Shown here: piece by piece, positions 1-64,000 of the stretch
How positions within the stretch are numbered: the stretch's first letter is position 1
Layout of the letters: each line of letters starts with the position of its first letter
Origin: Candidatus Sigynarchaeum calidifontis
GTDB lineage: Archaea; Asgardarchaeota; Lokiarchaeia; Sigyniarchaeales; Sigyniarchaeaceae
Direction of reading: 5' to 3'
DNA: 64,000 bases
Assembly: GCA_030587475.2 (NCBI GenBank)
Contig: JAUQYZ020000230.1
Coordinates: forward strand, 25,317 to 89,316
The notes under the pieces: model-generated
Database searches by the model: none
Told to the model about the DNA's origin: nothing
The model's input: the letters and a program-made list of their open reading frames with translations, nothing else
Position numbers and translations under genes: made by a program

Positions 1-2
1 CC

Positions 3-347
3 CAGGTCGATCCACGACATCCCGAGGAATACATGAAGAAAGTCGGCTTGCTCGTAAGGCAGCTCGAGGCCGGAGCCGTGTTCGCCAACTATGAGTATCA
101 CTGGCTTCCCTTGCGCGAGATCGGGACCCGCATCGGTCAATTCGTGAAGGAAGAAAAGCAAATTGCCAGTGCAAGCGAGATATCCGCCACGCCGCATTAC
201 TTCAAGCTTAACAACCCGCTCTCTGGCACGATCCTTTCCGTGACGAGATTGGACATACTCGCAAAGTATATCTTCTACCTCTACGATTTTCAATTATCAC
301 AGCAGCGACGAATCCTAAACTTGCTCAAGGCCACGCTCAAGCTCTGA
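3..347 (+). CDS. Hypothetical protein, 5'-truncated by the window edge
   Basis: Frame is open from base 3 to the stop at 347 and is co-oriented with the next gene. No recognised motif. Confidence 0.6.
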   Translation, partial: QVDPRHPEEYMKKVGLLVRQLEAGAVFANYEYHWLPLREIGTRIGQFVKEEKQIASASEISATPHYFKLNNPLSGTILSVTRLDILAKYIFYLYDFQLSQQRRILNLLKATLKL

Positions 348-373
348 CGAGAACCCAGACCTCCTGGCTCACC

Positions 374-1222
374 GTGATGTCGACCATTCCCTTCGAGAAG
401 ATCGCGGGCGGCCCGCTGCCGCTCGTGAAGCAGACCAGCAACACGTGCGGCTTGGCATCGCTCGCGATGGTGTTTTTGCACCATTCCGGCCTGATCGACC
501 AGTTTCTGGGTTCCGTGTATACAGCAAAGCACGCGGATGGCGTGAGCTCGCGTGCCCGGCACGGAAATAAGGAAACCCCGGGCCACGACGCGATGATCAT
601 CTGGTCCGAGGGCTACTTGCTCGCAAAGGCCCGCCTCTCTCGCCGCATCTCGAATTGGTTCGAGCGGAACGACGGTTCGTTCGTGTACGAGGATTTCAAG
701 CTAAGCATCGACATGTTGATCGATAGCATTGCAGGGCGCGAGGCCAAGCGTGACAAGGCTCTTGGTTCCGCGTTGAAGTACTTCAAGCACGGGACGATCC
801 GGAAGGTCTTCGTCGCCCGGTACCTGGACCAGTTCAAGACCCAGCTCGAACTCAAGGTGCTCGCCGCGATGTTCGGGTTCGAGTTCGTTCCCTACCCGCG
901 TGACACGATGGGTAACTTGTACTTCGCGAACGGCGACCGTGAGATGGCCGAGAAGATCAAGTTCGTGCAAGGAATGCTCGCCAAGCCAGACCACGCGGCG
1001 ATCCTGGGGCACGGCCAATCACACTGGATGGTGGTGCACACCTTGCTTAAAGGTGGCGTCGACGGGCAAGAATATGCGCTCGGTATCAACGACCCGCTCG
1101 GTTCCACCCAAACGATACCCCTTAAACGGCTTGACCACACGTATCTCTTCTATTTTTTCAAGTATAACGAGCAGAAATGTCGTGAGGGCATACGCTTTCT
1201 TAGCGACGTGCTCCACGTGTGA
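374..1222 (+). CDS. Papain-fold cysteine peptidase, C39-like
   Basis: Q-x4-C motif (KQTSNTCGLASLAMV), then HWMVV and INDP, which give the Cys/His/Asp arrangement of C39-like peptidases. Confidence 0.7.
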   Translation: MMSTIPFEKIAGGPLPLVKQTSNTCGLASLAMVFLHHSGLIDQFLGSVYTAKHADGVSSRARHGNKETPGHDAMIIWSEGYLLAKARLSRRISNWFERNDGSFVYEDFKLSIDMLIDSIAGREAKRDKALGSALKYFKHGTIRKVFVARYLDQFKTQLELKVLAAMFGFEFVPYPRDTMGNLYFANGDREMAEKIKFVQGMLAKPDHAAILGHGQSHWMVVHTLLKGGVDGQEYALGINDPLGSTQTIPLKRLDHTYLFYFFKYNEQKCREGIRFLSDVLHV

Positions 1223-1276
1223 TTGCCCGGTTTTTCAAGAACATGTTACAATGTTACCAGGCTTGATATGGTCGTT

Positions 1277-1792
1277 TCACTTGAGATGAAAGATCTCCGA
1301 AACGTAGTCGCGCCGGCTCTCGAAGTTCTGGTCGAGGTAGACCGTGAGCGCGTGCTCCGGGTGATGCAAGATCGTGACAGGCACGATTTCCAAGGGATTC
1401 GCCAGAACGAGTTTCTTGGGAAGGTCGATGATGAATGTCTTGTCGCAGCGCTCGCACTTGACGAAGATCCGCTTCTCGCCCGCGAGCTGTTCGGGCGTTG
1501 CGGCCTGCTTTTTTTTCCTGGAAAAATCACCACACCCGTCGCTCTCGATCGGCGGGATCTTGGGAATCGGCGGGGCCTTGAGGGACGTGCCAGGCGTGCT
1601 GGTAGTGTTGCCCGGGGACGGCATGGGTGGTTTCGGTGGGAGCTTGATGCAATCAAAACCAGGCGGCGCGGCGGCGTTGCATGCGGGCGGTTTTTCCTCC
1701 GCGGGCTTTTTCACGATGTTATTTAAAATGAAGGTGATAAGCTGGCGCTTGTCAAGTTTCAGCAATTCCTCGCGCGTGACGTTTTCAGACAT
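1277..1792 (-). CDS. Hypothetical protein with Pro-rich linker and C-terminal CxxC...H..H putative Zn domain
   Basis: KCERC and HHPEH motifs; PPKPPMPSP and PPIPKIPP tracts; AT-rich promoter-like sequence upstream. Confidence 0.7.
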   Translation of the reverse strand: MSENVTREELLKLDKRQLITFILNNIVKKPAEEKPPACNAAAPPGFDCIKLPPKPPMPSPGNTTSTPGTSLKAPPIPKIPPIESDGCGDFSRKKKQAATPEQLAGEKRIFVKCERCDKTFIIDLPKKLVLANPLEIVPVTILHHPEHALTVYLDQNFESRRDYVSEIFHLK

Positions 1793-1910
1793 GTTAAGAG
1801 ACTCGATAGGAAAGTGATAATTATAATAAAATTATTATCCAGTCCATAAAAAATTTCGTCGATCGGTCGCTGTGGAGAGTCATTTGGCTGGGGAGATCAT
1901 GAAATAACTT

Positions 1911-2693
1911 TCACGCAACGAGCAGCACGATGAAATACACCATGAAGAAATTTCCGAGGATGATCCCGATGCTCTTGATGTTGCCGGCGGATGCCCTGGG
2001 AACGCGGTAAATGTAGATGCAAGCCAGTGGAACGAAGGCGATCGGCACGATGTTGAAATCCCGCGACAAGATAAACAAGACGAGCCCCGACACGAGCGTG
2101 AAAATCGAGAAAAGTATCACGATGGACCGCACGCGTGCCGGCGAGAAGCGCCGGGCCAGCGCGTCGCGGTCGAGTGCCTCGTGCATGAACTGGGAGAGCA
2201 CGCCGAACAAGTACAAGCTTGCCAGCCAGAGCCACTCGACCGGATCGTCTGGCACGTGAATGGTAAAAAAAGGCATGCATATCTCGGCGAATACTTGCAC
2301 GAAACCACTCGCCAGCGGGATCCGCTTCATCCCGAAGTTGTAGACCGCGACGAGAACCATGGCGGTTCCGATCCAGAGGGCGTTGAGCAGGTTGATAGCG
2401 ACCGCGTCCACGAAGCAGAGCAGCGCCAGGCAGATACTTCCCATGGCGATGGCGGCGAGTTCCTTGGCCCGCCACCCCGTGTCGCGATCCTTGTCGACAA
2501 TGTCGTTGATGACATTGCCCGCGACGGCAAGGAATGCCCAGCCGAGAATCGTCTTGAGGTGGTCGAGGATCGTGAATCCCGGATCGGATTTATTGGCATA
2601 CAATGCGATCAAGCACGGGATGACGACGACGAAGAGGTAATCGAGGCGTATGGCCTCCCAGCGGCTGTGCGTGGTCTTCGAGGGTTCGGACAC
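1911..2693 (-). CDS. UbiA-family prenyltransferase
   Basis: Multi-TM protein with NDIVDKDRD (NDxxDxxxD), a YN motif and a degenerate second acidic motif HEALDRD. Confidence 0.75.
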   Translation of the reverse strand: MSEPSKTTHSRWEAIRLDYLFVVVIPCLIALYANKSDPGFTILDHLKTILGWAFLAVAGNVINDIVDKDRDTGWRAKELAAIAMGSICLALLCFVDAVAINLLNALWIGTAMVLVAVYNFGMKRIPLASGFVQVFAEICMPFFTIHVPDDPVEWLWLASLYLFGVLSQFMHEALDRDALARRFSPARVRSIVILFSIFTLVSGLVLFILSRDFNIVPIAFVPLACIYIYRVPRASAGNIKSIGIILGNFFMVYFIVLLVA

Positions 2694-2756
2694 GGCTCAT
2701 CGAAACAAGCAAGAACACGCTCCCACAAAAAGTCAACGCCACTGCCCTTCCCGGGA

Positions 2757-3434
2757 TCATGGATACCAGGGATGGCCTGGCGGGATCGCCGGCGGGTTCC
2801 AGACGGGAACCCATGCGCCCTCGAGCGCGAAAAAACTGAGCTCGACCCCGGCGATGAGGATGAGCGCGGTGATGCCGACCGCCACGGCTTGCATCCCGAT
2901 CCGCTTTCTTGCAGTCCACGTTTCCTTCGTGTCGATCCAGTAGGTGCACAGTGCCCAGCCGAAGATGCAATAAAACCACGCGAGCCAGTTGATGATCGGG
3001 ATGCCAAGCCAGCCGAAGCCGCGCGGCCCCCATGCGCTGGGCGTCCATACCCAGTTCCCGAAATAGACCTGGAAGGGATCGAGCACGACGTCCCAGCACG
3101 TGGCGATCAGGGACGTGATCATGGCCGCGACGAACAGGTGCTTGTTCAAGGCCGGCCATGCCTTGAACATGACCTCGGCCATCGACATGGTCACGTAACT
3201 GACCAGGATCCACCCGAGCTGCGTGACCACGGGAACGAGGGAGCCGGGGAAGTAGAGCACGTAGCCCCACTCCGTGTACGAGCCCTGGACCACGCCCGAG
3301 TTCTCCATGACCAGCCCCATCAAATACCCGACGCCGAAGATGCGCGCGGCGTATTCCTTTCCTTTCGTCTTGAGGCAATGCACGAGGAGACCCGCGATCC
3401 CCCCGCAAACGAGCAATTCAATCACCAAGCCCAT
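2757..3434 (-). CDS. CruF-like (DUF422) carotenoid/isoprenoid hydratase family membrane protein
   Basis: E..GV..G.Y, VP....GW, WDVVLDP, W.W and GIPIINWLAW motifs typical of CruF. Confidence 0.7.
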   Translation of the reverse strand: MGLVIELLVCGGIAGLLVHCLKTKGKEYAARIFGVGYLMGLVMENSGVVQGSYTEWGYVLYFPGSLVPVVTQLGWILVSYVTMSMAEVMFKAWPALNKHLFVAAMITSLIATCWDVVLDPFQVYFGNWVWTPSAWGPRGFGWLGIPIINWLAWFYCIFGWALCTYWIDTKETWTARKRIGMQAVAVGITALILIAGVELSFFALEGAWVPVWNPPAIPPGHPWYP

Positions 3435-3620
3435 TCACGCGGCCTCCCTTGGCTTTTCACGGGCGATCTTCACGCGGGCGACGATGTATATCACGATCCA
3501 AAACAAGGGAAACACGACGGTCGGCAAGTACGAGTACAGCCCGAGGACGATCTCGGCGACGAAGAACGCGGCCGTGATGGCGACGTATATCCAGAACGGC
3601 AAGGCATGTATCTTTTTCAT
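3435..3620 (-). CDS. Small two-TM membrane protein
   Basis: 61 aa hydrophobic ORF whose stop abuts the ATG of the CruF-like gene; TATA-like sequence upstream at about 3650-3660. Confidence 0.55.
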   Translation of the reverse strand: MKKIHALPFWIYVAITAAFFVAEIVLGLYSYLPTVVFPLFWIVIYIVARVKIAREKPREAA

Positions 3621-3976
3621 GTTCCGATCAGAACGTACTTCGTGTCCACTATTTATAAGATACGCGGGACGCCATCGGGCAATGGCACGATTTTAATGCA
3701 ATCGAATGCTGCAATCCGTGAACATTGTTCAAGATTATCTATATAGATGCTGAAAAACCTCGAGGGATATCACGGGTCAAGAGCAGTATCTCTCCCGCAC
3801 GAGCATAATAAAGTCTCGTTGAGCGATTGCACGAGAAAAAATAGATGAACACGGGTCAATTAGCACGAAAGAATGAGTGGATTCCAAATTGAAGTCCATG
3901 GTCACGGATCTACGAGAAAGATCGCGTTATTTCTCCACGTGCTGCCCGCCTCGAACCATCGATGAGAAGGTGTGGA

Positions 3977-4534
3977 TCAGATTTGCTCGCCGCTGCGCTT
4001 GAGCAGCGTTTTCACGAGGTTCAGGAATGCGTCGTCAACATTAGTTCCTTCTTTTGCGCTGGTCTCGATAAAGTCGATGGCGCCTATCTTTTTCTTTAGA
4101 TCCTCGCCCTGGCTGGTCTGGATTTTCTTTATATCGGTGAGGTCGGCCTTGTTGCCAACCAGGATGAAGATCTTCTCGCCCGTCGTGTTCTCCGCGTAGT
4201 CCTTGACCCAGGTTGCCTCCAAATTATTGAATGTATCGGTCCGGGTAACATCATAAACGAGCATCGCGGCACTGCATCCTTTATAGTAGAGTTTACGCAC
4301 CGATGCATATCTCTCTTGGCCTGCTATGTCCCAGAGCACCAAATTGCAGAGAATCTCTTTCCCTTTCTTGTCCTTGAAGCTGATCTCTTTCAAGATGAGA
4401 TTCACGCCCAGAGTTGGCTTGTATTCTTTCATGAATTTCTTTTGAATGAACCGGGCGATGAGGCTCGTCTTTCCGACTGCATAGTCTCCTATAACCGCTA
4501 TCTTGAACACGAAATCGGGTTCCTTGTCCGCCAT
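3977..4534 (-). CDS. Rab-like small GTPase (Ras superfamily)
   Basis: G1 GDYAVGKTS, G2 YKPTLG, G3 WDIAGQE, G4 GNKAD, G5 ETSAK. No C-terminal Cys prenylation motif. Confidence 0.95.
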   Translation of the reverse strand: MADKEPDFVFKIAVIGDYAVGKTSLIARFIQKKFMKEYKPTLGVNLILKEISFKDKKGKEILCNLVLWDIAGQERYASVRKLYYKGCSAAMLVYDVTRTDTFNNLEATWVKDYAENTTGEKIFILVGNKADLTDIKKIQTSQGEDLKKKIGAIDFIETSAKEGTNVDDAFLNLVKTLLKRSGEQI

Positions 4535-4554
4535 CGTGATTCCAGCGCTCCTGG

Positions 4555-5109
4555 TTATTGTCTCTTCAACTCGAACGTGGTGCTTGGTTGCTCCATTTTA
4601 CTCACGACATCGCTCGCGACGAATTTCGCACCGTCGGGCGACGAATTCGCCGCGGCAACCTCGAAAAATCCCGCCCAAATGTAGCTAGCCGAGAAAAGCG
4701 GGTCATTGTTAACCGTTATCTTGAATCCGTCCTTGTCTTTCTTGATCGTGATGTCCCAGGTCCCGTCTATCCATTTCTTCATCTTTTCGATGAGCGTTTC
4801 GAGGCTATACCCGTAAGGGTGCAAGTATATGGCAAACTTGCGCCCCGTCTCGCGAAGCAGCGCCTTGGACCCGTATCCAAGCAGCCGGTTCATCGCCGTG
4901 GTCAGCCGGATCAAGTCGCTCTTCGGTAGCGACGCGATCAGCGAAGGTCGCACGTGCGCATACTTCGTGCTCAAGCCCGCGAACCTGATGACCGACATCT
5001 TGCCATCTTGGCCGATGATCTCGTTCAGTGCTTCAAGGAGAGCCGAGAACACGACTTGCTTGACCTTCTCGGTTTTTCCCTTCTCCTTACGCTTGGCCAT
5101 GGCGCTCAC
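4555..5109 (-). CDS. V4R/Bet3-like fold protein (putative)
   Basis: Pattern ALxEIIGxxG..., LGYGSKALLRETGRKFA, then beta strands and WAGFFE resembles V4R/H-NOX/TRAPP-Bet3 fold proteins. Stop lies 20 bp upstream of the GTPase start. Confidence 0.5.
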   Translation of the reverse strand: MSAMAKRKEKGKTEKVKQVVFSALLEALNEIIGQDGKMSVIRFAGLSTKYAHVRPSLIASLPKSDLIRLTTAMNRLLGYGSKALLRETGRKFAIYLHPYGYSLETLIEKMKKWIDGTWDITIKKDKDGFKITVNNDPLFSASYIWAGFFEVAAANSSPDGAKFVASDVVSKMEQPSTTFELKRQ

Positions 5110-5227
5110 TCGAGCTCACTTGATGGATGCTGTGTTATATTATTCCCCCGGACAATATATAAAGAGGTATTACGGGGGCACGGTTCCCTCGATCTTGATC
5201 GGGGACCGGCCGCGGGTCGCGTCCGGG

Positions 5228-6748
5228 TCATTTCGGCGGGGCGGGTCGACGGGGCAGCTTCAGCTTGCCCTTTTTATAGAGCCAGAACAACATGACGGCC
5301 GCTGCGCCAACCGCAATGGCCACCACGACGAGAACAATCGTCAGTGTCCAATCATCTTGCGGGACGATTTCGACTTGCTGGGCATAGATGTCCCAGTTCG
5401 TTCCACTTCGATAATCCTCCCAGGCAATAATGGCTCTGCCAGGATTGACGCAAATGATGGCCAGACCATTCTGCATGTCGTCTGCACAGCAGATGCACCT
5501 GCCGTTGGTTTCCCATTCTATCGTGCCGGTCGGCCCGATTCGCTGGGCGTAGATATCGTCGTGAGCAGGCCCGATCCCGGGATCATCCCCCCACGTGGCA
5601 AATGCACCCCCCTGGCCGTCGCTGCACACGCGTACTTGATAGCAATTGTGCTGGCCGTGGCTCAACGGGATGCCATTCGCGGCCCATTGCACCGCGCCGG
5701 GTCCGCTAATATGCTGGATGTATGCAACATTATGAAGTGCATCCCGTTGATCCTCCCAAGCGATGAAGGCACCGCCACTTTCGCTTGCCACGATGGTCGC
5801 TCCTATTTGAGCCCCTGGAACCGTGCAGATGGCGGTGCCGTTTGCCGTCCACGCGGGGACGCCGCTAGGCAAGAGGCGCTGTGCATAGATGTCCCCGTCC
5901 CCGTCGACTCGCATGTCTTCCCACGCGATGATGGCCCCGCCGGCCCCGTCGCTGCATAACTGGGGGTTTTGTTGCGAGCTCGTGGGGATGTTGCAAGCTG
6001 GAACGCCGTCCATGTCCCATTGGAGAAAGCCGCTCGCGTTCAGCCGCTGGGCATACACGTCATTGTTGCCGCGAGAGTCATCCCACGCGATGATGGCCCC
6101 GCCAGCGCCGTCGCTGCATATTACCGGATCGAGTTGGTTTCCCGCGGCCGTGCAAACGGGGATGCCGCCCGCGTTCCATCGGAGGAAACCGCTCGCGTTC
6201 ACCCGTTGGGCGTAGATGTCGTAATTCCCGTTCCGGAGATCTCGCCACGCGATGATGGCCCCGCCGGCCCCGTCGCTGCACAAGCACGCGAGATCTTGAT
6301 TTGCAGTGGACGTGCATGCCGGCACCCCGTTCGTTGCCCAGTAGGTGACTCCCGTGTTGCTCACCTTTTGGGCATAAATGTCGGCCCCCGTCCCGCCATC
6401 GCGGGTCCAGGCGATGATCACCCCGTCGCCGCTGGCCTTGACCATGCGCACGTTGTAATCGGGGATCCCGCTCCCGCCCCGGGACACGTTGATCCCGTTC
6501 AGACTCCAGAGTATCCCCCCTTCCGGGCTCAATCGCTGCATGAAGATATCTTCCGTGCCGTTCCTTCTATCGATCCAGGCAATGAACGACCCGCCTTGCC
6601 CGTCGGGGCAAATGGCAACGTTGTCTTGGTTCGACGGGGCGGTGCAGACTGCAATCCCGTTCTCCCTCCACGCGGTAATGCCTTGCAGCAACAGCGTTAG
6701 CAATACAGCTCCGAAAAGGAGCATGATAATTTTGTCCTTCCTTGGCAT
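5228..6748 (-). CDS. Membrane-anchored extracellular beta-propeller-type repeat protein
   Basis: N-terminal signal peptide, about eight ~54-aa repeats (DGAGGAIIAWxDxR...DIYAQR...G...W), C-terminal TM helix and basic Pro-rich tail. Confidence 0.85.
   Translation of the reverse strand: MPRKDKIIMLLFGAVLLTLLLQGITAWRENGIAVCTAPSNQDNVAICPDGQGGSFIAWIDRRNGTEDIFMQRLSPEGGILWSLNGINVSRGGSGIPDYNVRMVKASGDGVIIAWTRDGGTGADIYAQKVSNTGVTYWATNGVPACTSTANQDLACLCSDGAGGAIIAWRDLRNGNYDIYAQRVNASGFLRWNAGGIPVCTAAGNQLDPVICSDGAGGAIIAWDDSRGNNDVYAQRLNASGFLQWDMDGVPACNIPTSSQQNPQLCSDGAGGAIIAWEDMRVDGDGDIYAQRLLPSGVPAWTANGTAICTVPGAQIGATIVASESGGAFIAWEDQRDALHNVAYIQHISGPGAVQWAANGIPLSHGQHNCYQVRVCSDGQGGAFATWGDDPGIGPAHDDIYAQRIGPTGTIEWETNGRCICCADDMQNGLAIICVNPGRAIIAWEDYRSGTNWDIYAQQVEIVPQDDWTLTIVLVVVAIAVGAAAVMLFWLYKKGKLKLPRRPAPPK
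5921..6280. repeat. Intragenic 162-bp-period repeat
   Basis: Near-identical core ccacgcgatgatggccccgcc...ccgtcgctgca starts at 5921, 6083 and 6245. Confidence 0.85.
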
Positions 6749-6909
6749 CTAGTTTCACCTCGAGTTCACATGTCTCTTTTGATATCGGTTAATATCCATT
6801 TCCCTCGCGTTCCTCTGCGCAAGGTTTCATTCGCCGAGAACTGCGCGGGAGAGGACATGCAAAAAAAGAAACGTTAAATCCGGCCTGCTCGCGAATGAAC
6901 CACGCGTGA

Positions 6910-9708
6910 TCATGAAATGATGATGGCAGGCCGGCCAGGGATTGCCTGCTCGGCTTTTTTCTCCGACGAACCTTCCTCGGTCGTGATCTCGATGGCCGGG
7001 TACTTCTTGCCGGAAAGCAGCTTGAAATTCCCCGCTGCCACGAGCTCGTCGGCTTGGCCGGTGAACTTCGGCAGCTTCTCCGTGCCCCACGGGTCCTTGG
7101 CGAGCTTGTTCACGAAGCCGGCCACCTTCCCCCCGAGTTTCTTCATCGCCGGGTCTGCCATGAGCTTCTTGATCACGTCGCCGGCGTTCTTGCCTTCCTT
7201 GAGCCCGGCTATGACCGCCCCGGCGGCCTCGTATTTCCATGCCGCCGCGACGACGAGCACCACCTTGGATGGCTTCATCTGCACGATCTTGAGGATGTTC
7301 TGGACGTCCTCGTCCACGAACGTGTCGTAATCCCACGTTTTCTTGATCTCGGGCTTGATCGCGGCCTCGTCGGCGACAGGCCATTTCGCCTGGGCGATGA
7401 ATCCTTTCTTTTTCAAGGCGATCTCCCAGATCTCTTCGGCCAGGTGCGGCACGGCTGGCGCGAGCATGAGCGTGATGGCCTCCGCGCACGTTAAAAACAC
7501 TTTTTTCGTGGCTCCCGTTTCCACGTAGTCCCTGAAAAGATCAACGAGGTTGATGACCTTGTTCAGCGCGTCCCGCATCTCCATTTTCTCGAACGATGCC
7601 GTCACCTCCTTGATCGCCACGTTCACGTGGTAGAGCATGAGGTCGTCGTAGAAATCCTTGGCCTTCTTGAACGTGGCCGGTGGCTGCATCAGCGTGGTGA
7701 ATGCCCGCTTGATGACGCGGTGCACGGCGTCGATGCCCTCGTCACTCCACTCCAGCTGTTTCTCCGGGTTCGCCGTTGCGAGAATGAAGAGCCGCGCCGA
7801 GTCCGCGCCGTACTTGTCCACCATCTCTTGCGGGTCGACGGTATTCCCCAAGCTCTTCGACATCTTGGCGGATTTCATCACGTATGGCTTCCCGCACTTG
7901 TTACATGTTTTCTTGTCCGCGTCGTACTTGTCGATTGGTAGGAAGATGTTGCACGTCTCGCAGAACGGGTTCTCCTTGTTCACCATGCCCTGGGTCAGCA
8001 GCGCCTTGAACGGCTCGGAAAACTCGTGCAAGCCCAGGTCGCGCGTCGCCTTCGTCCAGAACCGCGCGTAGAGCAGGTGCAAGATCGCGTGCTCGATGCC
8101 GCCGATGTACTGGTCGACCGGTCCCCAGTATTTCATCGCATCCTTGCTGTAGGGCACGTCCTTGCTCCACGGATCGATGAACCGGAAGAAATACCACGAC
8201 GAGTCGACGAACGTGTCCATCGTGTCGGTCTCGCGCTTGGCCTTGCCGCCGCACTTCGGGCACTTGGTGTTCACGAACGCGGGATCGGTTTCCAGCGGGT
8301 TGCACGTCCCCGTGAACTTCACGTTCTTTGGCAGCCGCACGGGCAAGTCCTCGTAAGGCACGGGCACGGCGCCGCACTTGGTGCAGTGGATGAATGGGAT
8401 CGGCGTGCCCCAGTACCGCTGGCGCGAGATCAGCCAGTTCCGGATCTTGTAATTGACCGTCGGGCCGCCCTTTCCTTTCTTCGCGAGCATCTCGCTGATG
8501 GCCTGGATCGCCTCCCGGTTGTGCATGCCGGTGAATTCTCCCGAGTTGACGAGCTTTCCGTCCCCCTCGTAAGCACGGGACATTTTTTCCACGTGGATCT
8601 CGTAATCCTCGGGCTGGATGACGATCTTGATCGGGATGCCGAATTTTTTCGCGAACTCGAAGTCGCGCTGGTCGTGGGCGGGGACGGCCATGACCGCGCC
8701 GGCGCCGTACTCGTAGATCACGAAATTGCCGATGTAGACGGGCACCTTCTCGCCCGTGACCGGGTTGATGGCCTCCTTGCCGATGAACATGCCCTTTTTC
8801 TCGGTCTCGATGTTCGTTCGCTCGAAGCGGTCCTCCGTGAGCACCTCGTGGAGCAAGGCCTTGAAATCCTTCTCGTACTTGGTTCCCTTGACCCATTTCT
8901 CGACGAGGGGGTGCTCAGGCGCGAAGGTCATGAACGTCACGCCGTAGATAGTGTCGGCGCGGGTCGTGAAAATCGGGATCTCCTCGCCCGTGCCCACGAT
9001 CGTGAACTTGATGGTCGTGCCTTCGGACCGGCCGATCCAGTTCTGTTGCATGACCTTGACCTTCTCGGGCCAATCGAGATCCTTCAAGCAATCAAGCAAT
9101 TCGTCGGCATACTTGCGGATGTTGAGGAACCACTGGGTGAGCATTTTCTGGATGACCTGGCTGTTGCAGCGCCAGCACTTGCCACCTTGGGCTTGCTCGT
9201 TTGCCAGCACGGTCTTGCAGTCGGGGCACCAGTTCACGTAAGCATCTTCACGTGTAACCAGGCCTTTCTCGTTGAATTTCAAGAAGAACCACTGGTTCCA
9301 GTAGAAATAATCCTCCGTGATGGACTGTATCTGGCGGCGCCAGTCGTAACTGAAGCCCAGGCGCTGCTGCTGCGCCTTGATATGATTGATATTTTCCCAT
9401 GTCCATTTCTCTGGATCGGCATTGTGCTGGATGGCGGCATTTTCAGCGGGCAATCCAAAAGCGTCGTAACCCATCGGGTAGAGCACGTTGAACCCTTGCA
9501 TCCGCTTGTACCGGGCAAGGCAGTCGCCGATGCTATAATTGCGCAAGTGACCCATGTGGAGCTTGGCACTGGGATACGGGTACATCTCCAGCACGTAATA
9601 CTTTTTCTTCGACGGGTCGATCTCGACTTCGAATATCTTTGCATCAGCCCATTTTTTCTGCCACTTTTTCTCGATCGCTTGGGGGTCGTATTCCATTTTC
9701 AATGCCAT
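6910..9708 (-). CDS. leuS: Leucine--tRNA ligase
   Basis: PYPS..LHMGH, editing domain ([22 protein letters not shown]), [10 protein letters not shown] and KMSKS. Confidence 0.97.
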
Positions 9709-9780
9709 CCGATGTGTTAATCAAGCACGATAAGCCTTGGCGGGAAAAAAAGCATGTGGCAAGGTACTCGTACTGATTGG

Positions 9781-11526
9781 TTACCGGGCGGGCGTTAGCC
9801 CGTGGTCCTTGAAGAAGAAGAGCTGGAACCGCGGGGCAGCCTTGCTTTCCGGCCGGGGCGGGTGCAAGATCAGCATGCGCGCCGGCAACACTGGCGAAAG
9901 CAATTCCTTTAAAGCGCGCGAACGCCCCATTTCATCCACCAACACGGGTTCCCCGCCTTCGTTCCGCACGATACCCGCGTGATCGACGTCCCCCGCGGTT
10001 AAAATGACGGGCACATCCATGAAATCCTCCAGGACATCGACGAGCGGGATGTCGATGGGCGTGGCGATGTTCGTCTGCACGGCGAACGTGGCGATGGCCA
10101 ACGATCCACATTCATCGACGAAGATCCGCCCGGCGACTTGCTGCTCGGGTGGCAAGGCCAGCCGCGACCTCTGGAGGATGAGTGGCACGTGTTCCCCTGC
10201 TCCGGCCATCTTGCGAGCAAGCCGCCCTGCGAGATCCTTCCGGATACCCTCCAAGCTGGCATCATCGACGAGGTTGGTTCGCTCGTGCGGGTCCTTCTCC
10301 AGGTCGTAAAGGAATTCCTCAAGGTAGTACGTGCCGTGGGCGTTGAAGCCACCGTTCAAGCCAGGCGCAGAAACCGAGTACTTCCACTTGGCAGTGCGCA
10401 AGCATCGTCCCACCTGGCTCTCGCTGATTTGGGCGAACACGTCGTCGGGCCAGTCCTCGCCTTTACCGGTCACGAGCTCCTGCAGTGGCCGCCCGCGCAT
10501 GTAGGACGGGGGCGTGATGCCCGCCGCGACCAAGATCGTCGGCGGGAGATCGATCAAGCTCACGAGCTGGCGGATTTTTACCCCGCCCGCGAAACCCGGC
10601 CCCCTGATGATGAGCGGGACACGCAAGCACGCGTCATGGCACGAGCGCTTGTACTCGTCATTCCGCGTCCGGAAGTGGCTCCCGTGATCGCTCGTGTAGA
10701 TGATGAGCGTATTGTCTAGCATCCCTCTGGCCGAGAGCACGTCGCGTATCCGCTTGAAATTGGCGTCGATACTCCAGCAACAACCAAGATAGTCGGGATA
10801 GTTCTCCTGCCAATCACCCTTTGTCCCTTCGAGATCGCCAGGCACGATATAATCCCGAAACATCTCCTTGCTGCCTTTGGGCCCTTCGTAGCACCCATGA
10901 TCGTTCTGATGATGCGGCTCTATATACGAACAAAATAGAAAAAATGGCTTGCCTTTATCTCGCTTTTCCAAGCAATCAATGATGAAATCGGTTACCCCGT
11001 CGACCCGGTACTTGTCAAACGTCACTTTCTTCATGTCTCGATCGTACATGTACCCGCCACCATGGCCGTGCGACGTGGCTTCGAGCACGTCTGCGGCCAC
11101 CCAGAAGTCGACGTACCCGCCACGGCGTTCGGGCGGGATGGGCTTCGTGCGAAAGTCGATGTCTGGCTCTAGGTCATAGTCCGCGGCCCGGTTATGCGTG
11201 GACGCGAGGTGCCACTTCCCGACGTAGCACGTCTCGTATCCGCTTCGGGAGAGCAGCGTCGCGATGGTCTCGGAGCCCGGTTGGAGGGCGATGCCATTCC
11301 TGAAGCACCGAGTCTCCGTGGCATATTTCCCCGTCTGGAGGCACGACCTCGCGGGGCCACAAACGGGCTGCGGCGTGAAAGCATTTTCGAACAAGACGCC
11401 TTCACGAGCGAGAGCATCGAGGTTCGGGGTTACGGGTAGTGATTGCCCATAGCAACCCATCGTGTCGGCACGCTGCTGGTCCGAAAGAATGAAAATGATG
11501 TTGGGTCGATCGTTTCTTGCCGTCAT
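9781..11526 (-). CDS. Sulfatase (formylglycine-dependent, Cys type) with C-terminal extension
   Basis: PNIIFILSDQQR, CGPAR..LQTG, GKWHL, SDHG and LYDLEKDPHE. Confidence 0.92.
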   Translation of the reverse strand: MTARNDRPNIIFILSDQQRADTMGCYGQSLPVTPNLDALAREGVLFENAFTPQPVCGPARSCLQTGKYATETRCFRNGIALQPGSETIATLLSRSGYETCYVGKWHLASTHNRAADYDLEPDIDFRTKPIPPERRGGYVDFWVAADVLEATSHGHGGGYMYDRDMKKVTFDKYRVDGVTDFIIDCLEKRDKGKPFFLFCSYIEPHHQNDHGCYEGPKGSKEMFRDYIVPGDLEGTKGDWQENYPDYLGCCWSIDANFKRIRDVLSARGMLDNTLIIYTSDHGSHFRTRNDEYKRSCHDACLRVPLIIRGPGFAGGVKIRQLVSLIDLPPTILVAAGITPPSYMRGRPLQELVTGKGEDWPDDVFAQISESQVGRCLRTAKWKYSVSAPGLNGGFNAHGTYYLEEFLYDLEKDPHERTNLVDDASLEGIRKDLAGRLARKMAGAGEHVPLILQRSRLALPPEQQVAGRIFVDECGSLAIATFAVQTNIATPIDIPLVDVLEDFMDVPVILTAGDVDHAGIVRNEGGEPVLVDEMGRSRALKELLSPVLPARMLILHPPRPESKAAPRFQLFFFKDHGLTPAR

Positions 11527-11545
11527 GGCCGTATCCTTTCCGCTG

Positions 11546-13618
11546 TCATGCGTCCTTCAAGGACGCGAACGTGGTCGCGAATTTGGATCCTTGCCGGTAA
11601 AAAACCGGCGGCTCGCCGTGCGGCGCCGGCACCTCGATCCAGCCCCCGCTATACTCCTTGCCAGACCAGAGATGGATCCACTTGTCACTTGGCAGGTAAA
11701 GTTTCCGCTTCGTCGTTTTTTTCGTGTAGACGGGCGCGACGAGCAAGTCACGGCCGAGCAAGTACTGGTACTGCAAGGACCGGGGTTTCCTGGCGTGGAA
11801 GGTCGGGTCGTCCTCGTAATGCAAGTAACAGTGGCGGATGATGGGCAGCCCCGTGTCGACGTATTCCTGGATGGCTTGTTTCAAGTACGGCGCGAGCTTG
11901 GCATGGATTCTCGAGAACTTTGCGAAATGTCGGAGTGTTTCCTCGTCTGTATCGAGCGTCCAGCCAGACGTTCCCTTGGCATCGTGCGTTCGCATGATGG
12001 GGGTGAATGCAGCATGCTCGGTCCCCCGCATGAACAAATCCTTCGTTCGTTTCATCCAAGGCATGCGAAACTCGCCGGCGATGTCACAATGCGTCTGCCC
12101 GACGCCAATGAATCCCATCGAAATGCATGAGCAAATCGCCGCGGCTAGTCCCATGTCGAGGGCGAATGTCATTATCTGATCCCCGCTCCAGATAAGTGGC
12201 GAGTACCGTGTCGTCCCGGCGTTCCCTGAACGGGAGAAGAACACGATAGCATCTTCGCCCTTGTCCCGCCCTGCCTCGGAGACCGCTTCAGCGTTGATCT
12301 TCGCCCAAAGAACCGGATACTCGTTGTGGTGGAGAAGCGGATCCTGCTTGGAATGCACGACCGCATCGACGGGCAAGTACTCGGCAAAGTCGCACATCCA
12401 GCCATCGAGCCCGATCCCAATCATGTGTTCCTTGATGATGCACTTGAACCAGTCCCACGCGGCGGGGTTCGTGAGATCGAGCATGGGCGCGCTGAACGAG
12501 TACATGCGCAGCATGTAGGGTTCCCCGGCTGCATTTTTGACGAGGAAACCGCGATCGCGTGCTTGCTCGTAGAGGTCGCCGTCCGTCATGAGGAAGCAGT
12601 TGTTGTAGCCGAGGAAACGGATCCCGTCGGTGTGCAGTTGCTTGATGTATGCTGGCAACTCGGGATACCGCTCGTGGCTATACTTCCAGTTCCAGAAGAG
12701 GCGGGTCTGTGCCTTGAAGAGGCGCAAGCCGGTCCAGTCCTCGGCCCAGACCGCCGCTATCTTCACTTTGCCGCGCCGCGCGCGGTCGATCTTGGCGATA
12801 ACGCTGTTTGGATCGCTTTTATCGAGGCCTCCCACGATGCCAAGCCATGCCCCATCCAGTGCCCAGCCCGGGAGCGGACGCTGGCGGCCGAGATAGCTCG
12901 TGAGCGAGGCTAGCACCGCCGGGGCGGTGCCTTGCACGTCAATAATGATTTTCTTCGGTATCTCGTTCACGTGGAGCGAATGCCACGAGGCGTTCCGAAA
13001 GTCGAAATCGGCGAAAGCGTATGACTCCACGTGCACGAAATAATTGCGAGACGAGACGAACGTTGGTTGCGGGTAATACGTCGTCCACCACTCGCCGCCC
13101 GCGCCGACGGCGAGGTCTGCAAGGTATTTAAAGAGCGAGCGGTTCTTGACGATGCCCGGCTCTTGCGTCCAAAGCGGCACGTGCCGGCCTCGCAAGTTCA
13201 AGAACGAGAACTGTTCCCCGCAGCCATAAACCGCCTCGGAAGGATCCGCCTTGATGTTGATCGTGAAGTGGTTATATACAGCAGCTCTCTCCCTCGCCCC
13301 ATCGACGATCTCGGGGGCCAGTTCTAGCCGGCCGCCCACGACGCGGACACGCAACCGGAGCAAGCGGTCGAAATCGAGAGCGACGCCATCATCCAAGGGC
13401 ACCTTTTCGACGGCAACCAATGGCCTACGGCTCGAGACCTTGTTCTTGAGCTTGTAATACGAGACATAGCGTGGATTCATGCGAAAATCTGGATCAGCAC
13501 GTGCTAGTTCGATGCACGGGGCCTGTACCGTGTGTTCGAGCAAGATCTTACCCTTGAATGACAAGCGCATCTCGTTGGATGCGGGGTCAACGTCGATCGT
13601 CAATTCGGGGGTTGGCAT
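11546..13618 (-). CDS. GH31 alpha-glucosidase, sulfoquinovosidase (YihQ)-like
   Basis: YGCGEQFS, TYYPQPTFVS, WAEDW.G.R...RLFWNW, nucleophile GWMCDFAEYLP, acid/base WSGDQ, MRTH. Confidence 0.85.
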   Translation of the reverse strand: MPTPELTIDVDPASNEMRLSFKGKILLEHTVQAPCIELARADPDFRMNPRYVSYYKLKNKVSSRRPLVAVEKVPLDDGVALDFDRLLRLRVRVVGGRLELAPEIVDGARERAAVYNHFTINIKADPSEAVYGCGEQFSFLNLRGRHVPLWTQEPGIVKNRSLFKYLADLAVGAGGEWWTTYYPQPTFVSSRNYFVHVESYAFADFDFRNASWHSLHVNEIPKKIIIDVQGTAPAVLASLTSYLGRQRPLPGWALDGAWLGIVGGLDKSDPNSVIAKIDRARRGKVKIAAVWAEDWTGLRLFKAQTRLFWNWKYSHERYPELPAYIKQLHTDGIRFLGYNNCFLMTDGDLYEQARDRGFLVKNAAGEPYMLRMYSFSAPMLDLTNPAAWDWFKCIIKEHMIGIGLDGWMCDFAEYLPVDAVVHSKQDPLLHHNEYPVLWAKINAEAVSEAGRDKGEDAIVFFSRSGNAGTTRYSPLIWSGDQIMTFALDMGLAAAICSCISMGFIGVGQTHCDIAGEFRMPWMKRTKDLFMRGTEHAAFTPIMRTHDAKGTSGWTLDTDEETLRHFAKFSRIHAKLAPYLKQAIQEYVDTGLPIIRHCYLHYEDDPTFHARKPRSLQYQYLLGRDLLVAPVYTKKTTKRKLYLPSDKWIHLWSGKEYSGGWIEVPAPHGEPPVFYRQGSKFATTFASLKDA

Positions 13619-13715
13619 GGGTGGTCACGAGATGTTGAAATGCAATCGCTCGGGTAGTGTAATGTTTAATCATCCCGCGCCAAGTATAAATTCGATTCAC
13701 GCGGCATGACATTCC

Positions 13716-15191
13716 ATGGCCACCGACAAGCCGAACATCCTGGTCATCCACGCGGACCAGCACCGCTTTGATTGCCTTGGCGTCGCGGGAAACAAGGAGA
13801 TCAACACCCCGCACATCGACGCGCTCGCGCGGGACGGCGTGTTTCATTCTAATTGCTTCACCACGTTCCCGCTGTGCACGCCCGCGAGGTACTCGCTGCT
13901 GACTGGCTTGTACGCGCGCCAACATCTTGGCATGACCAACGAGACGACGCTGCCTTGCGGCATCGCGACGTTTCCCCGGATCCTCAAGCAAGGCGGTTAC
14001 AAGACCGCTTGCGTCGGGAAAATGCATTTCAAGCCGACCTATCTCGACGTGGGGTTCGACCGGATGGTACTGGCGGAGCAGGCAGGGCCAGGGCGGTACG
14101 ACGATGACTACCACAGGTGGCTGATGGATCGCGGGCTGGTCGACGCGACGGACATGCAAGACCAGGTCTTCGAGTGCCGCGCAAGGGCCCCGTCCTCCTA
14201 TCGCGAGAATTTCGGTTCGGAACCCTCCGCCCTTGGCAACGAGAACTACAGCACGACGTGGATCCGTGACCGCGCGATAGACGTGATGGACAGCTGGAGC
14301 GGCGGTGGCAACTTGCTCATGGTCGGGTTCATCAAGCCCCATCATCCCTTCGACGTACCGCCCCCGTGGAGCGACATGTACGATCCTGCAAAGCTGTCCT
14401 TGCTCCCGGGCTGGATTGACGCCCCTCTTCCCCGCGACACGCGATTCTCCCCTGGTTATTTCGACAACAAGGCGCTCGATCCCACCAAGCTCAGACGCGT
14501 GATGGCGCAATACTACGCATCGATTTCCCAGATCGACGCGTGCGTCGGGGACATGGTCTCGATGCTCAAGGACAAGGGATTGTACGAGAACTCGCTGATC
14601 ATGTACACGAGCGACCACGGCGAGTTCATGGGTTTTCACCACATGCTCTTGAAGGGAAATTACATGTACGACCCTCTCGTGCGGGTGCCGCTCGTCGTGA
14701 AATATCCCGGGCGAGCGCACGCGGGAAAAGTCCATGATGGCCTCGTGAGCATCATCGACACGACCGCGACGATAGTCGATGTGGCGGGGTGCATCCTCCC
14801 CCGGAACGTGTGGGGGCAGCTGCAACCGCTCGAGGACTCGGATCGCGACGTCGTCTTTGCCGAGGATGCCGCCGGCAATTACATGGTTCGGTCCCGGCAG
14901 CGAAAATTGCTCCTGTGCAAGAACGTGGAATCGCAATTCTTCGATTTGGAGCGAGATCCAGCCGAGTTGAACAATTTAATAACGGATCCCCGTTATCACA
15001 ATGACGTGATGGCAATGAAGGAGGTGCTACACGCGTGGCTCGCTTTCGAGGCACGGCCGGTTCCACACGAGGACGACGGCGCCCGCGAGATCGCCGGGCC
15101 GAACGTCCAAACGGGTGCAGCTCGGGCCGGATCCCGCGATCGAGTGAAAAAATGGCTCCACGGCCAGATGGATCTATGGAAGGAGTGCTGA
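13716..15191 (+). CDS. Sulfatase (formylglycine-dependent, Cys type)
   Basis: PNILVIHADQHR, CTPARYSLLTG, GKMH, KPHHPF and SDHG. Divergent from the GH31 gene. Confidence 0.93.
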   Translation: MATDKPNILVIHADQHRFDCLGVAGNKEINTPHIDALARDGVFHSNCFTTFPLCTPARYSLLTGLYARQHLGMTNETTLPCGIATFPRILKQGGYKTACVGKMHFKPTYLDVGFDRMVLAEQAGPGRYDDDYHRWLMDRGLVDATDMQDQVFECRARAPSSYRENFGSEPSALGNENYSTTWIRDRAIDVMDSWSGGGNLLMVGFIKPHHPFDVPPPWSDMYDPAKLSLLPGWIDAPLPRDTRFSPGYFDNKALDPTKLRRVMAQYYASISQIDACVGDMVSMLKDKGLYENSLIMYTSDHGEFMGFHHMLLKGNYMYDPLVRVPLVVKYPGRAHAGKVHDGLVSIIDTTATIVDVAGCILPRNVWGQLQPLEDSDRDVVFAEDAAGNYMVRSRQRKLLLCKNVESQFFDLERDPAELNNLITDPRYHNDVMAMKEVLHAWLAFEARPVPHEDDGAREIAGPNVQTGAARAGSRDRVKKWLHGQMDLWKEC

Positions 15192-15196
15192 ATGCC

Positions 15197-15646
15197 ATGG
15201 TCGCCGTCGTCATCCTCGATTCCAGCTTTTTGTACGTGCCGTTGCAGTTCAAGGTCGACATCTACGAGGCAATCCCGCGATTGCTGGAGCAAGCGACCGA
15301 GCTCGTGCTCTTATCGGGCGTGAAGGATGAGATCGTCGAGAAAAACAAGCGAAGTATTGGCAAGCTCGTGTCCAAGCAAGGCGTGGGGGTGTTGCAGCTG
15401 GTGTCGATGAAGATCGATCAAGGCCACGTCTCGTTCGTGAAGATCGATCGCCGGCCAGACGAGCAAGTCGATGATTATATCATTCGGGTTGCAAGACGGA
15501 TTAAAGATGCGGGAAAGCTCGATGACGGCAAGCCGGTCTCTCGGATCGCCGTCGCAACGAACGACAAGGGCTTGAAAAAGAAATGCAAGGCCGACGGGTT
15601 CGAGGTCGTTCACTTGCGGCAGAAGCGGTTCGTGGCGTTCTTGTAA
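15197..15646 (+). CDS. PIN-domain protein (Fcf1/Utp24-like)
   Basis: VILDSSFL, E, VDD, VATNDKGL and HLRQK. Start moved to the ATG at 15197, just after the sulfatase stop. Confidence 0.8.
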   Translation: MVAVVILDSSFLYVPLQFKVDIYEAIPRLLEQATELVLLSGVKDEIVEKNKRSIGKLVSKQGVGVLQLVSMKIDQGHVSFVKIDRRPDEQVDDYIIRVARRIKDAGKLDDGKPVSRIAVATNDKGLKKKCKADGFEVVHLRQKRFVAFL

Positions 15647-15731
15647 TTAAGACTCGGAGCAATTAGAACCAAATTTACATGTTTTACCTGGCATTTTATC
15701 ATGATTGCAGAGATGTGACCGCGTTCGCTAT

Positions 15732-16598
15732 CTATTCTTCCCTTTTGACCCGTTCCACGACCTTTCCCGCCGACATGTCCTTCCAATCCCTGCCAAGAAG
15801 CCACGCGCCGACGAAAAAATAGAAAAGTGCCAAGACCTTGTCAATGCTCGCCCCGTTATACAGGAGCGGCACCGCCACGATGATGAAAAAAATGCCGATA
15901 GCTGCTTCGTGGACGTGCAAAATCCGACCGCGTATCTTGATCTCGAACCTGAAAAGCTCCACGTTTATCTCGCCTGCAAACCCTGCCAGGATGAATCCAA
16001 CCGATATCGCCGCGCCCACGAGGCCATACATGGCGAACAAGTGGAGCTGCACGTGCATTACGAAATAAAAGAATCCGTACGTGCCGAGGCAAGCAATGGC
16101 CATGCCGAAAAAAAAGAACTTTGCCTTCTTGCCCTTCAACGTGCGGACGGGCATGTACTCCTCATCGACGAGCTTGGCTTGTTCCTCAGTGAGGCCGAAC
16201 TCGATTATGCGCCGCTTCCGTTCCTCGATGAGGCGCGTTATCTCCGCGGCCCTGCCCTTTCCCTCGCTGCTGATGCCGATCAAGAGGAAGCTGCCGAGAC
16301 TCACCATGGAGATGCACCACGAGAGGATTTCTTTCAGATCTGCAAGATCGGGATCGAGAAACGCTCCAGCGGCAATGAAGAAGCTGTAGCCGAACGAGAC
16401 GATCATCGAGCACGTGAGGATCCACAACCCGAGGATACGCAAGAATCGCAGGATGGTAAGGGGTTGGCCTTTCTTCGGGCGATTTTGCTCGCTGAGCAAG
16501 TTGATCTCGTCGGGAAGGGCACCTTTGCCATTTCTCCTTTCCTTTTTTCTCGTAGCGCTATGGAGATCCAGTCGTGCCCCAGCTTCTGCATCGGCCAT
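15732..16598 (-). CDS. Multi-TM membrane protein with HVHE and GRDWKD motifs (paralog A)
   Basis: About six TM segments; shares motifs with 18392-19180. Start uncertain. Confidence 0.75.
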   Translation of the reverse strand: MADAEAGARLDLHSATRKKERRNGKGALPDEINLLSEQNRPKKGQPLTILRFLRILGLWILTCSMIVSFGYSFFIAAGAFLDPDLADLKEILSWCISMVSLGSFLLIGISSEGKGRAAEITRLIEERKRRIIEFGLTEEQAKLVDEEYMPVRTLKGKKAKFFFFGMAIACLGTYGFFYFVMHVQLHLFAMYGLVGAAISVGFILAGFAGEINVELFRFEIKIRGRILHVHEAAIGIFFIIVAVPLLYNGASIDKVLALFYFFVGAWLLGRDWKDMSAGKVVERVKREE

Positions 16599-16774
16599 TC
16601 GGGGTACCTCAAGCTCACAGTGCAAATATGATAGCGCGGCTCTATAGTCATCGTGCGCGTGGTTTTAAAGGATTTTTCTCCCCCGATCCGATTCGCAAAC
16701 GTTGGATCGAGGTCCGGGGACAATAGACGGCTCCTAAATGAAAATAACAGAGGTGAAAACGGTAAAAAATCGGA

Positions 16775-17017
16775 TCATTTACTAATGTCGTGGAAAAACT
16801 TGCAGCGCGTGCATTGCATGACCATCTTCGGCCCTTCCGGTGCAATGACCCTGCGCTTCACCATTTTACCAAGACATTTTTCGCAAGTCGTGTTCCAATC
16901 TATTTCCACTGATTCCGCGGTCATCATGGCTTCAGTCAATTCATTGGTTGGTATGCAATTCTCAGCGTTTTGCTGCACGGGCGGAATTCGGGCTATGGTT
17001 TTTTTGCTCAAATTCAT
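16775..17017 (-). CDS. Small zinc-ribbon protein
   Basis: CEKC...CTRC motif; TATA-like sequence upstream at about 17050. Confidence 0.6.
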   Translation of the reverse strand: MNLSKKTIARIPPVQQNAENCIPTNELTEAMMTAESVEIDWNTTCEKCLGKMVKRRVIAPEGPKMVMQCTRCKFFHDISK

Positions 17018-17657
17018 GTCTAGCCTTATTTTGTCAATATAATCGCATCATAATATATATGTCGGTTATCGTGACATAGACACACAATTATTCTCATCAT
17101 TCCAGACACGTTCTCGGAATTAGATGACATCCGCCTACTTTTTTTATAACGATATCATTCCCGTGTCCCCACCATCCGACAAAAATCGACTCGCCGCACG
17201 CTAAAGCAAGAATCTTGATCTCGGGATGCAAAAATCAATTTTCGGCTTCATAAAACTCGTGAAAACCTTTAATTATGAATACGCGTGTTTCTATTTGATA
17301 TGATAACCGTGAAGCCAATTAATGTTAACATTCATCTGTTCTTGACAAAAAATGATGATGTATTTCTTGTCATACAGCAGGATCTTGAAGTTTAGCAAGA
17401 CCCCTTCGTGTTCTAACACGCGAATGAGCTATGCCAACTTTGTCGGCCATTCGTTTTCAAAATCCTTGCAGAACCGAGAGCGCGAACAAGTGATAATAGA
17501 CTTCACGAGTACCTGGTAGCGAATCGGATACCAGATGCGAGTCAAATAGAAAGATGGAAATTGACGATTCACCGTTGGAGTCTTCCTTTGATCTGGCGAA
17601 AAGACATCGATTTCACATGAAGGTCGATCAATATAATGTGATTAGATACACGTCGAC

Positions 17658-18281
17658 TCATATCTGCTCCCGATAAACCACGGGGCTGCTCTCCTTGCCG
17701 TGGAGCCACCTGTTGAAGTACGCCAAGATCCTTTCCAGCTTTAACACGCCCCCGAACCAGGTCAGTTTCGTCGACCGGTTATTCTTGTCCAGCGCGTAGA
17801 TGCCGGTCTCGTTGTAGTTCGGCCCGTCCGAATTGTACACCTCCTCTGACTTGTTCTCGAGCCGGGTCACATCCGCGAGTCCCACCGTCACTCTCGGCTT
17901 GCGTTCGCGGTTTTTAAACCGTTCTTGAACTTCAATCGTTCCCTTGGCCTTGTCCGCGATAATATGCGTATGTAAATTCTTCTTGACGAGGTAAAACACG
18001 AGGTAGAATCCCCCGACGAAGAGCGCCACCACCGCCAGGACGACCGGCGCGCCTGCGGCGCTCGATGGTTCCCCGGATTCACCACCGCCAGGGATGGTGA
18101 TTCCCGCCCGATCAAGCAAGAAAGCAACCAACATGAGGGCACCACCAATGGCGAACAAGCCCTTTACCATCCGCATCACGCCTCGAACCACGTTCTCGTC
18201 CAAGATGGTTTCGGCCTTGATCGTCGCGAGATCGGGCCCCGCGATCTCCAGCACGAGCCATTCCTCCTTGATATAGTCCAT
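17658..18281 (-). CDS. Hypothetical two-TM membrane protein
   Basis: Two hydrophobic helices followed by a soluble beta-rich domain. Start uncertain (18281 or 18302). Confidence 0.65.
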   Translation of the reverse strand: MDYIKEEWLVLEIAGPDLATIKAETILDENVVRGVMRMVKGLFAIGGALMLVAFLLDRAGITIPGGGESGEPSSAAGAPVVLAVVALFVGGFYLVFYLVKKNLHTHIIADKAKGTIEVQERFKNRERKPRVTVGLADVTRLENKSEEVYNSDGPNYNETGIYALDKNNRSTKLTWFGGVLKLERILAYFNRWLHGKESSPVVYREQI

Positions 18282-18391
18282 CTTGATTATTTTCCCAAGC
18301 ATTTCGTTTATGGAGCGTGATCGACCTCGCGAGTTGGCAATCACCTTTCGATGCAAGATAATCAGACAAGCGCTTCTCAAAAAAAGCACGA

Positions 18392-19180
18392 TCACGTGAT
18401 GATGGATCCCCGCTTCGACTTGAGCCGTATGTAGTCGTCATAATCCGGCTCACGCGATTTGTGGACGAGGATGTTACCTTGCACGACGTCCTTCCAGTCT
18501 CTCCCGACGAGGAAAATGCCCGCGACGATAAAAGCCATGCCAATACAAAATTGAAGCCCATACATCCCGCCCGCGAGCATCGGGGTACCGATGCACGTAA
18601 AATAAAGCCCGATAACGCTCTCGTGCACGTGGTACCCAGCAATATATAGTCGCCAAACGTCCTCGTTCACGTTACCCACGACGAGCGCGACGAGGAATCC
18701 AACGGCCACGGCACCAAAAGCGATCGAGTACTGGTAAAAACCCTTGAAGATGATAGCGATCCAACTTTCAGGGGAGAAATCCCAGAGCACGTACATGACA
18801 ATGGTCGCGGTGAAGAAAGCCAACGCAACGCCGAAGAACTTGAAGGTCGCCTTGCCATTCCCGCCACCGCTCGCCGCTTCCGGCTCGGCGTATTGCTTCT
18901 GCTGCTCGTAGAACGCGGCGCTCTCTCCAAGCTTCGCCGCGTCGACCGGGGGTTTCTTGACCTTCCGTTGCAACATCGCGCCGACAAACATGAGCGCGAA
19001 GCCAAGCGCCATGATGATGGCAAGGACGGCAAATACTGGCTGCTTGAAGGCGGCCGCGCCGAGCAAATGGAACAGGTCGAATGCCGAGAAGATCGACCAC
19101 GCGAGCTGGGCGAACGTATTCCCGAAGAAAGTACACAAGCCAGCGAGGCGAAATTTCCGCAAGAAAGCATTTGGGTCCAT
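18392..19180 (-). CDS. Multi-TM membrane protein with HVHE and GRDWKD motifs (paralog B)
   Basis: Start set at MDPNA because the longer ORF runs into the tRNA. YHVHES and GRDWKD motifs. Confidence 0.75.
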   Translation of the reverse strand: MDPNAFLRKFRLAGLCTFFGNTFAQLAWSIFSAFDLFHLLGAAAFKQPVFAVLAIIMALGFALMFVGAMLQRKVKKPPVDAAKLGESAAFYEQQKQYAEPEAASGGGNGKATFKFFGVALAFFTATIVMYVLWDFSPESWIAIIFKGFYQYSIAFGAVAVGFLVALVVGNVNEDVWRLYIAGYHVHESVIGLYFTCIGTPMLAGGMYGLQFCIGMAFIVAGIFLVGRDWKDVVQGNILVHKSREPDYDDYIRLKSKRGSIIT

Positions 19181-19278
19181 GCGAGACGGATCGACGCCGT
19201 GGCATAAAAACCGGATTGCAACGACAAAAGCCCCTGTCGAGGCGCGGCACCATTCAAGGTGGAAGGAAGAGAAAGAAG

Positions 19279-19392
19279 CGCGGAGGGAGGGGTTCGAACC
19301 CTCGCAGGATGTGGATTTTTGCGAGAAAGCCTCGCAGAACATTCTCCCACGGACTTAGCAGGCCCGCATCGTAACCACTTGATTACCTCCGC
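19279..19392 (-). tRNA. tRNA-Ser(GCT) with a 46-nt variable region (insertion or non-canonical intron)
   Basis: Acceptor GCGGAGG/CCTCCGC, discriminator G, D-loop AGTGG, anticodon arm CGGGC-CTGCTAA-GTCCG, T-arm GAGGG-TTCGAAC-CCCTC. 114 nt, CCA not encoded. Confidence 0.9.
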
Positions 19393-19908
19393 GCAAGTGG
19401 AAACATGGCTCTTGATGCATTTGCTAGCATCGACATATCATAAGCATGTATGCCGCGAGATCGTTCTTTGCCTTGATCCTTAGAAACGCGACAATCAAAA
19501 AAAGATTTTTCATCGTTAATTTTAAGTTAAAGGTAAAGATCGCCATCGAATAGCGATAAAATCAAATCACGTATATCCTTTCGAGTCCTTTCGCTGTCAA
19601 TTGATTTTTCGCAACGATGGTTAGTTTCCCGTCAATGTATTTGGTTTCGATGCACTTTGCATGGCTACTGCAGTCTTTCGCTGAGTCCGGGATATGCCCT
19701 CGACAGACCCGCAAGACATCGGGTGATATTTCATCAATCAAGATGATCCGCCCATCGTCTCCCTTGATGCGTCAAGGGCGCATCAACGCATCATTTTACG
19801 CCGAATGGCCACATCCGAGTTTTCGTGGCGCACCAGATAATCCAAAAAGATTTTTCATGGCGGTGCTGTCATTGCTTGTTTTTGATTCACTCGTCGAGTG
19901 CAAGAGCT

Positions 19909-21039
19909 ATGATGAGCATCGAGCCCGGTTCGGTTTCTTTTGCCCCCGGCCGCATTTGTCTTTTTGGCGAGCATCAAGATTATCTTAAATTCCCCGTCAT
20001 CGCAGCATCTATCAATTTAGGTATCTTTATCAAGTTTTTAGGCTTTCACGAGCCCGATGATCAGAAGATCACGATCGAGATGCCTGACATGAGCGACACC
20101 CGCGTCGTGGATCTCGCCATACCCCTCGTATACCAAGGAAAGCGAGATTACATCGCTTCGTCCATCAACGTGCTCAGGAAGGGGGGAATCGTCATTGAGA
20201 AAGGGTTCAGCGTGCGCATCACGGGCACCTTGCCGATCAACGCGGGTGCATCGAGCTCGTCTGCTCTCATCGTCGCGTGGGTCAATTTACTGGCTACATT
20301 GTTCTCCAGCAAACCGGTCGACCCGATCAAGCGGGCACGATGGGCAAACCAGGCCGAGATCGTCGAGTTCGGCGAGGCCGGAGGTTTCATGGACCACGTC
20401 ACGAGCAGCGTGGGCGGGGTGCTGTACGTCCGCCACGATTTCACGATCGAGAGATTGCCGGTTCCCCCATCCATGCATGTCGTCCTCGCCGATTCGCTCC
20501 AGAAAAAGCAGACTGTCGACGATTTAAAGCGATTGCGCGCCAGCGTGGAGAGCCAAATTACCAGCGTCAAGAACTTGGTGCCCAATTTTGAGATCACGGC
20601 TCCGGAATTTTGCAACGATCAGTTCGTCGCGGCAAACACAGATGCCGGTCTTAATCTGAAGCACGATTTCCCGCTCGTCTATGCAAACCTTCAAAACGGC
20701 ATCATCACGAGGAAAGCATTCGACATCTTCATGTCGAAAAAACCATCGATTGATGCCATCGGTGCCCTGATCAACCAGCACTTCACGTACTTGCGCGATT
20801 ATTCCCGAGTTTCTACCGACAAGATCACGTCAATGGTGAAGGCTGCCATCGAAGCGGGCGCTGCCGGGGCGAAAATCAACGGCAGTGGCTTCGGCGGGAC
20901 GATGTTCGCGATATGCCGATCAAAGAAGGTGCAAGACAAGGTGGCAAGCGCCATCGCCGCCGCGGGTGGAAAGGTATACAAGGTTAATATCAGCGATGGC
21001 GCCAAGATCATCGGCGTAGATAAAGAGAAAACTGAATAA
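19909..21039 (+). CDS. Galactokinase-like GHMP sugar kinase
   Basis: APGRICLFGEHQDY, PINAGASSSSA, GFMD and GAKINGSGFGG. Confidence 0.88.
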   Translation: MMSIEPGSVSFAPGRICLFGEHQDYLKFPVIAASINLGIFIKFLGFHEPDDQKITIEMPDMSDTRVVDLAIPLVYQGKRDYIASSINVLRKGGIVIEKGFSVRITGTLPINAGASSSSALIVAWVNLLATLFSSKPVDPIKRARWANQAEIVEFGEAGGFMDHVTSSVGGVLYVRHDFTIERLPVPPSMHVVLADSLQKKQTVDDLKRLRASVESQITSVKNLVPNFEITAPEFCNDQFVAANTDAGLNLKHDFPLVYANLQNGIITRKAFDIFMSKKPSIDAIGALINQHFTYLRDYSRVSTDKITSMVKAAIEAGAAGAKINGSGFGGTMFAICRSKKVQDKVASAIAAAGGKVYKVNISDGAKIIGVDKEKTE

Positions 21040-21053
21040 TTTGTGGGAATGCA

Positions 21054-22040
21054 TCATCCTCCGATTTTCACGACGATCTTGACGAAGTCCCGCTTCGATG
21101 GATCCATGTATCGCTCGAAGGCTTCCTGGATGGCTTCCAGCTTGACAACGCCCGAGATGATGGCTGCGGGATTCACCCGCTTCGCCGCGACGAGAGCGAT
21201 CGCGTCCTCGATGTCCTGCCTGTCGTGAGATAGCGAGCCACGTATGGCGATCTCCTTTGAACTGAGCGTGAAAATTGGAAACGAGATCTTGCCTTTCTGG
21301 ACAGATTCAACAATGATCTCGCCGCCATGCTTTACTATGTCCATGGCCAGAATCACCCCGTCCTCGATCCCGGAACATTCAAACACGGCCTCCGGTTCCC
21401 CGTGTTCCTTGAAGAACCGGCGTGCCATGGCAGCGCTTGGCCGGATGACCTCGGTCGCGCCGAGTTCCCTTGCCTTGGCTTGCTGGAACGCCCCCGGCTC
21501 CATCACTAGAATGTAATTGCCGCGTCGCGGGAATCCTGCCGCTCGCAAGCACGACAGGGTGGTCAGCCCGATATTGCCGGCGCCCATGACGGCGATGTTG
21601 TTTTCGCTCTGCAATCGGGCCCATTTTAGTGCCCGGACGGCAACGGCAAATGATTCGATCATCGTGGCATCCCGGGGCATGATGGATGCGGGGATGTGGA
21701 ACAAGAAGTCCTTCGGAACCACGACATACTCGGCGAACCCTCCGTTCCTGAAGATGCCCAGGCCCCGCAATTCGTTGGACGTGTCAAGCTGCACGTTGAT
21801 ACCCGCGACACTGTCGCCCAGCTTGAATCCCGACCCCTCCATACCTGGCCCGAGTCGTGCCACCTCGCCAGCGAACTCGTGCCCCATGATGATGGGCGTC
21901 TGGTAAATCTTTGTCGTCCAGTTCTTCACGTCCGTGCCGCATATGGCGCAATAATGCACTTTCACGAGTACTTCGCCCGTATTTGGCTCGGGCGTCGGGT
22001 AATTGTCGTGGATCTTGATCGTGCGGATGTCCTCGAACAC
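21054..22040 (-). CDS. Zn-dependent medium-chain dehydrogenase (threonine/sorbitol DH-like)
   Basis: ICGTD, GHE and GAGNIG. Lacks the four-Cys structural zinc lobe. Confidence 0.88.
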   Translation of the reverse strand: MFEDIRTIKIHDNYPTPEPNTGEVLVKVHYCAICGTDVKNWTTKIYQTPIIMGHEFAGEVARLGPGMEGSGFKLGDSVAGINVQLDTSNELRGLGIFRNGGFAEYVVVPKDFLFHIPASIMPRDATMIESFAVAVRALKWARLQSENNIAVMGAGNIGLTTLSCLRAAGFPRRGNYILVMEPGAFQQAKARELGATEVIRPSAAMARRFFKEHGEPEAVFECSGIEDGVILAMDIVKHGGEIIVESVQKGKISFPIFTLSSKEIAIRGSLSHDRQDIEDAIALVAAKRVNPAAIISGVVKLEAIQEAFERYMDPSKRDFVKIVVKIGG

Positions 22041-22070
22041 CGCCGCTCGAATTTTGGTTCCTCCTCCCCT

Positions 22071-22550
22071 CTATGCCTTATCGTGATGGTGTTGGTCGTC
22101 ATGTCTATGCTCCTTCTCATCGCCCGCGTCGCCGCGCGGGAACACGTACAAAGGCACGAGCTCGCAAAATAAAATGCCCTTTATGGCCTTGACTTGCTCG
22201 ACGAATGACAAGACGCTCGTGACTTCACCCCGCAATGCGATTACTTCAGAACAGTTCTCCTCGGAAACATGGACATGCATGGTCGAGTAGATATGGATGC
22301 CGGCGTTGTGTTCGATCTCGGTGAGCTCATCGAGGAGGCCTCTCTGGTGATGGTTGAACGCGATGACGAGGAACCCGTCCTCGAATGTATCTGGCCGGAG
22401 CGTCGCCTCCTTCTTCAAGAACTCGCGCAAGGCATCCCGCACCACCTCGGACCGCTTGGCACCTTTTTCCTTGCAATACTTCTCCAGCTCCGCTAAGAAA
22501 TCCTTCGGGATCGTGATCGTGACGCGATCCATGTCCTTATCTGAGTACAT
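22071..22550 (-). CDS. nikR: Nickel-responsive transcriptional regulator NikR
   Basis: RHH domain (RVTITIP...RSEVVRDALR), EH...STMHVHV...CSEVI nickel site, His-rich tail. Confidence 0.92.
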   Translation of the reverse strand: MYSDKDMDRVTITIPKDFLAELEKYCKEKGAKRSEVVRDALREFLKKEATLRPDTFEDGFLVIAFNHHQRGLLDELTEIEHNAGIHIYSTMHVHVSEENCSEVIALRGEVTSVLSFVEQVKAIKGILFCELVPLYVFPRGDAGDEKEHRHDDQHHHDKA

Positions 22551-22992
22551 CGGAATGACCTCGGATGACGGTCATTTCTTCCCGTGGTAACATATATAAT
22601 TGCACGGCGGTTGGATCACGGATATCACGGGATCGCAGCTCCGGGAAAAACGGACGACGGGGACGCCGGTGCCCTTCGACGTCCCCGCGTCTCTCAAGGT
22701 AGCCAAATGCCTTGCCTAAAGCTGGTGCCGTGAGGTGTCTTGTCGAGCCTTTTAGGTGAAATGTAAACGTTCCAAGGCCATGCTAACATTCAAGCAAGAT
22801 CTATTTAACAATTTCAGTCATTGGCTTCATGTGTCAAGTTAACCGGGGATTCTGCGAAATACTCGACTTTGTAGAGAGATCTTAAGGCATCCGACAAAAA
22901 TGAAGTTCAACCAATTTAACCGCGAAATCGTTCTCCACGGGTTATTTTTTCTGCTTCCCGTTGCGAATCGTTGTCATCGCAATGGCATTAAA

Positions 22993-23020
22993 GTAATACT
23001 TTATTCCAAAGAAGTATGAG
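22993..23020. promoter_or_regulatory. Candidate NikR operator 1
   Basis: GTAATA-N16-TATGAG overlapping the ATG at 23016. Confidence 0.55.
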
Positions 23021-23645
23021 CAACGACTTCGCAAGCAAAAGCACCTTGTATGTTAACGGTGAAATCGATACATCGATCATTTCTGAAAATGACCAAAATA
23101 CCAATCGAAAATCCAAGGATATCGCCTTGATCGCGATCTTCTCTGCAATCCTTGGCATATTAGCAATTTTTGCATGGATCGTGCCGTTCAGGCACATCAC
23201 GATGGAATTTCTCATCAACGTGGTCGTTATCTTGTTATTAAAGATTGCCCGACGAAAGGGCACCTTGTTTTTCACCGGCCTGATCACGGGATTCATCGAT
23301 TTTTTCGCGGGATTGTCTGGCCCTGGCGGGTTTCTCGCCCCGATTGTCTACGGCTTTAAACTGGGCTTTTTAGAATCGGCAAATCACTATTATAAAAAAC
23401 CGCGCCATAGGAACGCGATGCTCATCGTGGTGAATTCAATTGGATATTTTCTCACGGGAACTTTGATCTGGATAATGTACACGGCACTATTCATTCCTCT
23501 TGGGACCGAGTCCACGCAAAAGATGTGGTTCGTGTTGACCCTCGCGGGTGCGTTGATTTGCATCCCCGCTACCGTCTTCGCCATAAATATATATGATAGG
23601 TGGTTCAAGCCGCACGCTCGGATCCTCATGCAAACGAAAACGTGA
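23016..23645 (+). CDS. Membrane protein, ECF S-component-like
   Basis: About six TMs; DIALIAIFSA and RKGTLFFTGLITG resemble ECF substrate-binding components. Confidence 0.6.
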   Translation: MSNDFASKSTLYVNGEIDTSIISENDQNTNRKSKDIALIAIFSAILGILAIFAWIVPFRHITMEFLINVVVILLLKIARRKGTLFFTGLITGFIDFFAGLSGPGGFLAPIVYGFKLGFLESANHYYKKPRHRNAMLIVVNSIGYFLTGTLIWIMYTALFIPLGTESTQKMWFVLTLAGALICIPATVFAINIYDRWFKPHARILMQTKT

Positions 23646-23662
23646 AGTGGTCCACGAAGGGA

Positions 23663-23690
23663 ATAACACTTTTTTTATTCTGGATATGAC
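23663..23690. promoter_or_regulatory. Candidate NikR operator 2
   Basis: ATAACA-N16-TATGAC directly adjacent to a TTTAAA TATA-like box upstream of the chelatase operon. Confidence 0.55.
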
Positions 23691-23744
23691 TTTAAAGGTT
23701 GATTTACTAACTGGCCGTGAACGAAGATCATCGAGACGACACGC

Positions 23745-25754
23745 GTGACGCACTATAAAACCTTCCCGTTCAGCGCCATCGTTGGGCAAAACGACATGAA
23801 GCTCGCGCTTATCTTGAATGCTATCAACCCGAAGATCGGCGGGGTTTTAATAAAGGGTACCAAGGGTACTGCAAAATCTACGGCGGTACGAGCACTTGCC
23901 GACTTGCTACCCGAGATCCGGGTCATCAAAGACTGCCCGTTCAATTGCAATCCTGAAAGCATCAAGGAATCTTGTCATACCTGCCAACACAAGCTAGAAG
24001 CTGGGGAAATAACTGAAAAGGATATAGAAACGAGAAAGATGCGCGTTATTAACCTCCCCATCAATGCGACAGAGGATCGCGTCGTTGGTACCATAAACAT
24101 CAAGGAAGCATTGTCGACAGGACTCAAAGCGCTTGATCCAGGAATCCTTGCTGATGCGAACCGGAATATTCTATATATCGACGAGGTTAACTTGCTTTCG
24201 GATAACGTGGCCGATATATTGCTCGATTCCGCTGCGATGGGTATCAACATCATAGAACGGGAAGGGATATCTCTCCATCATCCGTCAAACTTCATCTTGA
24301 TAGGGACCATGAATCCCGAGGAGGGAAACTTGCGCCCGCAATTGCTCGACAGGTTCGGACTCGGTGTAGAAGCGGAGATTATAACTAATATCCCAGACCG
24401 GGTCGAGATCGTGCGTCGTTCCGAGGAATACCATGCGGATCCCTCCACCTTCTACGAAAAATACGATGCAAAACAGAACGCCCTTCGCAAGCAGATCGTT
24501 GATGCACGTGCTTTATTACCCGAAGTACGCATTCCAGACGAGCTTCTAGAAAAAATTGCATCGGTTTGCGTGGCATTCGAGGTCGACGGACACCGGGCCG
24601 ACATAACGATAAATGCAGCGGCGAAAACGCTAGCCGCTTTCAACGGGCGACGCGAGGTCTCGATCGAGGACGTGAAACATGCCACGCGGCTAGCATTGAT
24701 GCACAGATTACGTCGCCTTCCATTCGAGGATAAGAAGCTAGACGTCCATAAAATCGACGAGTTACTGGATAAACCCGAGCATTCTGGGGGGCCAGACCCG
24801 TCGGACGAGGGAAATCCCAAAATCGATAAAAGCGATAAAGAAGCGGGAAAACGCCAGGTCGTTAACCAGCGGGAAACGACCTTCAACATCGGCGTTGGCA
24901 TGAATGCAGATAAGGTGATCCATTTGCATAAAACCCGTGAATTGATGAATGCATCGGGGCGCATCGTCCCGCACCCGACGAACGACAAGCGTGGTGCCCA
25001 GTCCGGGATCGAGAAGCCTCGACGTAGCATCAACATGCCAACATCGAGCGATGTCGCTATCTTGCCCACGATCAACGAGGCCGTGTTGGATCCAGAGAAC
25101 CAGGCGTCTGTAAAAGCTGGCGGTTCCATTAATGTTGGCGAGAACCACATTCACGTGAAGAAAAGATCGGGAAAATCGAGCTATGCCATTATTTTTTGCG
25201 TCGACGCGTCGGGATCCATGGGCGCGGAGAACCGGATGGAAGCTGTTAAGGGTGCGATCTTCACCATTCTCCAAGGAAGTTACGTCCGGCGGGATAAGGT
25301 TTCCCTCGTCGTGTTCCGGCAAGACAAGGCCGAAGTCGTATTGCCACCGACCCGGAGCATCGATCTCGCGTTCAAAGTTTTGAAGGAAATTCCAACGGGC
25401 GGTACGACCCCCTTGGCTGCGGGTTTGCTCAAGGCAATCGATGTCGCAGCCGAGGAGAAACGCAAAGCTACCGGCTATATCCCCTTGATCATTATCATCA
25501 CCGATGCCCGGGCGAACGTGTATGTTCACGACGCAATTGATGATGCTAAAAAAGTCGCGAAATACATTGCGGAGCAAGGCGTGGAGACAATCGTGATCGA
25601 CACGGAATCACCAAGCTTGAAACTTGGTCTTGCGAGAGAAATCGCCGATGCAGCGAATGCCACGTATTATCCCATAGACCAGTTTGGAAAAGACGAGATC
25701 CGGAACGTGCTCCACGCGGAAGGCTTGCTCGAACCGATGACAAGCGAATCCTAA
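23745..25754 (+). CDS. Class I chelatase AAA+ subunit with vWA domain (ChlI/ChlD-type)
   Basis: FPFSAIVGQ, Walker [44 protein letters not shown] and GGTTPL. Confidence 0.93.
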
Positions 25755-25770
25755 TTGTTCGTGATTTTTC

Positions 25771-28700
25771 ATGCCTTCCAATCTCCGAGTGAACAAGAAA
25801 CCATCCGTCGTCATAGTTTCCTCGATGGTATGCACCCGGAACTTGATCGACGCAGCTGCCACCGTTCGAGAGCAGCTGGGAAGCGTGTTTGATATTTCCG
25901 TTTTTTTCGTGAACGATGTCGAAACAGGAGTCGTTTCTAAATCAACATTCGTTACTGCCATTCATGATGCCAATGTCTTGATGATCGACATTCGCGGGAA
26001 CAATCTCGCCGCGGAACTCATCGTTGAAACCTATGAGGCAATGGAACGCGATGAACCAGCTTTGTTCAAGGAAAAAAGCATCGTTTCGCTTGTCGGGGGC
26101 AATGAGGAAATCAGGCGCTTGACCAAGCTCGGGCCTTTTATGGCCCGATCTATCCCATCGAAAAAGAAAAGCGAGTTGGGGATGGACGGTATTCCAGATC
26201 TTTCGGATCTCGTCAAGAAAGGCATACGGATCGGGCAAATGATGAAGTCCGCGGGAAAATACTTGCCGGTCGGTTCGCTCAAGCACGCGCGCAACTGGAT
26301 GCTGCTCATGGATTATTGGGCTTATGGCCACGCGGGCGTTCGCCAGAACCTCGAGAACATGTTCAAGCTGGTCCTCCGAGACTATCTTGGCCACGAATAC
26401 CTCGAGGTGCCCGAGCCTCAGAAATTCCCTCCTATCGGTATATACGACCCTCGTGACAATCGATATTATGCATCCACCGAGGAGTACCATCGCGCCCACG
26501 TTCCCGACCCCACCAAGCAGACCGTCGGTTTCTTCTTTTATGGGGGTATTTATTTCGAACAGACGCTGCCCGTGCTGGAATCATTCATGGAAAAGCTATC
26601 AGATTACAATCTTATTCCCGTATTTTCGGAATCTTTGGAAAATATCCACGCGCACGAGAAGTTTTTCTTTAAAGATGGCGTGCCGATCGTCAACGCTGTC
26701 ATCAACCTTCAATATTTCCAGATAAATGGTGGTCCATTCGGAGGTGACAATGCGCGCACGCTTGCATTGTATCGGCGGGAAAACGTTCCACAATTTAATC
26801 CGGTAATTTTATTTGACTCGAAAAGAGAAGAATACGAAGCCTCCACGAAGGGTACTATCCCGATCAACCAGGTCATCGCTGTAGTGATGCCCGAGCTCGA
26901 CGGCCGGATCGAGATGCTCGCGGCCGGAACAATGCAAGACAAGGGGATTCCTGATGGAGAACAGCTTCCCGTTTTGGAAGTCGGTCCTATCGAGGAAAAC
27001 ATCACCATCATCGCGAAGCGGGTCAGAAAATGGCTTGACCTCCGTGCAAAGTCAAATAGTGAAAAGAAAATTGCCATAATCCTCTATGATTATCCTCCTG
27101 GTGAAGCAAAGCTCGCGAGTGCTAGTTATTTGGATGTTCCAAGTTCCATCAAACGATTGCTAGCTTTGCTCGCACGCGAGGGATTTATTACTTTCCCCTT
27201 GCCTGATGGAAAGGAAATTCAAGACATTCTTATGGAATCAGGAGCCATCAACTCCCCGAAGCACGTAGACGTGAAGGATTACAAGGGCATTTCCATCGAT
27301 GCCCAACAATATAGCGAGCTCCTTGCATCGTTACCAAGCGAGACCCGCCAACGTGTCATCGACGCATGGGGCCCTCCTCCTGGTTCCATCATGGTCAAGG
27401 ATGGCCGCATTCGTCTTCCCATCTTGCAATTTGGTAATGTCTATATTTGCTTGCAACCAGCCCGCAGCGAGGTGACTGGGGATCCGGTCGAATATCATGA
27501 CAAAGATAAACCTCCCCATCACCAGTATGTCGCGTTGTATCGATATTTGGATGAGGTCGTCGATGTCGACGCCATCATCCATTTCGGTACCCATGGAACT
27601 CTTGAATTCTTGCCCGGGAAGGAATGCCTCGGCAACGTGAGGGATGATAACATTGCACTGCTCGGGCGGATCCCGAACATCTACATCTATCACGTGGGTA
27701 ACACGAGCGAGTCAGCCATCGCGAAGCGACGTTCGAACGCGGTCATCATCAACCACGCTGGTCCAGCGTTCGAATCCTATAACTTGAATCCAGACTTGCT
27801 CCAACTAGAAGACCTGGTGAACGAATGGCAAGACGCGCGCTCATCGAACGGAAAACAAGATGAAGGATTGCTCGATAACATCCGAGAGATCGCTCGAAGA
27901 ATAGGCATCGAATACTCATCGATGGCGGAACTGGAGGCGTTGATCCCCCGGTACAAGCTCGCGGCAGTTCCGATCGGCCTCCACGTGCTCGGGGAAACGT
28001 TCACGGTCGGAGAACGTAAAAAATTAATCACGCGTGCACTTCTAGACTCGGTCGAAGCCCCAACCGCGATAGACGCCGTGATCAACAGGTTTGGTAAGAA
28101 TGAGCATGCCGTGTTGCACGAGATCGAGCCCGTGGTCGAATCGATCATCACCAACAACATGGCTCCACCAGGTAGCAAAGGATATACAGAGATGGCGAAA
28201 AAACTGGGAATTGGGGAAAAGGATCTGGAGCAACTAGCAAGATGGGTCGCAGATCTGTCGGCACGCATGGAAGATTCCTACGAGGAACGTAATATCATCC
28301 GGGCCCTAGAAGGCGGGTATATCGAACCTGGATTCGGTGGAGACCCCATCCGTACCCCCTCGATATTCCCGACGGGGCGAAACTCGTTTGGTTTTGATCC
28401 ACGCTTGATCCCGAGTTCCATCGCTTTTAAGCGCGGCGAGGAAATCGCCAATCGCCTTCTACAGCAGTATAAAGATGAGCATGGCACGTGGCCAGAGACG
28501 ACAAGCGTTGTCCTCTGGGGTTTCGAGACCATGAAAACTGGTGGTGAAACCGTCGGGCAGATATTTAGTTATATGGGCGTTAAACCCGTCAAGAAGAAGT
28601 CAGTATGGACGACCGAGCTCGAAATCATCCCGCTCGCCGAGCTTGGTCACCCGAGAATCAACGTGGTCGTGACAATCTGTGGTATTTTCCGAGATACGTT

Positions 28701-29547
28701 CCCGTATATCCTTGATCTGATAAACCGGGCCATCGAGCTGGTCTCGAACCTGGACGAACCTGTCGACCAAAACTACGTGAAAAAAGCCACGCTTGATCTC
28801 GAAGCCCGGCACGTGCAACATCCGATTGCACGCATCTTTGGTCCATCGCCAAGTAGGTACAACACGAACATCACGGAGATCATCAATGCCGGCGCCTGGA
28901 AAGAGGAAGGAGAACTAGCGACCAATTACATCGAAACGATGGGATTCGCCTACTTGAAAAATCAAGAGGTCGAGGCCGCAAAGGACGCGTTCGCAGCCCA
29001 GGTGACCCGCATCGAGCTGTTATCACAAGTTCGCGATAGCAACGAATTCCACGTGACCGACTTGGATCATTATTACGAGTTCACCGGTGGCTTGGCACGG
29101 GCCCGCGAGCATCTCGCGGGCTCTAGGGCAAGCGTCTTTATCGCAGACACGTCACGGAAGCGGATCACCGTCGAAACCATTGACAAGAGCATTAACGAAG
29201 GTGCGGTGACCAGGACACTCAATCCCACGTGGATCCACGGGATGCTCAAGCACAAGCACAGCGGCGGGCAGAAGATTGCTGAACGCGTCGAGAATTTTCT
29301 TGGTATGGCTGCCACGACCCATGAGGTTAGCGAATGGATCTGGGACAAGACATACGCGCAGTACATCGAGAACGAGGAGATACGAGCCGCGTTGATCGAG
29401 AACAACCGGTTCGCCATGATGGACGTCGTGAAGACCATACTGCAAGCCAGCCAGCGAGGTTACTGGAACGCGAGCGACGAGCAGATCGACACGTTGAAGA
29501 AATTATATCTGGAAATGGAGAGTTGGCTTGAAATCACGTATCAATAG
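25771..29547 (+). CDS. Class I chelatase large subunit (ChlH/BchH/CobN family)
   Basis: MPELDG, YPPG, PPHHQY, HFGTHGTLEFLPGK, AKRR, GLHVLG, PTGRN, DHYYEFTGG and LNPTWIHGM. Confidence 0.93.
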   Translation: MPSNLRVNKKPSVVIVSSMVCTRNLIDAAATVREQLGSVFDISVFFVNDVETGVVSKSTFVTAIHDANVLMIDIRGNNLAAELIVETYEAMERDEPALFKEKSIVSLVGGNEEIRRLTKLGPFMARSIPSKKKSELGMDGIPDLSDLVKKGIRIGQMMKSAGKYLPVGSLKHARNWMLLMDYWAYGHAGVRQNLENMFKLVLRDYLGHEYLEVPEPQKFPPIGIYDPRDNRYYASTEEYHRAHVPDPTKQTVGFFFYGGIYFEQTLPVLESFMEKLSDYNLIPVFSESLENIHAHEKFFFKDGVPIVNAVINLQYFQINGGPFGGDNARTLALYRRENVPQFNPVILFDSKREEYEASTKGTIPINQVIAVVMPELDGRIEMLAAGTMQDKGIPDGEQLPVLEVGPIEENITIIAKRVRKWLDLRAKSNSEKKIAIILYDYPPGEAKLASASYLDVPSSIKRLLALLAREGFITFPLPDGKEIQDILMESGAINSPKHVDVKDYKGISIDAQQYSELLASLPSETRQRVIDAWGPPPGSIMVKDGRIRLPILQFGNVYICLQPARSEVTGDPVEYHDKDKPPHHQYVALYRYLDEVVDVDAIIHFGTHGTLEFLPGKECLGNVRDDNIALLGRIPNIYIYHVGNTSESAIAKRRSNAVIINHAGPAFESYNLNPDLLQLEDLVNEWQDARSSNGKQDEGLLDNIREIARRIGIEYSSMAELEALIPRYKLAAVPIGLHVLGETFTVGERKKLITRALLDSVEAPTAIDAVINRFGKNEHAVLHEIEPVVESIITNNMAPPGSKGYTEMAKKLGIGEKDLEQLARWVADLSARMEDSYEERNIIRALEGGYIEPGFGGDPIRTPSIFPTGRNSFGFDPRLIPSSIAFKRGEEIANRLLQQYKDEHGTWPETTSVVLWGFETMKTGGETVGQIFSYMGVKPVKKKSVWTTELEIIPLAELGHPRINVVVTICGIFRDTFPYILDLINRAIELVSNLDEPVDQNYVKKATLDLEARHVQHPIARIFGPSPSRYNTNITEIINAGAWKEEGELATNYIETMGFAYLKNQEVEAAKDAFAAQVTRIELLSQVRDSNEFHVTDLDHYYEFTGGLARAREHLAGSRASVFIADTSRKRITVETIDKSINEGAVTRTLNPTWIHGMLKHKHSGGQKIAERVENFLGMAATTHEVSEWIWDKTYAQYIENEEIRAALIENNRFAMMDVVKTILQASQRGYWNASDEQIDTLKKLYLEMESWLEITYQ

Positions 29548-29688
29548 TATACTTGTACGATTGTGCGATTTTTTCCACGAACATCCGAGCTATTTCTTTA
29601 ATTCGATAATCATGGCCAAACGGCTTGATGATAAAGAAGAAAAATTGAAAAAATAGACACTCAACCCGGTTTCCATCGATATAGCAAA

Positions 29689-30057
29689 TTATCCGATGAT
29701 GACTTGGGCTTTTTTTGCCTTACTTGGAATCTTGACCAACATCGCCGACACGATGACGATTATTGCCCAGACACCAACGATAGCAAATAGCATCGATGTT
29801 CCGAGCGTTGCCATCTCATAGAACATGACCGCGGCATCCGCTGGATCATTCATTGCAGTCAAGAACGGAAAGAAGGGAACAATTTCTTGGTGGGCAACAT
29901 GTTCTAGCGCAAGCATGATGACCCCGCCCCAGAGTAACAGGCTGAGAACCCCCAACTTGTATTTATCTATCACTGATTGTTTTCCCACGCGTCGGAGGGT
30001 AATATCGATAGGTATCAAGACGATGGCTAATGCCATCGGAACAAGAAAGCAGGCCAT
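29689..30057 (-). CDS. Small membrane protein (MACFLVP N-terminus), candidate metal-uptake component
   Basis: Three TMs; YKL..L..LLWGG..ML..EH motif shared with the upstream gene. Confidence 0.8.
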   Translation of the reverse strand: MACFLVPMALAIVLIPIDITLRRVGKQSVIDKYKLGVLSLLLWGGVIMLALEHVAHQEIVPFFPFLTAMNDPADAAVMFYEMATLGTSMLFAIVGVWAIIVIVSAMLVKIPSKAKKAQVIIG

Positions 30058-30063
30058 AGTTGT

Positions 30064-30372
30064 TCAGCTCCGTACATGTTGCATTTTTACTTTGGATACG
30101 AGGACTGCCAATTCCCAAATTGCAAAAACGGGGATGAGCATCGAGATACCGAGGATAAATCCATCCGCAATCAGACCATCTGTCGTGAATTCAATAAACG
30201 GGCTGGCGAAATCATATCCCCAAATATGATCGACAAGTATCATCACTGATGCACCCCATAGCATAACCGCTAACCAATCGAGCTTATACGTCTTCGGATT
30301 TGGTAAAGCAAGGTACACGGCTGTGACTGCCAAGGCAGCAATCAAGGTCGTTATGAGCCACACGTTTTTCAT
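30064..30372 (-). CDS. Small membrane protein, paralog of the downstream gene
   Basis: Three TMs; YKL..L..MLWGA..M..VDH motif; 6-bp gap to the next gene. Confidence 0.8.
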   Translation of the reverse strand: MKNVWLITTLIAALAVTAVYLALPNPKTYKLDWLAVMLWGASVMILVDHIWGYDFASPFIEFTTDGLIADGFILGISMLIPVFAIWELAVLVSKVKMQHVRS

Positions 30373-30384
30373 CTCGGAGAAGGG

Positions 30385-30416
30385 GAGTATTACGTCCCGT
30401 GAAAATCGTAATACTC
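30385..30416. promoter_or_regulatory. Candidate NikR operator 3 (perfect palindrome)
   Basis: GAGTATTACG-N12-CGTAATACTC, equivalent to GTATTA-N16-TAATAC. Lies between a TATA-like box (about 30441-30453) and the ATG at 30372. Confidence 0.8.
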
Positions 30417-31097
30417 ACGGTCTTCCAAGTTCCGTTCCAATTTAAAATTATAGATCCTCTGCCCAGTTCTCTTGCCTTCGATCGATCTCACGAATACCCG
30501 GATCAAGATGCTGGCGCCGTACATCAACACGATCACGGGAGACATGATAACTGCCTATTGAATCCGGGAACGTTTTCATTTTATGAACCCATTTTCGCTC
30601 TGGATCCGCGCACGATAAATTCGGTTAGAGATTGTCTGTAAGCGATTGCAAAAACCGGGAAAATGGTCATTCAAACCACTTATGATCTTCAGATCATCGA
30701 CGCGACCTATGACCGTTCTTCATTTTTTAACACGAATTCCCATCTCGTTGTATATAGAATTACACGTGACATTTTGAAGAATCCAAAATTGTTCATAAGC
30801 ATAAAACTTGTTGAAAAACATTATTCCAATTATCACGAAAAATATTATGGCCGGGTTAATGCTATCACGTTCATTTTCACCTATGAACATCTTTTTTTCT
30901 TGAGAGTGCACAAATTGAATGGCATCCCGCATAAACGAAGGTTTTACTTCCCCGTGTCGAAGATTATCGAAGAAAACTAATTCGGTAATCAAAATGGATA
31001 TATGGACTCCCTCCTTTTGTGGACAAAAACCACTTGCGGTCGGAATCATTCTTGCACGGCACATAGCAATCCTTATATTTGAAGCCGGGGGCTGGAA

Positions 31098-31643
31098 ATG
31101 CAAGAAACAAGACGGGAACTCGCGAAAGAATCCTATCTTTCCGAGGTTGCTTCGATCATCATCAATATTTTTGTCGGGCTCTGTTTAACGTTGTTGATCT
31201 TGCCGCGACAGAGTTTCGGGCAGATCGTGCTCATGGTACCCGCCATGATTTCGACGAGGGGAAACATTTCTGGATCTTTTTCTGCGCGCACGGCTCGCGA
31301 TCTGGTCATTGGTTCCTTCAGGCAAAACCATCACGAGAATATCTTATCCACGGTCGTGCTTACCATTGTCACAAGCGAGGTGATCGGTGGCTTGAGCTTG
31401 TGCATCGCCCTTTTGCTCAAACCAGGCTCTCTTTTACCCGTGCATTGTTTTTTATTGCTTCCACTCATTACCATGCTTCTAACCGTAGTGGTATCCATCC
31501 CGATTTCCACGGGCTTGAACACCATCGCTTTCAAGAAGGGGTTGAACCCGAGTAACGTGGTCCCACCAATCATGACCAGCGTGGACGACATTCTCGTGGT
31601 CGTGAACATGTTCATCGCTCTCGTAATATTGGGGGTGCCTTGA
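31098..31643 (+). CDS. MgtE-like integral membrane domain protein
   Basis: VPAMISTRGNISG and GLNPSNVVPPIMTSVDD. Confidence 0.85.
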   Translation: MQETRRELAKESYLSEVASIIINIFVGLCLTLLILPRQSFGQIVLMVPAMISTRGNISGSFSARTARDLVIGSFRQNHHENILSTVVLTIVTSEVIGGLSLCIALLLKPGSLLPVHCFLLLPLITMLLTVVVSIPISTGLNTIAFKKGLNPSNVVPPIMTSVDDILVVVNMFIALVILGVP

Positions 31644-32197
31644 TGCTGTCCTATTTTAAAAAGATCGTCCGAGAATCGAGCGGCGTGCTGATCGCTTGCA
31701 CGGTCATCACGATGGTGTGCGGGATTGCTCTTTCCGAGAGCGATGAATTGCTCTCTGCTATCCCTTTTCTCGTCTTGATCATGCCCGCCCAGAATGACGT
31801 CGTGGGTGACATGTGCCAGGTGCTCGTGGGCAGGCTGGCTTCGCATCTCTATATTGGGCTCGTTCCAGCACGGCTGTCGTTCACGCCTCGCGTCCGATAC
31901 GATTTCCAGTCTCTTTTCGTGGCATTGTTGTTAAGCGTATCGACCTTGCTCGCGGTGAACGTGATCGTTGCCACGATTTCCGGGATCGAGTTCGGTAACT
32001 TTTATAAAATCATCTTCGTCGTCTTCACCGCTGCCACCTTGTTATTTTCCATCATGTTCATCGTGCTCTTCACCGGTGCTATTTATATCTTCAAGCATAA
32101 CAAGGACCCGAACAATTTTTTAATCCCGATCACGACTTCATTGATCGACACGCTTTCTCCCATCTTCGTAGTATTGCTCGCGAGTATCGTCTTGTGA
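31640..32197 (+). CDS. MgtE-like integral membrane domain protein
   Basis: PAQNDVVGD and KDPNNFLIPITTSLID; 4-bp overlap with the previous gene. Confidence 0.85.
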   Translation: MMLSYFKKIVRESSGVLIACTVITMVCGIALSESDELLSAIPFLVLIMPAQNDVVGDMCQVLVGRLASHLYIGLVPARLSFTPRVRYDFQSLFVALLLSVSTLLAVNVIVATISGIEFGNFYKIIFVVFTAATLLFSIMFIVLFTGAIYIFKHNKDPNNFLIPITTSLIDTLSPIFVVLLASIVL

Positions 32198-32225
32198 AAC
32201 ATGCGGGCGTGGAGGCACACGAGAA

Positions 32226-33470
32226 ATGTCCAAATTAAAGAAAAAATTCAAACCAGCCCCGATATCCCTCAAAGAAATATTGCACGAAATGAAGACGAGC
32301 GTCGACGTCATGTTCGACCTTGCCTTTAGTGCCATCCTTTTCCAGAGCAAGGAAATCACGGAAGAGGCTGTAAATATCGACGATCGCGTCCACGAGCTAA
32401 CTGACCTGCTTGGCTACCAAGTCCTTCAAGCCAAGATAGGCCATTTTTCCGAATCGCGCAAGCTGGAGCCCGTCATCACGCTCGGCTATGCCATTGACAA
32501 GATATCCGAGGCACTTTCCGACATCGCGAAAGTCGTGCGCTTGAATGGCCACCTCGCGCAATTTTTCCAGCTTTGCTGGAAGGCTGATCCTGAACCCATC
32601 ATCAAGGTTGCCGTGTCCAGTGAGACCGCTTTCTGTGGCAAGAAATGGGACGACATCCCGTTCAAGGCGGATTACGGCGTGGATGTCATTGCCATCTACC
32701 ATGAGAAAAAATGGATTTTCGATGAAAAAGCGATCATCAATAAGGGAGACATCCTCATTGTTTCGGGGGAACTTCCTGCACTCGCCGAATTCAAGAAGAT
32801 CTGCAAGAGCGAAGAACCCATTTCCTTCGACTTGGAACGCAAGCAACCGATCGACTTGTTCGATCCCAACGACGAAAAAACGATGGCAGTCGTTAAGCGC
32901 TTGAAGGAAAATTACGTGAGAATCACTGATATGTCGGAAACGATAGTTGACCTCGCTTTCGCGTCATTATTTTTTGGCAATCTCGAGATTGCCGAGGATG
33001 TAATAGATCAAGAACATTTCATAGATAACTTGATCGTTGATTTGGAGCGAGACATACTCACGCTTGCAAAAATGATTCCCGTGCCGGAGCGCCTGCTTGG
33101 ACTCATGCGCATCGTGTTCTCGTGCGAGCTGATCTCCGACGCGGCTTCAAGCATCGCCGAAAATCTCCTCAAGGGATTTGAGCCCCACGAGGTGATCGTC
33201 GCAGCGTTTAGCGAGGCCTGGGATGTCGCCGTTCGGGAGGTCTTGGCGCCCGGTTCATTCCTCAAAGGAAAGACCGTCGCGGAGGTACACGTGCCAAAGC
33301 ATTCCAAGGGTTTTCATATCATCGCCATCAAGCGAGACAACGACTGGATCTACGACATCAAGATGGATTTCAAACTCCGCGCAGGAGACATCGTGATCGG
33401 CATCGGTCCCAAGGAACAGATCAATTTCTGGCGGACGCAAGTCAATCCAAATGCCGATGTGGATGATTGA
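32226..33470 (+). CDS. PhoU/TrkA-C (RCK-C) duplicated-domain protein
   Basis: Two repeats of a PhoU-like bundle (DLAFSA...EKIS/ELISD) plus TrkA-C (IIAIKR...GDIVIG). Confidence 0.85.
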   Translation: MSKLKKKFKPAPISLKEILHEMKTSVDVMFDLAFSAILFQSKEITEEAVNIDDRVHELTDLLGYQVLQAKIGHFSESRKLEPVITLGYAIDKISEALSDIAKVVRLNGHLAQFFQLCWKADPEPIIKVAVSSETAFCGKKWDDIPFKADYGVDVIAIYHEKKWIFDEKAIINKGDILIVSGELPALAEFKKICKSEEPISFDLERKQPIDLFDPNDEKTMAVVKRLKENYVRITDMSETIVDLAFASLFFGNLEIAEDVIDQEHFIDNLIVDLERDILTLAKMIPVPERLLGLMRIVFSCELISDAASSIAENLLKGFEPHEVIVAAFSEAWDVAVREVLAPGSFLKGKTVAEVHVPKHSKGFHIIAIKRDNDWIYDIKMDFKLRAGDIVIGIGPKEQINFWRTQVNPNADVDD

Positions 33471-33524
33471 TCTCGCTTTTTGATGATGCGTGAAAGTTTA
33501 ACCCGCGAATTCCTTCTTTTTCCC

Positions 33525-34052
33525 ATGGATGACCAACCTAGCGTTGATGACCTCTTGCGGCAAGGCTATGCGGAAGTGATCCGGGATTTTCCCTTGCCCG
33601 CATCTGAGCACGTGTGCTTCGGATGTTCCCCGACAAACCCGATCGGCATGAAGATGCATTTCTATGGCAAGCCTGGCGAGCCAGAAGTCGTAACCCGGCA
33701 TGTTGTCGGTGATAATTACTGCGGGTTTCCTGCATACGCGCACGGTGGCATCATTGCCTTGATGTTCGACGAGATCCTCGCCTATGCCTCCTACCACGTT
33801 CATCACCAGTTCGGCATGACGAAATCCCTGAGCGTGCAGTTCCACAAGCCCGTGGCCACGGGGAAGACCCATTTCATCAAAGCTCGCGTGTTAGAATCAA
33901 AAGAACGCCCCAACAAGGGGTATGACGTTTCCATCGAAGCTACGCTCCACCCGGGAACCGACGCAACGGCCAAGCCATGCGCGAGCGCCACGGGTGTCTA
34001 CGTCGTTCTAGCAGAGCAACGGCTCCTGAAAAACCTAAAGCAATCCACGTAG
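33525..34052 (+). CDS. PaaI-family hot-dog thioesterase
   Basis: CFGCSPTNPIG and AHGGIIALMFDE. Confidence 0.88.
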   Translation: MDDQPSVDDLLRQGYAEVIRDFPLPASEHVCFGCSPTNPIGMKMHFYGKPGEPEVVTRHVVGDNYCGFPAYAHGGIIALMFDEILAYASYHVHHQFGMTKSLSVQFHKPVATGKTHFIKARVLESKERPNKGYDVSIEATLHPGTDATAKPCASATGVYVVLAEQRLLKNLKQST

Positions 34053-34092
34053 CGAAGAAGAATTCGATGTTTATCGAACCGTTCTTGAACTG

Positions 34093-34112
34093 CTCATTCC
34101 TTTTGGAATGAG
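34093..34112. terminator. Hairpin between convergent genes
   Basis: CTCATTCC-TTTT-GGAATGAG perfect 8-bp stem; a T-tract follows at about 34168-34178. Confidence 0.45.
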
Positions 34113-34198
34113 GGAAGGCATTCCTTCTGTATCTTGAAGGGTATCATTGAAGATGAGAGAACACGGGCTTTTTTTTTTCGGCTGGGTAAAACACAACA

Positions 34199-35617
34199 CT
34201 ATTTTTCCCACAAGTAAATACATTTTCTCACCTCCTCCTTTCCGAAAGCACCCATCTGCTGGCTGCTATTTCCCTTGCCTGTTGGCAATTTGTCAATCTT
34301 CTTTAATCTCAGCCCCGCTTTTAGTGCAAACTCCGTGAGGATTAGATCAACTGGAATTACAACACCAGCAAATCGAACATTATCGTTTACATAGTAGATT
34401 TTTCCAGAGGTTTTCAAAACCCGAGCAAGTTCGAACATTATAAACGCGTGTTCGAGGAAATAATTATAGATCAATCTGAGAACATTTGGATTATTTAACT
34501 GCTTTTTCGCTTTCAGATCTTCAAAATGGGAGATGATTGCTTTTAAAACTTCATTATTCTGAAATGTATTCAATGCTTTATTGAAAATTTCCATTTTATT
34601 GTTTTGAACATATATATTCTTGATGAAATCGAGCTTCTCTTTGTTTTCTACAGTACATGATAAGAGATTCTGCCTCAAGGCACTCAAAGCACTCTCATCG
34701 ACTCCTAGAAATGCCAGTTCTAGGGCATACACTCTTGTATAATCGTACCTGTTCAAGTAAGGTGGAGATGTAATGATCAAATCGATGGAACCATCTGGAA
34801 TCGTCGGCAAGATCTGAAAATTTGATCCATGCTTGAGTTCCATTGAGTTTAATTTCCCTTTATTATGTACTGAATAGAATGATTGCAGATCCTCGATCAT
34901 GCATGCAATTTGCGTGTACAATGCCTTTTCAAAGTCAAGTATTTTATTCTTGGTATATTCTGCCTTGGGTTTTCCAGATCGAGTATCCCATCGTAAGAAT
35001 TGTCCTGCTTTTTCAGTATAACTAACTTTTTCAAGAATCGATAAACAAACGAATTTAAGAATTTCTTGTAATGCCGGATCAGTTATCACGTTTTTTATGT
35101 AAAAACGAAATGCGTTGATTTTTCTTTCTGTTTCAGGAGAAAAAGCCTTATCAGTAATTCTAACATGCTTAAAATTGGTCTCCTCGGATATTGGCATCTC
35201 CGCGAAATTTAGATCCTTTATTTGTCTTAGCAACCCCTTTAATACTTCTACGTCCATTTGTTCCGCTAGTAATCGAGCCTTAAATACAAATGGTCCCACG
35301 GGTAGCAATTCAATCCCAATTGAATCAAGCCCTCGCTCACGAGCACAGAATAACGTTGTACCAAGACCTGCAAAGGGATCAAGTAAAACGCCGTTTGTAA
35401 TGCCCGAATCTGTAATAAGATGGTTTACAAGTTTTGATGAAAAACCCTCTTGATACCTGTACCATCTGTAAAACGGCGCATTTTTATTTGCTTGTGAACT
35501 CACAAGTTGGCGATTTAGATTTGCATTTAAATGAATGAAATCCTGGTACCGGTCCTCCATCTCTTTGAGTAAACCTAAAAGGTGATCGGAAACTTTAATA
35601 TCGCTCGAGGTTTTCAT
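34199..35617 (-). CDS. Site-specific DNA methyltransferase, probably N4-cytosine
   Basis: LDPFAGLGTT SAM motif before the TSPPY catalytic motif. Markedly AT-rich relative to neighbours. Confidence 0.88.
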   Translation of the reverse strand: MKTSSDIKVSDHLLGLLKEMEDRYQDFIHLNANLNRQLVSSQANKNAPFYRWYRYQEGFSSKLVNHLITDSGITNGVLLDPFAGLGTTLFCARERGLDSIGIELLPVGPFVFKARLLAEQMDVEVLKGLLRQIKDLNFAEMPISEETNFKHVRITDKAFSPETERKINAFRFYIKNVITDPALQEILKFVCLSILEKVSYTEKAGQFLRWDTRSGKPKAEYTKNKILDFEKALYTQIACMIEDLQSFYSVHNKGKLNSMELKHGSNFQILPTIPDGSIDLIITSPPYLNRYDYTRVYALELAFLGVDESALSALRQNLLSCTVENKEKLDFIKNIYVQNNKMEIFNKALNTFQNNEVLKAIISHFEDLKAKKQLNNPNVLRLIYNYFLEHAFIMFELARVLKTSGKIYYVNDNVRFAGVVIPVDLILTEFALKAGLRLKKIDKLPTGKGNSSQQMGAFGKEEVRKCIYLWEK

Positions 35618-35801
35618 CTTGAAGCACGAAACGACGATCGATAAAACGCGATCGTATAAGTAGTTGAAGAATTCATAGATAATAACCCGTGTTTAATGCC
35701 ACGGTATTAACCAACATGACATTCTGTCATTTGGCAAATCATAATGCTAAGCATGGCAGAACATCATTATCATCAATCATCAAGCAAAGCATGTTCCATC
35801 T

Positions 35802-36884
35802 ATGGTTGGCCTTTCCTATTGTGACTTGTTCTGCGGCTGCGGCGGGTTCAGCGCCGGTTTTAAGGAGGCCGGTTTCCGGCCGCTCGGCGGCATCGATATG
35901 GACAAGATGGCGTGCGAGAGCTATAAAATAAATATCACGGGACGCGTTCGGAACGAGGACATAACCGGGGTGTTCGGCCTCGATTTCGCGCGGTGGCTCG
36001 GCGAGCGACCCGACATCGTGCTGGCATCGCCGCCTTGCGAGGGGTTTTCCGACGCGAACGTGAGCCGGATCGATGACGCGTGGGACCGGCTATATAATCC
36101 TCCCGGCTCGCTCACGATCGAGGCCATCGACTGGATTTGTGACCTCGATCCGAAGCTTGGCTTCATCATCGAGAACGTTCCCGCCATCGGCGAAGGGGCT
36201 CTTGCAGGATACATCGCTGACGAGTTGAAGCGTATTGGGTATAGCAAAGTATACTTCAACATGATCCGCGCCGAGCGGGTGGGGTCCCCCTCGAAGCGCC
36301 CTCGATTGTTCATCAGTAATATGAAATTCGAGGAGCCTCCCGAGATCCCCGCATACAACCGGTTCAAGAGGACAGCACTCGATGCGGGGAATGGTGATGT
36401 GAATGCCGGAGCGAGTGATGACTCGCAAGGCGAAGCCGGGATCGATGCCGGTGGCGCCGAAGAATCCTGTTATAGCCTCGTGACCGTGATGGATGCCCTT
36501 GCCGACTTGCCCGATCCTACCGCCATTCACGCCATCCCCGACCACGAACCCGCACCGATCTCTGCGACGCGAGAGAAAGAGATCGCGAACCTCAAGTGGG
36601 GCAAGTCGCTAATGCAGTTCGAGGGATCGAATGGTACGATGAAGAACACGTGGATCCGGGTGCATCCGTTCGATATTGCCCCGATCTTGATGGGTAAATC
36701 CACATTTATCCACCCGTTCGACAACCGGCAGCTCACGATCCGGGAATACGCGCGGCTTCAAGGTTTCCCAGACACGTTCTTGTTCTGCGGCGGCTTTTCC
36801 GAGAAGAAAAACCAGATCGGCGAGGCCGTCTCTCCCCTCGTGGCGTATTATCTCGCGCGGGTGATCGCGGACAAAACCACGTGA
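35802..36884 (+). CDS. DNA (cytosine-5)-methyltransferase
   Basis: DLFCGCGG, SPPCEGFS, IENV, R.RLF, REYARLQGFPD and QIGEAV. Confidence 0.93.
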   Translation: MVGLSYCDLFCGCGGFSAGFKEAGFRPLGGIDMDKMACESYKINITGRVRNEDITGVFGLDFARWLGERPDIVLASPPCEGFSDANVSRIDDAWDRLYNPPGSLTIEAIDWICDLDPKLGFIIENVPAIGEGALAGYIADELKRIGYSKVYFNMIRAERVGSPSKRPRLFISNMKFEEPPEIPAYNRFKRTALDAGNGDVNAGASDDSQGEAGIDAGGAEESCYSLVTVMDALADLPDPTAIHAIPDHEPAPISATREKEIANLKWGKSLMQFEGSNGTMKNTWIRVHPFDIAPILMGKSTFIHPFDNRQLTIREYARLQGFPDTFLFCGGFSEKKNQIGEAVSPLVAYYLARVIADKTT

Positions 36885-36899
36885 TAGATCGCGTGGCGT

Positions 36900-39800
36900 A
36901 TGGTATCGACAGAAGCGCGCCCTCGATCAACAATATATTGGCCATCGACGCAAGCTTCATTCATGCAAATAACGGCGCCTCTCCTCGAGATCGCACGATT
37001 TTCGGACCACGTGCTGAAAAACAAGGACCAGAACTGCATCGACCTCGTCTGGGCGGATCCCCGGGATATTTCTCTCGTTCACGTCGTGTTCGAGCCAAGT
37101 TTTGTCTATATTGGCACCCCCTCCCTCATCTCGGGAGTATATTACTGGAAGTACAATTGGCCGGAGAAACGGCCGCAAGCAATCGAGGGATCCGGCCAAT
37201 CCGGCTGGGAGGCGCGCGACGACTGGTACAAGGGCTCGTGGAAGGCAGCGGACATAACGAGCACCCGCCATCCAGGCGTGCCATTAACTTTATCCTTTAC
37301 ATTCAAGCCGATTGCATCGAAAGATTATCCTGTCACGTTCCGGCGCTCCCTCAAATTGCGCATCCAGTTCAACAAGAAGATCGTGGACATTGACAAGGTG
37401 AAAGATATCCGCGTGTACACGACAACGCTCTGCGCCCCGACAAGCTTCTCGATCTGCGTGGATCCCGGCTGGATCGACGTGAACAACATGTTCACCGCAA
37501 CCATCTGGAACGGCTATTTCACGACCAATGACAAGCCAATCGAGGACTTGAAGGTGGGTAGCGCGTTCGACACGCCCGTCACGCTGCTCGCGGCTTTGCC
37601 GTCGGAGCCGTGGTCGTTCGACTGCACCCAAGTGACTATCTGGATTCCGGGCCGCAAGCCCTTCACGTTCGCCATGGATGATCTGGTGCGCCAGGGATAT
37701 ATCTTCGTGCCTGCGATGCATGTCCTCGTGCGCGCCGAGGGCAGTCTCATGTTATTTAACCAGGCATGGAGCGACATCAAGTCCCGGCAAGCCGCGGCGA
37801 CTCACGAGCATCCCGGCACCCCGGAAACCCCAGCGTTGCTGGGCAAAAGCGTGTATGACAGATTGTTCGACCTTCCGGAACAAAAACTCGATCGTGCCCT
37901 CGAGAACTTCAAGGGGAAGCATCTTATGCATTTTATCCTCGGTTGTGAAGGAGTACGATCGAAATGCGCCCTTAGCATAGCAGGGAGCATCCATTCTGGG
38001 AACAGGTTCATCAAGAGAGTGGAAAGATCTGACACGCCAAGGGCAATCTGGAAAAAAGCAATGCTCAAGATCGCGAAAGTTGTCGCCGTCGATGATGAGC
38101 CCGCCGGGCTTGACTTGTCGACCACGCTCGAGAAACGGCACTTGTTGGACGGGTACATACCCGTGATGGTGTCGACGTGGAAACTTCCCCGTGGTGTCGT
38201 GCTCGAGCAAGAAGCCTATGCAACGCTGCTGCGCGGCACGGTGGTCGGGCAGCGTCCTATCGGCGACGATGACATCGTCGTGATGGAAAAGCTTACATTG
38301 AAAAACGAATCTACAACAGAACATGTGGTTTCTTTATCGTTAGTTTTTGGAGAATCCGACAGCATAAACGATGCCTCTCTCCCTGATCCTCTATTTGAAA
38401 ACATTACCTTGCAACCCGCGGTGAATGTCGCCGGACGGGTTTTAACCCTTTCCACGAGCTCGGGGAAGGAGTATCGATGTATGGTCGTCCCCGGGGATGA
38501 AAGTATGATCCTATCGGGCGAACAAGACAAGATCCCGTCTCTGGAGCTCAAGATGATTTTATCCCCTGGTTCGTCAAAAAGCGCTAACTTCAAGCTGCCC
38601 ATGCTTGCCATCGACGCGGCTGCAGTCGACAAGCATTTATCGAGCCTGGATCACGAGGGCGAGAAATTAAAGGTCGTTTCATACTGGAGAAACCGGTTAT
38701 CTAGTGCTGCATCGATAGAGGTTCCAAGCACTGATTTCAACGATTTTTACAAGGCACATCTATATCACGTGCTCGTGACGAATGACCGGGACGTGAACTC
38801 GGATCTCGTCTTCGGCCGGGTGGGTTCGCTGGTTTATGGGACGTTCGCCAACGAGGTGTGCATGGTCACGATGGATCTCGACCGGCGCGGGCTTCACGAC
38901 GAGGCGAAAAACATTCTCGAGGTTTTCATCAAATACCAGGGAACCAAAGGGTTACTCGGGGACTATGATGGCATCGACGGGATCTTTTTCGGCGCGGACG
39001 GTTACGAGAATGGCGAGGGATACAATCAAAATCATGGTTTCGTGCTGTGGGCGATGGTGGAACACGTGCGCTTGTCCGGTGACGTGGATTGGTTCAAGCG
39101 AAACGCGCTCGCCGTGATCAAGGGTTGCGACTGGATTGCCCGGGAACGTCGCATCTTCGATGAATCGATGGACGCCCGCAAGGCAATGGCGTTCAAGGGG
39201 ATGAACGAGGTGTACCGGGGATTGTTGCCGCCTGGTGGGGTCGAGGACGTGCAAGATTTCTGGTTCTGGCTTTCTACCAACGCGTATAACTGCTTCGGGA
39301 TGGCGCAAGCAGCGAGTATGCTGGAAGCTATTGCACACCCCGATTCGCCAAGAATAGTGGCGGAAGCGGCCGAATACGTCGCCTCGGTGAAAAAAGCTTT
39401 CGAATCCGCGATGCGTGCCTCGCCTGTCGTGGCATTGCGCGATGGCACGTTCGTGCCCCATTATCCTTGCAGATTGCCATGCCGGGGACGGGGCTACGGT
39501 TGGATCCAGGAAACGCTTGAAGGTGCCGTGCACCTGCTCCGGACTTGGATCGTGAACCCGTTCTCCAGCGAAGCCGCGTTCATAATGAAAGATTATGAGG
39601 ACAACTTGTTCTTATCTGAAAAATATGGATATCCTATCGTTGGTGATGAATTCGAGAAGCGATGGTTTAGCACTGGCGGCTTTAGCCAGCAACCCTTCTT
39701 GCTTTGCAATCCATGGCCATACGGCATGCGCGGCAACACGAAGCATTATCTCCGGGCCGTGCTGAACGCGTTTTCCGTGAACTACCGTTCGGACACGCGC

Positions 39801-40466
39801 ACGTTCTGCGAGCACCCGTTGCCAGGGCTACTCGACGTGCGCGGCGATTTTTTCAAGACATCGGACGAGGCGAATTTTTGCGGTTGCTTGCGAGACATGC
39901 TCGTGCAAGAAACCATCGCGAGCGTCGACGAGGTGCTCGAGGGTTGGGAAGGGAACCCCGACCAGCACCCGAACAGCGATGCGATGGAGACGCTGCACGC
40001 GCTCGGTTCCTGGGATCGCATGGATGGCCTCCGCGTGCTCTACCACGTGCCTCGCGAGTGGCTATCTAACGGGAAGGAGATCCACGCGCGCGGGCTGCCC
40101 ACGTATTTCGGAAAGGTCGATGTGGACATGGTTTCGAAGACCGGCGATGGCCGGGTGGACGTCAACGTGTCGATCGATCGCAGCACGGGTCGACGCGTCA
40201 ATCCCCGGCTGAAGGCCGTGTTCATCAAAATCAGGCACCCGGATCTTGCAACAAATATCACGCACCTCGTGCTCGAGCAGCTCGACGCGTCGAAAGAAGG
40301 CGCAGCCTTCAACCAGGTGCAGCCGAGTTTCGTGAGAGACCAAGCGTTCGGGATCGGGTTGATAGCAAGGCTCACGCCGTCGTGGACGCGTGTCGTGATC
40401 CGTGCCCGCGTTTTCTTTCGAGAACCGAGACCCGAAGAATTAGTCCCCAGCACGCTCGCATCGTGA
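36900..40466 (+). CDS. Large putative glycoside hydrolase, (alpha/alpha)6-barrel type
   Basis: 1188 aa; beta-rich N-terminus, then a helical region with YGTFANE, HGFVLW...H and GLLPPGGVED...W..TNAY resembling six-hairpin glycosidases. Confidence 0.5.
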   Translation: MVSTEARPRSTIYWPSTQASFMQITAPLLEIARFSDHVLKNKDQNCIDLVWADPRDISLVHVVFEPSFVYIGTPSLISGVYYWKYNWPEKRPQAIEGSGQSGWEARDDWYKGSWKAADITSTRHPGVPLTLSFTFKPIASKDYPVTFRRSLKLRIQFNKKIVDIDKVKDIRVYTTTLCAPTSFSICVDPGWIDVNNMFTATIWNGYFTTNDKPIEDLKVGSAFDTPVTLLAALPSEPWSFDCTQVTIWIPGRKPFTFAMDDLVRQGYIFVPAMHVLVRAEGSLMLFNQAWSDIKSRQAAATHEHPGTPETPALLGKSVYDRLFDLPEQKLDRALENFKGKHLMHFILGCEGVRSKCALSIAGSIHSGNRFIKRVERSDTPRAIWKKAMLKIAKVVAVDDEPAGLDLSTTLEKRHLLDGYIPVMVSTWKLPRGVVLEQEAYATLLRGTVVGQRPIGDDDIVVMEKLTLKNESTTEHVVSLSLVFGESDSINDASLPDPLFENITLQPAVNVAGRVLTLSTSSGKEYRCMVVPGDESMILSGEQDKIPSLELKMILSPGSSKSANFKLPMLAIDAAAVDKHLSSLDHEGEKLKVVSYWRNRLSSAASIEVPSTDFNDFYKAHLYHVLVTNDRDVNSDLVFGRVGSLVYGTFANEVCMVTMDLDRRGLHDEAKNILEVFIKYQGTKGLLGDYDGIDGIFFGADGYENGEGYNQNHGFVLWAMVEHVRLSGDVDWFKRNALAVIKGCDWIARERRIFDESMDARKAMAFKGMNEVYRGLLPPGGVEDVQDFWFWLSTNAYNCFGMAQAASMLEAIAHPDSPRIVAEAAEYVASVKKAFESAMRASPVVALRDGTFVPHYPCRLPCRGRGYGWIQETLEGAVHLLRTWIVNPFSSEAAFIMKDYEDNLFLSEKYGYPIVGDEFEKRWFSTGGFSQQPFLLCNPWPYGMRGNTKHYLRAVLNAFSVNYRSDTRTFCEHPLPGLLDVRGDFFKTSDEANFCGCLRDMLVQETIASVDEVLEGWEGNPDQHPNSDAMETLHALGSWDRMDGLRVLYHVPREWLSNGKEIHARGLPTYFGKVDVDMVSKTGDGRVDVNVSIDRSTGRRVNPRLKAVFIKIRHPDLATNITHLVLEQLDASKEGAAFNQVQPSFVRDQAFGIGLIARLTPSWTRVVIRARVFFREPRPEELVPSTLAS

Positions 40467-40508
40467 GCAAACGTCATTTATTTAACCATTTAAGGTGTGA
40501 TCCAGGGC

Positions 40509-41660
40509 ATGAACGTCGTCGACGGCATCATCACCTCGTTGAAACGAGAGCGAGAGCCAGATCGCGTGTATTCATTCGTCCAGGGGATCATGGAGCTTTT
40601 TGCACGCAATTTCGACGAGAAATTCGGTGATTCGCTCCGCGAAGATGACATCGTAATCCTTCCCAACAAAGACATCACGATACACAAGGTTCTCGGTTTC
40701 GACTCGTCATGGTGCGGAAGCGCGAGCCCTTCCATCGTATATGGCGATCAGCATCCCGCGTTGCTAAAGGAATTGAATGAAAGGTATCAAAAGATCAACC
40801 CGGACTATAAAGTCACCGCAAGTGGTTCGCTCGTGAAAATCCATGCGTACGGTCGGGATCTCATTCATAACTATCAGGTCGATGGGTTACTCAAGACGCG
40901 CGAGATCTGGGAAAAGTGGCACGAGGGCCTCGTCGTCGGCGACATCGCCGATTACCACGTCGACGAGCTGGACGAGGCGATCCACCAGGGCATCGAGCAC
41001 GATTTCCTCGAGATTCCCAGCGTTGGCTTGCTGATGGAACCGTTGATCGCCACGATCGGCATCGATAGCATCGGTAGATTCGCCCGGAAGGATCCGGCCT
41101 TCTTGCACGAGATCTGCGCGTCGATCATGGTGCCACAGTACAAGAAGATGGATTTCCTCTGCAAGAGCGAGGCGCCGGTCATCATCATCCCAGACGATTG
41201 CGCGTACAAGGGGCGGCCAATACTCTCTCCAAGCATGTACAAGGAATTCATCATCCCCCATCTTTCAAAGATGATCGAGAAGGCGCACAAGAAGGGCAAG
41301 CTCGTCATGATGCATTCGGACGGCTTCATCGAGCCATACTACCCGCTCTTCATCGAGATCGGCCTGGACGCGCATGAATCCTTGGAGCCCGTCGCGGGCA
41401 TGGACCTCAAGCACTGCAAGGAACAATACGGCGACAAGCTATCGCTGGTCGGCAACATCGACTCAAGCCGGCTCCTGCCATACGGTACCCCCGAAGAGGT
41501 CGCTGCCGAGGTGAAGAAATGCCTGCGTGACGGCGCGCCTGGTGGCGGGTACATGTTCTCCCCGTGCACCGACCTGACTGATTCTTGCAAGGTCGAAAAC
41601 GCGGTTATCATGATGGAGACTTACAGGAAGTACCGGAGTTATCCCATCAACATCCCGTGA
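40509..41660 (+). CDS. Uroporphyrinogen decarboxylase / MtaA-CmuA family protein
   Basis: PDDCAYK, MHSDG, LVGNID, GTPEEV and GGYMFSP. Confidence 0.85.
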   Translation: MNVVDGIITSLKREREPDRVYSFVQGIMELFARNFDEKFGDSLREDDIVILPNKDITIHKVLGFDSSWCGSASPSIVYGDQHPALLKELNERYQKINPDYKVTASGSLVKIHAYGRDLIHNYQVDGLLKTREIWEKWHEGLVVGDIADYHVDELDEAIHQGIEHDFLEIPSVGLLMEPLIATIGIDSIGRFARKDPAFLHEICASIMVPQYKKMDFLCKSEAPVIIIPDDCAYKGRPILSPSMYKEFIIPHLSKMIEKAHKKGKLVMMHSDGFIEPYYPLFIEIGLDAHESLEPVAGMDLKHCKEQYGDKLSLVGNIDSSRLLPYGTPEEVAAEVKKCLRDGAPGGGYMFSPCTDLTDSCKVENAVIMMETYRKYRSYPINIP

Positions 41661-41675
41661 TACTGGCTGAGATTT

Positions 41676-42548
41676 TTACTTTTTCTCGATTAAATCGTTG
41701 AGGGAGCCCGGCTTGTACCCTTCGAGATCGAGGCTTACCTTCTTGAAACCCAGCTTCTTGATCCTGGCGGCGAGATCGAGCAGCATCCTGGCATCGGTAG
41801 ACAAGAGGCGAGCTAGCGACGGCGGATCGATCTCGATGCGGAGCAGGCCCCCCTCGTGAAGTCGGGCGCGCACGGTGACAACATCCGGCAAGATTGCCTT
41901 GATCTCCGCCTCCGCGAGGCCGATCGCGGTGATCTGGTCGGTCGTGAGTTCGACGCCGTATGCGACGCGGGTCGCGAGGCACGGGCTCGACGGCTTCTCC
42001 GCGTTCGGAAGGTGCACGGCGCGGGCGATCTGGCGAATTTCCTCCTTGCCGAGGCCGGCCGTGGCCAACGGGGAAAGGAGCCCGAGCTCCGTCACGGCTT
42101 TCAATCCCGGCCGGTAATCACCCGCATCATCGGCATTGGAACCTTCCGCTACGGCGTCGAAGCCGAGTTTTTTCGCAAGCTCCAGCACTTTCGTGAAGTT
42201 CTCTTTCTTGCAGAAGTAACACCGCTCCGGCGGGTTCGATCGCACGTCGTCGCAAGCGAGGGGATCTATCTTGATCACGTCCATCTTGACTTTCAAGAAC
42301 TTGGCAACCTTCACGGCGATTTCCTTCTCCCCTGGCGTGTTAAATATCGAATCGAAGTGCACCGCGTAAGCCTCCTTGGCAAAGGCGATCGCGAGTGCCA
42401 GCAAGGTCGACGAGTCGACGCCGCCCGAAAATGCGACGAGGATCTTCTTGCCGGCGAGGGCTGTCTTGATTTCCTGGATCTTCCCGAAGAGCGATGGCGG
42501 GAATGCAGAGCGGTCGCCGAGCACGGCTAGGTTCGCGACGGATGTCAT
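41676..42548 (-). CDS. larE: LarE-family ATP-dependent sulfur transferase
   Basis: AFSGGVDS PP-loop, NPPERCYFCK, GSNADD..DYRPG and KPSSPCLATRV. Confidence 0.9.
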   Translation of the reverse strand: MTSVANLAVLGDRSAFPPSLFGKIQEIKTALAGKKILVAFSGGVDSSTLLALAIAFAKEAYAVHFDSIFNTPGEKEIAVKVAKFLKVKMDVIKIDPLACDDVRSNPPERCYFCKKENFTKVLELAKKLGFDAVAEGSNADDAGDYRPGLKAVTELGLLSPLATAGLGKEEIRQIARAVHLPNAEKPSSPCLATRVAYGVELTTDQITAIGLAEAEIKAILPDVVTVRARLHEGGLLRIEIDPPSLARLLSTDARMLLDLAARIKKLGFKKVSLDLEGYKPGSLNDLIEKK

Positions 42549-42552
42549 GTGG

Positions 42553-43212
42553 TCATCCCTTTTCGGGGGTGATGTCGATGGCTTGCAATCGTGTCATGAT
42601 CGCCTTGAGGAGTCCCACGACGTCGACCTTTGCTTCGATAGGCGCATATGTTTCGATCTTGCCGTGCGTGATGGGATATCTCGGGACCGCCTTGCAAGGA
42701 TCCTTGGCGTTGTTCGAGATGTCGAGCGTGCCGATTTCGCGTGCGAGCTTTATAACGTCTATCTTGTCCCATGTCAGCAGCGGGCGGATGACGAGGAAAC
42801 TGCCCACGGCTTGCTGGATGAGGGCCAGGTTGTCGATGGTCTGCGATGCTTGCTCTCCGATGATCTCGCCGGTCGAGATTGCCTGGGCTTGCTCCCGAGT
42901 TGCAACCTCCTTGGCGATGCGGTAGAGCATGCGCTTGCAGAAAATACACGTGTATTTGAGCTCGGACTCGTTCCAGGCTGAATGTATAGCCTTGTATATC
43001 GGGCCGGTCGTCGCGATGAACATCTTGAGCGGGTGCCCGGCATGGGCTGCTATCTTGCGCGCGTGCGCGACGGCGGCGTTTTTCGTGATGCCCGTGGCGT
43101 AAGGCGCAGCATCACTCGTGAGAAAGATGGGTTCAAAGCCTGACTTGACGAGCAAATAGCCCGCGACGGGGGAATCGATGCCGGCGGAGAGCAAGTGCAC
43201 GACTTTTTCCAT
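42553..43212 (-). CDS. ThiI-like PP-loop sulfurtransferase lacking NFLD/THUMP domains
   Basis: LLSAGIDSPVAG, CIFCKRML, TGE.IGEQASQT..NL and RPL. Only 219 aa. Confidence 0.85.
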   Translation of the reverse strand: MEKVVHLLSAGIDSPVAGYLLVKSGFEPIFLTSDAAPYATGITKNAAVAHARKIAAHAGHPLKMFIATTGPIYKAIHSAWNESELKYTCIFCKRMLYRIAKEVATREQAQAISTGEIIGEQASQTIDNLALIQQAVGSFLVIRPLLTWDKIDVIKLAREIGTLDISNNAKDPCKAVPRYPITHGKIETYAPIEAKVDVVGLLKAIMTRLQAIDITPEKG

Positions 43213-43221
43213 TTCCCGAGC

Positions 43222-44214
43222 TCACCCCGATCCGGTGGAATACTTGAACATCGCGTCGATCGCATTTTTCGCACGTGCGGCGACCCGCTCGTCGACGAGA
43301 ACCTCCCGGTCGGCCGCGGTTCCCGCCTTGATCGCGAGCAGCACGTCGCGCACCTTCTGCAGCGTGGTCTTCTTCATGTTCTTGCACGCGATGCCTTGCG
43401 GCACGGGCGCGAGCGAGTGCAGCTTGAGATCCGGGTGTTTCCTCGATAAATGGTCGAGCAAGCCTTGTTCGGTGCCGATGATGAATTCCTTGCACCTGGC
43501 CATCCCGTTCTCGATGTACTGGAGCATCTGGGTCGTGGAACCGACGAAATCTGCGGCCTCCTGGATCTCGGGCTTGCACTCGGGATGCACGACGAGCTTG
43601 GCAACGGGGAAGCGCTGCCGCTGGAGGTTCACGTCTTCGATGGTGAACTGGTCGTGCACGTAGCAGCAGCCCTTGTCGGGCACCGTGATGACCTTGATAT
43701 TCGCCCTTTTTTCAACGTGGTAGGAGAGATTCTTATCAGGGCCCATGATGATCGAGTCCACGCGATGTTCCTTCGCCACCTTGCTGCAAACCTCGATTGC
43801 ATTCGATGATGTACAAACGACATCGCATTCCGCCTTCGCCTCGGCGAGCGTGTTGATGTAGAGCACGACCGGCAGGCCCGGAAATCGTTTTTTCTGCATC
43901 AAGACGTCCGTGGCTCGGAGCTGGTTCGCCATGGGGCATGACGCCGTCCGGTCGGGCATGTACACGTGCTTGGACGGGGCGATGATCTTGGCGACCTCGG
44001 CCATGAAGTCCACGGCGGCGAAGACGATGTTTTTCGCCGTGGTGACACTCGCTGCCTTGCGGGACAGACCCAAGCTATCGCCGAGGAAATCGCCGATGTC
44101 TTGCACGTCCGTGATCTGGTAGTAATGGGCGAGGACGATCGTGCTCGTTTCTCGTTTCAAGACCTGGATCTCTTCCTTGAGCTGCTGGATGGTTACCTCG
44201 GCCATGGGGATCAT
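43222..44214 (-). CDS. nadA: Quinolinate synthase
   Basis: LAHYYQ, GDSLGLS, FMAE, SCPMA, YINT, CTSSNA, CYVH, HPEC, GST and CKNMK. Start uncertain (44205-44256). Confidence 0.95.
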   Translation of the reverse strand: MIPMAEVTIQQLKEEIQVLKRETSTIVLAHYYQITDVQDIGDFLGDSLGLSRKAASVTTAKNIVFAAVDFMAEVAKIIAPSKHVYMPDRTASCPMANQLRATDVLMQKKRFPGLPVVLYINTLAEAKAECDVVCTSSNAIEVCSKVAKEHRVDSIIMGPDKNLSYHVEKRANIKVITVPDKGCCYVHDQFTIEDVNLQRQRFPVAKLVVHPECKPEIQEAADFVGSTTQMLQYIENGMARCKEFIIGTEQGLLDHLSRKHPDLKLHSLAPVPQGIACKNMKKTTLQKVRDVLLAIKAGTAADREVLVDERVAARAKNAIDAMFKYSTGSG

Positions 44215-44252
44215 CGCGTGGCGTGATGTTAAATGGTCTTGGCACGGGGCTT

Positions 44253-44786
44253 TCACTGGTAGAAGCCACCGCTTGCACCGCTCCCTTCTTTTCCCTCGAT
44301 GCTGCCCCCCTTCTTCCCGACAGGTAGAAACGTCGCCTGGAGCACCTCGTCGATGATCATGTTACCGAGGATCATGGCGTTGTGAATGCGGCGGATCGAC
44401 CTGAACAGTTCGTTCTTGGACAAGCCGTCGAAATGGATCTGGTCTGAGATGATCCACGTGTGCTGGTTCCTGTCGATGTTAAACGTTACATCTTTCTGCA
44501 GAAACATGGCTTGCATCTTGTTGTAAAAGAGCGGGAGCGCTAGCGGGCTTTTCTTCATCAAAGCATCGAGGTGCTGCGGGCTCATCTTCATGTTGATCTG
44601 AATGATGATGAAATCCGTGTCTGTCGGATTGATGATGATGATAGACACGGGCATCGGGTGCTTGAACGGATAGGATAACTCGATTCCCCACGTGAATCCT
44701 TCCTTGCCGGGCAGTTTGAGTTTGAAAACCCGGTCTTCGATGCACCACTTCTTTACTTGCAAAAAAATGTCATCAGTGTCGGACAT
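44253..44786 (-). CDS. DUF2299-like archaeal protein
   Basis: KKW..E, MSPQH and IHFDGLSKNELF pattern. Confidence 0.6.
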   Translation of the reverse strand: MSDTDDIFLQVKKWCIEDRVFKLKLPGKEGFTWGIELSYPFKHPMPVSIIIINPTDTDFIIIQINMKMSPQHLDALMKKSPLALPLFYNKMQAMFLQKDVTFNIDRNQHTWIISDQIHFDGLSKNELFRSIRRIHNAMILGNMIIDEVLQATFLPVGKKGGSIEGKEGSGASGGFYQ

Positions 44787-44911
44787 GGGTGTATGCCCTT
44801 CGAATCGTGACCTGGTTTTATATGTAAAAGAACGAATTAAATTTACGCTGTAATCGACATTACACTTTTGGTACGAATCCCCTCGTGGGAACACGAGGGA
44901 GGTAGGCCGGT

Positions 44912-45331
44912 ATGAACGAGAACGAGAAAAACAACATCACGGAGACATTTAAGGCATCACTCGATTCGATCTTCAAGGAAAAACTCGCGCAAGAAAAATG
45001 GCGAAAAAAGCTGGAGAAATTCAACGCCCGCGTGAACCTGGCCGTCGTGTGCCCGCCCGACGAGGGGGCTGGTGCCGGGGCAAAGGAGGACAAGATTTAC
45101 TTGCATATAATAGCCGACAAGGGTGCTCTCTCGGTTGAGCCCGGCAAGCTCGACGATGCCGATTTTGAACTTGCCGCGTCGTTCGAGATTTTCTTCAACG
45201 TGGCGACAGGCGATGCATCTGCCATCAAGGCGATGTTCAGCGGCGCGCTGAAGACATCGGGAAAAGTACTCAAGAACATCAGCAAGCTCTTGTTCTTGCA
45301 GAAATTGCTTATTCTCGAGAAGCAGGCGTAG
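44912..45331 (+). CDS. SCP2 sterol/lipid-binding domain protein
   Basis: DADFEL...FFNVATG...AMFSGALKTSG. Confidence 0.75.
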   Translation: MNENEKNNITETFKASLDSIFKEKLAQEKWRKKLEKFNARVNLAVVCPPDEGAGAGAKEDKIYLHIIADKGALSVEPGKLDDADFELAASFEIFFNVATGDASAIKAMFSGALKTSGKVLKNISKLLFLQKLLILEKQA

Positions 45332-45355
45332 AAATCGAGTTTTTCTGCTATTTTT

Positions 45356-45829
45356 TCAAGCCGGCAACCGCCGGCAACTCGCGTTGTCGGTTTTTTCCTT
45401 GATGGCACGCTTTATACGGTCGGCGAATGCCTGGCAAGTGGCTCCCATCTTGATCCAGATGCCGTGGCAATCGTTCTTCTGGTCGTTCGCCGCCTGGTGT
45501 TCATCATAAAATGGACACCCGTCACGTGTCTCGCAGAAGGTGATCGCGTCTCGTAGGAATGCGGAATACCCGTTATCATCCTTTAAATTGATGAAATCCT
45601 TTACCGAATACCGCTCGCGCATGACGGCCGAGACGTGCGGCTTCTTTCCTTGTCGCTCGTACTCGTATTGGAGCTGCCTGCATTCATCCCGGACTTCGGT
45701 CGCTTGTTTTTTCATCAGCTCCCGTTCTTTCTCCAGGAGTAGCCATTCCTTCGCGAGGCGGTCTTTCTCGGTCATCTTACCCTCGCTTCTGTCACCGCGA
45801 GCGATATCGCCCATTCTTCGCCAACCCAC
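45356..45829 (-). CDS. Hypothetical protein (coiled coil plus Cys-containing C-terminus)
   Basis: Single plausible ORF filling the gap. Start uncertain. Confidence 0.55.
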   Translation of the reverse strand: MGWRRMGDIARGDRSEGKMTEKDRLAKEWLLLEKERELMKKQATEVRDECRQLQYEYERQGKKPHVSAVMRERYSVKDFINLKDDNGYSAFLRDAITFCETRDGCPFYDEHQAANDQKNDCHGIWIKMGATCQAFADRIKRAIKEKTDNASCRRLPA

Positions 45830-46051
45830 GAACCCTTATTGAACCCTCGATATTGACACGAACGCGAATTGAACCCCCGGGTTCGATTGCATCGTGCAGT
45901 GCTTTTTTTTTTGAACGTGTCAATGAGAGATTGATCTTTAACTTGGTTTAAATGTGTTTAGGTACATTCGGATATGCATCAATACAAGGCATCAAGGGAA
46001 AAGTGGAGGTTCCCGGGCATCCCAAGCAGAGCTAGGAGGGATGGGGAGAAC

Positions 46052-46345
46052 TCATTTCTTCTGGGTAGAAACGGGCACGTAGACGTGGATCTTGGGAGAC
46101 TTGACATTCTCGTATCGCTTGATCACGTGCTTTTTCTCGAGGCTCTTCAGAAATTCTTTGGCTGCCGACACGCGGATGCCGAACTTCTGGGAGAGCTCGG
46201 ATGGCGTGACATACTTCATCCTGGGAATCTCTTTTTCCAGGCGCTCTTGTATTTCCTTCGGGATAAAAAGGTCACGCTTGATGATATTTATGGACCGCGA
46301 TTTCCCGTACATTATCTTGAGCTTGACTTGTTTCGTTTCTGGCAT
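46052..46345 (-). CDS. rps25e: Ribosomal protein eS25
   Basis: KEIPRMKYVTPSELSQKFGIRVSAAKEFLKSL winged helix; basic, 97 aa. Confidence 0.88.
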   Translation of the reverse strand: MPETKQVKLKIMYGKSRSINIIKRDLFIPKEIQERLEKEIPRMKYVTPSELSQKFGIRVSAAKEFLKSLEKKHVIKRYENVKSPKIHVYVPVSTQKK

Positions 46346-46515
46346 GTTTTACCGGCCTTTTGATTGCGTTTAATAATGCACCCCATTTTTAATTTGTTTC
46401 TGACCGGCACGAATCTCTATTTGCGAACATATACCTGGCCGCATTCCAAGAAACGTTTATTAGGGCGATGTGAACATCTCAGAAGCGATTTGGCTGCATT
46501 TAAGTAAATCAAGGG

Positions 46516-47610
46516 ATGAGGATGGCCGCGGAAGAAAATGACGAGTACGTGGTCGAACGGTTCACGCTCGACGATGAAAATTACAAGAACGCCATGCAAG
46601 TCGTCAAAGCAGCGTACCTGGCAAACAATCCAGAGGAAGGTGGCACGATATCGTTCACCGAAGAGGCCTTCAATATTTTCTTCGGTGCTCCTACGATCCC
46701 GCGGGATTACTTCGTCAGGGTCATTCACAAACCGACAGGCGAGATGGTCGGGTTCGAGGGTGCCATCCCTCGTACACTCTACATCAACGGCAAGACATAC
46801 AAGACGGGGGTGCCCGGTATGCTCGCGGTACATCCACAGCACCGTCGCAAGAACCTCGCGTTTCGCATCGGCGCCATGATGTTGAAAATGGGAAAGGAGC
46901 TTGGATATGAGGGCGGGTTCGGGTTTTTCGAGCCGGAGGCACACGGAATCGACACGTCGGCCGCCCTCGTGCGTGAAACGGGCATTCCGTGCCGGGAAAT
47001 CATCACCATCAAGAAATTCATCGTCCGTGTCTTCGACGTCAAGAAAATGTCCCAAGTCATCAAGACCAAGTGGTACGAGAAGCTCGGACTTGCTCTCTTG
47101 CAAAGCGTGCCTCGCAATAAGAACCCCCGCGTGCGGAAATACAAGCCCGAGGACGCGGAGCGCATGTTCGAGCTCCTGGAGGATCACAAGACGCATAACC
47201 AGGCATCATTCATCAGGGAACGGGAGGATTTCATCTGGTATTTGCGGCAACCGGGCGTGAACTGCGTTGTTCACGAGGGCACGGATGGAAAAGTCGACGG
47301 TTTCATGATCGCGTGGCGGTTCAACATCGCGGGCTTTGGAAAGACGCATCCGTTTGGCTGGCTGGACATGGTCCACATCTATCGCTTGTCCACGAAAGAG
47401 GCCGCCGATCTCTGCAATTACCTGGCCCAGACATCGAAGGAGCTCGGCTGGATCGGGTTACAATCCCCGTTCATCCCGTATTTCGACCCGGCACCGCTGA
47501 AGAAGGCGAAGTATGTCTTTTATCCCAAGAAACTTATCATCAACTTCTACCCTCTCGTGGAGATACCGCTGCCCGACAAGATAACTACGTTCTATTTCGA
47601 CTGGCGATGA
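46516..47610 (+). CDS. Tandem-GNAT acyltransferase, N-myristoyltransferase-like
   Basis: MVGFEGAIP...[13 protein letters not shown] in the first GNAT; the second GNAT starts VRKYKPED. Confidence 0.75.
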   Translation: [364 protein letters not shown]

Positions 47611-47657
47611 GCGATAGCAGATAAGATTAAACACCCTTGAGTGAACTGGTAAAAATC

Positions 47658-48497
47658 ATGCGCATCGGTGCACACATATCCGCCGCGGGCGGGTTCGAGA
47701 ACGCGATCAAGGGCGGGACGGAGATCGGTTGCGAGTCCGTCCAGATGTTCGTCAAGAGTAACAGGTCCTGGGGCGCGCGCGCCGTGAAAGACGAGGAATT
47801 CGGCACGTTCAAGCATACCCGTTCGGAGAATCCAGGGATCTCGTCTATTTTTTGCCACGGGACGTATCTCGTGAACCTGGCAGCCGAGGACAAGGAGATC
47901 CTCGCGAAATCGATCACGTGCTTCGAGCTGGAATACGACATTTCCACGAAGTTAGGGCTCGATTTCCTGGTTTTTCACCCCGGGGCCCCGAAAACCATGG
48001 GCCTGGACAAGGGAATTGCCCAGGTCGCCAAGTCGCTTAACGCCATCGCCAAGAAATTTCCCGGGAGCCCGGTCAAGATATTGCTCGAGAACACGGCGGG
48101 TCAAGGCTCCACGATCGGCCGTACATGGTCGGAGCTGCGCCAGATCCTCGATAAATTGGAAGAACCGAGGCGCTATGGCTTGTGTTTTGACACGTGCCAT
48201 GCATTCTCGGCAGGCTACGACATCCGCTCGGAAAAGGCCTATGAAAAGACGATGAAAGAGGTAGACGACGAGATCGGCCTCGATCGCATCTATGCATTCC
48301 ATCTCAATGATTCCGAGCACGAGCTCGGTGCCAACAAGGATCGGCACGCGCATATCGGCGAGGGCCAGATCGGGACGGAAGGGTTCCGCTGGTTGATCAA
48401 CGACGAGCGGTTCAAGAACCACCCCGGCACTGTCGAGACTCCCGACGAGGAGAAATTCCCACAAGACCTGAAACGATTGAAAGGCCTGCGCAAATGA
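47658..48497 (+). CDS. nfo: Endonuclease IV (AP endonuclease)
   Basis: IGAHIS, HGTYLVNLA, FHPG, LENTAGQG, CFDTCH, HLNDS, DRHAHIG and ETP. Confidence 0.95.
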   Translation: MRIGAHISAAGGFENAIKGGTEIGCESVQMFVKSNRSWGARAVKDEEFGTFKHTRSENPGISSIFCHGTYLVNLAAEDKEILAKSITCFELEYDISTKLGLDFLVFHPGAPKTMGLDKGIAQVAKSLNAIAKKFPGSPVKILLENTAGQGSTIGRTWSELRQILDKLEEPRRYGLCFDTCHAFSAGYDIRSEKAYEKTMKEVDDEIGLDRIYAFHLNDSEHELGANKDRHAHIGEGQIGTEGFRWLINDERFKNHPGTVETPDEEKFPQDLKRLKGLRK

Positions 48498-49123
48498 GCC
48501 GCAAGCGCTCCCCAAAAGTTCCTACAATGGACTCCTTCGCCTCTGAACAGGCCAAAGCCTACCAGGGCGCGAGGTGGATGGCACGGCTGCAGCACGCGAC
48601 CACCAGGCGGGCGCTCGAGCTGCTCGGGGACGAGCGACTCGGAGGCCGGATCTCTCGAGAAGCGATGCGCGAGGGCGTTCTACTAGACGTGGGCTGCGGG
48701 AATGGGTTCTCCACCGAAATTGCGATAGAAACAGGTTTCTTGCTCGTCGTGGGAATTGAAATATCCCTGGATATGCTTTTACTGCGACATCTTTCGAATT
48801 CAGTCGTCCAGGCCGATATGGCTCGAATGCCATTCCGGAATGGCATTTTTTCGTTCGTGATCTCTATCTCTGCCATGAATTTCTTATCCCAGGATATCGA
48901 AGACACCACGCTCGCCCGGGGGGTTTATGACGCGTTCGCGCGGCAGTTATATGCCTTGCTCGTGCCTGGCGGCCGAGGTGTCGTGGAGTTTTACCCGAAG
49001 TCGCCCGCAGAACTGGACGTGATCACCCGTGCCTTCGGCTCCAGATCCGGATTCCAGGGATTCCTCGTGATCGACAAACCCGGCACCCGGAAGGAGCAGA
49101 AATTCTTGATCTTTCGAAAATGA
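48494..49123 (+). CDS. Bud23/WBSCR22-like SAM-dependent methyltransferase
   Basis: Q...T.RALELL, LDVGCGNG.S, DM..MPFR.G.F..VISISA, EFYPK and GF.G.LVID.P. Confidence 0.8.
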   Translation: MSRKRSPKVPTMDSFASEQAKAYQGARWMARLQHATTRRALELLGDERLGGRISREAMREGVLLDVGCGNGFSTEIAIETGFLLVVGIEISLDMLLLRHLSNSVVQADMARMPFRNGIFSFVISISAMNFLSQDIEDTTLARGVYDAFARQLYALLVPGGRGVVEFYPKSPAELDVITRAFGSRSGFQGFLVIDKPGTRKEQKFLIFRK

Positions 49124-49196
49124 CCGCTCCCCACAATGTTTTTTTACCTTGGGAAAGGATTATCAACATCGCTCTTGCACGATAGATGGATTGGCC

Positions 49197-50747
49197 ATGA
49201 CCGGCAAGCTCGTGTACACGTTACTCTCGTCGGCCTATTTCGTTGACGAAAAATGGGGATACGGGAGTCCGCATCAAGGCATCATCAAGATGGGTGGCAT
49301 AGCGCACAAACCACGCAAGTTTGGCGGGAAAGATAATTTCAGCATCCCGGTCACGTGGCTCGTCACGCCCAAGTCCGCGTTGATCGAAAGAGAGTTACTC
49401 ACGAACTTCAATCAAAAATTCCGAGATCAAGTCGGCTACATGCTGAACGTCGACAACCACTCGATGAACCGCCACACAGATCTCTTGAAGCCAGAGCGCA
49501 AGAAGGATCTCGAAGCGCACGTCGCTCGCGAAATCGCCGAGATCAAGGAAATTCTGCCGTGGGCAGATATCCAGGTGGTTGGAACGGGCTATCGTAGCAA
49601 CAGCCTTGTTCAAGTGCTCGGCGATCTCAACATCCTCGGGATGTGGGGATCGTGTCCCTTCCAGATCGGGACGGATCACATAACCGATTTCGGGGCGCCG
49701 TGGGGGCAATGGTACGTGAACCCGCAGAATTACAAATGCCCGAAAAAGTTCCTCGGCAAGGTAATCAATCTTGAATGGACATGCCGCGATCTCAACAAGG
49801 CATTCCATTATGTCCAGCCAGAGGCCTATTCAACCGACCCAAACGATGCTGAATCCGAGTTCAAGTGCACGGACACGAACGTGGAGTATTGGAAGGCCTT
49901 GCTCGCGCAATACATGCGGAATCTCGATTTGAACGAGTATATATTCTTCCACCAGCACCAGGAAGCACACGAGATGGAAGCGACGCCAACTTGCGTGCCG
50001 TTCATGAAATCCGCCTCCGGGCGCATCGATTTCACGGCCAAGATGCTCGACCTGTTCCTCGACCACGTGGTCACCCAGAAAGACCTGTTGATAATGGATG
50101 CCAACGAAGCTGTAAGGCTCTACCACGATACTTACAAGGGCAACCAGCCCGAGTGTTACATGTATTTCGAGGACATCCCCATCCATGAAATCAACCCTGT
50201 CTACAAGAAACACGTGGAGGGAAGGCCCTTCAAGCCCAAGCACATTTACCTGTCTTTTAACGAGCAATTCTACAATTACGTGGACAAGTTCGTGGCCCAA
50301 GAAAACTGGTGGCTCAAGGTACCGCCGTGGAAGGAGTCCTTCTTCTACTACGATAGCGAGTGCATGCTCGTGTTCGACAAGCCTGGACAAGCACCCGTGT
50401 GGATATGCAATTACATGGAAGAGGAAGGCCGGCGGTTCGACGACGAGCTCATGCTTTCGGAGGAAAAGATCCCGCCGCACCTGGTGGAACACCAGATCGC
50501 CGATGAAAAGGGCGAGGTCATGAACGTGGCCATCGCGGTCAAGAGCGAAAAGGTAATGCCATATGGCATTGCCTTGTGGGGGAAAGATTTCGACCTGGCT
50601 TCTGTCGAGGTCGTGCACAGTGCCACGGCGGTGCATGCAAAGGTCATCAACGACACCTTGCTCTTCATACGGTTCAACGTCAACAAGGGACAGAACGAGA
50701 TCGAGCTCAAGGTGTCGCACGCGCTCAAGGCGGGTGCGAGCAAGTAA
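49197..50747 (+). CDS. Hypothetical protein, possible deacetylase/GH-type barrel
   Basis: Long ORF with typical codon usage; PVTW and GAPWGQWY segments. Confidence 0.7.
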   Translation: MTGKLVYTLLSSAYFVDEKWGYGSPHQGIIKMGGIAHKPRKFGGKDNFSIPVTWLVTPKSALIERELLTNFNQKFRDQVGYMLNVDNHSMNRHTDLLKPERKKDLEAHVAREIAEIKEILPWADIQVVGTGYRSNSLVQVLGDLNILGMWGSCPFQIGTDHITDFGAPWGQWYVNPQNYKCPKKFLGKVINLEWTCRDLNKAFHYVQPEAYSTDPNDAESEFKCTDTNVEYWKALLAQYMRNLDLNEYIFFHQHQEAHEMEATPTCVPFMKSASGRIDFTAKMLDLFLDHVVTQKDLLIMDANEAVRLYHDTYKGNQPECYMYFEDIPIHEINPVYKKHVEGRPFKPKHIYLSFNEQFYNYVDKFVAQENWWLKVPPWKESFFYYDSECMLVFDKPGQAPVWICNYMEEEGRRFDDELMLSEEKIPPHLVEHQIADEKGEVMNVAIAVKSEKVMPYGIALWGKDFDLASVEVVHSATAVHAKVINDTLLFIRFNVNKGQNEIELKVSHALKAGASK

Positions 50748-50765
50748 TCCGGCACGGTGTCGTGT

Positions 50766-51566
50766 TTAGCTGAAGCCGTCGCAAAACGCCTTGATGTTCG
50801 CGCCGAGTTCGGTGAAATTGTACCCGCCCTCGAGCACGGCGAACCGGCGCCCCTTGCATTTCTCGTTGGAAAATTGCTTGCACAACTTGCCAATGGTCGT
50901 GTAGTCCGACCGTTTCAAGAGCCTTCCCCAGTCATCGATATAACGGTCGAATCCAGCGCTGACGGCGAGGATATCGTACCCTTTCACCTCTGCAAACCGT
51001 TCCTCGATGTCCGAGATAAACGTCTCGCTTACCATGGAATCCGGGTGGAAATACTCCACTTCTTTCGAGCTGCTAAAGATGTTGGCGGTGCCGTCGCCAA
51101 AGTGCAAGTCGAAGTCCAAGATAAATGCGCTGCCGATCTTCCCGTCGGCGAGCAATTTCTTGATCGCTACCGCGATATTGTTAAAAAAACAGAAACCCCA
51201 AGCGCTGCCCGGGCTCGCGTGGTGGCCGGGCGGCCGGATCGCTGCGAACGCCGGCGTCCCGCTCCATGCGAGCTCCGCGGCGTCGATGGCCCCGCCCGCG
51301 GCGAGCAGGGCCATGTCGAGCAAGTACTTGTCCCCCGCTATCTCATCGTAGTGGCTCGCGGTATGGACTCGCAATATATCGGCTTTTTTCGCGGGCTTGG
51401 GCTCCAAGAATTTGCCTCTAGTCTCGGCTTCGATCATTGCCCCGATGGAATCGAACCTGCTCTGTTCGGCAGCCGGATCGCCCGAATACTCTCCCTTGTC
51501 GAACGCGTGCGAATAAACTATTTGCATAAATGTTCTCTCCAATAAACGATTTTTTTTACTAATCAA
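50766..51566 (-). CDS. Histone deacetylase family protein
   Basis: RPPGHHA, GFCFFNN, DFDLHFGDGT, SAGFD and LEGGY. Confidence 0.93.
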   Translation of the reverse strand: MISKKNRLLERTFMQIVYSHAFDKGEYSGDPAAEQSRFDSIGAMIEAETRGKFLEPKPAKKADILRVHTASHYDEIAGDKYLLDMALLAAGGAIDAAELAWSGTPAFAAIRPPGHHASPGSAWGFCFFNNIAVAIKKLLADGKIGSAFILDFDLHFGDGTANIFSSSKEVEYFHPDSMVSETFISDIEERFAEVKGYDILAVSAGFDRYIDDWGRLLKRSDYTTIGKLCKQFSNEKCKGRRFAVLEGGYNFTELGANIKAFCDGFS

Positions 51567-51661
51567 GGAGGCACATTAACGAGATGCCAGATGCACTAAT
51601 TAAATCTTTGAAGCATATATACCTCCATATCGATAGGTAACGGCACATCGGCGACAGATAT

Positions 51662-54652
51662 ATGGGTTTAGCTAAAGCATTTGGAAAGTATATGACGGCG
51701 AGATATCGATGGGCGAAATCCCATGATAAAGACAAGGCGGCCTCCGTTGTAGCACCTCGCGAGCACGCGACATACTATGCGAAGGATGCCGAGACGGTCT
51801 TGGCCGAGTTCAACACCGACGACATGACAGGTCTGTCCTCCGAGGAGGCTCAAAGGCGGCAAGTCGTGTATGGTTTGAACGAGTTACCGAAGGTCAAGCG
51901 CTCGATCTACAAGCTCTATTTCGCGCCCGTCCTGGAGAACACTATTATAATGATATTTCTCCTGGCTGCTGGATTTATGCTTGTGGTTAGTCTTATCATT
52001 CAAAAGTCGATCGTTTCTCCATTAATCAACTTTATCGTTATTATTCTGAATGCTTGCATCGCGATTGGCCAGCAATTACGAGCACAAAAATCGCTGGAAT
52101 CGTTGAAGCGACTTACAAAAAATGTTTGTACAGTAATTCGTGGCGGGATCAAGATCTCGGTCGATTCTACAAAGGTAGTTCCCGGAGACATCCTTGATTT
52201 GCAAGAGGGCGATCGCATAGTCGCGGACGCACGCATAGTCTCCGAGGCAAGTTTCTTTGTGAACGAATCGGCGATCACGGGGGAAAGCCAGCCCGTGCAA
52301 AAGACTTCCAAAACCCTTGCTGAAGGTGAAATAATCTCCGGCATCCATAAAATAAAGAATTGCGTTTTTTCTGGCACGTTCGTAACCAAGGGAAATGCCC
52401 GCGCGGTGGTCTTTGCCACTGGCATCCACACGGAAATCGGAAATATTTCGAAAAACCTGAACCTCGTTACCGCCGAACAAGAAATCCCCCTCAAAGGGAA
52501 GATCAACAAATTTGCGAACTGGCTAGCAATCTTCGTTGCCATCATGTTCGTGGCACTCTTGATATACGTGCTCATCGTCATGGCAACGATTCCTGGTTCG
52601 TTCACGCCAACGAACTTCTGGTGGCGTTTCGTCAATACAGTCGAATTAGCACTCAAGTTCGTCCCCATCAACATCGTACTGCTATCCACGATCATTCTCA
52701 TCACCGGCGTTCTGGCCATAGCTGCGAAGGGCGTGATTACGCGAAAACTCACGGCAGTCGAAGCCCTTGGCAGAGCGTCCGTCGTTTGCACAGATAAAAC
52801 AGGAACGCTCACGAAAAATGCAATGACCGTCCAGAAGGTCTGGGCGAACGACCGGCTCTTCGATGTCACGGGCCTCGGGTACTCGAGGGATGGCGCGATC
52901 TTGCTTGGTGACCGCGTGGTGAACAAGGATGACTTCAAGAGCTTGAAAAAACTCGTGATAGCCGGCTTGCTCGACAACAACGCGGAGGTCGTGGAAGAGG
53001 ACTTCAAGGTAGCACGGAAAGGCGAGCACGTGCAACTCGTCCGGAAGGTCATCGGCGACCCAATGGAAGGTGCGCTCGACGTGCTCGGCGAGAAACTCAA
53101 GATTTACGAGTCCGAAATGCTCAAGCACTTGAAATTCATCAAGGAATTCCCTTTCGACTCGGAACTCAAGCGCATGACAAAGATCTGGGCGTCAACGAGC
53201 CCGAAGATCAAGCACGAGTGGATGGCATTCATCAAGGGTGCCACCGAGCTGATACTCGACCGCTCCACGTCGATCATGGAAGACGAGGAGGAACACGCGC
53301 CCCTGGATGACAAGCGCAAGAAGCGCATAAAAGACGAGGTTCAGAAATGGGCGTCGAAGGGATTCCGCACGCTCGGCATCGCGTGGAAGGATCTCAAGGC
53401 GCTGCCTGAGGGTCGGGAATACACCCGGGATGAGGTAGAAACTGATATCACGTTCCTCGGCTTCGTGGTCATCCAAGACCCGCCCCGTGAAGGCGTGCGG
53501 GATGCAGTGCTTGCTTGCGAGCGCGCGGGCGTGACCGTGGTCATGATCACGGGTGATTCAAAGGATACCGGCGCGGCGATAGGCCGAGAACTCGGCATTT
53601 ATGACGAGGGCGAGATAGTCGTTGAAGGAAAGGACATCCCGAATCTCGATGACGAGACATTCATGAAAACCGCGGTCTTCGCACGCGTGTCGCCCAACGA
53701 CAAGCAAATCATCGTCAAGCGGTACCAGGACAAGGGAAAAACGGTCGCTATGACAGGAGACGGCGTGAACGACGCCCTCGCGCTCGGCATGGCGGACGTT
53801 GGGCTGGCGATGGGCCTCACGGGAACGGACGTGGCCAAGGAAGCCGCGGACATGATCATATCGGACGATTCATTCAACACGATCGAGCTTGGTATCAAGG
53901 AAGGCCGTGGTTTGTTTGCAAAAATCCGCACGATGATTTTTTTCTATATATTCGTGAATGTTGCAGAAGCGATCGTCCTCATCTCAACTTCATTCATCAA
54001 TATTGATTTCCGATTGTTCGACACGGGCTTGCAAATCAATCTCATCTACGTGTTGCCTCATACATTCCCACCACTCGGGCTTACCTTCGACCGGACGTCC
54101 ATGGATGTCATGAATGAGAAACCCCGAAACGCGGAGGAGATCTTCAGCAAGAACGTGTTTTACTTGCTCATCATCACGATTGCCTATATGGTCGTTGTCC
54201 TCATCATAGTCTCTTTTCCAATCATCAACTCTTTTTTGGCACAAGGCGCGAACGTTGCAACTCTCAACGCGACCATCGATCCAAAGACGAGAAACGAGTT
54301 TCAAAAGATAATTAACCAAGGAATGGCACGGCCGCGGACAATTGCATTCTGCGTGATTTTCATCGCGGAAACGGTCGCCGTGTTTTCCATCCGGCGCCCG
54401 AACATCCCCGTCTGGAAGAGTTTCCGCAAGGATATGAGTCCGGCCTTGATATTTTTCACGGTTTTGACATTCCTCGGGATGATAGGGGTCGTTTTCGCCG
54501 TTCCTTATATTCCCTTCTTGAACAATTATCTTTACGTTCAGACACTAAACGGCGAGGATTGGGCGATCATTCTTGCTTTGAGCTTGCCTATCATCGCCGT
54601 CGTCGAGGGATACAAGTGGTACATTCGTTCGGTGAAGAAAGAGATTATCTAA
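51662..54652 (+). CDS. P-type ATPase (type II-like core, atypical transport site)
   Basis: TGES, DKTGTLT, KGA, DPPR, MITGD and TGDGVND. TM4 reads VPINI. Confidence 0.93.
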   Translation: MGLAKAFGKYMTARYRWAKSHDKDKAASVVAPREHATYYAKDAETVLAEFNTDDMTGLSSEEAQRRQVVYGLNELPKVKRSIYKLYFAPVLENTIIMIFLLAAGFMLVVSLIIQKSIVSPLINFIVIILNACIAIGQQLRAQKSLESLKRLTKNVCTVIRGGIKISVDSTKVVPGDILDLQEGDRIVADARIVSEASFFVNESAITGESQPVQKTSKTLAEGEIISGIHKIKNCVFSGTFVTKGNARAVVFATGIHTEIGNISKNLNLVTAEQEIPLKGKINKFANWLAIFVAIMFVALLIYVLIVMATIPGSFTPTNFWWRFVNTVELALKFVPINIVLLSTIILITGVLAIAAKGVITRKLTAVEALGRASVVCTDKTGTLTKNAMTVQKVWANDRLFDVTGLGYSRDGAILLGDRVVNKDDFKSLKKLVIAGLLDNNAEVVEEDFKVARKGEHVQLVRKVIGDPMEGALDVLGEKLKIYESEMLKHLKFIKEFPFDSELKRMTKIWASTSPKIKHEWMAFIKGATELILDRSTSIMEDEEEHAPLDDKRKKRIKDEVQKWASKGFRTLGIAWKDLKALPEGREYTRDEVETDITFLGFVVIQDPPREGVRDAVLACERAGVTVVMITGDSKDTGAAIGRELGIYDEGEIVVEGKDIPNLDDETFMKTAVFARVSPNDKQIIVKRYQDKGKTVAMTGDGVNDALALGMADVGLAMGLTGTDVAKEAADMIISDDSFNTIELGIKEGRGLFAKIRTMIFFYIFVNVAEAIVLISTSFINIDFRLFDTGLQINLIYVLPHTFPPLGLTFDRTSMDVMNEKPRNAEEIFSKNVFYLLIITIAYMVVVLIIVSFPIINSFLAQGANVATLNATIDPKTRNEFQKIINQGMARPRTIAFCVIFIAETVAVFSIRRPNIPVWKSFRKDMSPALIFFTVLTFLGMIGVVFAVPYIPFLNNYLYVQTLNGEDWAIILALSLPIIAVVEGYKWYIRSVKKEII

Positions 54653-54769
54653 TTCGAATCCGTTGGCCTTTTCTTTCATTATTCTCACACGGGCGCGGAA
54701 AGCCAAATCCTTTATCTCGTAACGTTATCGTGTCTCGGTTATTGTCGCGTGTTAGGTGCATCCTCAAAG

Positions 54770-56761
54770 ATGGTCGAAAAACGTGATAAAGTGGTGCTCA
54801 ACTGGCGGGCGAAAAGAACGGTCTCGACAGATGTGGCCAAGCTGATCACCGGAAACATCGAGACGGCGGAGCGTTACTTCTGCGACCAAAGCGGCGTGGA
54901 TTTGCAGCCTAACCAGCTTTTCTGGGGAGACAATATCGAGGTATTGCGTTACTTAATCGCCAAGCGCGTCGATCCAGTGGATATGATCTACATCGATCCG
55001 CCGTTTTTTTCCGGTGGCAAGTTTTCTATCCGAGCCCCGGGCGGGAACTTCCCGCGCGCTTACAAGGACACGTGGCATGATGGATTGGCTCAATACCTCG
55101 ATTATATGCACGAGCGTCTCGTCCTCATGCACGCGCTGCTTCGCGACGGGGGATCAATGTACGTCCACCTCGATTGGCACGTGTTTCATTACGTCAAGGT
55201 CTTGCTCGACGAGATATTCGGTTACGAGAACTTCCGGAACCAGATCATCTGGAAACGGCTCACATACAAGCAAACGCAAGTCAAGGCATACGGTGTCTTG
55301 CACGACGTGATCCTCTTTTACACGAAAGGGAAAGACTACACGTGGAACGACGTTCGTGCCGGGTACGGCGAGGAACGGCTCAAGAAATACTTCTGCTGGC
55401 TCGAAACACCAGACGGGAAGAACATCAAGCTCACGCGCGACCAGCTCGAGGGGAAATCGCCCATCCCCGAGGGCCGCCGGTTCGCCTTGAACCCGATAAT
55501 CAATCCCAATCCCAACCGGCCGAACCTGACTTACGAGTTTCTCGGGTTCAAGAAGGTCTGGAAATACACGGAGGATAAAATGCGGGAATATCACGCCCGG
55601 GGGCAAGTGTTCCAGCCATCACCTGGTGCGCTGCCGCAAAAGAAGCAGTACCTCGACGAGAGCAATGGCATGAAGCTGAATGACTTGTTCCTCGACATCG
55701 GCGGGGTCATGGGTAGCAGCAACGAGCGGCTCGATTTCGACACGCAAAAGCCGCTCAAGCTGCTCGAACGCCTGATCCAGGTCTCGACCAATCCTGGCGA
55801 CACGGTCGCGGATTTCTTCAGCGGGTCGGGAACTACCCTCGATGCCGCGGAGGGACTCGGGCGCAAGTGGATCGGGTGCGAGCTGGCGCGCCCGGGCATC
55901 AACGCGACGAGAAAAAGGCTAATCAGTCGCCGGTCGAGCATGATACAAAATAAAAGCAAGAAAAACGGCCAATATCACGCGCCGTTCGAGGTTCGCAAGG
56001 TAGTTAGCGCAGCGGAGCTAGCCTGGCTCAGAAATCCCCGGGATCACGCGCGTGCAATGCTGGCATTGTACGGCGCGGAGGCCGTCGAGTCCGCCGAATA
56101 CGGTCGCGGGAAGAAAGATGGCAAGTTGGTCGTGGTCATGCCTCCCACGGCTTCTATTAACGCGGGATCCGTTCAAATGATGATAAATGACGTTCTTGGC
56201 AAAACAAGGGATGTTGTAGGGGTAGACATCCTCGCTCGTGATTGGGCATTGGGGCTCGGTGAGAATCCATCCTCTTTTTCGCGACCCGGGTTCGACGTTC
56301 GATTAGTGCAGATCCCGTCGACCAGCGAGATCGTTGCGTTACTGGTGGGAACGGGAATGAGTATCGATGATCTGCTACAACACGAGGTTCCCCCGGCGAT
56401 CCAAGCCGCGGTTCCATTTCACGCGCTGCCGGACATAATAATTTCACAAAAGCTACAAAAAGGAAAGCTTGAATTGGTTTTGGACGGATATCGCTGCAAT
56501 AATAGGTGTTTTGGCGAGGTCCGGTCGAAACCGGGCGATGATTCCTTCGCAGTCGTGGATTTCATGGGGATCGATTGGGATCACGACGGGCAAGTGTTTG
56601 CATGCAGCGATGCTCTCGTCCAATCGAGGAAAAGCCCTGCCGTGACGTTCCGGTTCTCGCATCAATACCACGTGCAAGGCCCACATCAAGTCATGGTTCG
56701 CATTGTCGACGCGTTCGGTAATGATTCATCTCGATTTGGCCAGTTCGACGTGATTATTTGA
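54770..56761 (+). CDS. Site-specific DNA methyltransferase (beta class, Mod-like, probably N6-adenine)
   Basis: YIDPPF precedes TQKP..L and DFFSGSGTT; long C-terminal extension. Confidence 0.9.
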   Translation: MVEKRDKVVLNWRAKRTVSTDVAKLITGNIETAERYFCDQSGVDLQPNQLFWGDNIEVLRYLIAKRVDPVDMIYIDPPFFSGGKFSIRAPGGNFPRAYKDTWHDGLAQYLDYMHERLVLMHALLRDGGSMYVHLDWHVFHYVKVLLDEIFGYENFRNQIIWKRLTYKQTQVKAYGVLHDVILFYTKGKDYTWNDVRAGYGEERLKKYFCWLETPDGKNIKLTRDQLEGKSPIPEGRRFALNPIINPNPNRPNLTYEFLGFKKVWKYTEDKMREYHARGQVFQPSPGALPQKKQYLDESNGMKLNDLFLDIGGVMGSSNERLDFDTQKPLKLLERLIQVSTNPGDTVADFFSGSGTTLDAAEGLGRKWIGCELARPGINATRKRLISRRSSMIQNKSKKNGQYHAPFEVRKVVSAAELAWLRNPRDHARAMLALYGAEAVESAEYGRGKKDGKLVVVMPPTASINAGSVQMMINDVLGKTRDVVGVDILARDWALGLGENPSSFSRPGFDVRLVQIPSTSEIVALLVGTGMSIDDLLQHEVPPAIQAAVPFHALPDIIISQKLQKGKLELVLDGYRCNNRCFGEVRSKPGDDSFAVVDFMGIDWDHDGQVFACSDALVQSRKSPAVTFRFSHQYHVQGPHQVMVRIVDAFGNDSSRFGQFDVII

Positions 56762-57045
56762 TAAATGCAAAACTACATGGTTATCTTATTCCAGGAGACC
56801 TGTAATGGATCGCCCGCATGTTGAAGCGCTACGTGATATGGGCGTGAACGCCAGGCCTTCCGGTCAGCATGCGACGTCGATTAATCTACCCCCGTTAATT
56901 TTCCCAAAAAAAGAAGCTTTTTTTTAACCAGCAACAAAGCTAGAACATCAAAGGATTTTGATAGAAATCCCGCCCTGTTCCCATCAAGTGCTAAATATAT
57001 TCGATGATGGGAACCCGATCCAATAAAAAAACATGTGAGTGAGCC

Positions 57046-57813
57046 GTGTCGCAAAATTTTACCCCGCTTTCGAGCCAGCTCGGCATCACGGGCAGCTCCT
57101 ACCGGCTTCAGCTCGGAAAGGTAGGCAATTCGTGGGCTGCCCGCATTTTAAAGGGTAATGAAGTAGTCGTCAGCACGACATTTAACGAGCTTAATGGAAA
57201 CTTGATAGTCGGTTTTGTCATGCAAGAAACCGCCATTCCTAACCTTAACCCGTACCAGATCATGAAAACCGTGCAGTTCCTCACCAAGGAGGCGCAAGGA
57301 AACGAACTGCGCGCGAAATCTGCCGGCATCCCCGCGCCAGGCCCGGAAGTCCAGGAGCGAACCCAGGCGGCCGCGGCTGCCATCGCGCAAAAAGCCACCG
57401 CGCCATCGCCCGCGAGGGCTCCGGTCGACACGGCCCTCGCATCGGATGAAGACACGCGAGCATCCTATCGCGTCGTACCGGGTGCAAGAAAGGAGGTGCC
57501 GGTTGAGCAACCCGCGGCAGCTGCAACGAGCGTGAACTGGGGGGAAACGGTAACGATCGCCAAGAACCGGCAGCTGAAACCCATACCATCCGCGGAGTCC
57601 GGCGCAAGCGCAGCACCCGGCCAGGCAGTTGCGAAATCTGAGACCCCGGCAGCGACGCCCTCCCCAGGGGCCGTCCGGACAAGTCCTCCAGCAGCTATCC
57701 CCGCCGCGGAGGCTCATCAGAAATCTGGAATAGAGGAGCGGGTAGCCAAGATCGAAGCATCGATAGCCCGCATTGAGGCGCGGCTCGCCAAGATCGAGGA
57801 AAAACTTGGTTGA
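57046..57813 (+). CDS. Hypothetical protein: globular N-domain, Ala/Pro-rich linker, C-terminal coiled coil
   Basis: IEERVAKIEASIARIEARLAKIEEKL heptads; TATA-like box at about 56993. Confidence 0.75.
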   Translation: MSQNFTPLSSQLGITGSSYRLQLGKVGNSWAARILKGNEVVVSTTFNELNGNLIVGFVMQETAIPNLNPYQIMKTVQFLTKEAQGNELRAKSAGIPAPGPEVQERTQAAAAAIAQKATAPSPARAPVDTALASDEDTRASYRVVPGARKEVPVEQPAAAATSVNWGETVTIAKNRQLKPIPSAESGASAAPGQAVAKSETPAATPSPGAVRTSPPAAIPAAEAHQKSGIEERVAKIEASIARIEARLAKIEEKLG

Positions 57814-57856
57814 TCCACGCAACTTTTTTTCTCTTTCCAGTCAATGCTCTAGTAAC

Positions 57857-60076
57857 ATGCTGGAAGCACTCTTTGCCCCTCATTCCGCTTCTTTTAACAT
57901 GTTTCTCGGCGAGATCCAGGCGGCACAAGCGAGAGATCATTCTTTCGGAAACCTTTTCGCGGAGGGCATGTCGCGCTGGAAATCATTGCTTGACGGCATG
58001 TATGACTCGTCTCACCTCACAGCTGCATTCTATTCCCGCCACGCGTTTCTCGTCCTTATCGCCAGCGCGGTGCTCTCCCGCGCCGGAATGTCGATGGATT
58101 CGATCACCATCGAACCCGTCCAGCGCTTTGTAGCCTGCTTCCCGTGGCTCCCGATGCTTTCAGCATCTCGCAAGATCGTCGGCGATGCCGTGATAAAAGC
58201 AGAACTGCCCCCTCACGATGTATTCAACAAGGTATATCCCCTTGTCGTATCATACACGGCACAGCACGGTTCCGGGGAATATTACACGCCCGTTTCGCTC
58301 GCCCGGTTGATGGTCTCGGATCGGTTCGTCCCGGGTATGCGCGCTATCGACCCGTCGTGTGGATCGGGGACATTCCTCGTCGAGATGGTTAATGCCATCA
58401 TCGAAAGCGCGCTGCCCCTGCCTGATAAAACCAGCGCGATCGCTGCTATAGCGGGTATGGACAAGAATCCGCTCGCCATCTTCATGACCGCAGTCAATTT
58501 GTTTATGCTATTACGCCGTGCTGGCATCGAAGGGGCGTTTCCATCCTTGTACCTTGGCGACGCGCTCTTCCCGAGCGAGCCGAAAGCCCTATCTGGTCTC
58601 GATCTCGTCATCGGGAATCCCCCGTGGATCGTGCTCGGGGGCATCGAGAACGCTGCCTACAAGGAGCGGTTGAAACAACTCGCGATTGATCTCGGCATCT
58701 ATGTCGGCGGGAAAAACGCTTCCAACCTGGAAATCGCCGCTCTCTTTTTTTACAAGTTCCTCGACCACTTGAAGCCTGGCCACTGGGTTTTTTTCTTGCT
58801 CCCGAACAGCATCATAACCGGATCGCAGCATGATAAGGCTCGCGTGTTCGCTGGCTTCGATGCCATCCAAGCATGGCGATTCTCTCGTCAGCCGTTCAAG
58901 ATACACAGCATATGCCTGGCCGGGCGGAAAGCGGCGGGCAGCCAGCAGTTTGACTACAAGTTCCCGTTCACGCTCGTAACCGTGCAAGATGTCGAGGGTG
59001 GAGAACAATCCTTCATCAAGGGCGGTTGCGACATCTACGAGCCCGGGAGCATAAAAACAAGTGCCATGGGCGGGCCGGTGCGCTCGATCGGTCGCTTGAT
59101 CCCTGCCGACCAGAAAAAACGCCTCCTCCCCCGAGGCAAGTCCCCGTATGCCTCTCTCTTTTATAAAGGTGCACAGATTTTTCCCCGGACGATGTTCTTT
59201 GTCGATATCACCCGCGAGTTCGGTGCCGATGCCGATGGATGCGTGCTCATAACCCCTTCCAGCTTGGTGCAACCGAAGAAACTTGGCAGGTGGAACTTCT
59301 TGCCATACAAGGAGAGCAAGGTCGAGAAGAAATACATATATAAAATCGCCAAGAGCACCTTTCTCGTCCCTTTCCAGCTGGTGCAATCCCTCGACGCGTT
59401 CTTGCCATGCACGTTCGATGCACGATCGAGGAAGCTCGATTTGGTTCCCGATTCGCTGCTGCTTCCCGCCGCCGCAGCCCACATGGGCATGCTGCAAACC
59501 GCCTTTTCGCGCAACTTGAAACCCGGTGCAGCCCATACGAGCCTTCGCGAGATCATCAACTACCAGAACTGCCTCACCAATCCACGGCAGATGGCTCCTT
59601 TAAAGGTTGCATATAACGGGGGCGGGAGCATCGTCAAGGGCGCGTTGATCGAGGGAAGCGTGATCGTCGACTATTCGATGTTCTATTGCCCCGTTTCGAG
59701 CATGGATGAGGGCCTCTACCTCGTCGCCTACCTGAATGCGCCGTCCCTGACCGAGAGCGTGAAGCTCGTGGGGAGCACCGGGTTTCACGGAAGCTTGCGC
59801 AACATCGTGAAGCACCCTCTCGATTTTCCATGGCCCATCTACGATCCGGGCGATCCGATGCACGTCGAAGTCGCCCGCCTCGGAAAAAAACTCGAGGCAG
59901 TGGCGCGATCCATCATGGTCGAAAACCACTCGACTCGGATAGGCAGCGAAGATGACGATGCCACTCGCATGAAATTACAACATACGATACTCGGCGATGC
60001 TCGCGTGAAAACCCTCCTCGACGACCTCGATATGCTCGTTCGACAGGTCATCGAAGCGAGCAAGATGAAAAAGTGA
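57857..60076 (+). CDS. N6-adenine DNA methyltransferase (gamma class, type IIG-like MTase plus specificity region)
   Basis: GEYYTP, DPSCGSGTFL and IGNPPW. Start uncertain. Confidence 0.88.
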   Translation: MLEALFAPHSASFNMFLGEIQAAQARDHSFGNLFAEGMSRWKSLLDGMYDSSHLTAAFYSRHAFLVLIASAVLSRAGMSMDSITIEPVQRFVACFPWLPMLSASRKIVGDAVIKAELPPHDVFNKVYPLVVSYTAQHGSGEYYTPVSLARLMVSDRFVPGMRAIDPSCGSGTFLVEMVNAIIESALPLPDKTSAIAAIAGMDKNPLAIFMTAVNLFMLLRRAGIEGAFPSLYLGDALFPSEPKALSGLDLVIGNPPWIVLGGIENAAYKERLKQLAIDLGIYVGGKNASNLEIAALFFYKFLDHLKPGHWVFFLLPNSIITGSQHDKARVFAGFDAIQAWRFSRQPFKIHSICLAGRKAAGSQQFDYKFPFTLVTVQDVEGGEQSFIKGGCDIYEPGSIKTSAMGGPVRSIGRLIPADQKKRLLPRGKSPYASLFYKGAQIFPRTMFFVDITREFGADADGCVLITPSSLVQPKKLGRWNFLPYKESKVEKKYIYKIAKSTFLVPFQLVQSLDAFLPCTFDARSRKLDLVPDSLLLPAAAAHMGMLQTAFSRNLKPGAAHTSLREIINYQNCLTNPRQMAPLKVAYNGGGSIVKGALIEGSVIVDYSMFYCPVSSMDEGLYLVAYLNAPSLTESVKLVGSTGFHGSLRNIVKHPLDFPWPIYDPGDPMHVEVARLGKKLEAVARSIMVENHSTRIGSEDDDATRMKLQHTILGDARVKTLLDDLDMLVRQVIEASKMKK

Positions 60077-60094
60077 TGACACAAGCCGGTATTT

Positions 60095-61138
60095 CTATTC
60101 CACGAGCTTGATATCGGACGGGGAGCCCTTGATTTCCGTGTTATCCGTCACGTTCGCACAGCTCGCGATGATCGCGTGATCGACGCGGCAGTTTTTCCCC
60201 ACCTTGCATCCGGATTGGAGAATGGCATTGGAGATTTCGGTAAGGTCATCGATGGTAACCTTGTCCCCAACAATCGCTCCTGGACCGACGAGGGCGTTGT
60301 CGGACACGTGGCAAGAAATACCGATGCGGACGGGCTCGATCAGGGTGCACAAGATTTCTTGAGGGACTTGAACCCCGGTCTCGGCAACGGCCGACATGCA
60401 CGCGTTGAAATAGTCCTTTATATCCGTTATGTTCAAGCTTGCGATCTCCCGCCGAAATTCTGCCTCATCTTTCGAAAATTCGCGTTTGATCTGGACACCT
60501 ATCATGACCTTGCGGTCGTTGATGGCGATCTGGATAGCATCTTGTAGCTCCCGTTCCCCGCGACTGGACACGGGGCATTTATCGAGGTATTTAAACACCT
60601 CGTCGTTGAACACGTAAAACGGGAGACTATACACGTTACTCAGCAGCATCTCTCTCGGTGGTTTTTCGATGATCTTGGTAACCCGTCCTGATCCATCGAG
60701 CATGACGTTTCCGAGGCCTTTCACGTAATCGATCCCTGCCTTGAACAAGCTCAACGTCGCGAACGGCTTCGAGCTATCATGGGCATTCACGACATCCTTG
60801 ATGTGATCTTCAGGGACGATCATGTCCCCCGCGCACACGACGAAATCCCCCCGGACGAATTGGCGTGCCGTAAGGATAGCGTCGGTCATTCCCGTCGCTT
60901 TCGCTTGGTGCACGAATCGCACCTTGTAACTGCTCGGGATGGATTTCTTGAAGATTTCTTCAAATTCTGGCCTGATAACAATTATAAAACTTGATATTCT
61001 TGCCAAGCTCATGTTTTCAAGAATTCTCACGATGATTGGGATTCCCGCAACGTCTAACAATGGTTTCGGCGTTGTTTTCGTGAGCGGCATGAGCCGGGTG
61101 CCGAGTCCTGCGGCAAGGATGACGGCGGTATCTATCAT
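60095..61138 (-). CDS. Sugar-phosphate nucleotidyltransferase with left-handed beta-helix
   Basis: LAAGLGTRL.PLT...PKPL, IEKP, RGERELQD and hexapeptide repeats. Confidence 0.92.
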   Translation of the reverse strand: MIDTAVILAAGLGTRLMPLTKTTPKPLLDVAGIPIIVRILENMSLARISSFIIVIRPEFEEIFKKSIPSSYKVRFVHQAKATGMTDAILTARQFVRGDFVVCAGDMIVPEDHIKDVVNAHDSSKPFATLSLFKAGIDYVKGLGNVMLDGSGRVTKIIEKPPREMLLSNVYSLPFYVFNDEVFKYLDKCPVSSRGERELQDAIQIAINDRKVMIGVQIKREFSKDEAEFRREIASLNITDIKDYFNACMSAVAETGVQVPQEILCTLIEPVRIGISCHVSDNALVGPGAIVGDKVTIDDLTEISNAILQSGCKVGKNCRVDHAIIASCANVTDNTEIKGSPSDIKLVE

Positions 61139-61547
61139 AGATACGGAACTATCTTCGGATCAAAAAAAGGATTGAGTGGCGGATCTTCACAAGATTTGAG
61201 GATTATTTCGTCCGTTTTGGACAAGGTTTGTGCTTTTTAGATCAAACATGAATAAACTAACCGAGGTTGCTGATTGACAAAGGATTGCTTAACGGGGGAT
61301 GCTGAATGGTTGGGACGTGAAAACCAAAAAGGGTTCTGTCGCGTGTTCCAGGCGAAAACGTGCAATCTTTGAGGGAAAAATTATGGCACGTGGCGCTATA
61401 GTTAACTTGTTTTCGATAGCATGTGTAAACCTATCGGGTTTTTCAAAAAAAGACTTTTATACGCGATTTTGGTACATATAGACGCGAGGTGCGAGTTGTT
61501 TCGTTCGAGCACCTTCCGCCTTCCATCCCCTGTTATGGTGCGATCCC

Positions 61548-61787
61548 ATGAAGACCGATAAAAAAAGCGAAGACCGGGTGTTCCCTATCGCCCCGCTGGA
61601 TCGGCTCATCCGAAAAGCTAACGCTGAACGCGTTTCGGAGTCCGCAGCAAAGGAGTTAGGGATAATTCTGGAGGAACTCGGGAAGGAAATTGCCAACCGC
61701 GCGAACGACCTCGCGAAGCACGCGAACCGGACGACGGTGAAGGATTCAGATATCAGGCTTGCCTATAAGCAATGGTTTGAACGTTGA
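61548..61787 (+). CDS. Archaeal histone (HMf family)
   Basis: PIAPLDRLIRKANAERVSESA...AKHANRTTVKDSDI. Confidence 0.95.
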   Translation: MKTDKKSEDRVFPIAPLDRLIRKANAERVSESAAKELGIILEELGKEIANRANDLAKHANRTTVKDSDIRLAYKQWFER

Positions 61788-61893
61788 ACGGCATTTCGTG
61801 AAGCATGCCATCCACGGCCAGACAATGGTGCGGCATTCGATTACACGAAGATTCACGTGAATAAACGAGGAAAAAGCACGGCAAGGAATTTTT

Positions 61894-63783
61894 GGCACTA
61901 GCTAGATAACGATTATCACCACCCTTTTTTCTTTGTTATCATGGTTTCCAAGATAGAGCATCATTCATCACCCATTCTTTACGATCGCGGTTGATCCAGC
62001 CACTTTCATCATTCTCCGGCTATTTTCCACGTCATTTATCCGAGATGCAAGTGTCGCCGTGCGATCCCTCCCATCAGCCAGGTCGAGGCACGACTGCGGA
62101 TCCAAGGGATATAGCGCGTCCAGGTAGTCTTTGTATCGTGATGTAATGCCGGCTCGCTGCAGCGGCGATTCGTGCACGTGTGGGCCCGTGTTCGGTCGTG
62201 AAAGGTTGTGCTTGAGGCGCAACAGCTCGAGGATCGCCATGGATTGCGGCGATTGGTCGAATCGCTTCGCCTTGTCGAGCACGGGGCGGCACAGGCCGAA
62301 GATGCCCTCGATCGTGTTCGAGTTCGAGAGCCATGGCGGGCAAATCGTCTCGAAGTCTTGCTTGCTCGTGGCACACGCGTGCGGGTTCAGTTCCAGGAAG
62401 CGTGATATCTTGCCAGCTATTTCCAAGCTGGACCTGCCGAGTACGTTGCCGAGCCGCACGCGCTCGGCGTCAAATCGCTCCCACGGGGCGTCGAGCAACC
62501 GCTTGAACGCGGAAACAAGCCTCGCAGATTGAAGCGATGCTTGCTTTTTCTCCCAATAGGCCGCTCGGAGCGCCTCCACCTCTGGCAACCGCTTGGCGAT
62601 CCTCGCTTGCTTGTGCTGGATCGTGTTTCGCCTGCTCCGCATCTTGGCACGGTCGATAGCCAGTCGATTCTTGAACTGCAGTCGCTCGGCGGTCCAGGCT
62701 GCTTTCTTGGTGTATTTCTTGATGCCGTGCTGCTTGTAGTACGAGTCGCGAGCCGAGATCGTCCTTGCCAATCGCGCCTCGTCTCTCGCGAGGCACCTCC
62801 TCTTGAGCTGCAACTCGTGTTTCGTCTTTTCGAGATCCTGGGCCGCGTCCTTCCAGCGCTTGAATGCATTTCTCGCCGAGGCGTTAATGGAATCGAGTTC
62901 CCGAAGAAACACGCGGTACGCGTGGACGTGGCAGAACAGGTGCACGACGCCGTCGAACAAGGACGGGATCACGTTCTTGTACGCGGGGAGGCCGTCCGTG
63001 ATCACGACTTCGAGCATGTCAAGCGTTTCAGCGATCGACCCGAGCACGAAGGATATCGTTTCGGCGCTACGGTCTTGCAATTGCACGAGCAAGAGCAAAT
63101 ACGAGCTCTCCTTGTCGGTGACGCCGAGAAAGCAGGTGTTCCGGCCTTGGAATGTCTCGTCGATCTCGATGACCTTGAAATGACCGCGAACCTTGGAATC
63201 ATGGATCCCGTTCAAATGGCGAGCACGTTCTCCAGCTTCGATGATGACATCGGCGATGTAATTTCGAGACATGTCCACGCCATGGATACGCTTGACGAAG
63301 TTCTTTATCTCGAAATATGACAAGCAATCGAGTTTAAGGTCGACGATCAGCCGCTTGAGGTGCACGTCGCTCGTGAGCACGTCGTGGCGAGAGGGACATG
63401 TTAATGGCGTGGTAGGAATGCTTAAAAAGTTGGCCGGGATGGAGGTATCGAGGGTTTCCATTCATTGACGCCTCTTTGGTGAGGTATTAAGGGATATGGT
63501 TGGCACCTATTCCTTGGAAACCCTCTTTATTCTACCTTTCGGTGCAAGCACGACTGAATTGCCACGGCTTGCAAGAGAAATTGCAATTACATGAGCGGAA
63601 CGGTAATGTTTGTGTTCGCGGCACGGGATGCATGATCAATAACGATTACGACTAGAGACACGTCTCCATGCAAACGAAGCTTGAGCTCTCGCTCGTAAAA
63701 TCTGGCTGATACACGGGGTTGGGTGATAAAAAAGAGAAATTTGTCGAGAAAAGCCAGATCGATTTAATTATCTAGCTAGTCCC
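61894..63783 (-). mobile_element. Insertion sequence, 1890 bp, with 16-bp terminal inverted repeats
   Basis: GGCACTAGCTAGATAA (61894-61909) and TTATCTAGCTAGTCCC (63768-63783) match 15/16 and enclose one transposase. Confidence 0.85.
61968..63461 (-). CDS. DDE transposase
   Basis: IEIDET, VITDGLPAY, CHVH and SNTIEGIF. Confidence 0.85.
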   Translation of the reverse strand: METLDTSIPANFLSIPTTPLTCPSRHDVLTSDVHLKRLIVDLKLDCLSYFEIKNFVKRIHGVDMSRNYIADVIIEAGERARHLNGIHDSKVRGHFKVIEIDETFQGRNTCFLGVTDKESSYLLLLVQLQDRSAETISFVLGSIAETLDMLEVVITDGLPAYKNVIPSLFDGVVHLFCHVHAYRVFLRELDSINASARNAFKRWKDAAQDLEKTKHELQLKRRCLARDEARLARTISARDSYYKQHGIKKYTKKAAWTAERLQFKNRLAIDRAKMRSRRNTIQHKQARIAKRLPEVEALRAAYWEKKQASLQSARLVSAFKRLLDAPWERFDAERVRLGNVLGRSSLEIAGKISRFLELNPHACATSKQDFETICPPWLSNSNTIEGIFGLCRPVLDKAKRFDQSPQSMAILELLRLKHNLSRPNTGPHVHESPLQRAGITSRYKDYLDALYPLDPQSCLDLADGRDRTATLASRINDVENSRRMMKVAGSTAIVKNG

Positions 63784-63784
63784 T

Positions 63785-64000
63785 TTAGTCACTCATTAGA
63801 TTTTTTCCTATTTCTTCGACAGAAGAAATCCTGGAGAATTCATTTTTGAAGGCGCTCCACGAGCGCGAGAACGAATGCTGGAAGATCAACTGCCAGTCCT
63901 TGTCATAGCGCTTGATGGAGAATTCTAGTTGCATGTCTTTCTTGTCCTTGTCTATGGACACGATCTTCACGATGTTGTGCGTGTTGATGTTCCTGATGTT
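63785..64000 (-). CDS. Hypothetical protein, 5'-truncated by the window edge
   Basis: Frame is open to the window end; its stop is separated from the IS end by 1 bp. Confidence 0.55.
   Translation of the reverse strand, partial: NIRNINTHNIVKIVSIDKDKKDMQLEFSIKRYDKDWQLIFQHSFSRSWSAFKNEFSRISSVEEIGKNLMSD

Follow-up and report, generated by a model that had tools for sequence, protein, structure and literature searches.

Two questions are raised by a nickel sensor gene that lies beside a class I chelatase operon in the Asgard archaeon Candidatus Sigynarchaeum calidifontis: which neighboring genes does the sensor control, and what does the chelatase do there? Both were investigated in a window of 64,000 nucleotides, to which all positions refer. 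The layout claimed in an earlier note was recovered at its coordinates. The S209, ChlI/ChlD fusion, and ChlH/CobN-family genes are divergent from nikR, and beyond the end of the ChlH operon lie the paralogous small membrane genes m122 and m99, convergent with it. The features are as follows.

22071..22550, minus strand: nikR, nickel sensor with RHH and NikR_C domains and a His-rich C-terminal tail
22993..23020, no strand: box 1, GTAATAC-N14-GTATGAG, candidate operator at the S209 start
23016..23645, plus strand: S209, 209-aa, six-helix membrane protein with an ECF S-component-like fold
23663..23690, no strand: box 2, as given in the earlier note; just the heptamer ATAACAC (23663-23669) is conserved
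23745..25754, plus strand: ChlI/ChlD fusion (ChlID), AAA+ motor and VWA/MIDAS domain in one 669-aa chain
25771..29547, plus strand: ChlH/BchH-like large subunit (ChlH), class I chelatase, CobN-Mg_chel
29689..30057, minus strand: m122, 3-TM protein with N-terminal M-A-C and an E-H-x-x-H-x-E motif
30064..30363 (30372 in the longer call), minus strand: m99, m122 paralogue with invariant LWG...MILVDH
30385..30416, no strand: box 3, predicted NikR operator GAGTATTACG-N12-CGTAATACTC, core GTATTAC-N14-GTAATAC

The nikR product matched NikR_C (E 9.5e-21) and RHH_1 (2.4e-7) in Pfam and scored 90.2 bits with the NCBIfam model NF002815, above the cut-off of 83. Its four high-affinity nickel ligands, in the pattern H-x10-H-x-H-x5-C, align with H88, H99, H101, and C107 of H. 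pylori NikR. Candidate operators were scored as mismatches to GTAWTAC-N14-GTAWTAC over the whole 4.99-Mb genome. The three boxes proposed in the earlier note have exactly the letters given there (at 22993, 23663, and 30387); as candidate NikR boxes, two stood and one did not. Box 3 is a perfect palindrome with 10-bp arms and the sole site with 0 mismatches in the 4.99 Mb. A TATA-like box on the minus strand (30440-30453) precedes it by 23 nt, and the m99 start follows 21 nt downstream of it. This start is likely the GTG at 30363, giving MWLITT..., because all relatives begin with MWLITT. Box 1 begins right after the TATA-like ATTAAA at 22987-22992 and extends over the S209 start codon, a geometry that, as read from the sequence, is that of a leaderless promoter. 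It has 2 mismatches, and 52 such sites genome-wide correspond to ~0.005 expected in the 470-nt intergenic region; the start codon supplies 3 of the 7 positions of its second half. Position and motif are kept in a same-genus genome (G001) and in contig L132, making three species including the host, amid flanks that cannot be aligned. Box 2, with 4 mismatches (~6% chance per 100 nt), is at chance level on its own and not significant in the host genome. Its heptamer ATAACAC immediately precedes a T-rich TATA-like box, and the sites of the sister species in this region, GTCATAC-N14-ATAACAC in G001 and ATCATAC-N14-ATAATAC in L132 (3 mismatches each), both end at the equivalent heptamer; their shared form RTCATAC-N14-ATAAYAC has another register than box 2.

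The E. coli-type operator GTATGA-N16-TCATAC, to which the boxes had been compared, has zero matches in the genome; the type-2 NikR signal GTGTTAC-N13/14-GTAACAC (PMC545781) fits instead, with one transition per half-site in box 3. The degenerate consensus of the earlier note had 10 genome matches, 4 of them at this locus, a test that is circular. Ni-NikR most likely occupies operators that lie between TATA box and start in each of two units. Type-2 regulons of delta-proteobacteria (nikMNQO / nikKMLQO; Rodionov et al. 2004, PMC545781) have the same sensor family, the same four nickel ligands, and the same 27-28-bp operator with two half-sites in either orientation, and they too include uptake genes beside nikR. 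In contrast, no known nickel transporter is among the putative targets here, which comprise a class I chelatase operon and a membrane family of two proteins that has no name, and the operator has an archaeal geometry between TATA box and start.

The m99/m122 family was detected at 62 loci in genome contigs from Thermoplasmatota, Aenigmatarchaeota, Hadarchaeales, Omnitrophota, Patescibacteria, WOR-3, Bacteroidota, and others. The two genes were adjacent, in either order, in 61 of these, that is, wherever both were detected. No family for m122 was found in Pfam or NCBIfam, and all matching Atlas clusters are named "hypothetical." Residues M1, A2, C3, P7, E52, H53, H56, and E58 are invariant in an alignment of 28 m122 sequences, and the AF2 model (pLDDT 87.6) has three long helices. 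A nikR gene lay within 6 kb of the pair in half of the loci (31/62), and exact NikR half-sites were enriched 17.8-fold upstream of the pair (27 in 9.2 kb compared with 79 in 480 kb elsewhere). The pair of an Asgard relative (G005) has GTGATAC-N14-GTATTAC upstream and lies divergent from nikMNQO. Two Omnitrophota loci that were examined have an operon of nikR, a gene for an outer-membrane barrel (OprB or MetA-like), m99, and m122, in this order. NikR very probably controls the pair, and it is moderately likely that the pair is a nickel importer. Cobalt may also be its metal, because two Methanomassiliicoccales pairs adjoin cobalamin synthesis genes.

For the chelatase unit, nikR is divergent from S209-ChlID-ChlH in three species, with the box 1 motif at the same place. 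Of 7 Asgard lineages, 5 have NikR-like sites with up to 2 mismatches at a distance of 60-92 nt before ChlID (Fisher p ~8e-4; p-values are inflated because the loci counted for enrichment are in part related to one another). The g11 genus has no such site upstream of ChlID. For the same ChlH/ChlID family, 66 metagenomic loci with upstream sequence were compared, and in 24 of them the 170 nt before the first operon gene contain an operator with no more than 1 mismatch. These partly related loci gave 25 sites in 11.9 kb compared with 15 in 889 kb, a 124-fold enrichment; when ChlH is clustered at 60% identity, 4 of the 6 clusters include such operators. In a Bathyarchaeia-like lineage nikR, m99/m122, an S209 homologue, ChlH, and ChlID stand together with three perfect operators, and in another lineage an operator lies between nikR and ChlID-ChlH. 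In most relatives of the host's order that carry the chelatase, nikR is not adjacent and S209 is missing. The proposed local regulon, comprising the pair and the S-like/chelatase operon, is thus supported by adjacency, by operators in related loci, and by recurrence of the set in another phylum. Control by NikR appears highly likely for the chelatase family at large and probable for the S209/chelatase unit of the host. A literature search found no paper describing NikR-linked CobN-type chelatases.

The nature of the chelatase was addressed by comparison with its relatives. ChlH is the sole CobN/ChlH homologue of the host genome, present in a single copy, and matches Pfam CobN-Mg_chel over its full length (1-1090 of 1090, E 8.8e-292). 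It scored 800 bits with BchH TIGR02025 (cut-off 829) and 596 with CobN TIGR02257 (cut-off 822); in the PDB it reached 505 bits with ChlH, 408 with CobN, and 359 with HmuS. ChlID scored 368 bits with the ChlI structure 8osf and 730 bits with its best model, the "putative cobaltochelatase" TIGR02442, below the cut-off of 779. Its P-loop (GTKGTAKS), Walker B (ILYIDEVN), and MIDAS (DASGS) motifs are intact; in the orthologues examined Walker B is identical, and P-loop and MIDAS are kept with minor variants. The earlier observation that no chlorophyll or cobalamin genes lie nearby extends to the entire host genome, where no Cbi genes, HemB, or TP_methylase were found. In the host's order HemB was found in 0 and ChlH in 17 of 41 genomes; in the usual sense, then, the chelatase is not a biosynthetic enzyme. 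With scores below both curated cut-offs, in a genome without cob, bch, or a tetrapyrrole pathway, the large subunit does not behave like a bona fide CobN or BchH.

Magnesium chelatase (ChlH/BchH + ChlI + ChlD; 4zhj, 8osf, 2x31) provides the best-matching solved relatives (505 + 368 bits) and has the same three modules, namely large subunit, AAA+ motor, and VWA/MIDAS domain. However, ChlI and ChlD are fused here, the score falls short of the BchH equivalog cut-off, the host lacks both a chlorophyll pathway and any tetrapyrrole synthesis, and the operon is paired with an S-component-like protein and putatively nickel-regulated. The cobaltochelatases (CobNST / CobN-ChlID; 7c6o, 9uk9) belong to the same superfamily, but both scores are below cut-off, and since no cob/cbi genes were found in the host, no hydrogenobyrinate diamide is available for such a role. 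The most distant solved homologue, HmuS (9d26), resembles the role proposed below in that it salvages metal from an imported metallo-tetrapyrrole rather than serving biosynthesis. As described by Nath et al. 2025 (PMC12583661), it is a membrane-bound, NADH-dependent heme de-chelatase of Bacteroidota, encoded in the hmuYRSTUV operon; archaeal homologues are flagged as function-unassigned, and a cation-pair site is conserved across the superfamily. Unlike HmuS, ChlH has no obvious signal-like N terminus (judged by eye), the AAA+/VWA motor is kept, and the chelatase is putatively under NikR, not an iron regulator.

S209 had been called ECF S-component-like, which its fold bears out on a model of moderate quality (pLDDT 62.7; Foldseek E 3e-3): Atlas and Foldseek searches both matched S components (MptD, RibU, ThiT, and PanT; TM 0.5-0.75). 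The six-helix fold is common to ECF S components (RibU, ThiT, PanT, BioY), and, as in group II systems, the EcfAA'T module, single in the host genome, is sited elsewhere. S209 differs from them in having no Pfam or NCBIfam family match, its own invariant GH(I/P)T motif, and a constant position beside the chelatase. It lacks the MHIPDG-type N terminus of NikM/CbiM, which are absent from the host genome. Just 3 representatives were found among 1.84 billion proteins. By profile comparison (hhalign 95.4%, E 1.8e-8), S209 and the family of the 176-aa protein preceding ChlH in the Bathyarchaeia-like lineage are homologous.

We propose, tentatively as a whole, a nickel-starvation regulon in which a Ni2+ permease is joined by an importer and (de)chelatase processing an imported metal-macrocycle. 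Ni-NikR would hold the operators of two units and release them when nickel is scarce. The host uses nickel, encoding [NiFe] hydrogenases and ACS. The first unit, m99 and m122, would form a new two-subunit inner-membrane nickel permease with six helices in total, whose intramembrane D-H and E-H-x-x-H-x-E motifs and N-terminal Met-Ala-Cys may form a metal site. In the second, S209 would share the single EcfAA'T module and import the metal-macrocycle, which the cytoplasmic ChlH-like protein, powered by the ChlI/ChlD AAA+ motor, would then process. The most likely reaction would be ATP-driven removal of nickel from a nickel tetrapyrrole (F430 or nickel porphyrin), because the host makes no tetrapyrrole and the unit would be on when nickel is lacking. 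By analogy with HmuS such stripping is possible, though doubtful; its direction and F430 as substrate we purely infer.

Alternatively, S209 may import a metal-free or differently metallated macrocycle into which ChlH/ChlID inserts nickel, induced to compete for scarce nickel. To our knowledge, all characterized ChlH/CobN machines with AAA+/VWA motors insert metal, and HmuS is the one proven dechelatase. The nearest relatives (ChlH and BchH), the intact ATPase and MIDAS motifs, and an equally strong NikR link fit insertion as well. It is nonetheless unlikely: we know of no nickel-tetrapyrrole-dependent enzyme, such as MCR, in these Asgard archaea that would use the product, the known nickel insertion into tetrapyrroles, by CfbA, proceeds without ATP, a nickel consumer induced under nickel lack would be unusual, and the host's order makes no macrocycle itself. 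The ChlH-like protein and its motor may instead act without any tetrapyrrole and serve nickel enzymes (hydrogenase, CODH/ACS) under nickel limitation, as their nickel chaperone or insertase, with S209 as membrane anchor or nickel-chelate importer. The nickel enzymes of the host, the missing tetrapyrrole pathway, and the superfamily-wide cation-pair site (PMC12583661) agree with this, and NikR control is compatible with it. The full-length porphyrin-binding CobN-Mg_chel fold is kept, however, no hyp, cooC, or acsF stands beside the chelatase in the loci examined, and there is no precedent, which makes a chaperone very improbable.

It is also conceivable, though quite unlikely, that NikR of the host controls m99/m122 alone, the S209-ChlID-ChlH operon being a nickel-unrelated neighbor that salvages corrinoid or another macrocycle. 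Box 3 is the single strong site, box 2 is at chance, the start codon contributes to box 1, and ACS needs an imported corrinoid in a host without cbi genes. Yet the nikR-S209-chelatase adjacency is kept in G001 (81% complete), where the family profile did not find the pair, and in the L132 contig, where the short sequence past ChlH shows no pair. Retention of box 1 amid unalignable flanks and the perfect operators preceding homologous operons in other phyla likewise argue for a regulon of two units. In such a nickel-starvation regulon, the two modules, putatively nickel-regulated across archaea in related genomes, would represent undescribed routes of nickel acquisition.

The nikR product combines an N-terminal ribbon-helix-helix domain (Pfam RHH_1, 2.4e-7) with a C-terminal, ACT-like NikR_C domain (9.5e-21), and it scores 90.2 bits against the NF002815 model, above the cut-off of 83. 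The three-histidine, one-cysteine square-planar nickel site is present as H-x10-H-x-H-x5-C and matches the H. pylori protein column for column, where the ligands are H88, H99, H101 and C107. The window lies on contig C205 of an assembly of 4.99 Mb (54% G+C, 89% complete), and the genes of the locus are the following.

22071-22550, minus strand: nikR, nickel sensor with RHH and NikR_C domains
23016-23645, plus strand: S209, gene for a 209-aa membrane protein
23745-25754, plus strand: ChlID, ChlI/ChlD fusion
25771-29547, plus strand: ChlH, ChlH/CobN-family gene
29689-30057, minus strand: m122, small membrane gene, paralogue of m99
30064-30363, minus strand: m99, small membrane gene, GTG start at 30363

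For m99 the open reading frame list uses an upstream ATG at 30372; MWLITT, beginning at GTG 30363, is the start in all relatives. A zinc-type alcohol dehydrogenase gene (ADH_N, ADH_zinc_N; 21054-22040, minus strand) begins 30 nt past nikR on the same strand, and co-transcription of the two is possible, in this genome only. The same-genus genome also has an alcohol dehydrogenase-like reading frame downstream on the nikR strand, but there a 406-aa reading frame intervenes. The nikR-S209 spacer contains a stretch of about 110 nt (22645-22757, minus strand) that is kept in three species, and the remaining spacer is unalignable. This stretch folds into helices, in which seven base pairs are maintained although both partners have changed, and it closes with a GC hairpin and TTTTT. 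An Rfam scan of the spacer gave no match; the stretch may encode a small RNA, placed upstream of the promoter of nikR.

The earlier note had proposed three N16 boxes as NikR operators and set them beside the E. coli operator: box 1 at the S209 start (22993), box 2 before ChlID (23663) and box 3 before m99 (30387). Their sequences are exactly as given there. The E. coli-type operator GTATGA-N16-TCATAC has no match in the genome, and likeness to GTATGA is confined to the second half of box 1, in direct orientation. The signal that fits instead is the type-2 NikR signal GTGTTAC-N13/14-GTAACAC, described in delta-proteobacteria along with variants having reversed half-sites (PMC545781). Such an operator has two half-sites of 7 bp, set two helical turns apart in a promoter beside nikR or nickel genes. 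With this delta-proteobacterial consensus as yardstick, mismatches to GTAWTAC-N14-GTAWTAC were scored over 4.99 Mb; half-site orientation counts for little because GTAnTAC is itself nearly palindromic. Box 3, with arms of 10 bp, has no mismatch to this pattern or to GTRTTAC-N14-GTAAYAC and is the sole such site in the genome. A TATA-like box lies 23 nt upstream of it and the m99 start 21 nt downstream. Box 1 has two mismatches, a grade reached by 52 sites in 4.99 Mb, so that about 0.005 would be expected in the nikR-S209 spacer. It directly follows a TATA-like box and extends over the start codon of S209, which is a leaderless geometry. Boxes 3 and 1 are candidate operators; box 2, with four mismatches, is at about chance level. 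Judging from archaeal promoter architecture, NikR bound at box 3 or box 1 would block initiation.

The remaining sites with at most two mismatches genome-wide lie within coding sequence, ahead of a tRNA or next to ArsR-type genes, and none is convincing. Inspection of the nikR promoter within the genus showed no site that would point to autoregulation. A further metal-transport unit lies beside the nickel locus, just past box 3 (31098-33470, plus strand): an MgtE-type divalent-cation channel, split into 181 and 184 aa, and after it a 414-aa PhoU/TrkA_C protein. No NikR site was seen ahead of this unit. Outside the window, on the 4.4-kb contig C232 (1400-1500), GTATTACGG occurs four times within about 90 nt, with an SRP54/FtsY-like gene near. 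The repeated heptamer is identical to the NikR half-site, and the spacing differs.

The divergent arrangement of nikR and S209-ChlID-ChlH recurs in G001, a genome of the same genus, and in a third species (locus L132). Box 1 holds up in the orthologous promoters: all three species have a TATA-like box, GTA(A/T)(T/C)AC, 14 nt and GTATG at the start, with two mismatches each, in otherwise unalignable DNA. Before ChlID, G001 and L132 carry RTCATAC-N14-ATAAYAC ending at a TATA-like box, with three mismatches each. The genome studied here retains the proximal heptamer alone, and the register proposed for box 2 in the earlier note is not the conserved one. In the rest of the order, 5 of 7 lineages have sites with at most two mismatches 60-92 nt ahead of ChlID (combined p ~8e-4).

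A metagenome scan with a single ChlH protein as query gave no confirmed relative. With an alignment of Asgard ChlH proteins, 80 metagenomic loci were found, 66 of them with upstream sequence. In 24 of the 66, an operator with at most one mismatch is placed no more than 170 nt ahead of the operon's first gene. This corresponds to 25 sites in 11.9 kb compared with 15 in 889 kb, a 124-fold difference, and 4 of 6 ChlH clusters (60% identity) are represented. At the level of sequence, these loci are the decisive evidence for the proposed NikR link of the chelatase family. In one lineage among them, ChlH shares 74% identity with a Bathyarchaeia protein and 37-38% with our ChlH. The gene set of this lineage comprises nikR, m99 divergent from m122, a 205-aa protein, a 176-aa membrane protein, ChlH and ChlID, with three perfect operators: before nikR, in the m99-m122 intergenic region, and about 45 nt ahead of the gene for the 176-aa protein. 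Another lineage has nikR and, after a 61-nt gap that holds a one-mismatch operator, ChlID and ChlH. A protein of 205-213 aa without Pfam family, encoded between m122 and the S209 homologue (L172:5679-6296 and L178:3640-4281), is absent in the Asgard locus; it is possibly a further part of the nickel system.

A search of 1.84 billion proteins gave only three representatives of S209, which has no match in Pfam. Its predicted structure (pLDDT 62.7) resembles the six-helix fold of an ECF S component: Atlas comparisons with S components gave TM values of 0.62-0.75, and the top Foldseek matches were almost all S components (PanT, ThiT, RibU and others), with E values of at least 3e-3. The genome has one EcfAA'T module, an EcfT with tandem ABC ATPases on contig C49. 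The 176-aa membrane protein, which precedes ChlH in 13 metagenomic loci, is homologous to S209 (hhalign 95.4%, E 1.8e-8, 159 columns), and an invariant GH(I/P)T motif is common to both families. The Bathyarchaeia-like gene set and this homology thus show the same four parts joined under NikR in two phyla.

For m99 and m122, searches of Pfam and NCBIfam (E ≤0.01) returned no family, and their Atlas neighbours were unnamed clusters throughout. NikM/CbiM, NiCoT, HupE/UreJ and CbtAB were ruled out at the level of sequence families, since neither Pfam nor NCBIfam gave a match. Alignment of the m122 model to 48,161 chains with VIA-align reached a best Z of 7.1 with generic helical bundles and was not informative, and prediction of an m99-m122 complex from the alignments of the two families scored 0.08, which was counted neither for nor against an interaction. 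A scan of one genome per species gave 62 loci of the pair, in Thermoplasmatota, Aenigmatarchaeota, Hadarchaeales, Omnitrophota, Patescibacteria, WOR-3, Bacteroidota and others; in 61 of these, both paralogues were detected as immediate neighbours. In 31 of the 62 loci a nikR homologue is encoded no more than 6 kb away, mostly divergent and directly adjacent. Exact type-2 half-sites number 27 in 9.2 kb upstream of the pair and 79 in the other 480 kb, a 17.8-fold enrichment with a p-value that exaggerates the case, the loci being partly related; at least one such half-site was present upstream in 25 of 59 loci. G005, an Asgard relative, has the pair in divergent orientation to nikMNQO, and GTGATAC-N14-GTATTAC precedes m99. 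In the two Omnitrophota loci examined, the operon runs nikR, an outer-membrane barrel (OprB or MetA-like), m99 and m122, as expected of an uptake route. The residues M1-A2-C3, E52, H53, H56 and E58 of m122 and D45-H46 of m99 are invariant. The genome carries [NiFe] hydrogenases and acetyl-CoA synthase, and neither CbiM nor NikM was found in it. We read m99/m122 as a candidate new nickel permease. In two loci of Methanomassiliicoccales type (L038:2993-11271 and L045:3023-9500), the pair has cbiQ/cbiO-like genes on one side and a complete operon for cobalamin ring synthesis on the other; in some lineages cobalt may be a substrate of the family besides nickel.

The ChlID and ChlH proteins have the features of a class I chelatase. 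The CobN-Mg_chel model is covered from position 1 to 1090 of 1090, AAA_5, AAA_lid_2 and VWA domains were detected, and ChlID retains a MoxR-like P-loop (GTKGTAKS), Walker B and MIDAS. ChlH is full length and is the sole CobN/ChlH-type protein encoded in the genome. With only 4 cysteines in 1258 residues, it belongs to a branch other than cysteine-rich CobN. The P-loop of a second ChlI/ChlD-like fusion, on contig C22 (25814-27856), is a canonical GTGKS and its MIDAS motif reads DASAS; no ChlH partner lies nearby. By profile and PDB scores, ChlH is closest to BchH/ChlH, followed by CobN and HmuS (505 bits for ChlH, 408 for CobN and 359 for HmuS among the PDB entries). The BchH/ChlH equivalog TIGR02025 was rejected at 800.4 bits (cut-off 829), with no HemB in 41 of the order's genomes, and cobaltochelatase CobN (TIGR02257) at 595.9 bits (cut-off 822), with no cbi genes in this genome and no TP_methylase in five genomes. 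HmuS is marked by a Met-rich insertion, Met-79, His-254, His-538, membrane attachment and an hmu operon (PMC12583661). In overall similarity, HmuS scores 359 bits, less than any other solved homologue. The ChlID-ChlH loci examined showed no hmu-type neighbours, and across the Asgard order no neighbours are conserved apart from ChlID and ChlH themselves.

The absence of chlorophyll and cobalamin genes nearby, remarked on in the earlier note, extends to the genome and the order: tblastn of the genome found no cbi genes, and a search for HemB was negative in all 41 genomes from the order, 17 of which have ChlID-ChlH. Neither HemB nor TP_methylase (PF00590) was detected in five related genomes (G000, G001, G002, G003 and G012), one of them 100% complete; PF00590 was detected in 14 of 14 control genomes. 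Therefore, the enzyme stands outside de novo synthesis of chlorophyll, cobalamin or F430. PF00590 also covers diphthine synthase, besides the corrin and sirohaem methylases, and diphthine synthase may also be missing from these archaea.

With sufficient nickel, Ni-NikR would sit on the operators. When nickel is scarce, the cell would make the m99/m122 permease for free Ni2+ together with the S209/chelatase unit, through which a nickel macrocycle would be imported and its metal then removed by the ATP-driven chelatase. Import and stripping is favoured because the host makes no macrocycle itself and would produce the unit in response to starvation. A superfamily member working in reverse has a precedent in HmuS, and its archaeal homologues are stated to be unexplained (PMC12583661). 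We hold the import of a nickel macrocycle and removal of its metal as a tentative proposal. Forward insertion of nickel by the chelatase is less likely. The chelatase unit might also escape NikR in this particular genome, which appears rather improbable. We give still less credence to a role of the chelatase as a chaperone for nickel enzymes.

The import and stripping of nickel macrocycles can be set in a wider frame, held with a little more reserve than the proposal itself. In anaerobic archaea (Asgard and Bathyarchaeia-like), an ECF-type S component would import environmental nickel tetrapyrroles (F430 or derivatives, or nickel porphyrins), an AAA+-driven ChlH-type class I chelatase would run in reverse to free the nickel, and alongside it free Ni2+ would be taken up by the members of a new family of two-protein permeases, which ranges from archaea to Omnitrophota and Patescibacteria (CPR).

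NikR, the type-2 operator and class I chelatases are already known. Literature searches on NikR with CobN or chelatase, on Asgard with CobN, and on NikR with new nickel transporters returned no description of these links; the main 2006 survey of NikR regulons (PMC1317602) lay outside the comparison. In no paper searched did we find NikR control of the archaeal ChlH/ChlID branch, the S-component-like partner family or the m99/m122 family. The role of many archaeal CobN/ChlH/HmuS homologues is openly stated to be unknown (PMC12583661). With a large archaeal branch of this superfamily placed, probably, under a nickel sensor, in organisms that do not make tetrapyrroles, the question becomes experimentally approachable. 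If true, nickel-macrocycle salvage and the permease would give a function to this large orphan branch. Two unnamed families with testable jobs are defined, a two-subunit candidate nickel permease, widespread among uncultured archaea and bacteria, and a chelatase-linked membrane protein resembling ECF S components. The findings also bear on the trace-metal supply of syntrophic Asgard archaea in sulfidic sediments, where nickel is needed for hydrogenases and acetyl-CoA synthase.

Follow-up and report, generated by a model that had tools for sequence, protein, structure and literature searches.

Two small paralogous membrane proteins as a likely NikR-repressed nickel uptake permease

Hydrogenases, urease, CO dehydrogenase, methyl-CoM reductase and the nickel-pincer cofactor all depend on nickel; for many organisms that use this metal, no importer has been recognised. 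Surveys of archaea have described only three transporter families, namely Nik/CbiMNQO, NikABCDE and NiCoT (PMC2667541). The NiCoT transporters (including HoxN and NixA; Pfam NicO, PF03824) import nickel or cobalt without an ATPase, are often controlled by NikR or located beside hydrogenase and urease genes, and consist of one polypeptide with eight transmembrane (TM) helices. Their HX4DH signature places acidic and histidine residues within a TM helix (TM2). HupE and UreJ are small secondary nickel permeases found in hydrogenase and urease clusters, and the N-terminus of the mature protein carries a conserved metal ligand; members of this family (PF04955) have one chain of six TM helices and a cleaved signal peptide. 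For NikM and CbiM (PF01891), metal chelation by a strictly conserved free N-terminus at the outer face has been proposed, and they are regulated through NikR boxes, whose signal has been described as GTGTTAC-[N13/14]-GTAACAC, with the reversed orientation also seen (Rodionov et al. 2004; PMC545781). NikM has seven TM helices, starts with Met-His, and needs NikQ and NikO (EcfT and ATPase). A different group, SemiSWEET and PnuC, is built from two parallel three-helix units with an N-out/C-in orientation and one translocation path, and occurs in fused forms as well; its cargo is sugars or vitamins, not metals.

A stretch of 64,000 nucleotides from the archaeon Candidatus Sigynarchaeum calidifontis (hereafter the window) carries two tandem minus-strand open reading frames, separated by 6 bp, that encode a large subunit (A) and a small subunit (B) of a membrane protein family annotated as hypothetical in every source (Table 1). 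The evidence presented below makes it likely, in the absence of any transport or metal-binding data, that A and B form a nickel uptake permease repressed by NikR and belong to a family unrelated to the recognised nickel transporters. A NikR-controlled nickel acquisition unit is a known kind of system; what is new is the protein family that builds it. The link to nickel is strongly supported, and the substrate, the direction of uptake and transport itself are inferred.

Table 1. Coordinates of the gene pair, its putative control elements and other features in the window
Feature	Position	Strand	Description
tRNA gene	19279-19392	-	114 nt
nikR, presumed repressor	22071..22550	-	159 aa; PF08753 (E 9.5e-21) and PF01402 (Pfam)
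Weaker NikR-like box	22993		GTAATAC-N14-GTATGAG, overlaps ATG
Polytopic membrane protein gene	23016-23645		209 aa
Weaker NikR-like box	23665		ATAACAC-N14-ATATGAC
ChlI/D-like AAA+/VWA protein gene	23745-25754
CobN-type chelatase gene	25771-29547		1258 aa
Gene A, large subunit	29689..30057	-	122 aa (ORF list)
Gene B, small subunit	30064..30372	-	102 aa as ORF (ORF list)
NikR-type operator (putative)	30385..30416	.	Core dyad GTATTAC-N14-GTAATAC at 30387-30414, perfect 10-bp arms
TATA-like AT-rich box	30440..30453	-	CTATAATTTTAAAT in gene orientation, ~25 bp upstream of first half-site
Split MgtE-type transporter genes	31098-33470		Divergent from the pair; two ~180-aa genes
Low-G+C stretch	34199-40466		G+C 0.40 at 34.5-36 kb

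A and B are paralogues, with 31% identity by BLASTP (E 2e-8) and a profile-profile match covering all three helices (96.5% probability, E 8.4e-10; 80 A and 77 B sequences). A preliminary description, made from sequence alone, had already taken them for duplicates, and that claim held. The motif on which it relied, YKLxxLxxxLWGxxxMxxx[ED]H, is present in both window proteins; as a family feature it survives only in part, the W-G and an acidic residue being common to both families (the invariant remnants are W-G, E52-H53 in A and D48 in B). Two further claims about this motif did not stand: the supposedly conserved Met/His pair fails across the family, M48 of A and H49 of B not being conserved, and the E/D-H element lies at the outer end of TM2 and not deep in the membrane, as had been proposed. 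The observation that one protein begins with M-A-C was correct for A, in which MACF is invariant in 80/80 species-level homologues. The start of B is less certain. In all homologues other than that of the window, the first residue (MWL... or MTLL...) aligns with V4, and the true start may for this reason be the GTG at 30363; B would then have 99 aa and begin 21 bp from the inverted repeat discussed below.

The two genes appear to act as one unit. They are adjacent in 79/80 species-level loci, and the sole exception is cut by a contig end. Their arrangement varies: A precedes B in bacteria and in some Thermoplasmata, other loci, the window among them, have B first, and the layout is divergent in Bathyarchaeia. 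An exhaustive HMM search also recovered natural fusions (P0135, P0151, P0155, P0165, P0172 and P0180), each of which consists of a complete A followed by only TM2-TM3 of B; for example, residues 159-213 of P0172 are 40% identical to residues 27-78 of B. A longer protein from a word-index search, P0121, proved to be a mis-called ORF and not a fusion. The absence of TM1 of B in these fusions fits the same orientation of both subunits, because a fusion of two such subunits requires that loss. Near-obligate adjacency and natural fusion thus support the heterodimer proposed in the preliminary description.

AlphaFold2 models place three helices in each protein, at residues 5-24, 29-55 and 72-108 of A (pLDDT 88.5) and at residues 4-22, 31-52 and 67-101 of B (pLDDT 84.1). 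According to a charge tally, Lys and Arg are concentrated in loop 1 and the C-terminal tail of both families, with none in the N-terminus and almost none in loop 2, which is acidic. From this distribution it follows that both subunits are oriented N-out/C-in and that the dimer is parallel; together with the fusions, the charges indicate a parallel N-out heterodimer, for which no heterodimer model is available. Across 80 sequences, the invariant residues of A are M1, A2, C3, F4, L38, W43, L49, E52, H53, H56, E58, P64, L66, E81, G86, M89 and W97, and G44, G45, P61, F65, T67, A68, M78 and M82 are conserved at >=90%. Constraint is weaker in B, in which L6, W39, G40, D48, L74 and W86 are invariant in an alignment of 77 homologues, and the Cys/His/Glu/Met set is a property of the A family and not of B. 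By inference from the topology, the free N-terminus of A, the E-H-x-x-H-x-E at the end of TM2 and the Met-rich acidic loop would all face outward.

The family is large and has no detectable relatives among characterised proteins. It comprises more than 1,400 clusters at 90% identity, an exhaustive HMM search gave 608 clusters at 50% identity, and at least 556 GTDB species carry it. Among the archaea, it occurs in Bathyarchaeia, Thermoplasmata, Methanomethylicus, Altiarchaeia, Odinarchaeia, Archaeoglobi and Halobacteria-like MAGs; among the bacteria, its carriers include rumen and gut Clostridia (Ruminococcus, Pseudobutyrivibrio, Lachnospiraceae and Anaerovorax) as well as Solobacterium, spirochaetes, Kiritimatiellae and Dehalococcoidales. 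Neither A nor B has a Pfam match at E up to 1, a match in NCBIfam, or a match to PDB sequence profiles. Foldseek against the PDB and a wide VIA-align search returned no specific solved fold for either protein, only generic helical bundles, the best with Z 6.8; these searches, which also addressed the SemiSWEET/PnuC question, used monomers, without a dimer model. Neighbours in the ESM Atlas were all labelled 'hypothetical protein' and had no Pfam family. No described family of this type was found in the literature searched; the 2006 J. Bacteriol. survey by Rodionov et al. was not covered, and a mention there is not excluded. A match to an already characterised family would have refuted the original proposal, and none was obtained from any of these sources. 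In the host's own phylum the pair is rare (2/201 genomes), and its stretch is slightly lower in G+C (0.44-0.51) than the genome (0.54); acquisition by horizontal transfer is possible. In one Archaeoglobaceae MAG (locus L080; 10001-10081 and 9712-9867), early stops interrupt both A and B (27 and 52 codons), reflecting either a decayed copy or an assembly error.

Compared with the described transporters, A and B would likewise be ATPase-independent importers as in NiCoT, and the E-H-x-x-H-x-E of A can be set beside the NiCoT acidic-histidine signature; whereas NiCoT is one polypeptide, they are two paralogous three-TM subunits, and no PF03824 match was found in them or in the host genome. Similarly, no PF04955 match to HupE/UreJ was found at E up to 1, nor was any present in the host genome. 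The pair resembles NikM/CbiM in its conserved free N-terminus and its NikR box type, but it has no associated ATPase or recurrent Q/O genes, starts with Met-Ala-Cys, and has no PF01891 match. The impression by eye that the proteins are unlike NikMNQO, NiCoT and HupE was therefore upheld. The inferred architecture of two parallel three-helix units recalls SemiSWEET and PnuC, to which no sequence similarity was found.

The upstream region of the pair contains a perfect inverted repeat with arms GAGTATTACG (30385-30394) and CGTAATACTC (30407-30416), a 12-bp spacer, and an end 12 bp from the ATG at 30372. The placement of the TATA-like box is such that the transcription start would fall at or just before the repeat, promoter function being inferred. 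Four perfect 10-bp inverted repeats occur in the window, where ~1 is expected in block shuffles, and a repeat of this kind is not remarkable by itself; its weight rests on its sequence, its geometry and its conservation at orthologous positions. The half-sites differ from the published NikR consensus by one symmetric base and have the 7-N14-7 geometry, and the site is the only perfect dyad match in the 5-Mb host genome. When the dyad GTRNYAC-N13-15-GTRNYAC was searched with <=1 mismatch within 80 bp upstream of the pair's first gene, it was found in 16/28 archaeal loci (species), several others having weaker versions; the background in the rest of those loci was 4 matches in 363 kb, or 0.0009 per 80 bp. 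The operator is thus conserved upstream of the pair across archaea. In loci with a good dyad, it mostly ends 10-18 bp ahead of the start codon, and many loci, among them L017, L022, L026, L040, L053, L059, L078 and L086, have a TATA-like box 17-22 bp ahead of their first half-site. This layout puts the operator over the expected transcription start, from which a repressor geometry is inferred. Moreover, the half-sites are direct repeats in several Bathyarchaeia, so the conserved object is a DNA site and not an RNA hairpin. The dyad was not found upstream of the pair in bacterial loci, one spirochaete excepted. Rfam searches of the window and eleven homologous loci revealed neither a riboswitch nor any other RNA element ahead of the pair, and the seven bacterial loci scanned had no riboswitch there. 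The preliminary description was accurate about the 10-bp repeat, its distance of 12 bp from the ATG and its position downstream of a TATA-like box, and its assignment as a NikR palindrome is supported, the site being a variant of the published signal.

Two further sets of dyad matches were rejected as apparently unrelated to nickel: one in contig C231 lies inside a coding region, and those in C232 are GTATTACGG repeats before a small ORF resembling a ribbon-helix-helix (RHH) protein. In the latter (L091; 1400-1480), four copies of GTATTAC(G/A) occur within 75 bp upstream of this 104-aa ORF, whose likeness to a ribbon-helix-helix protein was judged by eye and which adjoins an SRP54-like gene; the repeats resemble the operator half-site, without any nickel context.

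To characterise the genomic neighbourhood, flanking ORFs of 80 loci were clustered all-against-all without prior labels. With A and B themselves, one antisense artefact and ABC ATPases of a generic kind set aside, the most recurrent families were NikR (10 loci of 80), the nickel insertion protein LarC (9 of 80), UreG/HypB (8 of 80), HypF, UreC, UreD, UreF and LarB (6 of 80 each), UreE (5 of 80), the anaerobic Ni-CODH CooS (TIGR01702; 4 of 80) and HypE (3 of 80); the first non-nickel family, an AMP-binding enzyme, was level with UreE (5 of 80). At least one of the nickel-related families lies within 10 kb in 31/80 loci, and in 21/48 among loci of >=12 kb. The remaining ~60% of loci, mostly from Lachnospiraceae and other Clostridia, have no recognisable nickel gene within 10 kb. 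In four Ruminococcus species, cooS ends 16 bp upstream of A. The nikR gene is 7.8 kb from the pair in the window, directly divergent from it in seven other archaea (L016, L048, L072, L075, L078, L086 and L089), and within 7 kb in two more (L027 and L066). The window NikR combines a ribbon-helix-helix with the nickel-binding domain NikR_C and is the only NikR_C match in the host genome; the domain was also present in 3/3 of the neighbouring nikR products scanned. In the archaeal locus L001, the pair sits between cbiMNQO and a cobalamin biosynthesis cluster and also carries a NikR-type dyad. These data show a genomic association of the pair with nikR and with genes for the maturation of nickel enzymes. 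The survey of homologue neighbourhoods for nikR, hydrogenase and lar genes that the preliminary description had asked for was thus favourable (nikR, larB/larC, urease, hypE/hypF and cooS). Its heterodimeric metal importer is supported as well, transport itself still being an inference, and where it had proposed Ni/Co, nickel is indicated rather than cobalt.

The distribution of other transporters was also considered. The host encodes NikR and carries two [NiFe] hydrogenase loci, and no CbiM/NikM, NiCoT or HupE/UreJ was found in its genome, which is 89% complete; one EcfT/CbiQ homologue is present, on another contig. In five cultured pair-carrying bacteria, no CbiM scored above the cut-off and NiCoT was absent, and EcfT/CbiQ was not found in 3/5 pair-carrying archaeal genomes (completeness of the MAGs unknown). 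In the R. albus family, the pair occurs in 5/121 genomes, and CbiM was found in 0/5 carriers versus 30/116 others, a difference in the expected direction that is not significant. The pair is present in 3/6 genomes with true urease versus 2/115 others (hypergeometric estimate ~7e-4, uncorrected for relatedness), and two of the three copies adjoin urease genes.

In the proposed mechanism, a parallel A/B heterodimer (2 x 3 TM; A large, B small) would import Ni2+ across the cytoplasmic membrane, and NikR would repress its transcription by binding GTATTAC-N14-GTAATAC between the TATA-like box and the start codon, for which no binding or expression data are available. The direction of uptake is deduced from the repressor geometry, from the operon partners (maturation genes and apo-enzymes) and from the lack of other importers. 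Metal may be captured at the outer face by the free N-terminus of A together with E52-H53-x-x-H56-x-E58 and the acidic Met-rich outer loop, and its onward path could run between the two bundles of three helices and pass D48 of B. Removal of Met1 ahead of Ala is expected from methionine aminopeptidase, and the Met-Ala-Cys terminus of A would probably become Ala-Cys; any likeness to the N-terminal metal hooks of NikM and Ni-SOD is loose and remains speculation by analogy. The binding site as a whole is a conjecture from conservation and topology only, as no heterodimer model exists and the monomer coordinates were not inspected. Because no ATPase is encoded with the pair, the drive is probably the membrane potential or protons, combined with cytoplasmic sequestration. 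A bolder reading, for which the balance of evidence tips only slightly in favour, is that these proteins are widespread minimal nickel permeases of two parallel three-TM subunits, unrelated to NiCoT, HupE, UreH and ECF transporters, and that they capture Ni2+ by the Ala-Cys N-terminus of A and the E-H-x-x-H-x-E; this degree of confidence applies to the reading as a whole.

Several other explanations should be weighed against a self-sufficient nickel permease. The pair could be the substrate-capture part of a larger energised nickel transporter, either as a split S-component-like module on a shared ECF (EcfT/EcfA) unit or as an accessory to another permease. A and B together have six TM helices, which matches an ECF S component in size; NikM and CbiM have a metal-binding N-terminus, which the invariant free N-terminus of A recalls; and an EcfT/CbiQ homologue in the host and the nearby cbiMNQO in L001 are in line with such an arrangement. 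Nevertheless, no ATPase or EcfT gene recurs beside the pair in 80 loci, the neighbouring ABC ATPases are heterogeneous and mostly distant, three of the five archaeal carriers yielded no EcfT/CbiQ (with the above reservation about MAG completeness), and neither the sequences nor the folds resemble S components, which makes this alternative improbable. It is also considered unlikely that the pair handles cobalt, or both metals, instead of nickel specifically. The position of the L001 pair beside cobalt-related genes and the convergent ChlI/D and CobN-type chelatase operon in the window would suit this explanation, and permeases such as NiCoT often take both metals. On the other hand, the neighbours that recur are specific to nickel (urease, LarBC, Hyp, cooS and NikR), even the L001 pair has the NikR-type dyad, and scans of bacterial loci detected no cobalamin riboswitch upstream. 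A specificity for cobalt, or for both Ni and Co, is not excluded, because of the L001 context and the CobN-type neighbour in the window.

A role without import, as an exporter, a sensor or a membrane-anchored chaperone, could be envisaged since genomic context gives a link to nickel and no direction, and the proteins are very small for a transporter. This appears very unlikely: the classical role of NikR is to repress uptake genes when the metal is abundant (PMC545781, PMC2667541), an operator between the TATA-like box and the start codon has the geometry of repression, operons with enzyme-maturation genes (cooS-A-B, ure and larBC) are typical of importers, and other recognised importers were not found in the hosts. 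Finally, the palindrome might be a chance inverted repeat or an RNA hairpin before genes unrelated to metals. By chance alone, about one perfect 10-bp inverted repeat can be expected in 64 kb, and when the whole host genome was scanned, no other plausible nickel gene was preceded by a second convincing dyad. Nonetheless, the position of the dyad is kept across distant archaea, including species whose direct-repeat half-sites cannot form a hairpin, and nikR is adjacent in many loci, so that this possibility can be all but dismissed. A NikR-repressed nickel uptake permease remains the preferred explanation.

If this interpretation is correct, the pair would account for the 'missing' nickel importer both in many archaea (Bathyarchaeia, Thermoplasmata, Methanomethylicia, Altiarchaeia and others) and in those Clostridia of rumen and gut that produce urease, Ni-CODH or the nickel-pincer cofactor. 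Assigning the A/B family would close an annotation gap in archaeal and rumen-bacterial nickel metabolism. With ~220 residues in total, the pair would be among the smallest metal permeases, and it is because of this small size that it may provide a tractable model for the selection and movement of a metal by six helices.

Other features of the window deserve brief mention. The nearest neighbour of the pair is the large CobN-type chelatase gene, which is convergent with it and is preceded by the ChlI/D-like gene. Both belong to an operon from which nikR is divergent and which also encodes a 209-aa polytopic membrane protein without a family match; two weaker NikR-like boxes lie in this region (Table 1), and a class I chelatase under nickel regulation would be unusual. 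A split MgtE-type divalent cation transporter is encoded divergently from the pair; each of its two genes specifies one MgtE membrane domain, and after them comes a 414-aa protein that has two PhoU and two TrkA_C domains and is possibly the transporter's cytoplasmic regulator. The tRNA gene presumably contains an intron because of its length, and fits an archaeal host. The low-G+C stretch encodes an N6/N4 DNA methylase, a C-5 cytosine methylase and a 1188-aa protein without a Pfam match, and is probably a restriction-modification or defence island beside the nickel region.

Follow-up and report, generated by a model that had tools for sequence, protein, structure and literature searches.

N-myristoyltransferase (NMT) is held to be a eukaryotic enzyme that is universally conserved (PMC7048800). 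In our search of the literature we found no description of an archaeal relative; evolutionary reviews of myristoylation may mention such sequences. An open reading frame (ORF) in a 64,000-nucleotide stretch of DNA from the Asgard archaeon Candidatus Sigynarchaeum calidifontis (the window) raises the question of whether an archaeon encodes a protein of this kind and, if so, what it acts upon. The original prediction, made from the window's letters, took the product for an NMT-like tandem GNAT and went on to suggest protein N-terminal acylation in Asgard archaea.

The ORF is where it had been placed, at 46516-47610 on the plus strand, and consists of an ATG start, 364 codons and a stop (protein P0001). 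It is a real gene: its 73 close homologues, all roughly 360 aa long, share 29 invariant alignment columns. The closest of these, 86% identical, carries the label Candidatus Sigynarchaeum springense, and the other 72, where named and with one exception, derive from Lokiarchaeia, Heimdallarchaeia, Thorarchaeota and "Asgard group" MAGs. Public databases label the homologues solely as "GNAT family N-acetyltransferase" or hypothetical. Searches of the 5.0-Mb, 89%-complete genome with the protein itself and with a profile of its distant relatives found the gene in a single copy. Its parts are as follows.

46516..47610, plus strand: NMT-like tandem GNAT (P0001), the whole ORF, 364 aa plus stop, from sequence, profile and fold.
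46531..47055, plus strand: N-terminal GNAT half, approximately residues 6-180, predicted acyl-CoA-binding half, from PF01233 and Acetyltransf_9 matches, profile alignment and secondary structure.
46615..46656, plus strand: Ab-loop-like segment Y34..F47, from the HMMER alignment to NMT, with G42 and F47 invariant in the clade.
46810..46872, plus strand: predicted oxyanion-hole bulge strand V99-P100-G101-M102-L103, then the CoA-pyrophosphate motif H109-R-R-K-N-L-A115 (clade consensus H-Q-R-K-G-L-A), aligned to yeast NMT EINFLCVHKQLRSKRL; putative role taken from NMT (PMC7048800).
46930..46944, plus strand: E139-P-E-A-H143 motif at the probable equivalent of the NMT Thr282 "catalyst platform" site, from spacing and the bacterial-clade alignment.
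47113..47553, plus strand: C-terminal GNAT half, approximately residues 200-346, predicted acceptor-binding half, with residues 198-262 equivalent to yeast NMT 222-294 in the profile alignment.
47593..47610, plus strand: C-terminal tail Y360-F-D-W-R364 and stop codon, predicted catalytic carboxylate, from tail conservation and model overlay on NMTs.

At the level of sequence, the protein is 13-19% identical to NMTs. The Pfam NMT family (PF01233) matched residues 18-116 with 33.5 bits (E 4.6e-8; curated cut-off 25), and 23 of 26 clade members matched it at E < 0.01. When PDB sequences were searched with the protein alone, the top match was yeast NMT (E 2e-7); a profile of the 26 clade sequences returned NMTs alone below E 1e-5 (best E 1.5e-13), aligning to yeast NMT in two colinear stretches (18-120 to 56-157, and 198-262 to 222-294). 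MAB_4324, MshD and FemA/FemX were absent from that profile search up to E 1. In HMMER alignments, residues 34-115 paired with yeast NMT 103-183, the FISAIPVTL...EINFLCVHKQLRSKRL region included, and residues 200-239 with yeast NMT 255-294, on LRKLKKEDIDQVFELF, while in the profile alignment VVHE..GKVDGF paired with NMT VVEQPDGKITDF. HMMER or profile alignment reproduced each of the pairings with NMT that had originally been drawn by eye, and the two motifs said to be lost are indeed lost: by HMMER, human E244 and N246 of the EINFL motif fall on V99 and G101, and the DDD stretch falls on N37-N38-P39. The comparison with the two Pfam profiles had a divided outcome. PF01233 was matched, but PF02799 (NMT_C) was matched neither by the protein at E up to 10 nor in a six-frame search of the whole genome; within the clade, 2 of 26 members matched it at E < 0.01, the best value being 5e-4, which probably falls short of the cut-off.

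To compare folds, we used an AlphaFold2 model built from the clade alignment (pLDDT 91.5, pTM 0.89). The best 50 Foldseek matches of this model were all NMTs, with E values down to 3e-23. A Foldseek-independent comparison of the predicted model with 48,161 chains gave Z 30.8 for yeast NMT (rmsd 2.9 A, 335 residues aligned) and Z 30.3 for Cryptosporidium NMT; NMTs overall scored Z 30.8-32.5, with rmsd of 2.6-2.9 A over 330-341 aligned residues. The next folds were MAB_4324 (Z 23.0), Eis (Z 19.5, rmsd 5.9 A), MshD (Z 15.3) and FemA (Z 13.6). This separation, 30.8-32.5 for NMTs against 23 or less for other tandem GNATs, bears out the idea of an NMT-like tandem GNAT in an archaeon; the contrary outcome considered at the time, Eis or FemABX as the best folds, did not occur, since NMT is on top, with Eis at 19.5 and FemA at 13.6. 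In the predicted model, the protein is two fused GNAT halves arranged in NMT topology. NMT (EC 2.3.1.97; PF01233 plus PF02799; human NMT1, 5O9T/6QRM; yeast Nmt1p, 2P6E/1IIC) is accordingly the closest known system, and the resemblance covers a single chain whose residues 6-364 run colinear with human 151-496, an Ab-loop of similar length with aromatics at both ends, and, in the sequence alignment, the predicted strand bulge and the CoA loop.

The likeness extends to the last residue. The catalytic base of NMT is the carboxylate of its own last residue (PMC7048800), and a review calls this use of a C-terminal carboxylate unique to NMT among GNATs (PMC4964394). Whether the C terminus reaches the active site had been raised as a check at the outset; in the predicted model the tail overlays the catalytic C terminus of NMT, with residue 364 paired to the last residue of full-length NMTs from six species (human 496, A. 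fumigatus 492, yeast 455, C. albicans 451, L. major 421 and P. vivax 410). Where the partner is the engineered human NMT1 deltaC2 or deltaC3 structure, the alignment stops at model residue 362 or 361, respectively, which places the tail in residue register with that of NMT. In the Asgard clade the C terminus is fixed in length and sequence, being D-W-R in 71 of 75 full-length homologues and D-F-R, N-W-R or S-W-R in the remaining ones; NMT tails, by contrast, are hydrophobic and end in Leu or Gln. The modelled tail fits an NMT-type catalytic C terminus, as in-silico evidence and not as proof. On the evidence of sequence and predicted structure, we conclude that the Asgard gene encodes a genuine, full-length, distant NMT homologue.

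As to what the protein does, we consider it fairly probable that it is an acyl-CoA-dependent N-acyltransferase that has the NMT architecture and C-terminal base and acts on an amine acceptor. Our best guess for that acceptor, judging by the fold, would be a peptide or protein amino terminus. In the mechanism we propose, the N-terminal half would bind acyl-CoA through the R/Q-x-x-G/N-x-A loop at residues 110-115, and the thioester carbonyl would be held on the backbone bulge at M102/L103. The human oxyanion pair Phe247/Leu248 aligns in sequence to these two residues (clade consensus W-L), which follow P100. Within the clade alignment P100 and H109 do not vary, and V105 and A115 hardly do. The C-terminal half, in which H253, W267, G273, G281, D284, W312, Q316, P318, P321 and Y322 are invariant, would form the groove for the amine acceptor together with the Ab-like loop Y34-F47. 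The carboxylate of R364, presumably buried, would take the proton from the amine, perhaps with help from the conserved E139/H143, and the products would be the N-acylated acceptor and CoA.

The predicted enzyme departs from NMT where NMT reads its substrate. Tyr180, Tyr192, Asn246 and Thr282 (human numbering) form the strictly conserved Gly2 pocket of NMT (PMC7048800). Its aromatics have counterparts here: Y34, an F or a Y across the clade, for Tyr180, and the invariant F47 for Tyr192. The other two residues are lost, since G101, at a variable position, stands opposite Asn246, and E139-P140-E141 occupies the probable Thr282 site. From spacing and the bacterial-clade alignment, we infer that this site is the E139-P-E-A-H143 motif, in which E139, P140 and H143 are nearly invariant in the Asgard clade. 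Unlike NMT, then, the Asgard protein has a conserved E-x-x-x-H at the putative Thr282 position and has lost Glu244, and the conserved Glu/His hints at proton handling that may be partly unlike that of NMT. The acidic pocket for Lys7 (Asp183/Asp185 and Asp471) is likewise not kept: the Ab-loop reads N37-N38-P39-E40-E41, and Y-V-F-Y-P-K appears to stand opposite F-G-I-G-D471-G in a pairing made by eye. At the other end, the structural alignment begins at model residue 6, which corresponds to human 151, yeast 74 and P. vivax 66. Because the alignment starts at human 151, the B'A' region of NMT (approximately 35 core residues) and its Lys-rich, ribosome-binding N terminus are missing; 5 residues precede residue 6.

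The NMT-like features are shared well beyond the Asgard clade. An exhaustive representative search added proteins of approximately 350 aa at 17-27% identity, many of which match Pfam NMT, with NMT_C matched by 13 of 34. Profile searches of a set of 5.8 billion proteins with these distant members returned relatives that were all prokaryotic. In a maximum-likelihood tree of this prokaryotic superfamily, the D-W-R clade is sister (support 98) to a small second Asgard group that includes a member labelled Sigynarchaeota, and both Asgard groups stand apart from the remaining clades. The largest other clade is bacterial, with tails reading Y-E-V-Q-I, and occurs in 127 species genomes, mostly of Candidatus Aminicenantes and some labelled Deltaproteobacteria, Zixibacteria or Gemmatimonadota; it is found on complete chromosomes too. 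These bacterial NMT-like tandem GNATs (for example OY969762.1 and CP070750.1) are approximately 350 aa long and share the flush C-terminal column, but their identity to the Asgard protein is approximately 22% and their tail sequence differs. Across the superfamily alignment all clades end flush at one column, with a tail of the form Y-x-[DE]-x-[R/I/...].

The Asgard and bacterial clades are clearly homologous by sequence: hhalign aligned them over 326 columns with 99.85% probability (E 1e-30), and the Glu and His of the E139-x-x-x-H143 motif are kept in the bacterial clade as E127 and H130 of the bacterial alignment. Against NMT, the profile of the Asgard clade (26 sequences) scored at best 54 bits, mainly through the N-terminal half, and that of the bacterial clade (26 sequences) 41 bits, mainly through the C-terminal half; a mixed-set profile of 34 sequences reached 101 bits in a match spanning both domains. 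We regard the three profiles as similar in their strength against NMT. For a bacterial member, the predicted model (pLDDT 93.1) matched yeast NMT with Z 32.0, its last residue falling on yeast 455. Since the bacterial member is equally NMT-like, the likeness to NMT, tail included, belongs to the whole prokaryotic superfamily and is not Asgard-specific. The protein is thus a member of an Asgard-centred clade, nearly always D-W-R-ended, that forms part of a broader family of NMT-like tandem GNATs in prokaryotes.

Within the phylum the distribution is uneven. The clade profile matched 61 of 400 genomes, including 27 of 31 in family f13, 12 of 12 in f18 and 10 of 14 in f3. In family f4, which belongs to the same order as the source genome, it matched 3 of 135; these three matches were all weak, strong matches numbered 0 of 135, and a match to any part of the superfamily was found in 1 of 135 genomes. 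Families f5-f7 carry 2-4 divergent paralogues each.

The strongest competitor to an N-acyltransferase with a C-terminal base is a small-molecule N-acetyltransferase or N-acyltransferase that has only ancestry and scaffold in common with NMT, a reading we hold to be unlikely but deserving of weight. Possible acceptors would be amino sugars, polyamines, amino acids, thiol precursors or antibiotics, in line with Eis, MshD, GlmA and MAB_4324. The top Pfam match on the N-terminal half is Acetyltransf_9 (PF13527, Eis-type GNAT; residues 22-129, 38.8 bits), slightly above Pfam NMT, and the folds that rank next, at Z 17-23, are tandem GNATs of the Eis/MshD/MAB_4324 type. The CoA loop in the clade is the canonical GNAT Q/R-x-x-G/N-x-A and not NMT's variant, the Glu/His pair sits at the usual general-base position of many GNATs, and the patchy distribution and spread into bacteria would suit an accessory metabolic enzyme. 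Against this stand the large gap in fold between NMT (Z of about 31) and the others, the confinement of the profile matches in the PDB below E 1e-5 to NMTs, with Eis chains absent up to E 1, and the flush, invariant C terminus, which is an NMT trait. Moreover, no conserved biosynthetic or resistance genes adjoin the gene: ORF clustering of 21 loci of 10-15 kb across the phylum found no conserved neighbours, with no neighbour family in more than 5 loci.

MAB_4324c (7Q3A), Eis (3SXN), MshD (1OZP) and FemA/FemX (1LRZ, 4II9) have two GNAT halves per chain with the donor in the N-terminal half, as is predicted here, but the alignment of MAB_4324 to the model ends at residue 347, short of the tail. 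Eis comprises three domains (PF13527, GNAT and SCP2-like) in approximately 400 aa, and the sole sequence trait it shares with the Asgard protein is the generic PF13527 match on the N-terminal half; membership of the Eis-type acetyltransferases is contradicted by the length of 364 aa, the two halves and a Z of 19.5 compared to 30.8 for NMT.

A working NMT in the eukaryotic sense, which would myristoylate N-terminal glycine, is in our judgment decidedly improbable. It would account for NMT being the best match in both sequence and fold, for the register of the tail with the catalytic tail of NMT, and for the kept Ab-loop length and aromatic positions Y34 and F47. The genome also has acyl-CoA metabolism, as indicated by 7 matches to acyl-CoA dehydrogenase; a search for ACBP (PF00887) gave no match, which is uninformative in a genome that is 89% complete. 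Candidate substrates starting with MG exist as well. The MGLAKAF start of the nearby P-type ATPase (51662..54652), which had been put forward as a conceivable substrate, is real, with a stop 7 codons upstream, and an ESCRT-III paralogue in the genome starts MGIIESLK. The eukaryotic ESCRT-III member Vps20/CHMP6 is myristoylated, and orthologues of the Asgard paralogue start M-G-F-L-K-D-x-S-x-W-L-S-G.

We nevertheless rejected the ESCRT-III glycine as supporting evidence, since conservation of Gly2 is no lower in family f4, where the NMT-like gene is lacking (strong matches 0/135, superfamily 1/135). Other observations also count against an enzyme of the eukaryotic type: the protein has no counterparts of Asn246, Thr282 and Asp183/185/471 and does not match the NMT_C profile, Aminicenantes bacteria carry equally NMT-like proteins, and Asgard Arf proteins are without Gly2 or a myristoylation signal (PMC11914678; bioRxiv 10.1101/2024.02.28.582541). 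Eukaryote-style Gly2 recognition and a preference for C14 are not supported. The broader suggestion of protein N-terminal acylation in Asgard archaea is weakened on the same grounds, namely the lost residues of the Gly2 pocket (N246, T282) and Lys7 pocket (D183/D185/D471), the absent B'A' and ribosome-binding region, the same fold and flush C terminus in bacteria, and an ESCRT-III Gly2 that is kept whether or not the gene is present.

It is scarcely credible that the protein does not use acyl-CoA at all and is instead a FemABX/Sbb17-like transferase dependent on aminoacyl-tRNA, or a scaffold that catalyses nothing. FemA, FemX and Sbb17 do share the tandem-GNAT architecture, and the fold lists include them at Z 13-14, but these matches are far weaker (FemA Z 13.6 and FemX Z 13.0-13.4, rmsd 5.5-6.2 A, values that speak against FemABX membership), the coiled-coil insert is absent, the Fem enzymes use aminoacyl-tRNA while the Asgard protein carries a conserved CoA-pyrophosphate loop, and the strongly conserved active-site-like motifs argue for catalysis.

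The favoured reading, an acyl-CoA-dependent N-acyltransferase of NMT architecture, bears on the origin of protein myristoylation, for which a prokaryotic family with the NMT fold and a fixed C terminus is a concrete candidate. A bolder scenario is that amine or N-terminal protein lipidation by an NMT-type enzyme predates eukaryotes in Asgard archaea and some bacteria, that eukaryotic NMT descends from this superfamily, and that the gene represents a surviving form of the ancestral enzyme, acting on archaeal proteins; we regard this as doubtful, if a little less so than a eukaryotic-type NMT in the archaeon. The claim is narrowed by the family not being Asgard-specific, by the differing substrate-reading residues and by an ESCRT-III Gly2 that does not track the gene. 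With the same fold present in bacteria, the protein is not an Asgard-to-eukaryote speciality, and the status of an Asgard "eukaryotic signature protein" is unwarranted unless a tree includes eukaryotes. Being small, soluble-looking and of a single domain architecture, the protein makes the question of origin open to experiment.

The gene's position beside a ribosomal protein gene was also considered as a clue to function and set aside. The order S25e, NMT-like gene, endonuclease IV, methyltransferase and P-type ATPase is absent from 11 distant loci and is kept only in near relatives.

The ESCRT-III paralogue P0224, which is encoded outside the window in the same Sigynarchaeum genome, has a glycine at position 2.

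G000:C165:10350-10979, ESCRT-III paralogue P0224

Its N-terminus reads MGIIESLKNWLF, and across P0224 and its orthologues in L124-L152 this region is strongly conserved as M-G-F-L-K-D-[IL]-S-x-W-L-S-G. The sequence resembles the N-terminus of Vps20/CHMP6, a eukaryotic ESCRT-III member that is myristoylated at this end. Gly2 is conserved both in lineages with the NMT-like gene and in lineages without it. A few orthologues read IGFLKD, with no ATG, GTG, or TTG at the start position, which suggests an unusual start codon.

The D-W-R clade, the Asgard-centered homologues of the NMT-like protein, is absent from the genomes of Asgard families f5-f7 (e.g., G123-G129). Each of these genomes encodes two to four divergent NMT-like paralogues of 350 to 420 aa, which match the mixed 34-sequence superfamily profile with E values of 1e-25 to 1e-36. 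In two closed genomes of family f13, the gene is apparently split or rearranged, its N-terminal and C-terminal parts lying on opposite strands or at separate sites; these are possibly pseudogenes.

G015:C1:1011617-1012702, NMT-like gene pieces
G016:C1:1138304-1141232, NMT-like gene pieces

One D-W-R-clade member, P0012 (57% identity), is labeled Smithella sp. and is carried by three contigs of 52 to 113 kb (L153-L155). An Mfd/TRCF gene lies 2.9 kb from it; TRCF was found in 10 bacterial control genomes and in none of 41 Asgard genomes from the source's order. The nearest relative of P0012 is P0009, labeled Lokiarchaeia. Its occurrence in these contigs probably reflects either a recent transfer between an archaeon and a bacterium or mis-binning. 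The metagenome proteins P0112 and P0146 (361-365 aa) form a long branch grouping with the bacterial clade and end in Y-L-D-W-R, as in the Asgard clade, a tail that could stem from convergence or tail recombination.

The following features of the window lie near the NMT-like gene.

44912-45331, +, small protein of the SCP2 sterol/lipid-transfer family (Pfam match at E 1.5e-7)
47637-49123, +, endonuclease IV (AP_endonuc_2), then a class I methyltransferase
49149-50747, +, 532-aa ORF, no Pfam match

The SCP2-family gene lies 1.2 kb upstream, an adjacency not kept in distant loci. The endonuclease IV gene starts 27 bp past the NMT-like stop and overlaps the following class I methyltransferase gene by 4 bp; the three genes may form one transcription unit, and this arrangement was found only in the source's genus-level lineage. 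The 532-aa ORF, flanked by the methyltransferase gene and a histone-deacetylase-family gene, keeps its position in the two contigs that are Sigynarchaeum-like, where it has 516 and 532 aa.
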